Below are positions 1-64,000 of a stretch of DNA of 64,000 nucleotides, in pieces; position 1 is the stretch's first letter, and each line of letters opens with the position of its first letter. A model generated the notes under the pieces. That model was not told the origin of the DNA, ran no database searches, and saw nothing but the letters and a program-made list of their open reading frames with translations. Source of the DNA: Chrysomallon squamiferum (lineage: Eukaryota > Animalia > Mollusca). The stretch is from the NCBI GenBank assembly GCA_012295275.1, contig CM022678.1, forward strand, positions 14,136,001-14,200,000, read 5' to 3'. The translations under genes were made by a program, and so were the position numbers.

Positions 1-220
1 GATATTTGGAGTATATCGCTGGTTCTCCACCAGAGACAGGTCAATATTGTTTTTATTGGCTAATCTTTACCAACAATGTGATATCTGAGCTGTTCTCCAG
101 CAGAGAATACTAGGGTTACACAGTAGTCTGTTGTCAGCACAATGTTAGTAACTCGCGAGACACAGTCTAACCAAATCATCGCTGTTAATATATTCTTTTC
201 AGTCTTAGACAAAAAATATA

Positions 221-572
221 TTAAAGGTACATAAATTTCTGCCAGTCTATTTGGCTGTCGTCTTCTCCTTGATTAAGCTGTGGTAGATGGAATTTTTGAG
301 TTCCACGTCTGCTCTCCACAAAAAACACCAGCAGTAGAAGACATACACCAGAAAGAGCTGTCCCACAGAAAATTTGATATGGAAACAGATAGGACCCAGT
401 CAAATCGTATAAAACACCTAAAATATAAAAATATATTTACAGTAATATAAATGTTGCCGTAAGACGATTACGTATCTAACGTCTTCTATTTTATTATTAT
501 TAAAACGAAAATTCCTTAAGAATTCATCGCAGTTATGTATTTGTTAAATATAGATTTGAATATTAACAAAAT

Positions 573-616
<44 letters not shown>

Positions 617-2194
617 GATGGATGGATAGATGGATCGGTATTAATTATGTTTTGTACATCCAGACAAAACAGATCTTACAGTCATAAACATTGACCAAAA
701 TATGAGAGACCAGTTTCACCAATAGAAGTGCAAGTAATTAGTCATATATATGTGTGTGTGATTATGTGTTGCGTGCAAGCGAGTATTTGTATATGAATCA
801 TGACAATTATTATATTTGTTATTGCTTATTTTTTGTACAGTTTATTATTATTGTTTTAACTATAATCCTTATCACCGTTTGAATCTAGGAATACACTCAC
901 CAACTGTAATGCCAGCCATGGTGTTGGCGATGCCGTTAGCCGACGTACCAATTCCTAAGGCAAAAGGATACATCTTTTCTCCCGACAGCTCGTAGACTCC
1001 TACGGGAAATATTGATATAAGAATTCCTAAACCCAATCCAAAAGTCACACAGAAAACTAACATCAAAGAAAATCCACTGATATAGACCAAGGTAAATACT
1101 GACGTTGAGCCGAAGATAACGGCGATTGAGAAGATATGTACGGTGTGAAGGCGGGGGATCATTTTAATGAAGCCAGTAAGAAAACGGGTTGACGTATTAG
1201 ACGCGTTCAAAGCCAGTAATAGATTTATTCCATTGCCTAGGGACAGGCCTTTACCTTCGCCGAAATCCACCAAGGTGAATGTCACACCATTGAGAGAACC
1301 AAATGCGATCATTGAAGCAAGGATGTATGTACAGTATAGAGGTTTTAACAACATCCGCCACGACGACTTCTTCTGTTTCACAGCATTTTCCTTTTTGCCA
1401 GACTTGTGCGCTGACGATATGACCGGTGACGTCACAAGCAGGCTGCCGACAAGGACATTGAGATAAAGGCAGCACAGAATCAACATGGCTCCTTTCCAGC
1501 TGAAGATCTCAACAAGGTGTGCGAAAAGTTTGGGTAGAACCAAGGACCCAACTCCTCCAAAAGTCATTAACGTTGTTATAGCTAGACTAGACCTCGAGTG
1601 AAAGTTTGAGGCAACTGCAGCCAAAAGAGGTACAAATCCCATACAACTTCCAAAACCTAATGAAAAAAATAATAATAATAATAATAAAAAAAAAAAATTT
1701 AAAAAAAAAAAAAAAAATTAATAATAATAAATAAATTAAATAAAGGACAAAAAATAAAATATTAATGTCTTTGTGGTCATTAACATCATTTTCTTCGCCA
1801 TCATTATTTGTCATCCTCAGTATTATTATTGTTATTATGTTTTTTATAGAAAAGAGTAAAAATAATAATAAAAAAACAAACAAAAAACAACAAGAAAAAA
1901 GTGCCCAAAATGTGTGTGTGTGTGTGAAGATCTGTGTGTCAATGTTATTTTTACAGATATGTCAAAACCAACATAGTGATGGACAGATGCAGAAACAGAC
2001 AGTTAAACAGATGAAGTATATTATTTGGCTATGCCACCTTTTGTATTTTAGATGATTATGGATAAAATATATATAAAAGTATTGTCGTTCACTAAACTGT
2101 ATTCTATATACAATGTAATCTATAGGTACAGTGGTACCTGTTTTCAGCGGTCTCTTTAGCTATTTGCCTTTGAGTCTATATTTATATTTTTTAT

Positions 2195-2271
<77 letters not shown>

Positions 2272-5229
2272 ATTCAGTTAGTAGTTAGTACTTTTAGTCC
2301 TCTGATGAGCAGTCTGTTTTTTTCACCATCCTATTTCTCTTGACTTTTAACAAGAACTGAGAAGTTATTTATTTTTTATTCAGAAACTTGGGAAATAAAG
2401 TTTTACTTTTTATGTTTTCATTTTCAGCTTTTCTTTTTTTCTATATTTAAAAAAAAATTATACTAAAGTGGTCGTTTACAAATCACAGCTAATCGTAACT
2501 GAACAATGATAGAAGGCAGCTGTCGTAGAAATTTTAATTATAATTCTAAATGCGTTATTTTTTTTTATATATATATAACTCAGTTTCTCTTGTTTTACGC
2601 TGTTTTGAAATTTTGTTTATTCATTATATATAACTTCAGTGTATGGTGCATTTATAGCTTGCTTTTTTATTTATTTTTTTATTTTTTAATTTTTTTAGAT
2701 AACAGTATGAGTTAAAGAATGCATAAAATATATCATTTTTTGAAATGATATGTATCTTCAAGAACACTGAAATAATTTTGCACACACACACACCCACACA
2801 CACACACACACACAAACACAGACAGAGACATACATACCTACACACGTATATATATATGAATTTAACAGAAACTGAATCAAAAGTTACATTAAAAAAATAG
2901 TAGACTCAATGCAAATATTTACCTGTTACAACTCCAATGCTGATGATAACGTAGTAGGGTCCCGTTGCAAACCACGAAGCGAACAGACCCAATGAAGCGA
3001 GAAGACTTCCAAAGAACAGAGTTCCACGAACTCCGATAGCCTTTGAGATAAATCCGACCAGAATTCCTGAAACACCCACAGAAATGGATATTTATTGTGG
3101 AGAGCAATAGTTCTTTTTCTTTCTTTCTTTTTTTCTTAATACATGGACGACTTTAGAACGGAAGTTACTAACTGATGTTCGATTTAAATAAATAATTCGG
3201 ACAAAAAATATCAAGTAGTGCGTAAATCATTAATACACTTTTTACAAAATTAACCTCTGTATGTTTACACAAAAGGCATCTTTGAGCAGTTCTCTGATGA
3301 AACATACCAAAAATTGCCAGTACCACAATATTATAATATCTGTCTGTCTGTCAGTCTCTATGTATGTATGTATGTATGTTTCTATGCATATATAGGTATG
3401 TAGGAATGTATATGAGTTTTTGTGTTTTTGTATGTACGTATATACGCCTCCTTCTCTCTATGTCATTCTCTCTATATAAAAACTTCTTTCTCTGTACCTC
3501 ATACGAAAGAAAATACATACATACAACGAGAAAAGTGTCGTACGCACACAACACACACACACAAACGCACGGCTGCAGAGGAGGAGTGGCATCTGATCGC
3601 CAACAGACTATAGCTCCGACTAATCATCAGAAACGTTTGAAATGCTAATACAGTGTAAACTGCATTCAGTATGTATGGCTGTCTATGGTAAATGCTAATA
3701 CAGTGTAAACTGCATTCAGTATGTATGACTGTCTATGGTAAATGCTAATACAGTGTAAACTGCATTCAGTATGTATGACTGTCTATGGTAAATGCTAATA
3801 CAGTGTAATCTACATTCAGTAATCTATATTCCGTGGTAGAAAATACAGTTCTGTATGACACAAACTGAGAGGCGTGGAGAACACAATTTACAACCACACA
3901 TCGGCCCCTTGACACTTAGAACGACATGGATCCGTGTTTTAGACGGCATCCACTGGATTTGGCTGATATTAACAACGTTCTCCAGACAGCTGTAACAGTG
4001 GCTGTGTGGAGAACACAGATAAATAATTCGTTCTGCGAAATGAAAGAGATTTATTCTCACGAAGTGTCAGCCGTCAACTTCTCTTTATTCCGTATCACGA
4101 ACTGTATGATGACCTCATGACAAAAAAACATCAATTTATATCTGTACTGTATATTTATAAAACAGTTATTGTCAGTATTTTTCTTTATACTAAAAACTTT
4201 AACTGAATCAAATAATCTCTCATTTTCATGAACTGATTATTCCTTTCTTTTCTTTTTTTTTTTTCTTTCTTTCTTTCTTTTTATTTAAAGGGAGATAAAT
4301 ACCAAATCCGTATCAGTCTGAAGGTAGGAAAATGTTTTTGATTTCACAAAGTAATGAAATGTATTTTATTATATATTATATTCTTTTATTTTATTTTATT
4401 TTATGTTCATTCCTTTTATAGACCTTTTTATTCAAAGCGTATTTAATAATTTTAAATTAATAAAAATTAAACAGAAACTGCATTATTAATGTTAAACTTT
4501 TTTATTGTTGTTATCGTTATTGTTACAGATGCTGTTATTATTTTTATTGTTGTTGAAAATAAAGTGTTGTTACCGAATTCTACGATATGCTGTTTGTAAA
4601 GCATACGAAATATTACACGAAAATAATACTAACCTCCACCATACAAAAGACCGACACATATTGCTTGAACCAACGACACCTGAGTTCTACTGGCGTTGTA
4701 GTAGCTGATGAGTTCCACGTAAAGAACTCCGAGTGAGAAGGGAAAACCCAGAACAACAAAGGCGTTGTAGCACCCAGCTATTAGAACAATCCACTGACAA
4801 ACTGACGGCTGATTCCTATATAATAATAATAACAACAACAACAACAACAATAATAATAATAATGATGATGATGATTATGATGATGATGGTAATAATAATG
4901 ATAATAATTATGATTATGATGATGATGGTAATGATAGTAATGATAATGATAATGTGGATGGTGATAATAATGATACATGATCAGCCATATTGTTTAACAT
5001 AAACAAACTTTATAAAATTATTATACATTTTGTATTAAAAATACCGACCTACAGACTTTCTATCTAACCTCTATATGAAGTGGATTTCTCATTTTATTGG
5101 AAAACCTAAAAAAAAAAATCCGAACTGCTGCTGCTACTAAAACGAATGAATGTTTAACGACACCCCAGCACGAAAGACATATCGGCCACTGGGTGTCAAA
5201 CCAAAGGTCAAATTAAGATTATTTTATAC

Positions 5230-5325
<96 letters not shown>

Positions 5326-5816
5326 TGAAGTCAATTAAAATACAGTGTAAAGAGCTGTGCAAAAATAAAAGTATCACAGTTTAATTAAATCGAAATGATT
5401 CCATCACATTTATTACATCTTTCATAATCTGCTTAAGTTAATGGCATTCAGTCAAAATGTGGCGTTCTGTCAGAGTAAGCTGAACGAGCTTTCTTCACGG
5501 TAAATAAATGAATCAAATACATATGACCGCTGCAAACTCGACACAAGACTATTTCATCCTTCCTGCACCGCCTTTAGGAAGACTGGCTTAACAAAATGAA
5601 GCTTATTCGCAACCGCACCATTCCAGTCATTTTGTCATGTGGAACCGATATACTGCTGATCTGATATTTAAAATCAGTTTAGAGTACATGGCAAATCAAA
5701 AGCAGACTTATTCTTTACCCCATATACCGACATGGATACGTATCCAACAAAAAACAATATCTTTTTTGCATAAAAGACACAATTTCGTAGTACTTTCCCA
5801 CTTTTATAGTAAAACT

Positions 5817-5858
<42 letters not shown>

Positions 5859-6528
5859 TGTTCGAATACTATTCAGAGTCCCAGTTATTTAACTTAGATC
5901 CGAGGACACCTGCAAATGTATTTTGGGAGAACCGTGATGCTTGCTATAGCAGTGCCGGGCCATGACGATTTATGTTTGAGGTGGGGACTGGTGTGATGGA
6001 TGTGAATAAATATAAATATGTTAAAAAAATAAATATCTATAATTTTTGTCCCTCTGATGAGAGAATATCAGCTGTCTAAGGATACTTTTTATGATCCGTA
6101 ATTTTGAAGAATGTATATTTCTGCATATGTTCATATAATGAAAGTAAACTGTAAGGGAATATTTAGTTACTGATAGAATGATGATAGATTTTATGAAACA
6201 ATTTTCAAAGATTTTTTGCTCACCCAACGACATGTTTTTTCTTTTGGTGATCTAAATCCACATCTATCTCTATGTGTCCAGCATCATCTTGGCCATTCGT
6301 GCACATGTCGGTTACGTCATTAATGGCATCACCTTTACCATCGAAACCTAAATTTTCTCTTCCTTTCATAACTTCTTGAGAATTTCGTATTTTACGTCTC
6401 ACTTCGTTGTTAGTCAATTTCGTGATGTGATGAGTATTCTTTTCTTCATTATCTCTCTGTTTTGAACCGATACTATTATGCAGACCATTACTGTCATTGT
6501 TGCCATTAGCAACGTTATGTACTACCAT
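221..6528 (-). CDS. Monocarboxylate transporter (SLC16/MCT family, MFS), 5 coding exons, ~527 aa
   Basis: Exons 6528-6224, 4815-4634, 3066-2923, 1656-901, 417-221. All introns are GT-AG and phase-compatible; total 1584 nt. MCT-type segments: WIVLIAGCYNAFVVLGFPFSLGVLYVEL, FSWKGAMLILCCLYLN, GVLYDLTGSY. Confidence 0.9.
3641..3820. repeat. 50-bp minisatellite, ~3.6 copies, in an MCT intron
   Basis: Unit aatgctaatacagtgtaaactgcattcagtatgtatg(g/a)ctgtctatggta starts at 3641/3642, 3692, 3742 and 3792. Confidence 0.95.
4820..4980. repeat. Compound trinucleotide microsatellite (AAT/AAC/GAT)
   Basis: Directly visible; it produces the spurious poly-I/M/H ORFs. Confidence 0.95.
5143..5202 (-). mobile_element. 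3' end of a SINE/LINE-type retroposon (stem-loop plus (ATTC)n tail)
   Basis: Minus strand reads gtttgacacccag...ctggggtgtcgttaaacattcattc: a hairpin followed by a short simple-repeat tail, typical of SINE 3' ends. Confidence 0.55.
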
Positions 6529-7362
6529 TTTTGTTTCTGAAACGATACAATAAACTATAAGGATCTGAGGTAAAACTGAAATAAGAATGTTTGAGTTAAG
6601 ATTTTATACGTCTGCATATATCCGCTTCAGCTCCATGCAAATATTAACCGAAAGAAATGTCACTTAATTTCCGAACGGATTCCGAGTAAATTAGAAACAA
6701 AACGTGATATGTCATTTATCATAGAAAAATATTTAAGTTCTCTTACACAGATCTGTGTTTATGCATATATTATAACTGTACCTCGTTATCCGGGGCGAAG
6801 TGAACTCTCGAAACCTGCATAAAACCGAAATATTATTACTCTGTGTAGTTTTGTTATGGTAACACAACCAATGTTTAAGAGTAAAGGGATGCATTATAAA
6901 GCATTATAATATTTATGAACAATACGTCATGGCTGGTTCCAAAGTATACTAGTCCAGTGAAGTAGCAAACACTTATTCTCTCTTACTGAAACAGAATAAA
7001 AAGCTTTGAACCCATTTTGTAAGCTGTGGTAATCAGTGAAAATAAATCTCAGAAAATAATATTAAAATATTATTACAGTATGTTTTATTTAAATATTTAA
7101 ATATCATTACGCTGTGTTTTATTTTTATTTTGATGTAAAATTTACAGAATAATATTAAAATAAATACAAAACATACAGAACAACATTAAAATAAATATTA
7201 AGTATACAGTAAGATTAATAATAAACGTTGTATAGAAAATATAAAAGGAACTAAAAATAGTCGCGAATAGCAAGTTCTCTCATTAGTTTAAATTATAATA
7301 TAATTATAAGCCTGGAAATTTTAACCACTTGCTTTATGCAGTGATCTTATTTATTTATTTAC

Positions 7363-7393
<31 letters not shown>

Positions 7394-7804
7394 TATTATT
7401 ATTATTATAGTTTTGAAAACTTAATAACGAAAGTACTTCCATATCTACGTTAAAATGAATTACCTCCCTCTTTTGACAGTGTCTGTTCTCTAACGTTTTT
7501 ACATTTCTGTACATTAGTGTTAGACATACTGAATAGAAATACCGTTTAAAATAATTGTTTTAATTAATTTACAAAAATAAAAACGGCTAAATATCTTTAA
7601 ACTTAAAAATAAATGGATGCAGGTTTCGTTGCAATATTAGTAGTACAAAATGTATTTATTTATTTATTTATTTATTACAAGCAAACATCTAGTTTAGTTA
7701 ATATATCAATGTTTTTACATTTCTATACAGAATAGAAATACAGTTTACATTATATCAATTGTTTTGTCTTTTCAGTTTTACGAGCAACAGATAAATGAAA
7801 CTGT

Positions 7805-7866
<62 letters not shown>

Positions 7867-8262
7867 CTTATTATTACAAGCAACAGCAAAAGCGGAAAGT
7901 GAAGCGATGATGGACTGGCGCATCAATAAGTCACATAAGGGTGCGATTATACTGAAAACAGAATAATGGACGAGATATGATAGAACTAAACAGCCCAACA
8001 CTTCAAAAGGTTCTTTAATAAACAACCCAGATAATGTAGATACTTATACGTAGTAATATATATATATATATATATATATATGCCAGTAATGACGAAATCG
8101 CCATTGACGCTGCTTGTGAGGTATTTTATTATTTTCTAACTTTAAAAACCTATTTATAATTCTTTATAGCAAATAATTATTGTTTCAGGAAAACATTAAT
8201 TAATATTAATTCATCAGTAATGAAACACACCTCATATACTGAACAAAAATAAAAGTTTCTAA

Positions 8263-8819
8263 AATCCTGCTGACAACACACAACAACAACAAGAACAACA
8301 GCATGCAACAGCGCCAGTACCCAGCAGCAATACAAGCAATTTAGTATGGATCATCCCATCAGCCATTCTGGGTGCACTAGCACTCGGAGGGTTAAGATTT
8401 TTGATGTGGAAATACTGTAACCGTGAGACGTATGAGCTAGTGTTGTATTTACTGCACACACACACACACACACACACAGATACATAAACACACACGTACA
8501 TACTACGCACACTTATTCTCACAGAAATATGCACACACGTATATATGTGAGCACAATACAGAAGCATACATGCATAAACATATGCATAAACATATATACC
8601 TATCAACAGAAACAGAAACAGACATATATTATTATACTTATCTGTAAACACACAAATACTAACAAACATTATATATACCTGACATATATGCACATATTCA
8701 TATTAAAGAAACAGTACTGCTATGAATTAAATGTAAATATCTTCTCAATGTTTATTTTCAGAATCAAGATACCCGATCCTCCTGAACCCACACCAGTAAA
8801 AGAGGGTATATCTCTATGC

Positions 8820-8853
<34 letters not shown>

Positions 8854-9397
8854 GTCTGTCTATCTATCTAAGTATCTATCTGCTGTGTTGTTTCGGCTTC
8901 AAAGAACCGAGGAAGCAGTAATGTTTATTTTCTCATTATCTTTATAATTTTAATTTGTATTCCAATAAATTGTACTAAATAAATTCTCTACCGTTTTGGC
9001 TGGGTTCCATAAACGCTGTGTTATACAACAACAACAACAACAACAACAACAATAATAACAACAACAACAACAGCACCAATAATAATAATACAGGTTTCAA
9101 ACAGCAAAATTCCAAACAGCAAAAGTTTTCCGAGCAGCAGAAATAGTAATATTTTATCATTTTCTTATGTAAAAACAATTTTTTATTAAAACAATTCTAT
9201 AACAAAAAATCCTGGAGACATCCGTAAATGGTAAATGTTGTATGTGAAAGGTAAATATTGTATATGAAATGTAAATGGAATTTGTATTTAGACTTAGGTC
9301 CCCTTCTAAGGCTATCACTATATTCTAAATATGGAAAGTTCCGAAATCCGAAACACTTCCGGTTCAAAACATTTCGAATTAAGACCTCTCATCTTTA

Positions 9398-9429
<32 letters not shown>

Positions 9430-9599
9430 CACAATAATAATAATAATAATAATAATACTAATAATCACACAGGTATTTTTCTTTTTCAGCTGAAGTTAAG
9501 TGGGTTTATAGTGGGACGTCCGTGTCTTACGAATACACGACGGCGGAGACTGCTATGAGGGTCAGCCCGTACAAATTGTGGAGACTCAGCCATATATGA
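8263..9599 (+). pseudogene. Decayed single-pass membrane protein gene (Thr-rich stalk, TM, cytoplasmic tail)
   Basis: Exon ending 8429 reads ...TAPVPSSNTSNLVWIIPSAILGALALGGLRFLMWKYCNRE(T), donor GTATGA. Phase-compatible exons 8762-8805 (IKIPDPPEPTPVKE) and 9490-9599 (AEVKWVYSGTSVSYEY...HI*). Upstream of the TM the frame is broken: TAA at 8260, and the Thr run is in another frame. Confidence 0.5.
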
Positions 9600-9700
9600 C
9601 GTTTTGAGGCTTCGCTTTGCGCTTCCTTCTTTTGCTATTGTTTGTATAATATTTTGCCGATATCATAATCATAATTAATATTAAGAACTGAAATAACAGT

Positions 9701-9787
<87 letters not shown>

Positions 9788-9866
9788 GTATATTTTACTT
9801 CTTAAAATTCCCAATTTGTCGCCACTACACTCAGAGACTTCTGCAGTAAACATAGATTCTGTAAAC

Positions 9867-10132
9867 CTTGGTCTGTTGTCGTTGATGTTGCGAATGTGCA
9901 GGGGAGTTCCGCGGTGTCGTTTTCACCTTTGGAGTTGTGCACTACAATATCAAGCTTGACGTTTTTAAATGGAAAGTTGTTCACATGGCAGTCAGGTGCA
10001 GTTATTTTACCAGTGTATTTGTCGATGGTGAAGTCGTGAGTATCACCAGCAATGCTGTATGTCCAGCTATCACCAGAGATTTTTCATATCTTCATCATAC
10101 AAAGTAAAAAGATTTTGGAAGTTTAATTCAAT
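9867..10132 (-). pseudogene. Isolated cadherin-repeat-like exon with a +1 frameshift
   Basis: Acceptor tattgcag, donor GTTTAC. Removing one base from the A5 run (10080-10084) gives IELNFQNLFTLYDEDMKISGDSWTYSIAGDTHDFTIDKYTGKIT...ATSTTTDQ, which shows the cadherin DxD / TYSI / FxIDxxTGxI pattern. Confidence 0.55.
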
Positions 10133-10244
10133 CTGCAATAATAATAATAATAATAATAATAATCCATGTTAACAACAAAAACAACAACAGTAATAATATA
10201 TGTAAGCTTGATCAAATGTCCAAATGTCAAGCGTCAAAGTACTG

Positions 10245-10585
10245 CATAGGAGTTTTCCTGTTGGGTGATCTCTAAGACGGACAAGGCGCTCATCCAGTTC
10301 CCAGTTCTTCTCTTTGGTGGGCTCCCAGGTTGACTAGAACTATTCTTGCACGTTCTGCAGCCTCGGCTTTCTTTATGTGTGTGACGAGCTCAAACAGGTT
10401 GGGATGGGCTTTTCAGATCCAGTTTTTCAACTAGTTTGGCACCCTTCATGATTGTTGTTGGTCGGAGGTACCACGTTGGCCCACTGGTTCCAGAGTAGAA
10501 GCTGAAATCTGTCCTGCATTCTGGGATGTGACACTGGTTGATGTAAATTGTGCAGGCCCACAGTCTAAGCATTCGTATCAACTAA
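10245..10585 (-). mobile_element. Mutator-like (MULE) transposase C-terminal remnant
   Basis: Frameshifted pieces DRFQLLLWNQWANVVPPTNNNHEGC, KAHPNLFELVTHIKKAEAAERARIVLVNLGA and ELDERLVRLR match the WN...(R)TNNxxEGW...HPN motif series of MULE DDE transposases. Confidence 0.7.
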
Positions 10586-10813
10586 GTACCTCACAATAAT
10601 CCAGTAATAAGTCACTGCACCAAACTAATTATATTATGTTAAAAGAAAGTAGAACAAAGAAAACAATAGCCATGAGGATTGTCATGGACGGACGTTATTA
10701 GAACAATCAAGGGATGGAGAATGTACAATCTCTCAACAAAACAAACTGTTAACAAGAGTAATTAAGATGCATGATATGTCATGTAATGTGTAATCTAAAT
10801 TTTCATTTCATTA

Positions 10814-10910
10814 CCGGCCCCGGTTCGTAGTGGTTCGAATCCCGGCACCGACTCCATCGCAGAGCTGAGGTGTGTACCCATGACAGCGTGCTTGAACCGT
10901 AATTGGATAA
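10814..10910 (+). mobile_element. Internally deleted tRNA-derived SINE fragment
   Basis: GC-rich head ccggccccggttcgtagtGGTTCGAATCCcggc contains a Pol III B-box; no complete cloverleaf. Confidence 0.55.
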
Positions 10911-11096
10911 TTTCATTTTAAGATAGAACCATTGCACTATACTGTAGAGGTGCATTTTAACGTATCACTGCCTACAGATCCAGTGTAGATAGAGTGATAC
11001 GTTAAAGTGGGATGTAGACACAATGGGGTGTACCCATGATGATGATGAAAACAACAACAACAACAATAATAGTAACAGCAAATAATAATAACAGCA

Positions 11097-11155
<59 letters not shown>

Positions 11156-12626
11156 CAGTAAAGAAGAAGAAGACGAAGTAGACGAGTTTGTTTTAAAGTT
11201 CTGTTTATCAGGAACAGAAGAAAGAAAAGACGTACGTCTACGTCTATCCAGTAGGTATCTGATGTGCAGTAGGTGTTGTGTGGTTTGATGAAAATGCTGA
11301 AATGTTGGAATCTGCTGTTTTCATAACTGTGTTTTCATAAATATGTTATTGAGCAACCTAGTTCTTTTCTTCCCCTTCCCTCAATCCCTCTCCTTTAAAC
11401 GTAAATTCAAACAAGCAATATAAATAACACGAGTTTCTGGTTTGAAGTACTCAGTAAAATGACTTGTTAATTAAATAAACAATGACACGAAATAAAACTT
11501 TTATTTGTATAACGTGATATATCAGTAGAAGACATCTTCGTGTAAACAGTACAGCTCATAATGGACATGTACTTTTATTTGATAATAAGGTATCCAACAC
11601 ACTCAAATTAAATTCTAAACACAGACAAATAAGACTATTTTTCTTTGTTTCTTTCATTTCTTTCTTTTGGGGAATGCACTTCTTGGGGAAAAGAAATTTC
11701 TAAATTACTGTCGTCTGCTTCTTGTGTGTTAAAGAGAGGTTAAGCTGACACATTCGAGTACATGTTAAACAATATTAATAGTCACTGACATGTACAAAAA
11801 TTGTTTATTTATTTATTGTTTGTTTGTTTGTTTGTGTGTTTGTTTGTTTATTTATTCATTTAAATTTCTTTTCTTTTATTTTGGTTTCTTTGTTTATTAT
11901 TTGTTGGACAGTCAAAATAGCATGTTGTCATCTTTAAATTCTTCCGTGCTTTAGTTTCGGAAGGTCGAAATATTTGGTTAATAACTTGGTTAACATATTA
12001 AAAATTCAATGCACGAATTAAGGTTTGTTTTGGTAAATACATTAAAGAATTCTTGAGAAAGCAAATATTTGTTTTAATTAATATACAACAAAGAATGATA
12101 AAATATATAAATTTATTTGCTACAGAAAATGGCTGGTTTCTTAGTATAGTAATCCAATAAAATAGCAAACACAAACAATTATTATCTTTTGCAGAACAGA
12201 AGAAAAAACTTTTAAAAGATTTTGCAAGCTGTGGCAATCAAAGAAAATGTTTTATAAAATCTTAGAAAATAATATCAAAATTTATTACAGTATGTTTTTT
12301 TTTCAATTATTTTAATATAAAATATACAGAATAATATTAAAATAAATATAAAACGTACGCAATAGTATTAAATTAAATATAAAAAATATGGAATAGTATA
12401 AAAAGTAAATTAAAAAACATACAGAATAATATTAAAATAAATATAAGATATACGGAATAATATTAAAATAAATATTAAGTATAGAGTTAGATTAATAATA
12501 AAACGTTGTATATAAAGTATAATATGAACTAAAAATAGTCGTGAAAAACAATTTTTTCGGTTTTAAGAATTAAAGATAGTTGTTTAGATGATTATATTTT
12601 TTAAACAATTATTGTTATTGTTGTTG

Positions 12627-12667
<41 letters not shown>

Positions 12668-13061
12668 TTCCTGGGGTTTTATTTTTATTTATTTATTTTT
12701 ATTTGTTTTTTATTTGTTTGTTTTTTTGTTTTTTTTGAGCGGGTAATCATGAATTTGAAACTCGATTATTTTATTTGGTTCTAAGTATTTGTGTGTTTGT
12801 ATTTCCCAGACGCGCAAGCCTTGTTAGCAACGATTTGTTGTTTTGTTTTTTGTTTTTACTGTTTTTGTTGTTTGTTTTTTTGTTTTTTTATTGTTGTTGT
12901 TTGTTTTTCTTTGCTGTTTTTTTTTTTTTTAATGAATATTTTAAAATAGCATTTTCCAAACTTCACTATCTGAATAATAACAACTTTTTATTAACTTGTA
13001 TTACTGTGATTTTAGCTATCAAAAATAAATAAATAAAGAGTGTGTTTATTTTTCAGCTGAA

Positions 13062-13785
13062 ATGACTAACACAACGTGTTGCTGCGTGTATCCGGGGGAA
13101 CCTTTCGGACACGCCGCGTTCAAATCGAACATCTGGCACACAGGGAGTCAAAAAAAAGTTTTCAAAGGTTATCTGTTTCCTAGCTTTGAACCATCAGTTT
13201 ATAAAAACGTTTGTGTCAAAACTGCTTTGAAAGGCGCCTGGACGGAACAGTTCTGTTCTGCTGAAGTAACGAAGTGTCAGGCGGTCCAAAAACTGGCGAA
13301 CGAATTCAACTTAAAAAAACTGGCATCCACCAAGATCCGAACACTAGTTCCTCAGATGGCAGTAATGGACGAGGTTGGTTCTGGTTGCACGTTAAGTGAA
13401 AATGACTGGGTTCTAATTGAAGAAAGGTTAAATGGAGATTTCTCCAAGTTAAATGACAGTGTTGCAGACTCTTTCACATATTTCACATTCCACGCGACCG
13501 GCGGACAGCTTGGGAGGAAATTACAAAAATAACATTACCCTGTCTGATCCAACAGTACACTCGTTAGACAGGCGTTTTGGTGACTTAGACAAAGGCTTCG
13601 AAGGAATTAAAGCAGTGTTTGAAAAACACACGTGTAATCATGAATGCTGTCGTTGGTTAAAACCAGACGCTGACATCATAGACAGTGAAACCAGGAAATA
13701 TTTTACTCAGTCGCTTCACGGTCAGTTTGAACGTTGTACGCCAACTGCACCATCACCCAGTAGTATTCGAATCTCACTCGAATGA
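13062..13785 (+). pseudogene. Alpha-kinase (eEF2K/MHCK-type) domain gene, frameshifted at ~13512
   Basis: ORF1 has VCVK, EVTKCQAVQKLANEFN, IEERLNGDFSKLN and DSFTYFTFHATGGQL. ORF2 has TLSDPTVHS, FGDLDKGFEGIKAVF and HTCNHECC (Zn site). The xxDLQ catalytic segment is missing at the junction. Splice acceptor at 13056. Confidence 0.8.
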
Positions 13786-14628
13786 CCGTAATTCTGCACA
13801 TTTACAAACAGCAAGCAATAAACCAGGTCACGGGAACAACGCTACCACAAAAAGAACACATACACTCTAGACACACACACACACACACACAAAAGAAAAT
13901 CAACAAAACTTTCACTCACACACTCACATACAAACACACACCTAAATATATTTTTACTGCTAATTCTATTTCTATTAAATACAATCATTTATTTACTTTT
14001 TTGTTTCTTTGTTTCTTTTATTGTTTATTCTCAGCTCTTGTTTAAACATAATTATATTAAAACTCGTACATATAAATGAAGATGGTAAATTAATAGTTTA
14101 TTTTCATGATTATTTTTTGACTAAAGAGATGTGTTTACATCTTCTTAATGGGAACGACGCACACGCACACATACACACACACACACGTTATCTATAGAGA
14201 GACATCACAAATGGAGAAAGAGAGACCTTGAAAATATTCCTAGTAAAATGAAATTTATTTTCGGGTAGATTCAGAATGTGTTTGTATTGTTTATAGCTAC
14301 ACCGTGGATCAATGGGTTTTCCGTTATGATTCACTGACCTTAGCCTTGTCTTCGAGACCACTCAGGCGTGGCTGAGTCAGTCTCAAAGTAAAATAGTATA
14401 TTTTAAAAGCGGATATAAATTGTAGGGACGTCACGTATGTAAAACAGAAAAATTAGAAAATATTTAAATGGAAATGAATATAAAATATTTTAATCATAAA
14501 GTTGATATATATGGGTGTTGTGTGTGTGTGGACACAGAGAGAGATGTTTGTACAATAGTATTTGTTTTGCTAATCTTACACCCTTGTTCACATTAAATAA
14601 TGTCAGTACATACTAACTTGTACAAAAC

Positions 14629-14663
<35 letters not shown>

Positions 14664-15159
14664 TTCATTTATTTTATTTTTTATATTTTATTTTATTAAA
14701 ATTAAAACTAATTATTTTAGTTAATTTACAAAAATAAAAAATACCAAAATATGTGTAAACCTGCTTATTAAAGTAAATAGCTTCTGCAAAATGAAATAGT
14801 TCAGCAAAACGAGAACAGAAGAAAAATATTTAAAATAATTCAGAGTAATATTAAAATAAATATAAAATTTATGTATAGTTTATATTAATTAATACAGACA
14901 ATTAACATATGAAATATAACTAGTATGTATGAATGTATGTGTATATCTTTGTTGTTGTTGTCGTCTTGTTTTGCTAATAATGATATTCATGATCTTGTTT
15001 TCTGACATTAGACAGTTGTATGTCAGTAAATATATTAAACTGGAGGGCTTCGCCGTATCTCTTCTTCTCTTCTAATATTTTCAGTGTACACTTGTCACTA
15101 TGAAATATAACGGATCTGCTAAGTATTTTAAATATAATATAATCGAAGATAATAGCCGC

Positions 15160-15281
15160 TGCTTTGTAACAGTCGGGTAACGATCTTTTTAACAGTCGTG
15201 TATCGATCTCTGTAACACTCGTTTCATGAGCTCTGTAACTGACGTGTAACGATCTCTGTAACAGTAGTATAACGAGCTCTG
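15160..15281. repeat. Degenerate ~23-bp tandem repeat, ~5 copies
   Basis: Approximate unit tctctgtaacagtcgtgtaacga. Confidence 0.85.
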
Positions 15282-16058
15282 AGGGGTTCAGTTGGGACAG
15301 TGACCCAAAACGTTCGGGAATCACTGCGTCTGACAGTTATAAATGTGTGATTCAAATTATGAATCCATATATATATATATATATATGCTTGTTTATCTGT
15401 TTTTAAAATATTATTCAAAATAACTTACAAAAACCTAATTTAAAAAAAATAATAAAAAATTGTCACTTTATTAACATAAAACTAGTTTTAAAAAATTAAA
15501 TCAAAAAAGAAATTAATTATGTAAGGCATTTATTTTATTTCAAAATTTCATGTACTTTTAAATAACCTGAAAAACGTTATATTTTTTTTTAATCTGAAAA
15601 AATCTTGACATCCAAAAATTTCATGTTTAGAATTAATTAACCATTTCATGTTTAGCAAAATACGCATTTAAATGCACGAATAGATAATTATATAGCCATT
15701 CCTTCTACGAAAATAGATTGTTTTTTAAATAAGCTTTATTATTTATTATAATACCAAGGCAAATTTCTTCTTCTTCTTCCTCTTATTGCTTCTTCTTTTT
15801 TTTTTCCTTCCTCGTCTTTTTTGCCCCTTTATTTTCATCCGGTCAACCCATAGAGAATTCCAGTTCAGTTCTTCAGTATAATAAAAGATATGGCCAAACA
15901 AACGTTTTGAATAAAATTAAATATTTCATAATATACATGTAAAATAATACTTGCAAATTTTCAAAAGAGAATAAATAATGGGACAGGACAATCTTAAATT
16001 GTCAATATTTACTTATTTACTTCTGACTCGCCAAAATTTTAATTTTGACATTTGTCTG

Positions 16059-16106
<48 letters not shown>

Positions 16107-16453
16107 GTTTTGTATTTTTTATATTTGTTCTGTGTGTCACATTTCTTCTTCTTTGTCTATTGTTGTTACACTTGTCTTTTTTATTTCTTTATCTATATCA
16201 TTGTTCCCCTTTTATTAACAGCGTGTGATAAAATGAAATATCTGTCACTGGGCTACTTTTCGAAATGCATCCGATTCAAAATGGCAATCCCTCATATGAC
16301 ACGCATCGACACACGTTAACTTTTTCAGAATGTTGTAACGTCTGTTTAAAGGAGGAAAATCGTAGGAAAACAAAAGACAATGTCTGCTCCCACGTAGTGG
16401 GCGTAATTGACCTTTTACGTTATTTGAACTCAGAACTGTTGTAGTTCACTATA

Positions 16454-19400
16454 ATGCCGACAGCAACAGTAACATTAAGGTAATGACATACCTGTTTAAA
16501 TAACACTTACTGACTTAGGTACCATGGCCATAACGTAAGCAGTCTGATGATCATGTTGTTAAGTTTATGGTTATTGTCTATATTTCGTGTCATACTCATA
16601 GCATTTTCAATTTTAATTTTGGATTTGAGTTGCCAATTGCCTCAGCACTTATTTACTTATTATCTTATTCAAGATATTGTTATACGTTTTAATTTTACTT
16701 TCACTTTCAGTGTAACATCTGTTATACTACTCAAAGTTTTATTAAACATAGATATTGTGAAAAATAAATGTGTCACGTGTGTGTTTATATATATATATAT
16801 ATATATATATACATACACAAACATACACATAGACACACAGACACACACACAAACACCTATACATTTAAATACTTTTCAATATATATATAGCCATTTTAAA
16901 TAATTGGTAATTTTGCAGTTAGTTTACCACTTATTGTTTTATTCACAATGTAGTAAAAATGTTGGGTTTTGGGGGTGTTTTATGCTGCTTAATCAGATAA
17001 TACCATACGTCCAGTCATTAAGCCTATGCTTTTTGTTAGTATTTTTACCCTTATTTTTGAGGTTGATTTAACGGCCAATGCTATTTCAGTGTAAAAACCA
17101 TCACACATCAGGAGAAGAAATTTAGTGATGGTAGCAGCTGTCGGATGTCGTTATAATCAAAGTATGTCAACGACATTGTCATTTAAACTCTTGCAATAAA
17201 ACAAGTAAAACAAGATGATAATAATAATACCAAACATTTCACTTTAAATAATTATATTTCAGTAATTTTATCATCATTCCACAATGCTCTCTGAAAAAAC
17301 CAGGAGGCAAGACTGTCACAGAATTCCACAATGCAATGCTTTTAAATACTTTTCACTGGTTCCATGACAACACTTCCTGGTTAACATGAGTGATGATGTT
17401 TCTTTACTGTTTTCTGCATTCAAAACATTTGATATACCCTGAAAATACTGCAGGGAACAGTTAAGATTTTTATGTCAGCTTCAGTAAATCTTGATATTTT
17501 AGGCCTGAAAAATAACCTTGGCTTAATGGCCAGGACCTGTGGTAATAATAATAATAATAATAATAAAAATAATAATAATAAAGGAAATCATTGATAGGGG
17601 AAATATTTTCCAAACTAGTGACCTAATGCAAGACTCCTTTGATTACTTCATTGTTCCTACCCATAATGAGCAAATTTACAAAATTTCAGCAATATCTAAA
17701 ATGTTCTTTTATGTTAACTTATAAAAGTAAATTTATATTTACTTTGTCTAGAGAGCTCAAAAATAAATCTACTGGAATTGATCTCAGTGTTCCAACATAC
17801 AAAGAAGCTCCAGGAATTCTTGGTTCCAGTGTTGAATACCATGTGGTGGTTGTGTCAATATTGCCATTCTTCAAGTCTGCCAAACATAAGCAGTCTGATG
17901 TTGTTCAGTTTATGGTTATTGTCTATATTTCATGTCACAGCATATTTTTAGATTTGTTAATTGTCATTGTAACTTGTGACTTAATAAAACCATGCAAAGC
18001 ATTGTTCAGATTAGTACTGCTATTTCTTGTATTTCTTAAAAGCTGTAATTGTGCATTGATCCAACTAAGTTACAATCTTTCATATTCTGTAACAATATTA
18101 TGAGGGTTATGTTATTATTATTATTATTACATATTCTAACAAGTTTTGTTATTGTTTCACGTCATTAATCAAAAACGTAATTAAACATTAAAACAGAATA
18201 TATAAACTACAGACAATTATTTCAAAATAATAATTCCATACAGAGAGAGATTTCTGTTGACAGATTTCCAAGAAGTTTAGTGACTTTGAAGAGTTGCATG
18301 AGAAACTCAGTGAGAAGTTTACTGGGACAGTTCTCCCCCCAGTCCCTAGAAAAGTGTTGAGAGTGAATGATGCCATAGCTCGGGAGAGGAGAAATGGACT
18401 GGATCACTTTTTGAAGATGATTGCAGCCATTCCAAAAATTGGTTCCAGTAGCATAATTCTAGAGTTTTTAGGTAGGAATTTGTGAAATGTGCATGTGGTG
18501 TATGTGTTTGTGCATATGTGTGTGTGCATGCACATGCAGATTATGTGTGTATGTAATTTAAAAAATAATAATAAAATTGTATGTCTTTTGGTAATAAATC
18601 AGTGATGTATTGCAGGAGTGAATCCAATAAAAGCTGGAAAATATTGTGTGTCAGGTGATCTCAGTAAAGACAAGAGTGTTGAAGAAACTAAGTCAGAAAA
18701 TGCTGATAGAACTAGGTAAACATCCCTATTCAGAGTTTAATTTTTCTGTAAACAATCACTTTCTGATAATACTAACAATGGAGAGATTCATAATTATGAC
18801 CACAAGATTATGTTTACTTTGTCATAGAAATATTTCTGGAGAGAATCATTAAATTAAACATTCAGTGATTTTCTTTTCTCTTCTTTTTCTATGTTTTTCT
18901 TGACTTGTCATTTATTTTCTTGTAACAATTTCAGTCCTGATGTGAATGTTTTCGATGAAGAAGATAAAAATGAAGTAAACTCTGAAGGACTGTTTGTAGA
19001 AAGTGAAGATAACCCAACATCAGATCTATTTTCTGGACAGTCTAGTAATTCATACATTTCAGGTAAAGAGAATATTGATATAGAAAAGAGAAATAGTCAT
19101 AAAACATGTTCCGTAAGTTCATATTACCATTTTCACACTTGGTTACATTATATTAATTACTTTTTTAATGTTATCAGGTAAGAGTATATTGTGTGTGTGC
19201 TTGGATAGATAAATTTTAAATTTTACTTTACCACATTTATTAAACTTATTAATATTTAAAACAGCAAACTAATCATATTTAAATAGCAGTACATACATAA
19301 AATTAATTAACTACTGAAGTATGAAACACTGAATATCCATTTCCCTTTTTGGTCTTTTGTTACAAAGTATTCATACAAATATAAAGCTAAAACTAGGATT

Positions 19401-20387
19401 GATGACAAACAGGTTTCCTATTTGCTTTCTGCTCTTTTTTAATCTATCATTTTTCAAATTTTAAATAAAAAATTTTTAAATTATTATTTATCTATAATTT
19501 AATTATGTTTTGTGTTTATATAGAAACGCCATACTTGTTTGAAGATCAGGATTATGGAGGTGGAATAACAGAGGAAGAAGAGACTAATTTGTTTTTACCT
19601 GACTCCATTATCACAACAAAATTTACTGGGCAAACAGATGATGACACAGATACTGAAGAGCTGTTCAAGTATGAAATATTCAAATATATTTGACATAATC
19701 TCTCTCTTTGTATGTATGTGTGTATAAATATGTATTTATAGATAGGTAGACAGGTAGGTAGGTATGAATAATACATACATCACCTTTTATTATTTTGGTG
19801 CTTTCAGTTACATAGAATGCTCAAAACCTGGTTTATCAAAAGCCATACTTTCATTCCTTGCACATCACATCCAAACAGTTCATGACAGTTAACGTTTCTC
19901 TCTTTGACTGTGTTAGCTTTCACACAGCTTCTACAATTTTTTCTGTTATTTTATTTCTAGGATAGAAGATAACTTAGATAACATAATGAGGATCAGCTCT
20001 AAGAAGTCTGCAGACTGTAAAATGTCTCCCACAGCCAATCAGAATGCATCTTCCAGTGTCCCAACCAATCAGGATGATTCTTCTTATTTTACAGCTAGTG
20101 CAAGTGAAGCTTCACATAAATCAAAATTTCTGGTAAAACCAAAACCAACTCCAAGATCAAGACCACCAGTAAGTGATAAGCCAAAACCACCAGTCAGCAA
20201 TAAACCAAAACCACCTGTAAGTGATAAATCTAAACCATCCATTTTCCAGAAACCTCCAGTTATAGAAACCACTGAAAAAGAAAAAGTTTCAAATGAAACC
20301 ACTGATAGTTTGAACCCAGATGACATTGTGAAATATATTCAGTCTAACAGTGAAAACAATAACACTGATTTGGATTTGTTCTCATAG
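16454..20387 (+). CDS. HS1BP3: HCLS1-binding protein 3 (PX-domain protein), 7 coding exons, ~398 aa
   Basis: Exons 16454-16479, 17752-17914, 18264-18471, 18616-18715, 18935-19062, 19524-19668, 19961-20387 (1197 nt, in phase). TGIDLSVP, FKSAKHKQSDVVQFMISKKFS, LPPVPRKVL, ILEFLG and the C-terminal DIVKYIQ...DLF match the HS1BP3 sequence as I recall it. Confidence 0.93.
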
Positions 20388-23300
20388 TCAGAATCAGTCG
20401 TTTTCATGAATATAATAAATTGACATTTGTTTACCAGTTGATCTTAATCATAAATGGGTTAGAGTTTACTGTTGTTTTTTGTTTGTTGTTGTTATTTTTT
20501 GCATCCTATAATTAATCACTTTTCTTAAAATTATCATAAACTATCTTGTTCTGGTTTTATACAGATCATGTCAGCTAAATCAGTTTGAAGTTTTATTAAT
20601 AATTATCAGTATTAATGATGAGTAAATAGTCAGGACTGTATTTAACATTATTTCTGTATGACCCATTAATGACATGACACAAAAGCTATATTTTGAAAAT
20701 TATTTTTAAATGGAAATCTTAAGCTTAATGGGTTGACTTCTTTTATTTTTTTCTAAATTTAACAGCTGGAAGACCATTTTGTTGTTGTTAAAGACAGTTT
20801 TAAAACTGCACTCTGTATTGATAAAAAAAAATATGTCAAACAATTTGTTGGAGTAATAAGAAAAAACTGCTAAGCATGCATTAATTGATAAACTGTTATA
20901 AACATTGAAAAATGAATTATACTTTTGTTGATGATATAGAAGAAAAATATCATGGCATCGTGGTCCAGTTAGGGTCTTTTAACCTGAAAAATTGCAAATT
21001 CCAAACTCTGTTGATGTTATGAGAGTTTAATTACATTAGGTAATAAAATATAACATACCTAGCAAATGTGAAGTAAGTTATTATTGTATTAGAGATTGTC
21101 TTTATTTCTTTTATTTTTCTAATAAAAATAAAATCTTTAAGTACTGAACATTATTTCTAACAACAATTTTTCCAAAACAACCAATATAAAATGCGTAACA
21201 TAAATTTAGTGGATCCAGTGGCTAAGCTAGTTTTGATGCTACCATTTTAAAACAATTTGGGATGTATATTTGCTGCATATTTAAATGTGGGTCTTTCAAT
21301 CAAAATATTTTATGATGTATAAATTACGGCAAAATAATGAATGTAAAACTGGCATTGTGAAATGTTAGTCAGTTCTGCACATTCTCATATAAATTTGTTG
21401 CAAATATTCTAGATTGCAAAGCTTTCATTAAATATTTGATAACTGACAATACTTAGTTTTCACAATTCATAATTTTATTTTTAAACTGATAAACAGAAAT
21501 TATTTGGATAAAAGTAAAATTACATTTTTAATTTTGTTTTTCTTATATGCTGTTTTTGTAATTATAAAATAATTAAACACTAAAATATTTATTTTGTTTT
21601 TTTCACAAACTGTAACAAAGACAAATACAGTCACTAAAATTGCATAGATATATATTCATATAATTATTTTTAATTTTATTATGTGAAATTATGTGTTAAC
21701 AGCAGTTAGGAAGCTTACACAAACATGCTTTAGTATAAGTAACTACTTTGTGTGTAAACTCTCGCTGAATGAATTAGATGTCAGCAAAACATTTTGAAGT
21801 AAAGTAATGCTGTGTTCTTTTGTGAAAACATTCCAAATCAATCGCTTCTGAGATTTCCCCTGTAAATGATTCTTTAAGATTCCTATTATCGATTTCCACT
21901 GTTGATAGCATCTAAATAATATATTTTTTTCTATATTAAGTAATTTCTGTAAAAAGATATGGAAAGTCAATCGATAAACTTATTAACTGCGTTAAAAACA
22001 TGTTGATCATGGTTGACTATTTTCTGTTGGTGTAATTTTAAGATCATCCCAGATAAACCTTTTTTATTTTTAAAAACATAATCCCATATAATTTGGGTGA
22101 TGTTAATATCTGGCCCTTGAACTAATACAGTTCAGCAGTGTAAACTATTTTGATCACATGATAGCAACAAGGTCATGCTCATTCAGTGACAGATTATGTA
22201 ACAAAACCTACAAATGAACACACATGCTTAGAATAATTATTTCCATTTTGTGGCAGCTGATCTAGATAAAATAAAATAATAGCTTTAAATGTTAATGAAA
22301 TTGCTCATACACAGTTTGACTGTTTTAATGAAGAATGATACTGGGGGATTTGACTGCTGACAGTAAAATAGACGGTGACAAAGACAACTATTTAAAATGT
22401 AGAGAAAACTTCCAGACTAAGATCTTAAAGATGGAACTGACCAAAGTAAAAAAAAATAACAGGGGTAGGTAGGAAACATGGCTGAATGCGTCAATCTTTC
22501 TGATCACCTGTACCATGTAACTTTTGTAAATGAGGCCACGGAAAAAATAAATAAGTAAAAATATTTATATTACAATTATTTAAAATGATAGTTTGTTTTT
22601 TGTTAGTTTGTTAATTATTGTGAAAGGAATATTATTTTATATGTTAATACAGTATTAAGAAAAAAACTGATTGACTAGACTAAGTTTAAGCCAGCTGTGT
22701 TTATATAAACCAAAGAATAATGGCTGTGCAGATTCATAATAATAAAACAGTTAACTGATCTAACTACCATTAGAAATAATGGATCTCCTATCGTTACATA
22801 ATAATAAAAAACCAGAAATGCTACTCACTCAAATTGTACTAATAACTTATTTTGTAAATTTTTAAATATATAGTGAATAATTCATATTACTCAGTAGAAT
22901 TAAATACAAAACAAACTTTTAAAAAATTATTTATTACAGAATTCCATTTTATTGTGTTATGCACAAATAGAATAAGCAGTAACAACAAACCTTTGCTATC
23001 TATATCTTCACTATTCTACAACTTACTGATTCCAGATTTTTTCCAATATAGCATTCACAGTAACCTTCTGATACAGATCAAAAACAAGCTGTTCACACGC
23101 ACACAGAGACTACATTATAATATAATGTGTGTGTGTTTGTGTTTATATACAGTGTGTATGGTTGTATATCTATATATAGGCCACATGGTTTTTTGATATT
23201 TTCTATACACAACTTGTTGAAATACACAGACAATAACAATGCAAAATGCAAATCTGCATACTGGTGTTAATCAATATTTTAAACACATTTATATCATCTG

Positions 23301-23690
23301 TAATAATATAATATTAAATAGTGCATTTAATAATAAAGATTTGTTCCTATCTTGCAGCTCTTAAACATCTGAATATTACTCTAAATAGCTTTTTTTTATT
23401 TATTTCTTTATTCTTGCTATTAAACATTACAAAGATGCCTAAGACATTAATTTGTATGTATCAGAAATAAATAAAGAAAAACAAACATACAAAAAAATTC
23501 AAATAAAATAAAACAATGAAATGTGATCTTGCACAATGAACCAAAGTTAAGTTTGTAATATGGATTAATGCAAATATCAATATTCCTGGTAAGTTTTGTT
23601 TAAATACCTCTCCCATCTCCACAGCTGGGGTGATTGCAAAGGCATGCCTAGCTGAAATTTGGTAAACGTGAAATAGGCTAAGTGTAAACA

Positions 23691-26600
23691 TTACTCTCTA
23701 TACTTTATAAATAGTACTATAGTTACAATACTACATAAAACAAATCCTAAATATCCAAAGGAGGGAAATCCAAAAATGTTCAGCATGTATCCACCAATAG
23801 TAGGAGACACAGTTCTAACCAGAGAGTTTACAGCCATGTTCAACCCTAACATTGCACCTGTAGAAATAAAACATCTTTAAATTCACACATTTCTGCTATA
23901 TATAAATTAATTTAATAAAATTAAAATGTTGATGTACTATTTCATCATAAAATAAAGTTGCTCTCCTTAAATCCAGAACATTACTTTCCACATGAAACAT
24001 CAATGTTACCACAGTAGAGCACATATTTTAATTTGAAACAGCTAGAGGCTTTTAACTGAACTATTAATTTAATACAATCATACCCAAACATTCTGTAATT
24101 TATTTTAGTTTATATAAATTTATAAAACTAATGACATTATACACCTTATTACCTGTGTCAGCATCTGACACTGTTTTGGTGATTGCAGCACTAAGTACAA
24201 CATTCTTTGCAGTCATTCCCACTATGAGTGGAAGAAACACAGCAATCAACTGCCAGATGTTTGTACAGAAAGCCTGAAAACACAAAAATTATGACTTTAA
24301 TCAAATCTGGTGCCACATATTTTTTTTTTAAAGTATTTTGGTTCTTGTTGAAATCAAACAAATTAAATCATTTAGTATATATGCTAGAGTTCTATGTGTC
24401 ACTTCAACAAAGTCGACTCATGTCTTTAGATATTTTCTGGACCTAGCTCAAACATTGCGGACTGGTGTGTGAAACAGGCTTGCTACATTTTACAGTCTTC
24501 CACATATAAAGATAAAACTTACCATTAAAAGATAAGACCAGATAAGTATGAAAGCTGACCACTTGAGTATTGAACCATCAGTGAACTTCTTAGTAAAAAT
24601 TCCAATGCCAATGCCCTGCACTATCTGAAACACATTTTACATATCTTACAGTTTTTAATCATACTTTAATAATTTTTATTAATAATCATATGTATTTTAT
24701 TTAATATCCAAGTATGTATTTATAATTTTATTCCAAAGATTATTAATTATACCTACCATACTGGTGACTCCAATGTAAGACATAATAAAACCATTCTGAT
24801 CAGGTGGAAGATGAAACATGTCAATTGCTACCACCTGAAACATACTTTGAAATATACCTGCAGGTATTCCTGTTTTAATAAACAAAACAAAAAAAAACAA
24901 TAAATAAATAAATAAATAAATAAATGTATCATGAAAACTTTTTCACCCATTCTTGACTGTAACTGAGATGTATAATATTACTGTTCACATCCATCCAACA
25001 ATAGTCAAGACTGGATCAGCACCTCATAACATTCACAGTAATTATCTGTCTTCATTTTGAAAGTACTAGAACACTAGACAATACCTGTGTATTTTCAGCT
25101 TGTGTTAGTAGTTCACAACAGCAAAATGAAATCAAACATTGATTTTTTTTAAACTGTATGTTAATGAAGTTTATTATAAAATATTATTTATACAGCATAA
25201 ATACATTGTTGACTTTTCAATATGCTCATAAATAAAATCAGCTGGTATTTATGAATGTGGGATAAGTCTGTAATTTATACACAGCTGTGAACACATCTCT
25301 CTCGCTTGCTCTCTCTCTCCATCTGTCTACACAAACAGACAAACCTAACATGCACAATATTAAGAAAGCTATTAATTACATTTCTGACTAGTAGACGGTT
25401 CACTAATAACCATGTGTTAATGTTTTGTTAACCTATATTCAGTTCAGTGGCTTTCAGTACATGCACAGGTTTCTTTAAATTGGATTAAATGAGCGGGGCC
25501 AGCAACTCCTTTCAGCTATATGGTTTTTGTCAACTACGATAACAATATCTTTCACATGTACTTTATCACAAACAGAAAACAATATGCTGTTGCATTAGAA
25601 AAGCATTCACATTAGTGACAAAGAAGACAATGGGTTGAGTCAAAGGCAAGTTTAGATTGAGTTGGAAAAACACTGACCTGAACCTATTTTAACTGCAAGG
25701 AGAAAGAGAGCTCCTGGTACCAGCAGCAAGTTTAAAATTTTCTGAATATTGAAAACACTTGTACTGGAAACTAAAATAGTTTTTGCAAAAATTAATACTT
25801 AGTTCTTTAATGTACATAAATGTAATTTATTAAAACAATAACATATATAATCAAATATTTTTAAAATATCTGTTTAATTTAAGATCACTTCCACTATTAT
25901 TTCTTAGAAAAATTAAAATTTAATTAAGCTGTTTTTGGTAAATAATAATTATCATGCAAAACATTATGTAAATGCTAAATTTTGTTTTGGCAAACATTAA
26001 ACATTTACTGTAATGTAAAGATTAAACTAATATAAGGTATTTTTAAAGCCACTAAACATTTACTGTCACGTAAACATTAAACTAATGTAAGGTATTTATA
26101 TAATAACACTAAATATTTACTGTAAGATATTTATATAAACACTAAACATTTACTGTGATGTAAACATTAAACTAATGTAAGGTATTTATATAAACACTAA
26201 ACATTTACTGTGATGTAAACATTAAACTAATGTAAGGTGTTTATATAAACACTAAACTCATGTTAGCTGCTTTGGTAAACAATGAACATTATATTTACTT
26301 ATGCACTATTTATTTGAGAAACAATACCTTCATCAGTAACCTTAACTTCTGTTTTTTTTGTGTGTTTTGGAACAAAAAGTAAAACTAGAACAACACTTAG
26401 CAATGATCCAGCACTTGCCAGGAATGCAGTGAATTCTTCACTGTTGTAAATAAATAAATAGAATTATGTTAGAAATCTAGTATTTTAAATAAAAAATAAA
26501 GTTTATATTTTCAGATATTCAAAAAACAAATAAAATGTAAAAAACAAAAAAATTGTAATTCTCTTTGCAGTTTCTTAAATTATACATGGAAATTTCGGAA

Positions 26601-27861
26601 ATTTAATATGAAATAGATTATTATAAAAGCTTTAAAGTCAAAATGAAACCTGTAATTCTTGGTAACAAGTCCACCTAAAAGAGGACCTATCACCATGCCA
26701 ACACCATACGACATTCCAAGTTTTCCTAAAGCATCAGCTCTCTCGTGTGATTCTCCTAGGTCAGTAACAATCATCTGACCTCCTGTAAAACAGCACAAAT
26801 AAATATATATTCTAATCTTAATACAAAATACTAAGTGTCTCTAAAAAGTTAATTGTAAAATTACAAAGCATATTTCAAAACCTACAACATTTTAAATGGT
26901 CCAAAGAGAATTAATAATCATTTACCCTGACACATTCGTCATTTATTAGTGACAAAGACAAAACAAAATACATGTACCCTGCATTGCATGCATCAACAAG
27001 GAAGGCAGTCTTGATAAGAAGAGGAGTGGAATGTTATATGACAATCCAAGTAGGAAATAGCTTGAAGCTGAGGCAACAAAGGCTAAAGTCATTGCTGCTC
27101 GACCTCCAAAGAGATCACCAAACCTGCCATATAGTGGACCTCCTACCAGCTGGACAATAGCAAACACAGTCTGAAGATAACCAAACACTACTGGATCCAC
27201 ACCCAGTTTCTTTGACAAATACTGAAATAAAAAAGTAAATAATTTAAAAATCTGTAGATTAAAAAAGTATTAAAATAATTTAAAGTATGTAGGTCAAAGA
27301 AATTGAGCATAATTATATGCATTCCAGGAACAGCCTATACTTTTTAATCAATTTTTGTGAATGTATAATTGTACATATACATGTTGTGTGTATGTGCATC
27401 ATTTGTATAAAAAGACCAAATTTCCAACTGTCAACATGGTATTTCACAAGTGCTGTCCAATCTGCCATTAAAGACAACCGATATTGGTATGCATATGTGT
27501 GTAGTTTTATTAATTTATTAATATGTAGAAACATACATACTTAAGAATACATACCAACAAAACCCAATAAATTTAATATACACAGAGAATGCAAAGAGAC
27601 ATGATTTACTTTCACAAATATATTTAAATTACATACAGGCAACGTTCCCATCTGAATCCAGAAACATGTTGCGTACAGAAATATGTTGATATGTACCACA
27701 AGAATCACTTTATGAAATCTGAAACCAAATATTTCAACAGTACTGTTTCCATTTTCTGTGGAGGTAGTTGTGTCTCCTGTTTTCATAGTAATCTCATCAG
27801 AATTATTGAGAATATCGTTTGATTCATTGCTTGTTTCCGATTTAACACTTCGTTTTTGCAT
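23691..27861 (-). CDS. SLC22A18: SLC22A18-like MFS transporter, 9 coding exons, ~436 aa
   Basis: Exons 27861-27637, 27221-26978, 26782-26650, 26440-26328, 25770-25678, 24869-24757, 24624-24523, 24273-24153, 23857-23691 (1311 nt, in phase). Motifs PYLSKKLGVDPVVFGYLQTVF, GGPLYGRFGDLFGGR (MFS motif A) and RADALGKLGMSYGVGMVIGP. Confidence 0.9.
25990..26260. repeat. ~57-bp minisatellite, ~4-5 copies, in SLC22A18 intron 4
   Basis: Approximate unit cactaaacatttactgtgatgtaaacattaaactaatgtaaggtatttatataaa; one copy is truncated. Confidence 0.9.
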
Positions 27862-28756
27862 ATCTTATTTATACCAAATATGCACGCAGTCATTTGTTTT
27901 ATTTCTTCTTCTTCTTTTTTTTATTAAAGGGAAAATACTCTGCCTGGCATTGACATTTATCACATATGTATTAATTTGTAAAAAAAAAAAAAAATACTAA
28001 TAATAATATAAATAAGAAAGATTTATTTTAATTTATGTTTAATAATTGAAAAACTGATAATATAATTCGTTCGTTGTTTTGTACCGCTGTTTATTTAGAA
28101 TGTGTACAATTTTGCAAAGTGATTAAATACATTCTTTTGTTCTCTCATAGCTAGTTTCGATTTTTCCACAGAACACGCCCGTAAATATAGGCATTGAAAG
28201 CTCGGTTATGAGATATTTTGTTTCTTAATAGAATAAAAATAATAATAATAATAATAAAACTTTCTAGAATACATTATAATTATTCATATATATTAATTAG
28301 TTATAATTCGAATTCATGTACGCATTAATGAATATTCTAAAAAAATAATTTTCTAAATTAAATATACAAATATTATTGCAATTTTATAAAACATAAAAAT
28401 ATCAATAATAAAATCATGTAAACTGGGTTATTTTTAACGTTAATGTTCTGCATTCAGATTCCATTTTCACCGTAAACATTTTTGATGAACTGAAACATGA
28501 ACGTGTTGATTTTTTTGTAAATTAATTATTAAATAAATGAATCATGATTAATTTTGTTTGTTTTTCTAGTGTTATTATTATTTTTTTTTTCCTCTGCAGG
28601 ACCCACTAACAGAGTACAGGTTCTTTTTATGTTTAACTGAGAGGTAGACTGTTACCTCGGTTTAAAGCGGTAGCTTAGTGATGTTTCGGTTTATTCGGAA
28701 GTACCAGACAGGGAAGATTTCTATTTTTGCAATATCATGTGACATCAGTGGACGTG
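27862..28756. promoter_or_regulatory. Probable bidirectional promoter / 5' UTR region between SLC22A18 (-) and RAB32 (+)
   Basis: The two ATGs diverge ~0.9 kb apart; there is an ETS-like CGGAAGT near 28696 and locally more CpG. Confidence 0.5.
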
Positions 28757-31712
28757 ATGGTAAGTTTGATAATGTTGGAACAATTTTATATTGACATTTA
28801 ACAGTTGTTTCTCATTACCTAAAATTGTGAATTAGCCATTCGGAACAGTTTGTTTAAAACAAGTTGGTAGGTGGAAAATAATAAAGATATAAAATGAAAA
28901 TATATAAATAAAGTAATAAAAACTTTGGAGGGCAAAAAAAGTATTAAGATTACACTTTAAAGCAATCTTCATGTTTAATATGTTTGAGATAGATGGAAAT
29001 AATTCACTGACGAATAATGTTCAGATTTGAAGGCTTGCTCAAATACTGTAATATACTAATATATATACTAATATAGGTATATATATATACACACACACAC
29101 ATGTACACTACTTGATATATATGTATCAAGTAGTATACAAAACATTGTTTGATGGATATTTTTAGTATTAACTGAGTTGCAACGTAACAAATCATGTAAC
29201 TTGAATATGACTTTGACTCTAATGTGTAATGACTGATGAATATCCATCATTTAATTGATCATACTTGACTGTCACAAAACAAAACTTAGAGTTAATTAGT
29301 TGAAAATATTTTAAACTTTTTTAATGTAAGTAGAGGCAGTTCTTATTTTTCAGCATTTGTTTGAAAAGTAATGTTATTTCTCTTTTGAAATGTTTGCACT
29401 ACATTTGTAAAGTAAGTTAACAGTTCACAATGCTAATTCTAACAATAGTATTAAATTAAAATATTAACAACAGCCAAAAATAATTAATACTGCTGATATA
29501 AATTAAAAACATTATTTATAAAATTTAAAATATTTAATTTAAAAAAATAAATATTGATAGAAATATTTTTCCTATTAGTTTGATTATAGATATATAAAAC
29601 AAAAGAATTTAGGTTCCCATGGCAAAAAGGAGATAACTCTGAAACTGCTGTTACTCGGAGATTTGTCAGTTGGAAAGACATGTATTTTAAGAAGATATGT
29701 TTTTAATTTCTTCACCCACATACAGCCTACTGTATCCTTAACAGCAGAAGAAAATAACATATTTAGTCAATTACAATTCTGTATAAATGTCAGAAGAGAT
29801 TTTAGTTGTTATTGTTTTGTTTGTTATTCATATTTATTTGTTTTTTCTTTTCTTTCATATGGTTAGACTAATGTCTAGAGAGCATGTTACTAAACCACAT
29901 ACATACATGTCAAGACAGCTATTTGTAATTAACTTTAATATATGTATTTGTGTGTGTGTGTGTGTCTGTGTGATCAAACTTAAATCACACATGTACATTC
30001 TTCTTGTAAACATTTTCTTTAAATTGCCCAGTGACTTAAATCTAAGAAAAGCCTACTTACTAACTTACTAACCACTGTATGTATGATTAGTATATATAGT
30101 TGCTGTATGGTTTGCATTTGTTGGTTCCTTAACTACCAATTTTCACTGCAGAGCTAATAAAATCTACACATACTTTTAAAGATTGTGCTTTACTTCTTAT
30201 AAATATTTTACGCATTTAATTAGTGATTGTCCCATCATTAGGAATACTGACATAACAAATATATAGTTTGTATATGATCAGGTTTTATTACATTACCATT
30301 ATTAAGTCCAATTCATGCAGAAGTCCTGAATGTTTTGTAACAGTGTATATGTATCCCTTACTTGAAGATAAATTGAGTCATTTTTGATTCAAAGTGTGAT
30401 CACTCAAGGACCAAAAGTTTTGAATGGTGACCAATACTTTGGTCAGTTAAAATAGACAGGAAGATAAGCTGGGGTTACAGTGGCAAAAGTCTGACCTGTT
30501 CTTGATCTGTTTTTGGAATTTGTTGGTTTATTTTTTTCAGGCAAGTGGTGGTGATAAAAAAGAACATCTGTACAAGATCCTGGTGATCGGAGAGCTTGGA
30601 ACAGGAAAAACTAGCATCATCAAACGTTACGTTCATCAGTTTTTTTCACAGCATTATAGGGCCACAGTATCCTTAAATTTCACCTGCTAAACCCAAATAT
30701 TAAAGCTATTTATGTTTCAGCAAACTTTAAAATCATAAATTGAAAATAAATTAAAATGAAAATAATGTATTACAAAAATTTTGATGACTGTTTTTAATTT
30801 CTCTTTTTAATTCTTATTTATTTATTGGCTTTATTATTATTTCTCTTGTTTTCAAATTTATTACAACTTTTTAAAAAAGAGTCTTTTGCATAAAATGTAA
30901 TGTGCTCTCTAGATTATATTCTAAGGGAAAAAGACTTTCTTTCTTTTGAAATGACCCAGTTAAAATAAATGGTACAGTTTAACAGAAAAATAAATACAAC
31001 TATATTGGATAATTGATCCCTTGATAAATCTGTATTAAGTTTTTAAAAATACTTTATCAGTTGATTAAAAATGAACAATAATATGAAATATCTTAATTTT
31101 CTCTTTTAAGATAACAACTACCCTATCATCTGAGGTCATAGTAACATAACACTACATACTCTACCTGCATTTTTTTCATGTTTTCTTTATTTATTGCTAA
31201 TTTAGAATTAATTTTTTTTTATAGAGATTTACAACATTTTTAAAGTGATAGCAATTAAGTTTAGTGAGATAAATTTGTCTTTTGTCAGTATTTAGACATC
31301 TGTTTTAAACTCATTCCTAAAAACGTTTGATAAAATATCACCTCACTTTATATTCTATATCTAGTTGAAAGGTCAGTACCCTGAACCACTGAAGATGTAT
31401 TAGATAAATGCTGATACAGTAGCTGTACTCTCTCTGTTATGATTAAACTACATCGATGGCAAATAAAAAACATCTTGTATAAGAAATAACAATAGGAACT
31501 TTCCTTAACACATTAAGATTGGAGTAGACTTTGCTCTAAAGGTTTTGAACTGGGATGCTGACACATTGATTCGTCTACAGTTATGGGATATTGCAGGTAT
31601 TCAAATATATATATTAAAACAGCATTTAAAAGATAATAAATTAACTTAAATATAATAATATAACAAAATGGCTTAAGCATTCTTATTTGTTATTTATTTC
31701 TATGTTTTTTAC

Positions 31713-31755
<43 letters not shown>

Positions 31756-33372
31756 ATATTAAAAAATTATTATATCATGAATAAGTGTTTTATTTTTAAA
31801 ATCAGTTGTGATTTCAAAGCATATATATTATTTATTTATATCAGGTCAAGAAAGGTTTGGGAACATGACGAGGGTTTACTACAAAGAGGCTGTTGGAGCT
31901 TTTGTTGTGTTTGATGTTACCCGTGCTTCAACATTTGAGCTTGTTACAAAGTGGAAGAATGATCTTGACAGTAAAGTTCAGCTTCCTGACGGCAGCCCAG
32001 TTCCATGTCTGCTCTTAGCAAATAAGGTTTTTTTTAGCATTATACTTAAATAATATATTTCTATTTTGTAATAATTGATCTGTACCATATTTCTTTGATT
32101 AAGCTTCACATTCAACTAACATATTTCTGTCATAATGACAAGAAGAAAAATTCCAGGTTTTTCCCTCTGCATTCAAGCTGAGCCAAAACATATTTAGAAA
32201 TTATAATGGATGTAGTGGTACTGTATTCTGCATACTTATAAGTTGACTTAGTGTAAGTATACAGACATTACAAAGTAAATCCAAATGTATGTTAAGTCTT
32301 GTTATAAAATATATTTTTCATTTCTCACAGTTGTTTGACAAGAGTACCAGCTTGTTTTAATCTAACTTCATATTTGAAATTATCCTGACAAATAAACATT
32401 CTGAAAGATTAAAAATATCATCCATTTGCCTATTTATATGACAGTTTTTGTGTAGTGTAAAATATCAGTTATGGTAAAAGTTATTTATATTGATATATTA
32501 ATAATATTGTTTTTCTGTTTATTTATATTGATATGTCAATAATATTATTTTGCCCTTTATTAAATGTTTTGTTACAGTGTGACCAGGCAAAGGAAGGTTT
32601 AGTAAATAACTCTACTCAGATGGATGAGTTCTGTAAAGACAAAGGTTTTATAGGATGGTTTGAGACATCAGCAAAAGAAAACATCAACATAGATGAGGCA
32701 GCTCGGTTTCTTGTTACAAAAGTAAGTAAAACTCACAGATTAGTGTATTCAAATTATATTAAAAACTTAAAAATTATTTAAGAGATACTGTCATATACTG
32801 GACTAGCAATAAGTGTTTTTGTTGTTTATTTTTTTAAATAAGTTTTGAAGACTCTTGTCATTAAAACTTTACTAATACATTATCTTTTTAATATTATTTG
32901 ACATTAACAAATGTTAAATAAAGTTACACTATTAAACTGCATTTTTTTATTGTATTTTTCTACTATTCTTCTTTACTTTTTTCAATTTATCTTTATTTCT
33001 TTCTTTACTGAATTATTTTACTTCCTTTAGGTGAAATATTACACATTTTTTCATTAGTTGTAATGATTTTTATATTTGTTTTCAATTCATCTTAGAAGAA
33101 AAAGTATTCTGTAAATAAAATAAACAAAAATAACTGTTTTTATTGAATTGCATTTATTTTAATTACTGTTTAGTTTAATTTGCATGTTTTCTTTTAGTTA
33201 TTTTGTTCAATGTTTAATGCACTACTTGTTAGCTTAAATTTTGGTTTATCTGTAGATATTGGAGAAAGATCAAACATTAAAGTTAGGAGAACAAGAAAGT
33301 GACCCAGACAGAATACTTGTCAATGGTGACAACAGTCAAGGAAGGGAAGAAAAAAAATCAACATGCTGCTAA
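28757..33372 (+). CDS. RAB32: Ras-related protein Rab-32/38 (canonical isoform), 6 coding exons, 216 aa
   Basis: Exons 28757-28759 (ATG only), 30541-30666, 31518-31596, 31845-32026, 32578-32721, 33256-33372 (651 nt). Motifs GELGTGKT, RATIGVDF, WDIAGQE (Rab32/38 signature), NKCD, ETSAK and a C-terminal CC prenylation motif. Confidence 0.96.
29579..29731 (+). CDS. RAB32: Alternative (duplicated) RAB32 exon 2A encoding a variant P-loop/switch I
   Basis: Phase-0 acceptor tttttcctattag; 153 nt open frame FDYRYIKQKNLGSHGKKEITLKLLLLGDLSVGKTCILRRYVFNFFTHIQPT; ends at a phase-0 U12 donor GTATCCTTAA at the position homologous to canonical exon 2B. Confidence 0.8.
30667..31517 (+). other. U12-type (minor spliceosome) GT-AG intron in RAB32
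   Basis: 5' site GTATCCTT at 30667; branch point TTCCTTAAC at 31501-31509; AG at 31516-31517 with no polypyrimidine tract. Confidence 0.95.
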
Positions 33373-35490
33373 TTTTTTCAGAAAGATTTTTTATTTTATA
33401 TTGCAGTTCATCATACTGCAGATTATTAATTTATATATTATGACAAAATTTACAAAGGATTTTGTAACACTTGTTCTTTATAAATTGAATTAAAATGATT
33501 TAAATGTTGTTGACATAAGCAGTGTGATATCATGTAAGATAACCACAGTGGATGAGCAGGTTGGTGGTTTGTCTTTTTTTTGAATGGTTTATAACTCATA
33601 TGCTAAACTATACTAAATAAAAAACAAAATTTAATAATAAAATAAATAAATATAGATAACAAACTAATAAAATATAATTCCATACTCTTTAATTTTTGAC
33701 ATACCCACCATACATATATAATTTATTATAATTTAAACATGAACTAAATATAATTTTTTTCTTATTTTATGTTTATTTAAGTAACGGGTTTAGTTGGGCA
33801 TTTATAAATCACTAGAATATTGGAATCTTTTGACTTTTTTAAACATGTTTTAGTGTGTTGGACAGTATCCATTCAGATTTCATGCGGGGGTTAAAGTGTA
33901 GTTAAGAGGTATCAATTACAAATTCCACAGTAATCTGATAAATACAGAAAATTATTTGTACATCAAAATGTTTTATTAAAATATTATATGAAAATCTTTG
34001 TGTTAACAGTAAAACAAAACTAATTTATTTAAAAATACATTTTGAAACTAACTGAATATGTTAGATTTCACAGACTGACATAACAGGTATAAGTGAATCA
34101 ATGTTAAATTTGTTCTGATTTGACGTACTAGTACTACTGAAGTGTTATTTCACAACACACACACACACACACACACATGCATATGTATGTAATGAACACA
34201 TCAATTAACACATCAGCAGTACTAATATGTCTTGGATAATTATAATTACTATAGTGTATTTTATAGGCACAAATTGAACATAGATTTGTTTTTTCAGATT
34301 TGTAAACAAGATCCATCATTTCAAACTGAATTATGCACTTCAGAAATGTCTTTCTGTTACTTGAAATCTTTTCTAAACTGGTTTGCAAATGCCAAGCAAG
34401 AAATTGGATGTTTTGAAATATTTTAGGATTGTTGTTTTAAAAGGAATTCTATTACTGAAAGATAATTTTATTGGATGTCTCAATTTTAATTTTTTATGTA
34501 GAAATCCTATTAATTTTTAATCTGTTTGTATGTGTGTGTGTTCACAAGCTGTTAGTGAATTATAATTTATTTTGTTTCTAAATTTATTTTTAAAGCTCAG
34601 ATGTTTGAAATTTTATTTGTAAAGTTTGTTCAGAATTATATTAGAAAACAAAAACTTAATTTTTAAATAATAAATTTCTGATCAGGTGAAAAACAAACCT
34701 GTTTTTAGTTATGAATATTTTTATGGTGTTTTATTCTTCTTCGTTTGTTTAAATCAGTATTCATGAGTCATAAATTTATTATTTATTTAGATTTTTATAA
34801 GATCAGAAATAGTTCAATGTTAACTTGGTGTATTGATATTATATACATGTACTTTTGTTTTATTAAATACACACTGTATGGTTTGCTTCATAGAAATGTT
34901 TATTAATTATTATTTTAAACTTAAGTAAATCCATGCATTCATTTATTTATTATATCTGGATTGTTTACAAGATACATTGTATTTCAGAATTCATTTTGAT
35001 ATTCATAATTAGATTCAAAATTTTATTATTAATTTAAATAACTTCCATTGAAGTAAATTGATAAATATTTAGAGTAAAAAGATTTAAGTGTGAAATGAAT
35101 TAACTTTGGGAAGATAAAATGGTTAATAATTTTCTTTTTTAAATAAATGTAAATGTTATAACTTATGTATTTCAAAATTTTATTTTTTCTTACTTGTCTC
35201 ATTTATAATTTAAAAAGACAAAGATGTTTGCCTTATTATATCATGCAGTATACATTTTATTACATTGTAAATAAAAAAGTAAATTCTGTTGACTCTGTTT
35301 GTAAAAAATGTTGAAGTAGTTTACATTCTGAAAATTACCACATCAAGATTATTAATGTATTGCACACACACACACACACACGCATGCGCACAGCAGTGAC
35401 AGACTGGTAATAAAAAGAAAGGGAATCCCAACCACAATGACAGTGATGTCTGTCAAATTTAAAATATATATGTAAGTAGAGAACATCTCT

Positions 35491-36454
35491 TTTAAAGTAC
35501 TTTAATCTTGTATATCTAACATTTACAATGCACCTAACACTTTGGGCAGTTGAAATTGTTCTCTTGGTATAATATCTCTTCCAAATAAAAGCAGACATAA
35601 TTGTATCGAGTGTAGGCCTATACTAACTTAAATACAGAATGTCTTAACTAAATCTTTTAATTACTTTTGAAATTTTAATTGGTGGATATTTTAAAATAGT
35701 TTACTGTTACTGCACATTTTACACATTAACAGATAGTTCAAAACTACAATGCATGTTGTTTTAAAAATGTCTGCTTACACTGGACTTGAATAACTGTGCA
35801 GATTATTTTATAAAGGTCACTGAATGACTTATATTATGAATTATGAAATCTGTGTCTGTTCATGTGAAGGTGCATGCGTGACCAAGCCCAACCCCTTTCT
35901 AAAATTCAGTTTAATATTGATGGCCTCTAGGGCTTAAATGTTTTAAAACTGAAATGACTACATGTATTAAATTTTAAAACTGATTGTTATCCATCTGATA
36001 TGTTAAATTTGTTACCAATTTCTTACCGTTCATCAACTTGAAAATCTTGTTTAATGTTCTGTTACTTAACATTATTGCAATCAAGCGTAATGTTAAATAA
36101 AAAATTTAAATGTAATAAATTAATTATCATGAATATGTACACTATTGTATCAGATTATCTAAAGTAAATTATTCATTAAGAACAAACGTTTTATTGGCAA
36201 CGTATATAAATACCTCTCTATAACAATAATTTTAACATCGCTGTCATCGACTCCGTGCCGCCGACGTCTATGAATTGATGCAAAACGACTCTGGAAAGAA
36301 ATGATGATGCATGGTCGCGTGAAAATAACGTAAATGTTAACCCATCGCAAGCTAAGAAGCTTTCTATAATGATTCTCACGAATAGGCACGGACTCGAACA
36401 AACAAACTTATACACTATTGCATGTTAGTATCTATATTAAGCTGTTAAGAACAA

Positions 36455-36486
<32 letters not shown>

Positions 36487-37598
36487 TGTTATAGTAATAT
36501 TAAATTAATTGACGGTACCGGGTGGAGAGTATTGGGATGATTTCCGCATGCGCGCTCACAATTATACATACGCACGGACTCGTGATACTTAAATAAATTA
36601 ATTAATAAGAAAGAACATGTAAACTGTTGTACTGAAGTAAGTAAAGTAAATTCTCTATTATAAAGAAAAACATAATTACATGAATTATGTGCATGTTTCA
36701 TACAACTTTACTAATTTCACAGAATATTATGTTGCAAGAAATTTAGCGAGGTAATGTTATTATCATGAACTGTGTCAAAGAAAGAAAACTTATTAAAGTA
36801 GAAAACATTACACAATTATGAAAGTCCCGATAAACACACAGACGCCGTTTCATTATGAAATGGATTGAATTCAAAACTGGAAAAGAAGCGTTTTATTTTC
36901 TGCTGGAATGAATTGTTCCACAATACATTTATATTTTGCTTACCCTTACAAACGACAAAACGATATCGCTATGTTTGCTCTGCAGTCGCCGAAGTACTGG
37001 CCGATTTCAAAATACTTAAGATATATATTCATTCCCTGTGATGCATTATTTCATTTTCTGTTTTCGAATCTGAAATTATTTTGAGTGCGGCAGGTCACCA
37101 TCCTCTGACAGAAAAGTCTTTCAAAAACCCGATTTTCAACGTTTTGCATCGGTTCTTGTCAGCTTAATATCTGATATGTCCCACATATACAGAATGGATC
37201 ATTGATATAAGCAATATCAATAAACATATAAATTAAATGAAATAATAACTTAATGAATAAAATCATATTCACTATTGTGTAAAAAGTATCTAAAGTAAAT
37301 TAGCTAACAAGAACTGTACCACACACACATACACACACGCGCGCGCGCGCGTTTTATAGTAATATTAAATGAATGTAAACTTATGAGGAGTTCGGGGATG
37401 GTTCACAGATATACTTACTTTTTTCATTTGCTGTTTTATTATTTTATAAATATTTTTTTTTTGTGTGTTAATGATTTGTATTTGTTTCACTCATATATCA
37501 CATTATATTACTTAAGTAAACAAATTCCCAAAATAGTATTCTGTGAAATTAATATGCGGATATGAAGCATGTATATAACTATATATTACATTACATAC

Positions 37599-37661
<63 letters not shown>

Positions 37662-37734
37662 TGTGTTTCTGAAATGAGTTTCTTTAATAAATTATTTGTT
37701 TTATATTCTTTGATACAATAGTATTAATTAACAA

Positions 37735-37798
<64 letters not shown>

Positions 37799-37970
37799 AG
37801 TGATTGTGTCTGTATGTGTGTTCATATTATATTAGTAAATTACATTAAAGAAATCGATACAATTATGTCTGCTTTTATTTGGAAGAGATATTATACCAAG
37901 AGAACAATTTCAACTGCCCAAAGTGTTAGGTGCGTTGTAAATGTTAGATACAAAATTAAAGTACTTTAAA
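35491..37970. repeat. ~118-bp inverted repeat pair (35491-35609 and 37854-37970), ~2.2 kb apart
   Basis: tttaaagtacttt...gcagacataattgtatcga is matched almost exactly by its reverse complement tcgatacaattatgtctgc...aagtactttaaa. Confidence 0.9.
37146..37181 (+). pseudogene. U2 snRNA fragment (stem-loop IIa region)
   Basis: gcatcggttcttgtcagcttaatatctgatatgtcc versus U2 GTATCTGTTCTTATCAG(T/C)TTAATATCTGATACGTCC, about 31-32 of 36 identical; no U2 5' end or Sm site. Confidence 0.6.
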
Positions 37971-39016
37971 GATTTCTTATTTCAGATGGAATATCATTAA
38001 TAGAAGATATTAAAATTTAAACAAAATAAATGTCGTTATGTACTTATTACATTGATGATCTATGAACTGTGTTAATTTTATATTACAGAAAAATAAGACC
38101 TAGTTTTGTTAATTCAATTATTATAATGATAAATTATTAAATTAATTAATAACTTAATAAATACATAAATATATTTAAAATTTTTTAAAAATATACATTT
38201 TATATGTATGAACATGTACATAATTATATACATATTAAATTATAATATTTATTCTTAATAGATCACTTATTTTACATGCTTTGATAGATATAGTATTTAT
38301 TTAAAGAGCGTGCCCCTGTGCTGTTGTGTGTGGTGGATTTGTTTGTGCGCATGCGTGAACATGCCCCGAGCACCTCACCCCTTTCCATGAATCGTGCGTT
38401 TTCTAATTCCGAATTCAACCCATCTAATAATGACACGATTGTCTGTGGTTATATTGTAACATTTATAATGTTTTGCAGATTAATAATTTCTGTATTTTTT
38501 TTATACATTCATGATAAGAATAAAATTACCTCTCGATATTTCTCGTTTTATTCTGTGGCTTTGATATATTAGTATAAAACAGGTAAATAATTATCTACAT
38601 ATGCTTAACACAATGGTTTAGTTTACTGGCTTATTAATTGCCAATTATTTACCAATTACGAAATAGCTATTGCTTGATCTTACCATGGAAAACTCCACGC
38701 ACAATAATAAGAATAATAATAATAATAATAATAATAAACAAACAATTCATTAAATATTATATATTTATTACGGGTTGTTTTTGTGTTACCTTTATAACAT
38801 TATACATTCTTGTAAAATTAGTTAAATCAAAATACAAACCACTGTCAAAAACCAAAACAAAAGAAAAATAAACTAAATAAATAAATAAATAAATAAATAA
38901 ATCTAACAACATTATAATAGTGTAAAAAAAAAAAAAAAAAAAACTATGCCAAAGCAAAATACAAACAAGAAAAGAAAACCAACAAATATTTTGAATGTGA
39001 CATATTTCTGTTTTGT

Positions 39017-39751
39017 TCAGTTTTTGTTAGTCCAAACATAAACGTTATCTGGGTCATCAGATGAATGAAAAGTACGTTTAACTCCATTGGGACCAGACGT
39101 CATTGTAGAACTTTGAAAATGTCCCTTTCCGTCAAAAGTAGTGGCAGAAGCAGATGCAGAAGCAGATGCAGAAAAAGACGTGGTATCAGTCTGGTCACAT
39201 GACTCAGTGTTCTGCTGATCAGTCCATGTATAAACTCGATCTGGATCTTCTGATGAAAGGCGGGTGTATTTTACACCACTGCAGTCTGGTGACATAAAGG
39301 ATGACGTAGAATAATGTTTACCATCTGACGAAGTGGAACTTGAAGAAGAGGAAGAATATAAATTCGACGAAATTCCATTTCTTTTCTTCTTTTCTTTTGA
39401 CCTGTCCGAATTCTTTTCACTCTCGGAATACAAACGATCAACTGGTGAAAAATAATGACGTACTTGTTCTTTTGTCGTCTGCATTATGGTTTCGATTTGT
39501 CTTGCAACAGACTCATGATGTTTCCGTGCTAAGTCGTTTGCACGTTGGATGCCTTCTTCCATTACAACTGCATTCTTTTTAAATATTTCCTCTGCTGTTG
39601 AAATATGAGGCATGTCAAATACGTGAGTCACTTTATCTCCAGATGATGCTGTCGCTTCTGAAAAAGCGACTGAAGTCAATGACTCTGTCTTTTCACTAAC
39701 TGCCAAAGCTTTTTGTAACAATACAGCAAAAAATAATTTTAATGCGTCCAT
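39017..39751 (-). CDS. Orphan, probably secreted, Ser-rich protein (244 aa) with two copies of a ~45-aa repeat
   Basis: Uninterrupted non-microsatellite ORF after an acceptor (exon starts 39763). Signal-peptide-like MDALKLFFAVLLQKALA, a KKKR site, and a duplicated ...DGKxH...GVKxT..SS(E/D)DPDxVYxWT unit. Upstream donor GTGAGT at 40444 suggests a 5' non-coding exon. Confidence 0.75.
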   Translation of the reverse strand: MDALKLFFAVLLQKALAVSEKTESLTSVAFSEATASSGDKVTHVFDMPHISTAEEIFKKNAVVMEEGIQRANDLARKHHESVARQIETIMQTTKEQVRHYFSPVDRLYSESEKNSDRSKEKKKRNGISSNLYSSSSSSSTSSDGKHYSTSSFMSPDCSGVKYTRLSSEDPDRVYTWTDQQNTESCDQTDTTSFSASASASASATTFDGKGHFQSSTMTSGPNGVKRTFHSSDDPDNVYVWTNKN

Positions 39752-39805
39752 TCTTTTGAAAATCTGAAACAATAAAAAAATTATCCTTCATCATAACCTA
39801 CTTGT

Positions 39806-39892
<87 letters not shown>

Positions 39893-39935
39893 CATATGTG
39901 TGTGTGATAATAAAACTAGAATTTTGTGTAACTTA

Positions 39936-39967
<32 letters not shown>

Positions 39968-40589
39968 TTATAGGTTAAAATATAGATTTAACGTTATTAT
40001 CAAGGGAAAAAATGGGTCGGCAAACTTTAGAATGCGAACATTTGCACCTCCTGATCTAACCAGTGTTCGAAAATGAATTCTGTCTTACGTTATTGTTTTA
40101 CTTTCCTCTGGGATATACACGATTCTTGTTGATTACAAATATTAACAGCAAATAACAGTGGAATTGTCATGAGAAAACCGTTTATATTCTTGTATCGTAT
40201 GTTTCGACTAACAAGCTAACATTAAGACAGTCGTTTCAAAGGTTTTTTTTACAATTATATTTAATATCAAATACATTTTCTGATAGCCTGTCGCAGATAA
40301 ATAAAATTATAGAATAAATTTTATGTACTGTATTTTAAATTAGCACTACAGAGTAAATTTATCTGGGTTTTTTTCTTGTTTTGTTTTTTAATTTTTTATC
40401 AATAAACTCCATCATGTTTAAGAAAGGAAAAGCACAACACTCACCCTCACTGAATATCCTGTTTCTTTAGAGTAACGAGATATGCTATCAATATAATCTA
40501 GAGTCGGTTTATTTTGAAAGGTGCCAGAGGCAAACTTTTAAATCACTCGATAATTATTTATATGTCTGTTGTATTACGTGGCAGCCTGT

Positions 40590-41950
40590 GAGAGGTTGTA
40601 AAACAAGTGTGTAAAGTCATGTCTCTATATATCCAACATTCTAAAATAGTTCGCAGGTTTTAATTAATATTAACGCAGGCCAGCTATTACAAGGCCGCAA
40701 ATCATTACAGACAGTATAAATGTCCTTCTTTTCCGTATATAAATATTATTAACAAACAGATTAACTGGAAAAATCGACAGTTCAATAACTGTTTTTATTA
40801 CGTTTATGAGTCTTTGACCTCTCTACCTCTCTCTTTTTCTCTTGCGGAATCTTCGACATTACCTCTAATTCTTCAAAATGATCTCATAATAAGAAATTTC
40901 TCAGAAACTTTACCAGTCTGTAACATTTTCTCGGGGAAGTTAATTCTATTTTGTCACGGCTTATTTCCGAGAAACGATAAACCAAAACTGCCCCATGACT
41001 CATCGGCAGTGTAAAGAATAAAAACTAAACTTAAGTACATATATCTTTGGTTTCATCGAGGTGATTGGCTGGAACCATACGCACAAACACACACATACCT
41101 ACACACAGACACACATACGTACATACTAAATAAGTTAATGGAAATTGCAGATCGTGATAAAATTAAAATATTATACTATTATACATAGACAAAATTTTGA
41201 ACTATGAGATATTCCTGTATAATGTTTACATATATATATCTATGCCTATAAACATACATACATACATACAAACTGAGAGACAAAATAAAAAAGCAGTGAA
41301 ATTTCCTTTTTTCTCGAGAATCGCGATTACCTGTAATTTTGTAGCTGTCGTGTGATGTCGCTGTGGGTTTTTCCACAATTTCCTCGGGAATATGAGGTTG
41401 TAAAACAAGTGTGTAAAGTCATGTCTCTATATATCCAACATTCTAAACATAGGTTGCAGGTTTTAATTAATATTAACGCAGGCCAGCTATTACAAGGCCG
41501 CAGATCATTACAGACAGTATAAATGTCCTAATATTATTAACAAACAGATTAACTGGAAAAATCGACAATTCAATAATTGTTTTGAATAAATCTGTTTTAC
41601 ATTTATATTTGTATTTATTTTTACTTCTTATTCGAATATCACTGCGCTCTTTTCAAAAATAATAATGACAAAAATGTTCCACATGTTTATGTATTTTGTT
41701 TCTTTAACCTCTCTCTTCTTCTCTCGCGGAATCTTCAACATTACCTGAAAATTATCTCACAATAAGAAATTTTTCAGAAACTTTACGAGTCATTTTCGGG
41801 AAATAATAACTATTCATTAGACAAACATAATACATGATATATTATGACTGACTATCTGTAACATTTTCTCGGGGAAATTTATGCTATTTTGTCACGGCTG
41901 ATTTTCGACAAACGATAAACAAAAACTGCCCCATGACTCATCGGCAGGCG
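40590..41950. repeat. Local duplication: 40590-41010 repeated, with indels, at 41394-41950
   Basis: gaggttgtaaaacaagtgtgtaaagtcatgtc...cagtataaatgtcc and ...aaaactgccccatgactcatcggcag both occur twice. Confidence 0.9.
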
Positions 41951-43978
41951 TGTCTGTTACATAAAGAATAGATAGATTTGGAATTATCAGATATTCCTGT
42001 ACAATGCATATAAAATGTTGATATGAATCAAAAATGATTTAAACGTTTGCATAATAAGCACATATTATGAATCATTTTCTGAATAATTACATAAATCCAC
42101 TTTAGAACTATAAACTATCTATCTTCTATTTCGTTTTTATATTTTGGTTGTTACCCTCCATAGAAAAATCTCAGATGTTTCAATGAGAAGTTTGTTTACA
42201 AGATATAAAATGTCAGAAGAACGTGATGTTCATTGATACCTAATAAACCATTTAGATATTTGAGCAAGGGAATTAGCCAGATGATATTTTAATTTAAAAT
42301 AGAAAATGTTCCAGACGTGTTTCATGAAAACTGTTTTAAAATTCCAGCAACTGATTTCGGACATTTCAGACACCAAATAAGAGAAAATTAATACTGAATA
42401 TGTTCACAAAACTTCAACTAAAAGGTTCTTGTTCACAACACACAAACAGATTATTTACAAACACTTCCATATAAACCACATATAGATAATCTTCAAATAT
42501 GATAAACAACAAACAAACACAAGATAACTAACAATGTATCTAACTAACTAGATAGCTAGCTAACTAAGCAAATAAATAACAGGACACCATTTAAAATTAT
42601 TTATTTTTATTTTTATTTATAGGAATATATGAGAAATTTTACACACATAAGTTATTTCTCTACCGCAAACAGTTACATTCCACTATATTTTTCTTCAGGA
42701 AATGTCCTTCTTTCGAAACATAGTCATTCTTCTTTGCATGTCATCAACGAATGTATCTGTTAAATAGATGTATAAATGGAAGTTATTCGCTTTTAAAATT
42801 TAAACACACAAACACACAAATCCATATATACATGCAGCAGCAACAACAACAACAACAACTACAACAACAAGACATTAAATAGAACTAATTATTATAAAAG
42901 AAAGCAAATATTTACCTGTCGAATTCAACCTGGAAATTTCTACCAATTTTTATATGGATGCTCGTTGATTCACTTGTAGAATATGTACTTCCGTCAGAAG
43001 TGGTTCCGCTCGAGGAGCTCGAGTGAGAGGCTGAAATCTCAACACTGCCGCCATTTCCGGTTGAAACTGTTCCAGATGAGCTCATTGTGCTTTAAGCAAA
43101 AATTATGAATTACGTAATGTAACAACAACTTTCTTATTCGAGATAACAAAAATTAAAAATTAAAAATTAATAATAATATATATTTTTAGGTTTGTTTTTT
43201 GCTTTTATTTTATTTTATTTTTTTTATTCATTTATTAATTAATTTAATTTAATTGTTCAGTCAATCTGTATTTCTGACATATTTTTAAATATCTCTCATT
43301 TATTATTATTATTATTAATATTATTATTATGCTATTAGATTTCACCATCAAAACGATAATTATACAATAAGCAAATATAATGTTCAGCCTAAGATATTAA
43401 TAGCTTACCTCATTCATAAAATTATCGGAACAGACAATAAAAAAACAAATTAATTAATAAATTTTGAAAAGTGAAACGTAATAATAAACAATGTGCTACA
43501 GTGGGAGATTAAAAATAAATATTTAATAATTAATAAACAAATAAGTAAATCCAACACTTACATTTAACAAAAAAACCAACAAATCTTTAACACAATGTTT
43601 CTCGGCTGGTGTTTGACTGACACTGCTGTGAGTTCTGATTAATATAGTTTCCTGAAGAGCGACAACAACACTGAGATTTGAGTCGAAACGATTGAGTCTC
43701 CGGGAAAAACACGTTAACCTTTGACACAGCTCGCTTAATAGCGTTAGTTCGATTTAGTCGGTAAATTATATATACATATATGAATATATCAAAAAAAAAA
43801 AAAGAAAAAAAAAAGACCATTCAAATTTATATATAAACACATATAAACATATATACAGACAGACAGACAAAATAAAAATGCAGTGAAATATCCTTTTTCC
43901 TCGAGAATCGCGATTATCTGGAATTTTGTAGCTGTCTTGTGATGTCACTCTGGGTTTTTCCAGTTTCCTCGGGAATAA
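41240..43978. repeat. Dispersed direct repeat: ~41240-41392 duplicated at ~43820-43978
   Basis: agacaaaataaaa..gcagtgaaat..cctttt..ctcgagaatcgcgatta...gggtttttcca...tttcctcgggaata is present in both places. Confidence 0.9.
42744..43085 (-). CDS. Small orphan Ser/Thr/Gly-rich protein (~60 aa), not in the ORF track
   Basis: Exon 43085-42916 reads MSSSGTVSTGNGGSVEISASHSSSSSGTTSDGSTYSTSESTSIHIKIGRNFQVEFD(R), donor GTAAAT. Acceptor at 42756 adds YIR*. An acceptor precedes the ATG (43089) and there is an upstream donor GTAAGT at 43561. Confidence 0.55.
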
Positions 43979-44183
43979 AATAAACGTACAGCTTCAGTTC
44001 CCTTTATCTCGAACTAACAGGAATCTGACGAAATTTTAAAAATTCTTTGCGAATAAAACGTTGACATACACGAAAGGAGTTCGACAGATAAAGTTTATAA
44101 AATAATTTCGAGAAAGATCCGAGTAACTTCAGCTGGTCTCAGATAAAAATCTACCACAGGTTGAGTCCATCGAGTATTCAAGG

Positions 44184-44585
44184 ATGTTCAGTTGGTTTAG
44201 CAGAAATCGTTCTGAAGATATCTATGTAAATATATCTGAATTTATTATTGTTGTTTTTGTTGTTGTTGTTGTTATTGTTGTTGTTGTTTAATTATTTTTA
44301 ACTCGTTTTAGGAGAATGAGAAGAAAACTGCGCCGATGGGACGCACAGCGGACTCCAAGGGCAGACTACTTGAACCAGCAGATGCTGTGAGATTTGACTG
44401 CGGTGGTTTTCAGCACTGGGGGATTTACGTAGGTAAGACCATCATCTATTTGTTATTTATACGGGTGTGCACGATTTTTAAGTAATTATACTTATATATT
44501 GAACTAATAAAGAATTCATTCGATAAAAATCTAAAATGGATGCCAGTAATTAAACACTCACTATTTCTCTTGGTGGTTTGAAAAA

Positions 44586-44620
<35 letters not shown>

Positions 44621-44866
44621 ATGTAAAAGTGTATGGGAGTATGTTCGCAAATAGTTTTTAAAGTATATGCATCCTACTTTTAAATGTATAATTTATTTAA
44701 TAGGAGAAGGAGACATAATTCATATGACGGCTCAAGGAGTGACACGAAAGCACATATATGACGTTGCAAAAGAATGTCCATATTACAGAGATAATTCTTT
44801 CGACAAAGTGCAGAGGTTTGTAGCATAATATGTTTTGTTATATCTGTGTCCGTCCGACTGTGTGTG

Positions 44867-44958
<92 letters not shown>

Positions 44959-45965
44959 TGCTTTGTAACGTTTATTCATTTTTTGTTGCTGTTATTTGTA
45001 TGACAGTCCATTCATGAAGCAGGGAATAATAAACATGGCTGAATGTCGTATTGGAGACAAATCGTACAACTTCATCACCAACAACTGTGAACATTTTGTC
45101 AACCAAGTGCGATGTGGTAACCCCAACAGCCAACAAGTGAACGATGTGAGTTAACTACCCATCTAATAATAAGAAGAAGAAGAAAGAAAGAAAGAAAGAA
45201 TAAATGGATAATTTTTCCTTTAGTTGTATTTATGAATCGGAAAGATAATATTTTACATTTAACTGTTATATATTTCACAAAAATCACAAACAAAGAACGG
45301 GACGGAGAATAAGAAAATGATAATAATAAATAATAATAAAATTGATTATATACTTATCTTTATTTATATATATTATTATTGTTGGTGATGGTGGTGTTGT
45401 CGTTATTGTTTTTGCTGCTGTTATTTGCTTGTTTTATTATTCATTTATTTTATTCTATTCTATTCTGTTTATTTATTTATTTATTTTAGATATATATATA
45501 TATATATATATTCTGTTGTTTATATTCTTATTTGTTGTTGATTTTGGCAGATATACTTTGGTGTTTATGCTATTGTTATTATTTGTTCATTTGTTTTCAA
45601 AATACTCTGTAAACTTAATTAAATTTGTTTTTCAGTATTTTAAAAAAAATCGCATTGAAAACTTTGATTTTGTTGACTACGGACCAAACGGAATTACCAG
45701 GACAACTTTCTTCAGTAACAAAGGCGGCCACATTTCTCAAACGTCCAGCTTTGGACATGCTCAGTCATCTGTCACTGGTCAGGCGAGTGCTGCTGCTGTG
45801 GCCAGTACTCCGGGCGGAACAGTTTCGAGCATCATGACGCCTGAAGGCACGTACAGCACAACGTGCCCACCGATGCATCAGATACAAGAAAAGGTTGCCA
45901 CTGCGGCGCCCCCTGCTGACATGAAAGAGAAGCTGTTCTGTTCTGTTTGCCACGGAAAAAAATGA
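44184..45965 (+). CDS. PLAAT/HRASLS/LRAT-family (permuted NlpC/P60) phospholipase-acyltransferase with a Ser/Thr-rich C-terminal extension, ~247 aa
   Basis: Exons 44184-44225 (tentative), 44312-44432, 44704-44815, 45007-45145, 45636-45965, all in phase. Catalytic motifs QHWGIYVG, DIIH and NNCEHFV are intact. Confidence 0.85.
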
Positions 45966-48344
45966 TCCCAAAAATTTCAAAGTTGTCATTGACGAATAAA
46001 ACCCTTTCCCACTTGTGTCCAACATTTTAAACACACACACACGCACACACACACACACACATACACACACACACACATGTGCACATTTACACGTTTACAT
46101 AGACACATGTTAATGTTTAGTACCATTGCTTTGGTTTTAATTAATGTTTTATAAATCTGCACATAAGAACGCTAATGCTATCTTCCAATCTGTATAAAAA
46201 TATAAACAGACTGCTAAAATAAACTCAGTTTGTTTACTCAGCGTCAGAGATTATTTAACTGTCAAAACTACCAATCAGAAAAACATTTTTCTTTACCTCT
46301 CCTTTGTCCACTAAACTTCACCGTAGCATAAAATTACTCACCTTCGGTCATTTGGTCATGCTTGAATACTGACCAAAGGATTATATCCAGCCTCATGACC
46401 TCTGACTGTTTCGTTCAGTCGATACTGCAGGACAAATATTTAACGAAGTTGAAACATCCAGCAAGGTTGTGTCCGACAAACATCTGACTATCTCTTTTCT
46501 GTTTTGATTCCGTAAGCATCAATTTTAATCATTCAATATATTTATAATAATATACTTTTTTGGATTGTCTCATTTGTTTAGATAAATAAAGTTTACTCAA
46601 AAAAAAGATGTCGTTTAAACATGGGTAATTAAATGTGGGTACGTATGAACGCTTCCATTTTACTCCTTTAAAGCTGGAGTCGTGAAGTCGCCCACCGCAT
46701 GGCGGACTGCTAGCTGTATTTTTCTTATTGTAGAAGAAACTTCAGAGATATCCTCAATTTACAACTACAGAATGTGGCAACGACGGAATGTTTTAAACTG
46801 TACTCTTTTGTTGTTATACTTCAATATCAATTAATTATGCAGAAAACAAAATAAAACATTACTCGACAAAAATTATGAATGTATTTAGACTTTTCTTATT
46901 TTCACAGGTACCCTTCATTGACGTATCATTAATAAGAGTAAATAATATTTTTTTATAAATAAGATACATTTTCTTCACTATAGATTGTTAATATATTCGA
47001 TACAGCTTTTAGCATGTTCTTCTTCTTCGTCTTATTATTATTATTTCAAAATCAGTTTATTTTGTTTTTAATGTTAATATAGTGAATTTACGAATGAGTC
47101 TTTCCGAGTTACTGATTTTCAAAACTTCGTGGTAGATGTTAGAAATTTATAAACCATGTCAAAACACACAAAAGTAACGAACTTCAGAATTCCAGCTGAC
47201 ATTTTTTTCTCTTTTCATGAGTGTGTCAGAGTTCACGGGTCGCCTCTTTCAAATATCACTGTTTCTTAATCATGACTTAGGTTTATTACGTTTTTTGAAT
47301 AATTCTTTATTATTATTATTCGTTTAAGTATTTATTTTATTTTTGTTTATATTTATAACATTTTCATAAAATTAAGAATGAATAAAGTAATAAATTTAAA
47401 TAAAAAAGAACCAAAATAATTGAATAAATCAATTCAAAAAAACAACAAAATATATATTTTTAAAAAGTGATGTATTGTAACACACTGTAGGGTAATTCAA
47501 GTGAGACTGATGCAGTCACTTGTAATAGATGTGTGTGTTTTCTCTTTTCAAAGTCGTTTTGGAAGAAGTGCATTGTCCACAACGTAGCTTGAGTCACTCT
47601 TACTCATTTAATGTTTTTAAATTATACATTTATACCATCTTCATTTATTTAGACTATGCAGATAAATAAAACTTACTTAAAACAAAATGGATTCGTAAAT
47701 AATGTAGGTCAAGGTATCTAGCTTGTTTGTTTCATAATTATTATTTTTTGTACATTAAACACATTTATAAATTGATAGCATGTACTGTTATGTATGGTAA
47801 ACCACATTCCTAAATAAAATTTATTCGAGTTTATCTTGCTTTTGGTTATAGGTAAATATATAATTTTTCAAAACTGGTTTCAGAACATCTACGTGTTAGA
47901 TGCAACCAAATAGTCCTTCGCCTTTTATAATTAGAGATGCTGGAAAGGTTGAAATATTTTCAAGTACAAATCATGGCAATCATTACACTATGGATATTTT
48001 AAATTAAATTAATCGGATACGGAACTTGCTGTACAGTGTACCAAAACCAAATCACTTTTATTACTTTGACTGGTGAAACAGTGTAAGTGCTAAAAATATT
48101 CATTTGTATTAAGAAACATGGATATAAAATAAAATTAGGAGAAAGTAGAATTAAGCTACATTATCATGTCCTACCTCTCAAAAACTATTTATGAACTATA
48201 TTCTGAGCTAGAACAAACATCACTGCTTAAGATATGGTTATGTAATTAAATTCACATCTGCAACAGTCGCCTGCATAGACAATTATATTGTATAGAAATA
48301 CCAAATACAGCAACAGCATAATTTTCTGTTCAGAATTAGAAAGA

Positions 48345-48764
48345 ATGGGAAACACGCAACAAGGAAAAGCCTGTTCATCAAATTCGGCAACGGGATACAT
48401 ATCTACCAATCAGACTGGATCGTCATCTTCCGCACCAACAACAGAAACTGACGGTTTTCCATCCATTAACACCGGCGAGTCATCTGCGCATGAGCAGTGC
48501 TATAATTCAAAGGTAAATTAGATCATTGTAATAATTTATGTTTTAATTAAATATTATAAGATATAAAATTTTATGGGTAAAATAATAATATCGTTTTAAT
48601 TTATAATGTTTGTTTCTTTTAATGAATGTCCAGTTATAACTGTTATGCTTTGAAAATTATTTTCTACAAAGAAAAATAATATCGCTTTATTGTTGTGTAA
48701 GTATGTTTAAAATTTCGATTATTTGATATTTCAGGATAAGGAGAAGGGAGTTGTCATTGGTTAA
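48345..48764 (+). CDS. Small orphan Ser/Thr-rich protein (65 aa)
   Basis: Exon 48345-48512 reads MGNTQQGKACSSNSATGYISTNQTGSSSSAPTTETDGFPSINTGESSAHEQCYNSK, donor GTAAAT. Exon 48735-48764 reads DKEKGVVIG*. Acceptor before the ATG at 48333; upstream donor GTAAGT at ~48083. Confidence 0.6.
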
Positions 48765-49335
48765 GTAGCAACTGAGGCTGATTTTATTTTATTTTTTTAT
48801 TATTTTTAATTATTCATACTGCTTTTTTCTAGTTTTTGTTGTTGAGAAAATCAGACTGTTCGATCCCTGTTTATTATGTAACATCAATATTGATACCTCT
48901 GAAGTGTGAGATCGTAAATATCTTAATGTAAATTGATATCGATATCAAGTAACGTATCGATATCAATTATGTGTATATAAAATAAATTTAATTTTAAAAA
49001 ACTCTTCATTTTGTTTGTTATTATTTATTACTTGATTTAAACTGTGTACATCAAATAGACATTATAAACTATTGATAGTTATATATAAATTATTATTTGC
49101 ACAATTATATCCAAACACGTTGTTATGTTAATGGTGTTAAGGTTGTTTTTTATAGAGAAGAATGACCGCCGACTATGTGCAGGTCATCTGATACTGCTCA
49201 AACAGGACACAACAGATCTTTTCATGGACATTTCGTGAGGCCCGACAAATACATATTCATCCAAATTTTAAATGTCAAAATTACTTTTCAGAGTGGTACT
49301 AAGACTAGCTGAAGAAATTTATTGAAAATTCGTTT

Positions 49336-49628
49336 TCATCCATTCTCGAAAATAAAGTCAGAGTGCGAAGCTGTTGTAACCAGCACGAGGGTATTGACCT
49401 TGACATCATCCGAAATAATCTCATAAGCACGTGAAATGATATCAGCCACGTGCTGCGATGTGGCCCAAACGTGTAAAATCTGTTTATTCCATTTTTCTTG
49501 AGAGTTACTGCTCGACTGTATCACTCCTATAAAAAGATTTCATTAAAGTAGTGGTTTATAATTTTGGAATAATGCATTGCGTCGTTGTTTTCACATTACG
49601 TTTTCAAAATTAACTCAAATACTGTTAA

Positions 49629-49707
<79 letters not shown>

Positions 49708-50504
49708 GAGACCAGGCACTTTCATGAAAAATTAACTGGTTAAATGTTTATATGTAAATGAAAAGAACTCAGTTTCTATAATCATATACAAAAACTTGTT
49801 CGTGCCTGCAGTAATCCTGCAATGATAATCATTAATTTATGTCATAATCTGAGTTAAGAACAAATTATTTTAAATAAATAAAAATGCAAGATCGAATGAG
49901 ACCATCGTGACTTATTTGACTGCAATGGTGTATTTACAAAATAAAAAGACATTTGCTTTTCTCAGGCAAATGATCGTTTTTGTGGCTTTCGTAGCATTTT
50001 AAAAGAATCTGCTACAACAGGTCAAATCTATTTAACTTTTGACTGACTAAATTTTTTTCAGAGTTGTTTTTCAGAAGTAAAACCGGTCTAAACATGGATC
50101 GGAGTCATTCCTTCGCAGCCACACTAGTTTAGTATTTGAAATTGTAGTATATTTATAATTCGTTTCTAATTATTAAGGGCCTACCTTTTAATTTTTTGTT
50201 CAGTAGACGTAATGCATCATCGATGTTGTAGTGTCCCCTATACTTCATTGCTCGCGTCACTGACACACCCAGTTTAGCCCCGTATATGCTGCAGACGTAA
50301 TCAGTAATACTTCCACCATAAGGAAAATACGACACTTCCATTTCAGTCTGTGAAATTAAAAGAAAATAAATGTTTTTGGAAGGCTGATGAAGAAGAAAAA
50401 AATAATAATAATAAATAAAACTGGTAGTATCATAAACGGTGACTAAAAATGAATAACAAAATATCATAAATTTGTAACTTTCTTGGTATTTATTTACAGC
50501 TGTA

Positions 50505-50552
<48 letters not shown>

Positions 50553-50993
50553 TAAAGATCCTACAAATACTTTATATTTTGTACCTTTATTAATACGGCT
50601 CCAAAACACCTGTTGAGCAATTCAAATGAAAGAATTTCGGAAATCACCGAATTTCCACCAGCGTTCGGTACGATTCGTATTTTCTCGGCTCCTTCCGTGA
50701 AACTCATTTTATTGATTTTTCTTAAAGGTATGAAATCGCACTTAATCATTCCACCAGTTCGTTTATCGTGAATAAGCTGTACTAATTTAAACCACTGTTG
50801 ATGTCGAACTATGAAATTCTGATTAGCATAAATATTAATCGAAGACGTCTGTTGTACATGTATATTTGAGACAAACCCATTCCTGTTGTCGAGGCGGGCT
50901 CCAATGGGAGAATAAAGACGGTTTTGTCGAATATGACGAATTTGTTTTCGCAAAACGTCGATAATTTCTGTTTCGGTTTATCGTTCGGGCCAT
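49336..50993 (-). CDS. AAC4-like protein (Dictyostelium 'AAC-rich mRNA clone AAC4' family), 3 exons; 5' end has an apparent +1 frameshift
   Basis: Exons 50993-50585, 50347-50185, 49526-49336. Motifs PNAGGNSVISEILSFELL, KTEMEVSYFPYGGSITDY, GVSVTRAMK, LLNKKLKGV and KQILHVWA. ATG 50993 is in frame only if one base is removed from the run at 50952-50955. Confidence 0.75.
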
Positions 50994-51412
50994 ATTTCTG
51001 ATCGGTTATAGATTATTTAGTTTACTGCAACCAGTGATAACTCTATATTTTGACTTCGCTATTTTTGTGTTGTGCAATGCCTTTATATAAACAAAATTCC
51101 AGCTGGCTCAGTTGCTAAATATAACTATTAAACCCAATCAGGAAAAGGTATTACTCATTCTATATATAACGTCCAATCACAAAACTTATACGACGTCTTT
51201 GATTAATAATAAATATTGTAAGTTGTTTATGTTGTTCAACTCCAACCCGCAGCTCATGATAGTGGATCGCTTGTTTTGTTTCGTTTTGTTTAATATATAG
51301 TGTACTAAATCTATGCTGGTATGTACCAACAAAATAAAAATAAATAAATAAAAAAATAAAAATAAAAACAAGAAAAACAATCCACTTTAATAAAAATAAA
51401 AATAAAATAAAA

Positions 51413-51466
<54 letters not shown>

Positions 51467-51660
51467 CTATTTTTATTTAATATTTATTTTTCATTCGTTT
51501 TTATAAACTTTCTAAAATAAAAAGAGATACACACAATTATATGTGTACATGTGTAATGTATATGTATGTAAAATTCACAAATGTGTGTGTATGTGTGCCT
51601 CTATATATATATACTTTTATTAATATTGTCAGCTACACGTCTGAACAGTAATAACGAACA

Positions 51661-51696
<36 letters not shown>

Positions 51697-51936
51697 GTAA
51701 AGTAATTTGAATGTTTTATTTTTTTTATGTAACATTTTGCTTTCGCCACTGCACGAATATAAAATTTCAGTATGTAAATCAAAATTATTTTATTCCATTG
51801 CAAAGAGATAATAATGAACATTTAACGAAATGATCATCTGTTGTTTATATGTTAAACTGTTCTACACACATTGAACTATCTAAAAATATATAAAAAAATT
51901 ATAAAAAAAATTTGAATAATGATGATTATGATGATG

Positions 51937-51981
<45 letters not shown>

Positions 51982-52111
51982 TAGAAGTTTGGTTGTGTAT
52001 GTTACTACTAATATTATATTAATAGTTTATTAGTGGTACTGGTAATTATTACTGCAATACCACTGGTGCGATCTAATGGCGTCTGTGTCTCATAACAGTC
52101 TGTCTGTTTCT

Positions 52112-52975
52112 CTATGGCAGTGTTTGATATTCCCTCTGATTATTGATGTGTTCAAATGTGAAAACTGTCCCCGCTATGACACTGAAAATGGCGCCCAGAT
52201 ACGACAGGTAATAGCCCCACGTCGGTTTGCCCGGATGTAGATAATTGTTTGTGTTACCATACATAGCGCTTCCAACTATTATAAACATCCCTAAAATAAA
52301 AAGATAAAGCAATAATCTGTTAAATTTATATATTTATATACTTATACATTTGTTTGTTTGCCTGTTTATTTCTTTGTTTAGTTTTATGTTTTGTTTGTTG
52401 GTTGGTTTTCTTTGATGGTATTAAAACTCACCTGCAAGAAAACAGCAAATGATACAAATGGTAAGGTTTCGTTTACTGGTGCAGCCCAGAACGTAACTCA
52501 GTATGAGGACAAGGGATGCTACTTCTAGAGCCAGACCCATTACTTCCAGTGCACGGATAGCCTTCAGCCAGCCTGCAGAATGAATACGTTTGTTAACTGA
52601 GTTTAATTAGCTCATGTTAGTTCATCAGCTAACGTTAAGTTAACCAATTTTTATTAACTGGTGTTAACTGATAAATAAATAAATAATGGTTCTATTTATT
52701 GTTAATGCAGACAGACAGACATACAGACACACACACACAAAAATGAAAAGTATACCTGGCTTTTCAAAATTTAAACTGTCTGTACAGAAGACGTCGGTGT
52801 TATAAAGTGGTGACGATGAGCACGTCGTCCACAAACCACTAAAAATGTTCCCTCCTGCTGCCTGAGATACTTTCCAGTACGGCAAACCTATGCTAGTAGC
52901 AAGTAACAGGACACCTGCTATCTGCGTTACCATACCAACCCGAGACGCTGAAGCCGATCTGTTTGCAGACGACAT
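52112..52975 (-). CDS. Claudin/PMP22/EMP-like tetraspan membrane protein, 3 exons, 179 aa
   Basis: Exons 52975-52756, 52572-52432, 52290-52112 (540 nt). W...GLW..C...C signature (PYW, SGLWTTC, VFC), WLKAIRAL, WGYYL and four hydrophobic segments. Confidence 0.88.
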
Positions 52976-53967
52976 CCTTACTGTCAGGATTACTGTTGTA
53001 CATAGATTTTCTCGAGTTTCTAATCAGAGATAATCGTTACACCGTTTATGAACTGAAAATATGGCTACTTATCGAAACAAGGAAGCTGAAAACAGTTCTT
53101 GAATAGTTTTATAAGGCTGAAAATAAAAAGAAGAGAAAGGTTCGTTGTTGTAGATAGTTCATTATTCACTTTACATTTTGACTGCAGTACCAAATTTTGT
53201 CCTTCAAATTCAAATTCGAATAAAACATATGATGTTTTTCATCAATGCGATCTTCACAGGGAATGCTTGGCAACGAACCAATTTAGCTGGTGTCCCGGAA
53301 GTAACTTATCTGACCCTCTTAAAGTACTCTCAAAATGTATACAAAGTAATGAAAAAATAGAAATAAAAATAGTTTCGTATTACATATAATCGACTTGGGG
53401 ATTCGAGGTAAGTTAGGTTCCGAAAAAGATGTCTAATTTTATTTTTCTCAATAACTTTGACTACAATTTTCAGTTTGTAATATAGACCCTAATGGTATAA
53501 ATTACCAGCGATAAGATACGGTATGAAGTGTTGTAGTGCCTTTGTTTAAATTAAGTGTCATTTTTTTTTTTTTTTACACTGCAGTAACAAATAATACTTT
53601 ATTTAGGTATTCAAAGGGAGGGAGAGGTACTGTCCTGAAATGTGCCCCTGCCTTTCTACTTTCTGATTCCTCCCCTGACACTGTTCATTTTTGTAAATAA
53701 AACTAATTTCATAATCATTCATTTTGTTTTTTTATAAATGAATCCTGAAGAGCCCGGGGCAAACGCCACAGTTGTACATAAAACATACATACATACATAC
53801 GTACTAGAGACCGACAGAAAAATAGGTACATAGATAGATATATAGATATATCGATAGACAGATAGGTAAACAGAGATTCTTTGTATCTTTCTTGATACTG
53901 CCATAATATAAGTGTAAAATGAAATCTTTTTAATTTTTTACCGCTTTATATTAAATGACTATTGTTG

Positions 53968-54075
<108 letters not shown>

Positions 54076-54845
54076 GTAGCTGAGTAGGAAAAACAAGAGG
54101 TAACCGTTTGACCCATCACTTCACATCCTGTAAATGTTGTGTGAGCTGTCAGTCAGCCATACACAGTAGTACTGCATGCAAACCGCTATATATAATCTAG
54201 TTAAATAAACAAGTGACGGTACTGATAGCATTATGTTAGTAATATAGCAGGTAAGCGATATTATACATTATATATCTTGTTGGATATTTCGGCGAATTAG
54301 GCTTAAGTTGGTCACTGCTAATATTTCACAAACAAGGATGACCGAATAGTTTTTCTACAGATAGGACAGATCAGAACCGGCATATTTATAAGTTTTATAA
54401 ATAATTAGGTAAAATCGTTTAATATTTTATGCATATTCTGTTTTTAAAACCGTTAACAGATCGAAGATCATAATTATTTCATTTATTACTGTTTTAATGT
54501 CAAAATCTCTTCTTTTTCTTCATTTGAAATATGTTTAGTTTGTGATTTACATGGCAAATATATTGTCTTCGGCCGACAGTGTCCTTTTAATGGATTAGAC
54601 TGATCCATGTCTAATCAAACGTATTTAATCGAAAATAAAAAATAACGAAAACAAAATATTTGAATTCATTGTTTTGTTTCTGCAGGAATAAATTCGTGAG
54701 ACTGATGCATTTTTATTGACATTTCACTTCATCACAAGTAGCTCTGTGGAATGGAAATAAAAAAATATTAACATAACGGTACACTTTTTTTTTGTGTTTC
54801 TTTTGTAATTGAAGAAGATAATTCGCCACCTTTTATTTGTTTCAG

Positions 54846-56213
54846 TGCCTACGACAGCGTCTTTTAGGGCTGTTACTGGGAGCGTCATCACCATAGTTAC
54901 AACACTGATACACATAGCAGCCACAGCATGTCCTTACTGGTTCCGATCGGAGTTCCACAACACCTCTGTACATGAAGGGTTGATTCAGAGATGTGTAACT
55001 AACACATCTAGGGTGACATACTGCAACGTTATCCCGTCGAGATACCCTCGTTCGTACTTTAAAAAATTCTCTCTGACAGTATATTCTTTTTATATTGCTC
55101 TCTCTCTCTGTGTGTGTGTGTGTGTGTGTGATGATGAGTCCAGTTCGACGTTAATAATGTTATTTCCTCTTCCTGTGGTTTAATTAAAGATTTTGATGTT
55201 TTCTGGAGGCCTGAAGACTCTTGCCGCTAATTAATAAACGAAGCGGTCGTATCACATTATGTAGATGAAACCAGAATTAGAAAACTGTTGACAATGGCTC
55301 ATATACAGTTTTCTGTAATAATTACTACATAGTTTTCAAATAACACGTTATTATTATTAATTTATTTATATATTTATTATTTCAGTTTGGTTCCAGGGTC
55401 TCAGTGTTTTTTGTGAACTTATTACTATAGCAACAGCTGTTTGGTATGTCTACAAAGGAAAATCATATAACAACTGGTTAAGTCAGTTCTTCTGCGTTTT
55501 TGCTGGTAAAGTTCCTCGATTTAAATGTAGTTAAACATTTAAACTAATTACTTCTTTCTCAATGGATATTATTAATATATTTATTTTATTATTATTATTA
55601 TTATTTTTTTTTTCAATGCCATAATATATCCTTTCCTGTCTATGGCAGGATGAATATGAAATCATCTTTATTGGTGATCTGTGGAATGGCAGAACAGTAT
55701 TTAAATTCTTTGACTGACACACACACACAAAAAAAATAATAATAAAAGAAAAACAAATATCATATTATTATCAAATTGAGCTTTTGTAAATACTTTTTTG
55801 ATTGTTTTACCATATCAGATTTGTTAGGATGTGGCTATAAATACAATCCCCCAGTTTGACGCCAATCTGCTTAAGTTAGCTTCACATTATATTTGCTGCT
55901 GTACAACCGATTTACTTTATAACAGGCTCAATTGCTGAAAATTGATTTTTGTTATTTTGCAGGTGTGTTAAATGCAACAGGTGCAATAATCTACACACAA
56001 AGAAAACTTTATCCAGAATGGAATCTTGATAGTTCAGATTTATCTCAACAAATCACTACACTTATTCCAGCAATCCACGGCAAACTGTTCTGGGCATTCT
56101 ACCTTTGTACCTGCTCAGCTGGACTTGACTGTCTTGCTATGGTGCTCTTTGTGTGGGAGACTGTTGGTACATCAGTGTCATCATCATCATCATCATATCA
56201 GTCATTTGTTTAA
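54846..56213 (+). CDS. Second claudin/PMP22-like tetraspan protein; start codon unresolved
   Basis: Exons 54846-55049, 55386-55505, 55963-56213, with phase-1 introns at the same positions as in the neighbouring paralogue. Motifs PYW, HEGLIQRC, YC and LFWAFYL. Confidence 0.75.
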
Positions 56214-56958
56214 TTGTAACTGACTGAAAAGAGACAGTAACTGGCCCTGGGATTTTGACCTTTATACAAACAGCAGAATTCTCTTGCAAGCCAATACTGT
56301 TCTTCATTAAGTAAACTTTTTTCTTATTGCAGACTAATGTTTTTATCTTTGATAGGTTTCATTAATATTTTTTTCTTCATTAATTTTTATTTTAAATACA
56401 TACTCTATATTGTAATTATTTTTATAACATGCAGCTTCTCAGTAACATAATACATGCACGTCCATGTTATCTGAAGAAAGATAATTTTCAGTTATTAAGA
56501 TAATAGGAAAAAAAACAAAAACAGGCAAAGTCTGTAGTGATTAAACAGCTGAAATTTATTTTCATGAAAACATTAATTTTTATGATTGTTATTTTATTTG
56601 GAGTCTTTTTCATATCTGTTCTTAAAAAACAACACCTTAATAATATGTTCAAATTATCTGTAATTTAGTGTCATTGAAATGAAGACAATATATTAAAACT
56701 GATTACTAAATATACAAAAAGAGCAACATATTAAAACCATACCAAATCTCAGTGTGGTTACAGGCTATCAGCACTTGGTCATAAAAAATACTGCTGATAT
56801 CTGAATCGCACAGTGTTAATACCAGAATTAAGAAAGCAAAACCAAATATTAAATTTTAATTTCTTTTAGTATCCACTCTAATCACAGCATTAATTTATTA
56901 TTATTAGGTTATAGAAAAGATAATTTTTCATGGCTTATCATGAAGTAAGTTAAAGTTG

Positions 56959-59533
56959 TTAATGTTCCATTTTTTCATCGTCAGTGTCCTTTTTTTCTTT
57001 CTTGTTTTCTTCCTTCTTCATTTCTTCTTGCATAGCTTTAACAAAGGCTTCTAAATCTGTAATAATTTAAAAATAAACAAAATGAATAATACAACTAAAT
57101 TAGTTTAGAAACACAAATATATATTCTGGAACAATTATTTTCTGTTACTGACTAAATTAATTTCCCAATAACATTTTGAAAAACAAAATTGATTGTAGAG
57201 GTATTTTAAATAAAACAGCTGCTTGAACAAAATCTGTCCAAACAAACACTAAATAAACATATTATTTTAGATAATGTATATCAGGCATGGGCAACTTTTT
57301 TCAAGCAGTAGGTGACATAGATCATGGTCATCATGCAGGCCACGCTACTAATAAACATTATTTTCTTGTGAATTTTGGCATCCCATTCAAGAAGACCCCC
57401 CAGGGTGCTGTTTGCCCATGACTAATATAAATTATAAAAAAAAATACTTGCTTCAGTTTGATCAGACAGACACTTACCACCCTGCGCTGCTGAGTTGGCC
57501 ACGTCCTCGCCAAGGTTAAACTGGTTCATGAGTGGACCTAACTGACCAGACTGAAGGGCAGCACTGAATGAACTTAGAGCCTGGAGAAACAGTGGACAGT
57601 ATTTATCAAAACAGACATTAGAAACTAAAAATCTGTGACAAAAGAGTGGATAAAATAGACTGTACAAATTACAAAACTTCAACACACAAATCTTTTTAAA
57701 TGTCGTTCTTAAAAATATTAAAACAACAAATGAAAATTTTGTAGCATAATTTTTTTTTTTATATATCAGTTTTTCTCTGTTATAACATCAGATAATAGTG
57801 TTATGGAGAATGTCTGAAAATTTAAAAATATTCTGCTGGAAATTTGCTGAGGCCTATCAAAGTTAAAAATTAGATTTTTAGTTTCCTTTTTTCTTTTTGC
57901 TCAGTGCCTCCTAAATGCATTGAGCCTAATATTTTCTATATCTGTGAACTTAACTGTAAGTAACTATATGTTTTTGCTTACAGTCTGACATTTTTTTGTG
58001 CCAAATCTTGTAAACAATGGTGACATATAAATAAAAAGCCATGAAGTCAACTGTCTACTTATTCAGCAGTCTCAGCTGACAATTTCTGGATAGCATGGAG
58101 TTCTAGCCAATACTCCACAGAAATGGGTGAATAGTTTGAAAAAATGGTTTTACCAAAAGTTATAGTGAAAGTTAAATAACTAAACAATATGAATTTGACA
58201 AAGGGAAAAGTCATGACATTCTTTTTTTTCTTTTTTTGATTCTTAGTGATATTCACCCTACCTGTCCCTTTCTGTTATGGCAGTGTGAATATTACAAAAG
58301 CTATGTTACTGACAAGAGTAGTGATTAACGATTAACTGGTACCTGTCTAAACTGAGGTGACTGCATGGTATCACGAAGTTCAGCCTCGGTTTTAGGCAGA
58401 GATTCTCCTTCAGGTAGATATGGAATCAACTTTGCCTGAATCTCAGGATTAGCTAAGATAGGTATCATAGACTCTGGACTCAGAGCTACAGACAAATCTA
58501 TAGCTGAAATTACAAATTAACACAAGACTGATACTTCATTTATCAAATATTCACTTTATCTTTTCTTAATTTTACATTTCCAATTAATGGTTAATACTGC
58601 ATATGGAAAACACACATAATAATAATAACTTTAAATATCTTAAACAGAGTTCTGTATTAACATCATTAATAATTAGTAGACATATAAAAATACTACACAC
58701 CATCTTTACTTAGATCAACCTTTTCCACTGTAACCAAAAGCTAGAATTTGTAAACTAATAATTAAACAAATAGTGAGAAATAGTTAAAAAAACTTACTTT
58801 CCTTTGGAGTTTCTGATGGCACTGTAATAAATAAAGAAAAATAGAGAAAAAAAGTTTGTTAGGTATGTAATTTGGCGTTAATATTTATTTCAAGAAAGAA
58901 AATGATATAAAGGTCATTGTTCAAATATCAAGAAAATTATGTACAGTACTGTTTGCTAAAAAATCAAATAACTTATCAACATTTAATGTATTTTGGTTCA
59001 GAAATCTTTGGAACAATATGTTAATAAAATGAGTTAATAAGAATTACTTAGAAAAAGAACAATTTATTTTTACTGAACTTGGATGCAATTTTATTTATTT
59101 TTATTAAATTCTCTAAAAATGTTAATACAAATATTAAATACAAGAAAATAATATCTGTCCTATTATATATTATAATTTTTTAATATTTATATAATGTTTC
59201 ACTTCAGATATAAATCTCTTGTTATTGTTATGTAATTTCTGTCAAATATTAACAGATAATTTGTTAGGATGTTGTAATGTCTCTGCAGACACTAACTTTT
59301 ACTTACCATTCATGGTGGACAGAATGTTCTGCAAATCACTGAGCTGAATTCTTGGAGTAGCTGTTGCCTGAGCTGTTGGTGTTGGTGTTGTTGATGTTGT
59401 AGTGACTGCTGTTGCTGTGGTGCTGCCAGGCTGGGAAGGCAGAGCAGCAGCTGTTACTGGTCTTGGCTGGGTAGGAGTTACCTCTCCTGAGTTGGTTGTA
59501 CGCGTTCCACTTGAAGTCTGAGCTCTGAGTGGT
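56959..59533 (-). CDS. ADRM1: Proteasomal ubiquitin receptor ADRM1/Rpn13, 3' five exons; the Pru-domain exons are not in the window
   Basis: Exons 59533-59307, 58821-58798, 58503-58343, 57580-57478, 57056-56959. Motifs [64 protein letters not shown] and GDLEAFVKAMQ (DEUBAD domain). Confidence 0.95.
57282..57424. mobile_element. hAT-type MITE (~143 bp) in the last ADRM1 intron
   Basis: TIRs caggcatgggcaa / ttgcccatgacta. The flanking 8-mers atgtatat and atataaat match at 6 of 8 positions, consistent with a degenerate 8-bp TSD. Confidence 0.65.
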
Positions 59534-59689
59534 CTGGGGGGCACCGTTTGTTCGCTTTTCATTGGATCGTGTTATATTCTTTCCGCTTTCCTTGGGATTT
59601 CTGCATACAAACTCAGACGGGATATTGATAAATGCTCACGATTTCGAATATTTTGATTCCGTTGAGTTTTTCTGTGCCTACGCTGCCTT

Positions 59690-61020
59690 TTAGAAAATTA
59701 CGAATTTTCAACACGCTTGAACCACTAAAACCAGCTACTGGACACGAACGAAAGGTAAGTAGACATTAACTTTGGTTTTTTATCTTATTGTCTTTAAAAT
59801 TTTATCAAAAGTTATGGTTTTTAAATTGTTATGATTGCCTCGTGAAATATGGTATTTTGGTCATTTCGGTGTTCGATCGCCATCGTGACACTTTTACAGA
59901 ATTTTCAACATGCTACAATAACTAAAACCGGTTACGTGACACGAATGAAAAGTAGCTGGACATAATAATTAGTTTTTTATCTTATTGTCTTTAAAATTTT
60001 ATCAAAATGCTTGGACGCATTCAACTGTTATGATCGCCTCGTCAAAAATGGTCTGTTGGTCATTTTGGTGTTCGGTCGCCATCTTGAAACTTTTACGGAA
60101 TTTTCAACATGCTACAATAACCGGTTACTGGACACGAACGAAAAGTAGCTGGACATAATAATTAGTTTTTATCTTACTGTCTTTAAAATTTTATCAAAAG
60201 TTATGGTTTTTTTAAATTGTTATGATCGCCTCGTGAAATATGGTCTGTGTAATTTCGGTTTTCGATCGCCATCTTGAAACTTTTACGGAATTTTCAACAT
60301 GCTACAATAACTAAAACCGGTTATGTGACACGAATGAAAAGTAGCTGGACATAATAATTAGTTTTTTATATTATTGTCTTTAAAATTTTATCAAAATGCT
60401 TGGACGCATTCAACTGTTATGATCGCCTCGTCAAAAATGGTCTGTTGGTCATTTTGGTGTTCGGTCGCCATCTTGAAACTTTTACGGAATTTTCAACATG
60501 CTACAATAACCGGTTACTGGACACAAACGAAAAGTAGCTGGACATAATAATTAGTTTTTTATCTTACTGTCTTTAAAATTTTATCAAAAGTTATGGTTGC
60601 ATTCAATTGTTATGATCGCCTCGTGAAATATGGTCTGTGTAATTTCGGTTTTCGATCGCCATCTTGAAACTTTTACGGAATTTTCAACATGCTACAATAA
60701 CTAAAACCGGTTATGTGACACGAATGAAAAGAAGCTGGACATAATAATTAGTTTTATTATCTTTGAAATTTTATGAAGCAGCTTCGAGGCTCTTAATTGT
60801 AATTTTTACCTCGTGAAATATGGTTTGTTGGCGTTATATCGCCAGTTTGAGTTTCTGTTTTTTTCTTCAAAATTACGAATGTTCAACATGCTACAGTCAC
60901 TAAAACCGGTTACATGAGACGAATGAAAAGTAGTTTTTTTTTTATCTAATTGTCTTTGAAATTTTGTCAAGCAGCTGCAAGCATGCTAACTAGTAACTCT
61001 AATCTTTATCTCGTCAAGCA
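59690..61020. repeat. Tandem array of ~7 monomers of ~190-200 bp with a ~389-bp dimeric periodicity
   Basis: gaatt(t)tcaacatgctacaataac recurs at ~59702, 59899, 60098, 60288, 60487, 60677 and 60877. Confidence 0.92.
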
Positions 61021-62289
61021 TGGTTATTTCGACGTTAGATTGCTGAAGTGAAAGTGTCATGGCAGACCAAACTTCCTGTATAAGGACTTACGTTTGAGAA
61101 TGGATTATGCTGACTTAATACTTATTCTTCTTAAATTATCTTACATAAGAATGATGGACAAATATGTTCCTAACAATATATTGGTATTTTCATCCATAAT
61201 TGTCTCAAATCTCAAGATGTTTTAGGATTTTAAAATCATAAAATTGACCAAACAATTATAATTTCTAAACACCAAATCAAATAAGCACTTGCTATTGTAT
61301 TCTGTGTGGATTTAATTTGTATTGGTCATTCAAATTTTGCATTTCTTTTCATATAATGGTGTTTTTTTTTCAGTGTTTGGTTTGACCCACAGTTGATGTT
61401 TCATTTTGGTAATATTGTCTTTCATAATTTCAACTTTTTAAAACTTATTTCAGTTGTCTTCTCAGCTCTTTTCTTGTTTTTTTCAGTGAATAACCAAAAG
61501 ATGCCTTTGAGTAACAAGAGACAGTGCCTAATTAGATGTAACCAACCGAGCTTAGGTAGACAGCATCTGCAAGAAAAGTATTCCACAGTTCCTGCAACAG
61601 ATGAGTTTTTGAAAGGACACCGTGCTTTATATTTACACTAGCTGTGGTAACAGTCGAGCAACAACAGTTAGTGAATTATGTAGTCATTTTTCACTAACTC
61701 CTACCCCTGTGTTGAGACTTTCGCTTGAAGTGAAGAAAGTTGTGTACCAGTTCGATAAGTTTCGAAATCTGGCTTATGCTGTACAATTTACCAAATTTAT
61801 GTGTTTATGTTCAGAAAATTTTTTATTGACGGAAAGCTGTAATCTTGAGGATGTACCCGGAAAACAAGATGAGCCCCAACCTGGTCCGAGTTGCAACCCA
61901 CAATACGTTACTGCTTCCCCAGAACCACACAATCTATTGGATAGCAGTTCACTCTGTGGAGAAGATTCAGAGGAACCTGCTATTCCAATATTGACAAAAC
62001 CACCCATGAAAACCAGACAAACAAAAAAATGCCTTTCATGCAAGTTATTAAATAACAAATATGAGACTAAAACAGCTACAGCTTCAAAGGTCTACACACA
62101 TTGCAATCCGAGATGTGAGAGCACAGCAAAAGAAAAATAATATTTAATTTTGAATTCTAGTAGATTTTATGTACAGTTAGAAAGGTCAATTTGTCGAATA
62201 TTTCAAATATCATTTTTAATAAAATATTGTGTATACATGTGTGCTTGCGTTTTAATTTTAAAATGTGCTAGAAAGATCTGGCGCTGTTG

Positions 62290-63450
62290 AAAATGATTAT
62301 ATTTCTATAATCTATGTTGATTATATTTTTAATAGCTTGTAGGATGCATGTTTTATTGGATGTTGTGACTTTTACTAAATATAATATGTATTCGTTCTGA
62401 AATAAACGAATTAATATTGTTTTGCCGATTACTAGCATTTGATGTTAACTATAATCCTCTGCAATACATAAACTCGTATAATCCTTGGAGTCGACTCCAG
62501 AAAGGTGTTGCCGGTCTTTATTAGGAGCAATACAATGTGTATGTAATCATGACAATTAAAGACACAGGTATTGTAACTGTCATTTGAAGCAGACAAAAGA
62601 ATTTTCTTGGCTTTGTGTTCGTACTTCCTGTGCTTTGACAGCAAACAAAAGATACCTATCAATGTATCATGTGACCATCGCTGATGTTTTCTCTGATGGA
62701 GCAAATCAGCACTTGATGCAAAAATAGCCTAAGTTTGATCAATTTATGGTTTTATGATTAAAAAAATAGTGATAACATTCTATCACTACCTCTGGTACAT
62801 AAATTCATGTTGTTTATATTTTAATAACCTGTTGGCTGTATCATTGTATGTTTTTCTTCAATGTTCCTATTTTTAGCTTATTCATTGTAGCACGTGCGTT
62901 GCGAGATCGCCGTGCATTGTTTCCTACCTAGTCAAGTCACCGAAGACTTTATGTGCAACTACAAATAACTGGTGCTATTTTAAATGATTATATTTCTATA
63001 ATCTGTGTTGATTATATTTTTAATAACTTGTATAATGCATGTTTTATTATATGTTATGACTTTTACTGAATATAATTATAATATGAATACGTTCTGAAAT
63101 AAACAAATTAATGTTTATCTATAATCCTCTGCAATACATAAACTCGTATAATAAATTGGAGTCTACTCCAGAAAGGTATTGCCGGTCTTAATTAGGAGCA
63201 ATACATTGTGTATGTAATCATGACACTAAAGACAGGTATGATAAGTGTCATTTGAAGCAGACAATAGAATTTTCATGGCTTTGTGTTTGTACTTCCTGTG
63301 ATTTGACAGCAAACAAAAGATACCTATCAATGTATCATGTGACCATTGTTAATGTTTTCTCTGATGGAGCAAATCAAAATTTGAAGCAAAAATAGCCTAA
63401 GTTTTAAAACTGAACACTTTATGATTTATCAGTTTATGGTTTTACGATTA
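62290..63450. repeat. ~470-bp direct duplication (62290-62760 and 62980-63450)
   Basis: aaatgattatatttctataatct...ctctgatggagcaaatca...aaaatagcctaagttt is present twice. Confidence 0.9.
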
Positions 63451-64000
63451 AAAAAAAAAAGTTGTACGTTTCGTATTTAATATTCTATCTGGTACTTAGA
63501 TTCACAGAATACATTCATTGTACTGTTTTGTAGTACAGTTTGTTATGTTTATGATTTTTAATTCGCCATTTATCGCAAGAATTTTTAAAGCAAAACACGA
63601 AGTTAGTTTATTTCTGATCGTATTCATATTATAATGTATATACTTTAGAAATCCGAACACTGGAGAAAACTATGCATCCCAAAAGTTACTAAAAATATAA
63701 ACATAGCTTCTATCATTTTAAATAGCAGAGGTTCTTTTATATGTTTGTTACTCTTTTTTTTTTATTTCTTTCTTTTTTTTTTTTTTTTTTTTTTTAAATT
63801 TATTTTTAGGCAAGCAATATACATTTGTGGACATAACTTTTGTTATAAATTTACACGCCATTGGTATTAATAGCGACGACATGTACGATGTTAGAAATAT
63901 CGAACTTTGACCTTCCTGGGTAAAAAAATAGCCTTGCTAAAAAAAATAGTCGGTGTTGAGCAAAGGCGACACCGCCTTCAGATGAGCGCTTCGTAGAGCG

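What the first reader, a model, noticed from the sequence alone, without database searches (positions are those of the whole stretch)
29579..31596. RAB32 has two swappable P-loop/switch-I exons, predicted mutually exclusive through U12/U2 spliceosome incompatibility
Seen: after the ATG-only exon (28757-28759) come two homologous phase-0 exons. 2A (29579-29731) reads ...KKEITLKLLLLGDLSVGKTCILRRYVFNFFT-HIQPT and 2B (30541-30666) reads ...KKEHLYKILVIGELGTGKTSIIKRYVHQFFSQHYRAT. Each has a U2-type pyrimidine-rich acceptor and ends in a perfect U12 donor (GTATCCTT at 29732 and 30667). Either can join the U12 branch point/acceptor (TTCCTTAAC 31501, AG 31517) to give ...TIGVDF. Known: a U12-donor/U2-acceptor hybrid intron cannot be spliced; this is how vertebrate JNK exons 6a/6b are kept mutually exclusive. 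Inferred: 2A is highly diverged yet keeps an open frame, GxxxVGKT, the G2 Thr and the rare U12 donor, which suggests selection. One gene would make two Rabs with different nucleotide- and effector-binding surfaces on the same body and prenyl tail.
Basis: partly seen in the sequence, partly recalled or inferred. Interest (0 to 1): 0.9.

Follow-up and report, generated by a model that had tools for sequence, protein, structure and literature searches.

The report
Swappable switch exon in snail Rab32
A snail gene for the trafficking switch protein Rab32 carries two copies of the exon that codes its GTP-binding loop; the second, much-changed copy is also kept in a related deep-sea vent snail and likely yields a rare variant predicted to ignore Rab32's normal activator, with a mismatch between the cell's two splicing machines likely keeping the copies apart.

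Summary
Exons 2A and 2B are phase-0 duplicates, both end in U12 donors, and a U12 branch point precedes exon 3. RNA contigs (3 runs, one study) show 2B joined to exon 3 in 3 of 3 runs. 2A joins exon 1 in one contig (16 letters). No 2A-to-exon-3 joint was seen: all 3 runs read through the 2A donor. The vent snail Gigantopelta aegis has an annotated isoform with an orthologous 2A on the same body (22/34 core identity, same one-residue deletion), so 2A is old and under selection; it is the only such protein among 189 screened. In both species 2A shortens switch I and lacks the Y[R/K] motif that the activator BLOC-3 needs. Verdict: a lineage-restricted, probably minor isoform using known JNK/Tmem87b-type wiring, which this scan noted in four other genes; the Rab32 case was not found in print.

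The parts
28689..28759 (+). Exon 1 (3' part; true start not mapped), coding only the ATG; followed by U2 donor GTAAGT at 28760
   Evidence: Sequence; RNA contig of run X3 covers 28689-28758 and joins 2B
29560..29578 (+). Acceptor of exon 2A: short pyrimidine tract and AG, no U12 branch point
   Evidence: one X1 contig carries 16 loose letters equal to the end of exon 1 at this place
29579..29731 (+). Exon 2A, 51 codons: divergent beta1, P-loop, alpha1 and switch I; one residue shorter in switch I; no Y[R/K] motif
   Evidence: orthologous exon in G. aegis isoform X1 (P0124)
29732..29739 (+). U12 donor of 2A (GTATCCTT)
   Evidence: read through, not spliced, in one contig of each of 3 RNA runs
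30125..30161 (+). Internal U12-type acceptor inside the intron between the exons: branch point TTCCTTAAC 30125-30133, AG 30150-30151, then one Ser codon, two stop codons (30155-30160) and the intron's only AATAAA (30156-30161)
   Evidence: (chance 0.9% for the motif, 0.3% with a YAG); no RNA joint seen
30511..30540 (+). U2-type acceptor of exon 2B (T-rich tract, CAG)
   Evidence: joint from exon 1 in 2 of 3 RNA runs, loose end like exon 1 in the third
30541..30666 (+). Exon 2B, 42 codons: canonical Rab32 P-loop and switch I with the YR motif
   Evidence: 41/42 identical to G. aegis X3; in the main contig of 3 of 3 RNA runs
30667..30674 (+). U12 donor of 2B (GTATCCTT)
   Evidence: joint 30666>31518 in 3 of 3 RNA runs
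31501..31517 (+). U12 branch point TTCCTTAAC and acceptor AG of exon 3
31518..31596 (+). Exon 3 (end of switch I, interswitch, start of G3)
31845..32026 (+). Exon 4
32578..32721 (+). Exon 5
33256..33372 (+). Exon 6, coding part, ending in CC and stop

Best explanation
This snail Rab32 gene holds an old tandem duplicate of exon 2, each copy with a minor-spliceosome (U12) donor; 2B is spliced into the standard Rab32 mRNA, and 2A likely gives a rarer full-length isoform with a shortened switch I that is predicted to bind GTP but escape activation by BLOC-3, the two exons likely being kept apart by U12/U2 incompatibility. Steps. Shown: the anatomy; exon 1>2B>exon 3 splicing; the orthologous 2A exon in a G. 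aegis gene model; loss of Y[R/K] and of one switch-I residue in both species; a U12-type donor at this intron position in other Rab32 loci. Weakly shown: exon 1>2A (one contig). Inferred: the duplication copied exon 2 with its U2 acceptor and U12 donor, so the intron between the copies cannot be removed end to end; the major spliceosome picks one acceptor from exon 1 and the minor spliceosome then joins that exon to exon 3; 2A output is kept low by its weak acceptor, slow use of its donor and, possibly, the internal U12 acceptor that leads to a stop. Predicted from human data: without Y[R/K] the 2A isoform is a poor BLOC-3 substrate while sharing switch II, interswitch and prenyl tail with 2B.
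For: Anatomy. G. aegis X1 (P0124) and X3 (P0123) share an identical body and differ in this exon; the 2A core is 22/34 identical between species but only 16/34 (here) and 17/34 (G. aegis) to the species' own 2B. Of 189 proteins with the span, only P0124 has 17 instead of 18 residues between GKT and the G2 Thr, as 2A does. 2A versus 2B DNA: synonymous sites saturated (pS 0.81-0.85), pN 0.38-0.39, flanking introns not alike (p 0.86 and 0.98), yet donor intact. Neutral simulation: chance of keeping frame, motifs and donor in two lineages 0.035 at 0.05 and 0.002 at 0.1 substitutions per site per lineage (rates assumed). RNA. Double inclusion would be in frame (267 aa), so decay cannot guard. 5 of 9 metagenome Rab32-like loci with an intron at this place begin GTATCC. 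Y54/R55 needed for BLOC-3 exchange activity: PMC11947305, passages. P0124 is modelled as a Rab32-like G domain.
Against: The 2A>exon 3 joint was seen in 0 of 3 RNA runs, and in 3 of 3 a contig runs unspliced through the 2A donor. The exon 1>2A evidence is one contig with 16 letters, under the tool's bar of 31. The runs are assembled contigs from one study, found with 2A as the query; other intron pieces appear at like depth (2-4). The G. aegis isoform is an annotation whose read support and genomic splice sites I could not see. Five of the last six switch-I residues differ between the two species, which fits relaxed constraint as well as a new partner. The internal U12 acceptor gives the 2A donor a nearer compatible partner. 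The fold model of P0124 is weaker than that of P0123 (pLDDT 63.5 vs 72.1), though the alignment holds 34 2B-type rows. No biochemical test exists.
Confidence: 0.68

Rival explanations
1. In this species 2A works mainly as an attenuator: transcripts that take it read through the U12 donor or splice to the internal U12 acceptor at 30151, meet a stop and end at the poly(A) signal at 30156 or decay, which lowers Rab32 output instead of making a second Rab.
For: 3 of 3 RNA runs read through the 2A donor, to 29772-30031. Perfect branch point, CAG, two stops and the intron's only AATAAA lie within 37 nt; chance 0.3-0.9% for the acceptor part. U11-driven unproductive splicing is known (USSE, PMC3584512 passages).
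Against: No joint to 30152 and no contig over 30110-30190 (weak, contigs drop rare forms). Conservation of beta1, P-loop, alpha1 and the G2 Thr between species is not needed for an attenuator. The G. aegis model joins 2A to exon 3. Retention of minor introns with flanking major introns spliced is common (PMC6717393 passages), so read-through may be a processing intermediate.
Confidence: 0.2
2. 2A is a decaying pseudo-exon left from a duplication; low-level splicing into it is noise.
For: Low depth; no productive joint seen; 2A evolves far faster than 2B (22/34 vs 41/42); found in one other species only.
Against: Open frame, P-loop, G2 Thr and exact donor are kept while synonymous sites are saturated and the flanking introns have lost all likeness; the exon lengths differ between species by a whole number of codons; neutral survival is improbable.
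Confidence: 0.06
3. Both isoforms are made, but something other than spliceosome incompatibility keeps the exons apart, such as competing RNA pairings or separate promoters in front of each exon.
For: RNA-structure control of such exons is known (search listing). G. aegis X2 starts with residues that look intron-derived in front of 2B, which hints at other 5' ends.
Against: No convincing docking/selector pairing: the 25 longest of 51 inverted repeats are A/T-rich or microsatellite pairs. The same exon 1 end joins both 2A and 2B. The splice signals are exactly those of the JNK arrangement.
Confidence: 0.06

Closest known systems
Vertebrate JNK (MAPK8/9/10) exons 6a/6b with the U2-U12 hybrid intron (PMC1874599, passages; PMC3584512, passages)
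   Same: Duplicated exon between an upstream U2 intron and a downstream U12 intron; the intron between the copies has a U12 donor and a U2 acceptor; the downstream copy with the better pyrimidine tract is the default; proposed origin by duplication of the exon with its flanks.
   Different: Separate origin in a Rab gene of snails; the exons differ in length and are under 50% identical; the intervening intron holds an extra U12 acceptor; use of both exons and tissue control are shown for JNK2, not here.
Mouse Tmem87b exons 11/11a around a minor intron (PMC6717393, passages)
   Same: Mutually exclusive pair upstream of a minor intron, no reads joining the two.
   Different: Equal-length 72-nt exons in a membrane protein; both forms shown by reads and RT-PCR.
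Mammalian Rab6A and Rab6A' (PMC2174079, passages citing Echard et al. 2000; the original paper was not held)
   Same: Exon duplication inside a Rab gene gives two isoforms that differ in partner binding (Rabkinesin-6) and transport step.
   Different: Recalled, not from a call: the Rab6 isoforms differ in about three residues outside the P-loop and no U12 intron is involved. Here the whole G1 to G2 segment is swapped, with a deletion.
Rab32/Rab38 subfamily and its exchange factor BLOC-3 (PMC11947305, passages)
   Same: Body and 2B are standard Rab32 (exon 4 search; best solved matches human Rab32 and Rab38).
   Different: 2A lacks the Y[R/K] motif present in 187 of 189 screened proteins and is one residue shorter in switch I.

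Membership tests
JNK-type U12/U2 hybrid-intron mutually exclusive exons | Two homologous tandem exons in the same phase coding the same protein region | tested here: met
JNK-type U12/U2 hybrid-intron mutually exclusive exons | Upstream U2 donor and U2-type acceptors in front of both exons | tested here: met
   GTAAGT at 28760; no U12 branch point before either acceptor; 2B acceptor used in RNA, 2A acceptor in one contig
JNK-type U12/U2 hybrid-intron mutually exclusive exons | U12 donors after both exons and a shared downstream U12 branch point and acceptor | tested here: met
   GTATCCTT at 29732 and 30667; TTCCTTAAC at 31501; joint 30666>31518 in 3 of 3 runs
JNK-type U12/U2 hybrid-intron mutually exclusive exons | Intervening intron with U12 5' end and U2 3' end that cannot be spliced | tested here: inconclusive
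   Ends are hybrid, but a U12 branch point and CAG lie inside at 30125-30151; no use seen
JNK-type U12/U2 hybrid-intron mutually exclusive exons | Each exon found alone in fully spliced mRNA | tested here: inconclusive
   2B yes in 3 of 3 runs; 2A>exon 3 in 0 of 3 runs here, but modelled in G. aegis RefSeq X1
JNK-type U12/U2 hybrid-intron mutually exclusive exons | No double inclusion | tested here: inconclusive
   No 2A>2B joint in 3 runs, but contigs drop rare forms
JNK-type U12/U2 hybrid-intron mutually exclusive exons | Tissue-regulated choice and dependence on the minor spliceosome | not testable with these tools
   No raw reads or tissue series were offered
Rab32/38 subfamily GTPase | Rab32-type body (G3 to G5 boxes, CC prenyl tail) with best matches to Rab32/38 | tested here: met
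   157/173 identical to the G. aegis body
Rab32/38 subfamily GTPase | G1 P-loop GxxxxGK[T/S] and G2 Thr | tested here: met
   Present in 2A and 2B
Rab32/38 subfamily GTPase | Switch I Y[R/K] motif and 18-residue spacing from GKT to the G2 Thr (2A isoform) | tested here: not met
   2A and P0124 have 17 residues and no Y[R/K]; 2B has both
Rab32/38 subfamily GTPase | GTP binding, activation by BLOC-3, effector binding | not testable with these tools
   Needs biochemistry

The most novel reading that the evidence does not exclude
Vent snails of the Peltospiridae have evolved a second Rab32 from one gene: a splice form with a shortened switch I that is uncoupled from BLOC-3 and can compete with or bypass the normal Rab32 on bacterium-holding vacuoles, dosed by a three-way minor-spliceosome choice (exon 3, a decoy U12 acceptor with stop and poly(A) signal, or read-through). 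It would be a splicing dial on the host's digestion of its symbionts.
Probability: 0.12. Interest if true: 0.8.

Novelty: new variant of a known kind. Interest (0 to 1): 0.52.

Why it matters
U12/U2-locked exon pairs are rare (5 of 629 human clusters, PMC5740500 passages). This one swaps the nucleotide-binding loop and switch I of a small GTPase, a segment nearly invariant across animals (187 of 189 keep YR), and so gives a natural variant for testing the Y[R/K] model of BLOC-3 activation. The BLOC-3/Rab32 pathway acts in lysosome-related organelles and in defence against intracellular bacteria, and peltospirid snails are reported to express lysosome genes highly in the symbiont-bearing gland (PMC7895826 passages), so a lineage-restricted isoform could bear on symbiont control; that link is speculation. 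The internal U12 acceptor would be a new twist on the JNK layout if it is used.

Tried and rejected
No whole genome is held for the window, so no search for other copies in this genome and no DNA-level dN/dS between species. Protein searches with 2A alone (10 candidates, none scored) and with the P0124 exon (1 candidate, none scored) found nothing; they see cluster representatives only, and P0124 itself was hidden as a cluster member. The HMMER search of representatives gave 18 hits; I read 6 of them and none is a 2A orthologue. The absence of contigs over 30110-30190 and the absence of 2A>exon 3, 2A>2B and 2A>30152 joints are not proof, as contigs drop rare forms. Contig depth (2A 3-5, 2B 44-65) cannot rank expression. 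The idea that the internal acceptor is followed by a decayed exon 3 copy was not supported (p 0.13). Whole-region DNA likeness of 2A and 2B is barely above shuffles (110 vs mean 85, max 112 of 500); homology rests on protein and splice signals. Fold models have low confidence in switch I for both forms and say nothing on the deletion. None of the 23 metagenome loci shows a second P-loop exon on the + strand, but most hold little upstream DNA. Literature searches for this case: Rab32 + mutually exclusive + U12, 0 papers; Rab32 + splicing terms, 4 unrelated listings; Rab32/Rab38 + intron + U12, 2 unrelated listings; two G. aegis genome papers have 0 occurrences of 'Rab' in the main text. Supplements were not read; the appendix of PMC5740500 that names its five cases was not seen.

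Full report
Observation. Exon 1 ends in the ATG and a U2 donor. Exons 2A (153 nt) and 2B (126 nt) are both phase 0 and each is followed by GTATCCTT; these are the only two such octamers on the + strand of the window. A U12 branch point at 31501 precedes exon 3. Spliced by coordinates, the 2A form is 225 aa and the 2B form 216 aa, both ending in CC; a form with both exons would be open for 267 aa and one with neither for 174 aa. Nonsense-mediated decay therefore cannot police the choice, and the exons lie 809 nt apart, far above the under-50-nt spacing counted as steric interference in PMC5740500 (passages).

Organism and gene. A search with exon 4 gave 2377 proteins, of which the best 120 were listed; the top hit is Rab32 of the vent snail Gigantopelta aegis, followed by other gastropods. 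The body is 157/173 identical to G. aegis and the last exon 28/39, so the window comes from a different but related snail. No genome is held for the window.

RNA. Four runs hold 2A, three on record as RNA, all three from one study and kept as contigs. Laid on the gene, they show exon 1>2B as a joint in 2 of 3 runs (a loose end like exon 1 in the third) and 2B>exon 3 in 3 of 3, which confirms the U12 intron 30667-31517. For 2A, one contig of X1 begins at the predicted acceptor with 16 loose letters equal to the end of exon 1; this is under the tool's bar of 31 letters but sits at the exact junction. That contig, and one each in X2 and X3, runs through the 2A donor into the intron (to 29934, 29772 and 29879; a further X2 contig reaches 30031). 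No joint from 29731 to exon 3, to 2B or to 30152 is listed; 2 loose ends and 3 pieces were not shown. Other intron pieces occur at similar depth, so unspliced RNA or DNA is in these libraries. Contigs drop rare forms, so the missing joint leaves the 2A isoform unproven here, not refuted. Retention of a minor intron beside spliced major introns is common in mouse (PMC6717393, passages).

Conservation. Opening ten clusters showed that G. aegis RefSeq isoform X1 (P0124) carries a different exon 2 on a body identical to X3. It starts Met-Phe like the 2A form, shares 22 of 34 core residues with 2A against 16-17 of 34 between either 2A and its own 2B, and has the same one-residue deletion. Among 214 proteins fetched (120 representatives and members of 20 clusters), 189 span GKT to the start of exon 3: 188 have 18 residues there and only P0124 has 17; 187 have the YR pair. 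Annotated isoforms of Haliotis, Littorina, Pomacea, Physella, Biomphalaria and Babylonia among these are all 2B type, so 2A looks restricted to the G. aegis lineage, though most of the 2377 hits were not seen. That RefSeq alternative isoforms usually rest on transcript evidence is recalled, not checked. Published dates for the split of two peltospirid genera are about 66 and 116 million years (PMC7736800 and PMC7895826, passages); they give a scale only, as the window's species was not determined.

Selection. Between 2A and 2B, synonymous sites are saturated (pS 0.81-0.85) while pN is 0.38-0.39, and the flanking introns are no longer alike. Yet frame, P-loop, G2 Thr and donor are intact. A neutral simulation gave 0.035, 0.002 and 0.00004 for survival in two lineages at 0.05, 0.1 and 0.2 substitutions per site each (rates and indel share assumed). 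The N-terminal part of 2A cannot be aligned between the species and five of the last six switch-I residues differ, so constraint lies on beta1, P-loop and alpha1, not on a fixed switch-I surface.

The U12 intron is old. Of 23 metagenome loci, 21 are Rab32-like; 9 have an intron at this position and 5 of the 9 begin GTATCC, the other 4 have ordinary donors; 12 have none there. A Biomphalaria gene model reads through the same place as Val-Ser-Phe, the translation of a U12 donor (P0154). A duplication of exon 2 with its flanks would thus have made the hybrid intron at once, as proposed for JNK (PMC1874599, passages).

TTCCTTAAC occurs twice on the + strand and never on the - strand of the window. 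The second copy lies inside the intron between the exons (30125), 19 nt before a CAG. Splicing the 2A donor there would add one Ser and two stops, and the intron's only AATAAA overlaps them. A Markov model of the intron gave 0.9% for the motif and 0.3% with a YAG. It is not followed by a recognisable exon 3 remnant (p 0.13). It may be a decoy that limits 2A, a relic or chance; no RNA shows its use. It does not open a productive 2A+2B route, because the stop comes first.

Protein consequence. In human Rab32 and Rab38 the switch I Tyr and Arg are needed for exchange by BLOC-3 (PMC11947305, passages). 2B has both. 2A has neither, and P0124 aligns to human Rab32 with the Arg deleted. The 2A form is therefore predicted to be a poor BLOC-3 substrate with an unchanged switch II and tail. 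AlphaFold models from a 35-row alignment give a Rab32-like G domain for P0124 (pLDDT 63.5; best match 4cym) and a better model for the 2B form (72.1); switch I is poorly predicted in both, so this does not test the deletion.

Comparison with what is known. It works like the JNK 6a/6b switch and Tmem87b 11/11a. Membership is met for anatomy and inconclusive for use of both exons and for an unspliceable intervening intron. A duplicated exon giving two Rab isoforms with different partners is known from Rab6A/A'. Earlier notes of this scan describe the same wiring in RPB5, PLC-beta4, p38 and JNK3 (unchecked AI notes), and none on this gene. Searches for the Rab32 case found no paper, on the general mechanism with four terms, also gave none. 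The protein is already in RefSeq for G. aegis without comment. No supplements were read.

Verdict. A real, conserved duplicate exon, most likely a minor mutually exclusive isoform (0.68), with an attenuator reading as the main rival (0.2). New variant of a known kind; interest 0.52.

Noticed in passing
window 971 and 6085, - strand: Two further GTATCCTT sites; the one at 971 follows an open frame inside what reads like a monocarboxylate-transporter gene (label from my reading, untested). No branch-point match within 1.5 kb under my pattern.
   Followed up: partly
window 28756: Run X2 shows one other letter just before the ATG in a 10-letter loose end: an allele or an end-of-contig error.
   Followed up: no
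window 31523-31525: A second AG lies 8 nt inside exon 3, within reach of the U12 branch point; its use would shift the frame. The used acceptor is only 9-10 nt from the branch A.
   Followed up: no
P0003 (G. aegis isoform X2): Its first nine residues look like a translated acceptor tract in front of 2B, hinting at transcripts that keep intron sequence upstream of 2B.
   Followed up: no
L003, L005, L007, L008, L009 versus L014-L017: The intron after exon 2 of Rab32-like genes is U12-like in five loci and U2-like at the same position in four, and missing in twelve: a case of minor-intron conversion or loss.
   Followed up: partly
L020:490-662: A Rab32-like locus with an intron at another place in exon 2 and none at the usual one.
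   Followed up: no
P0008 cluster and others (Haliotis, Littorina, Pomacea, Lineus, insects): Many Rab32 isoforms differ by N-terminal extensions spliced onto the same acceptor as 2B; alternative 5' ends are common at this gene.
   Followed up: no
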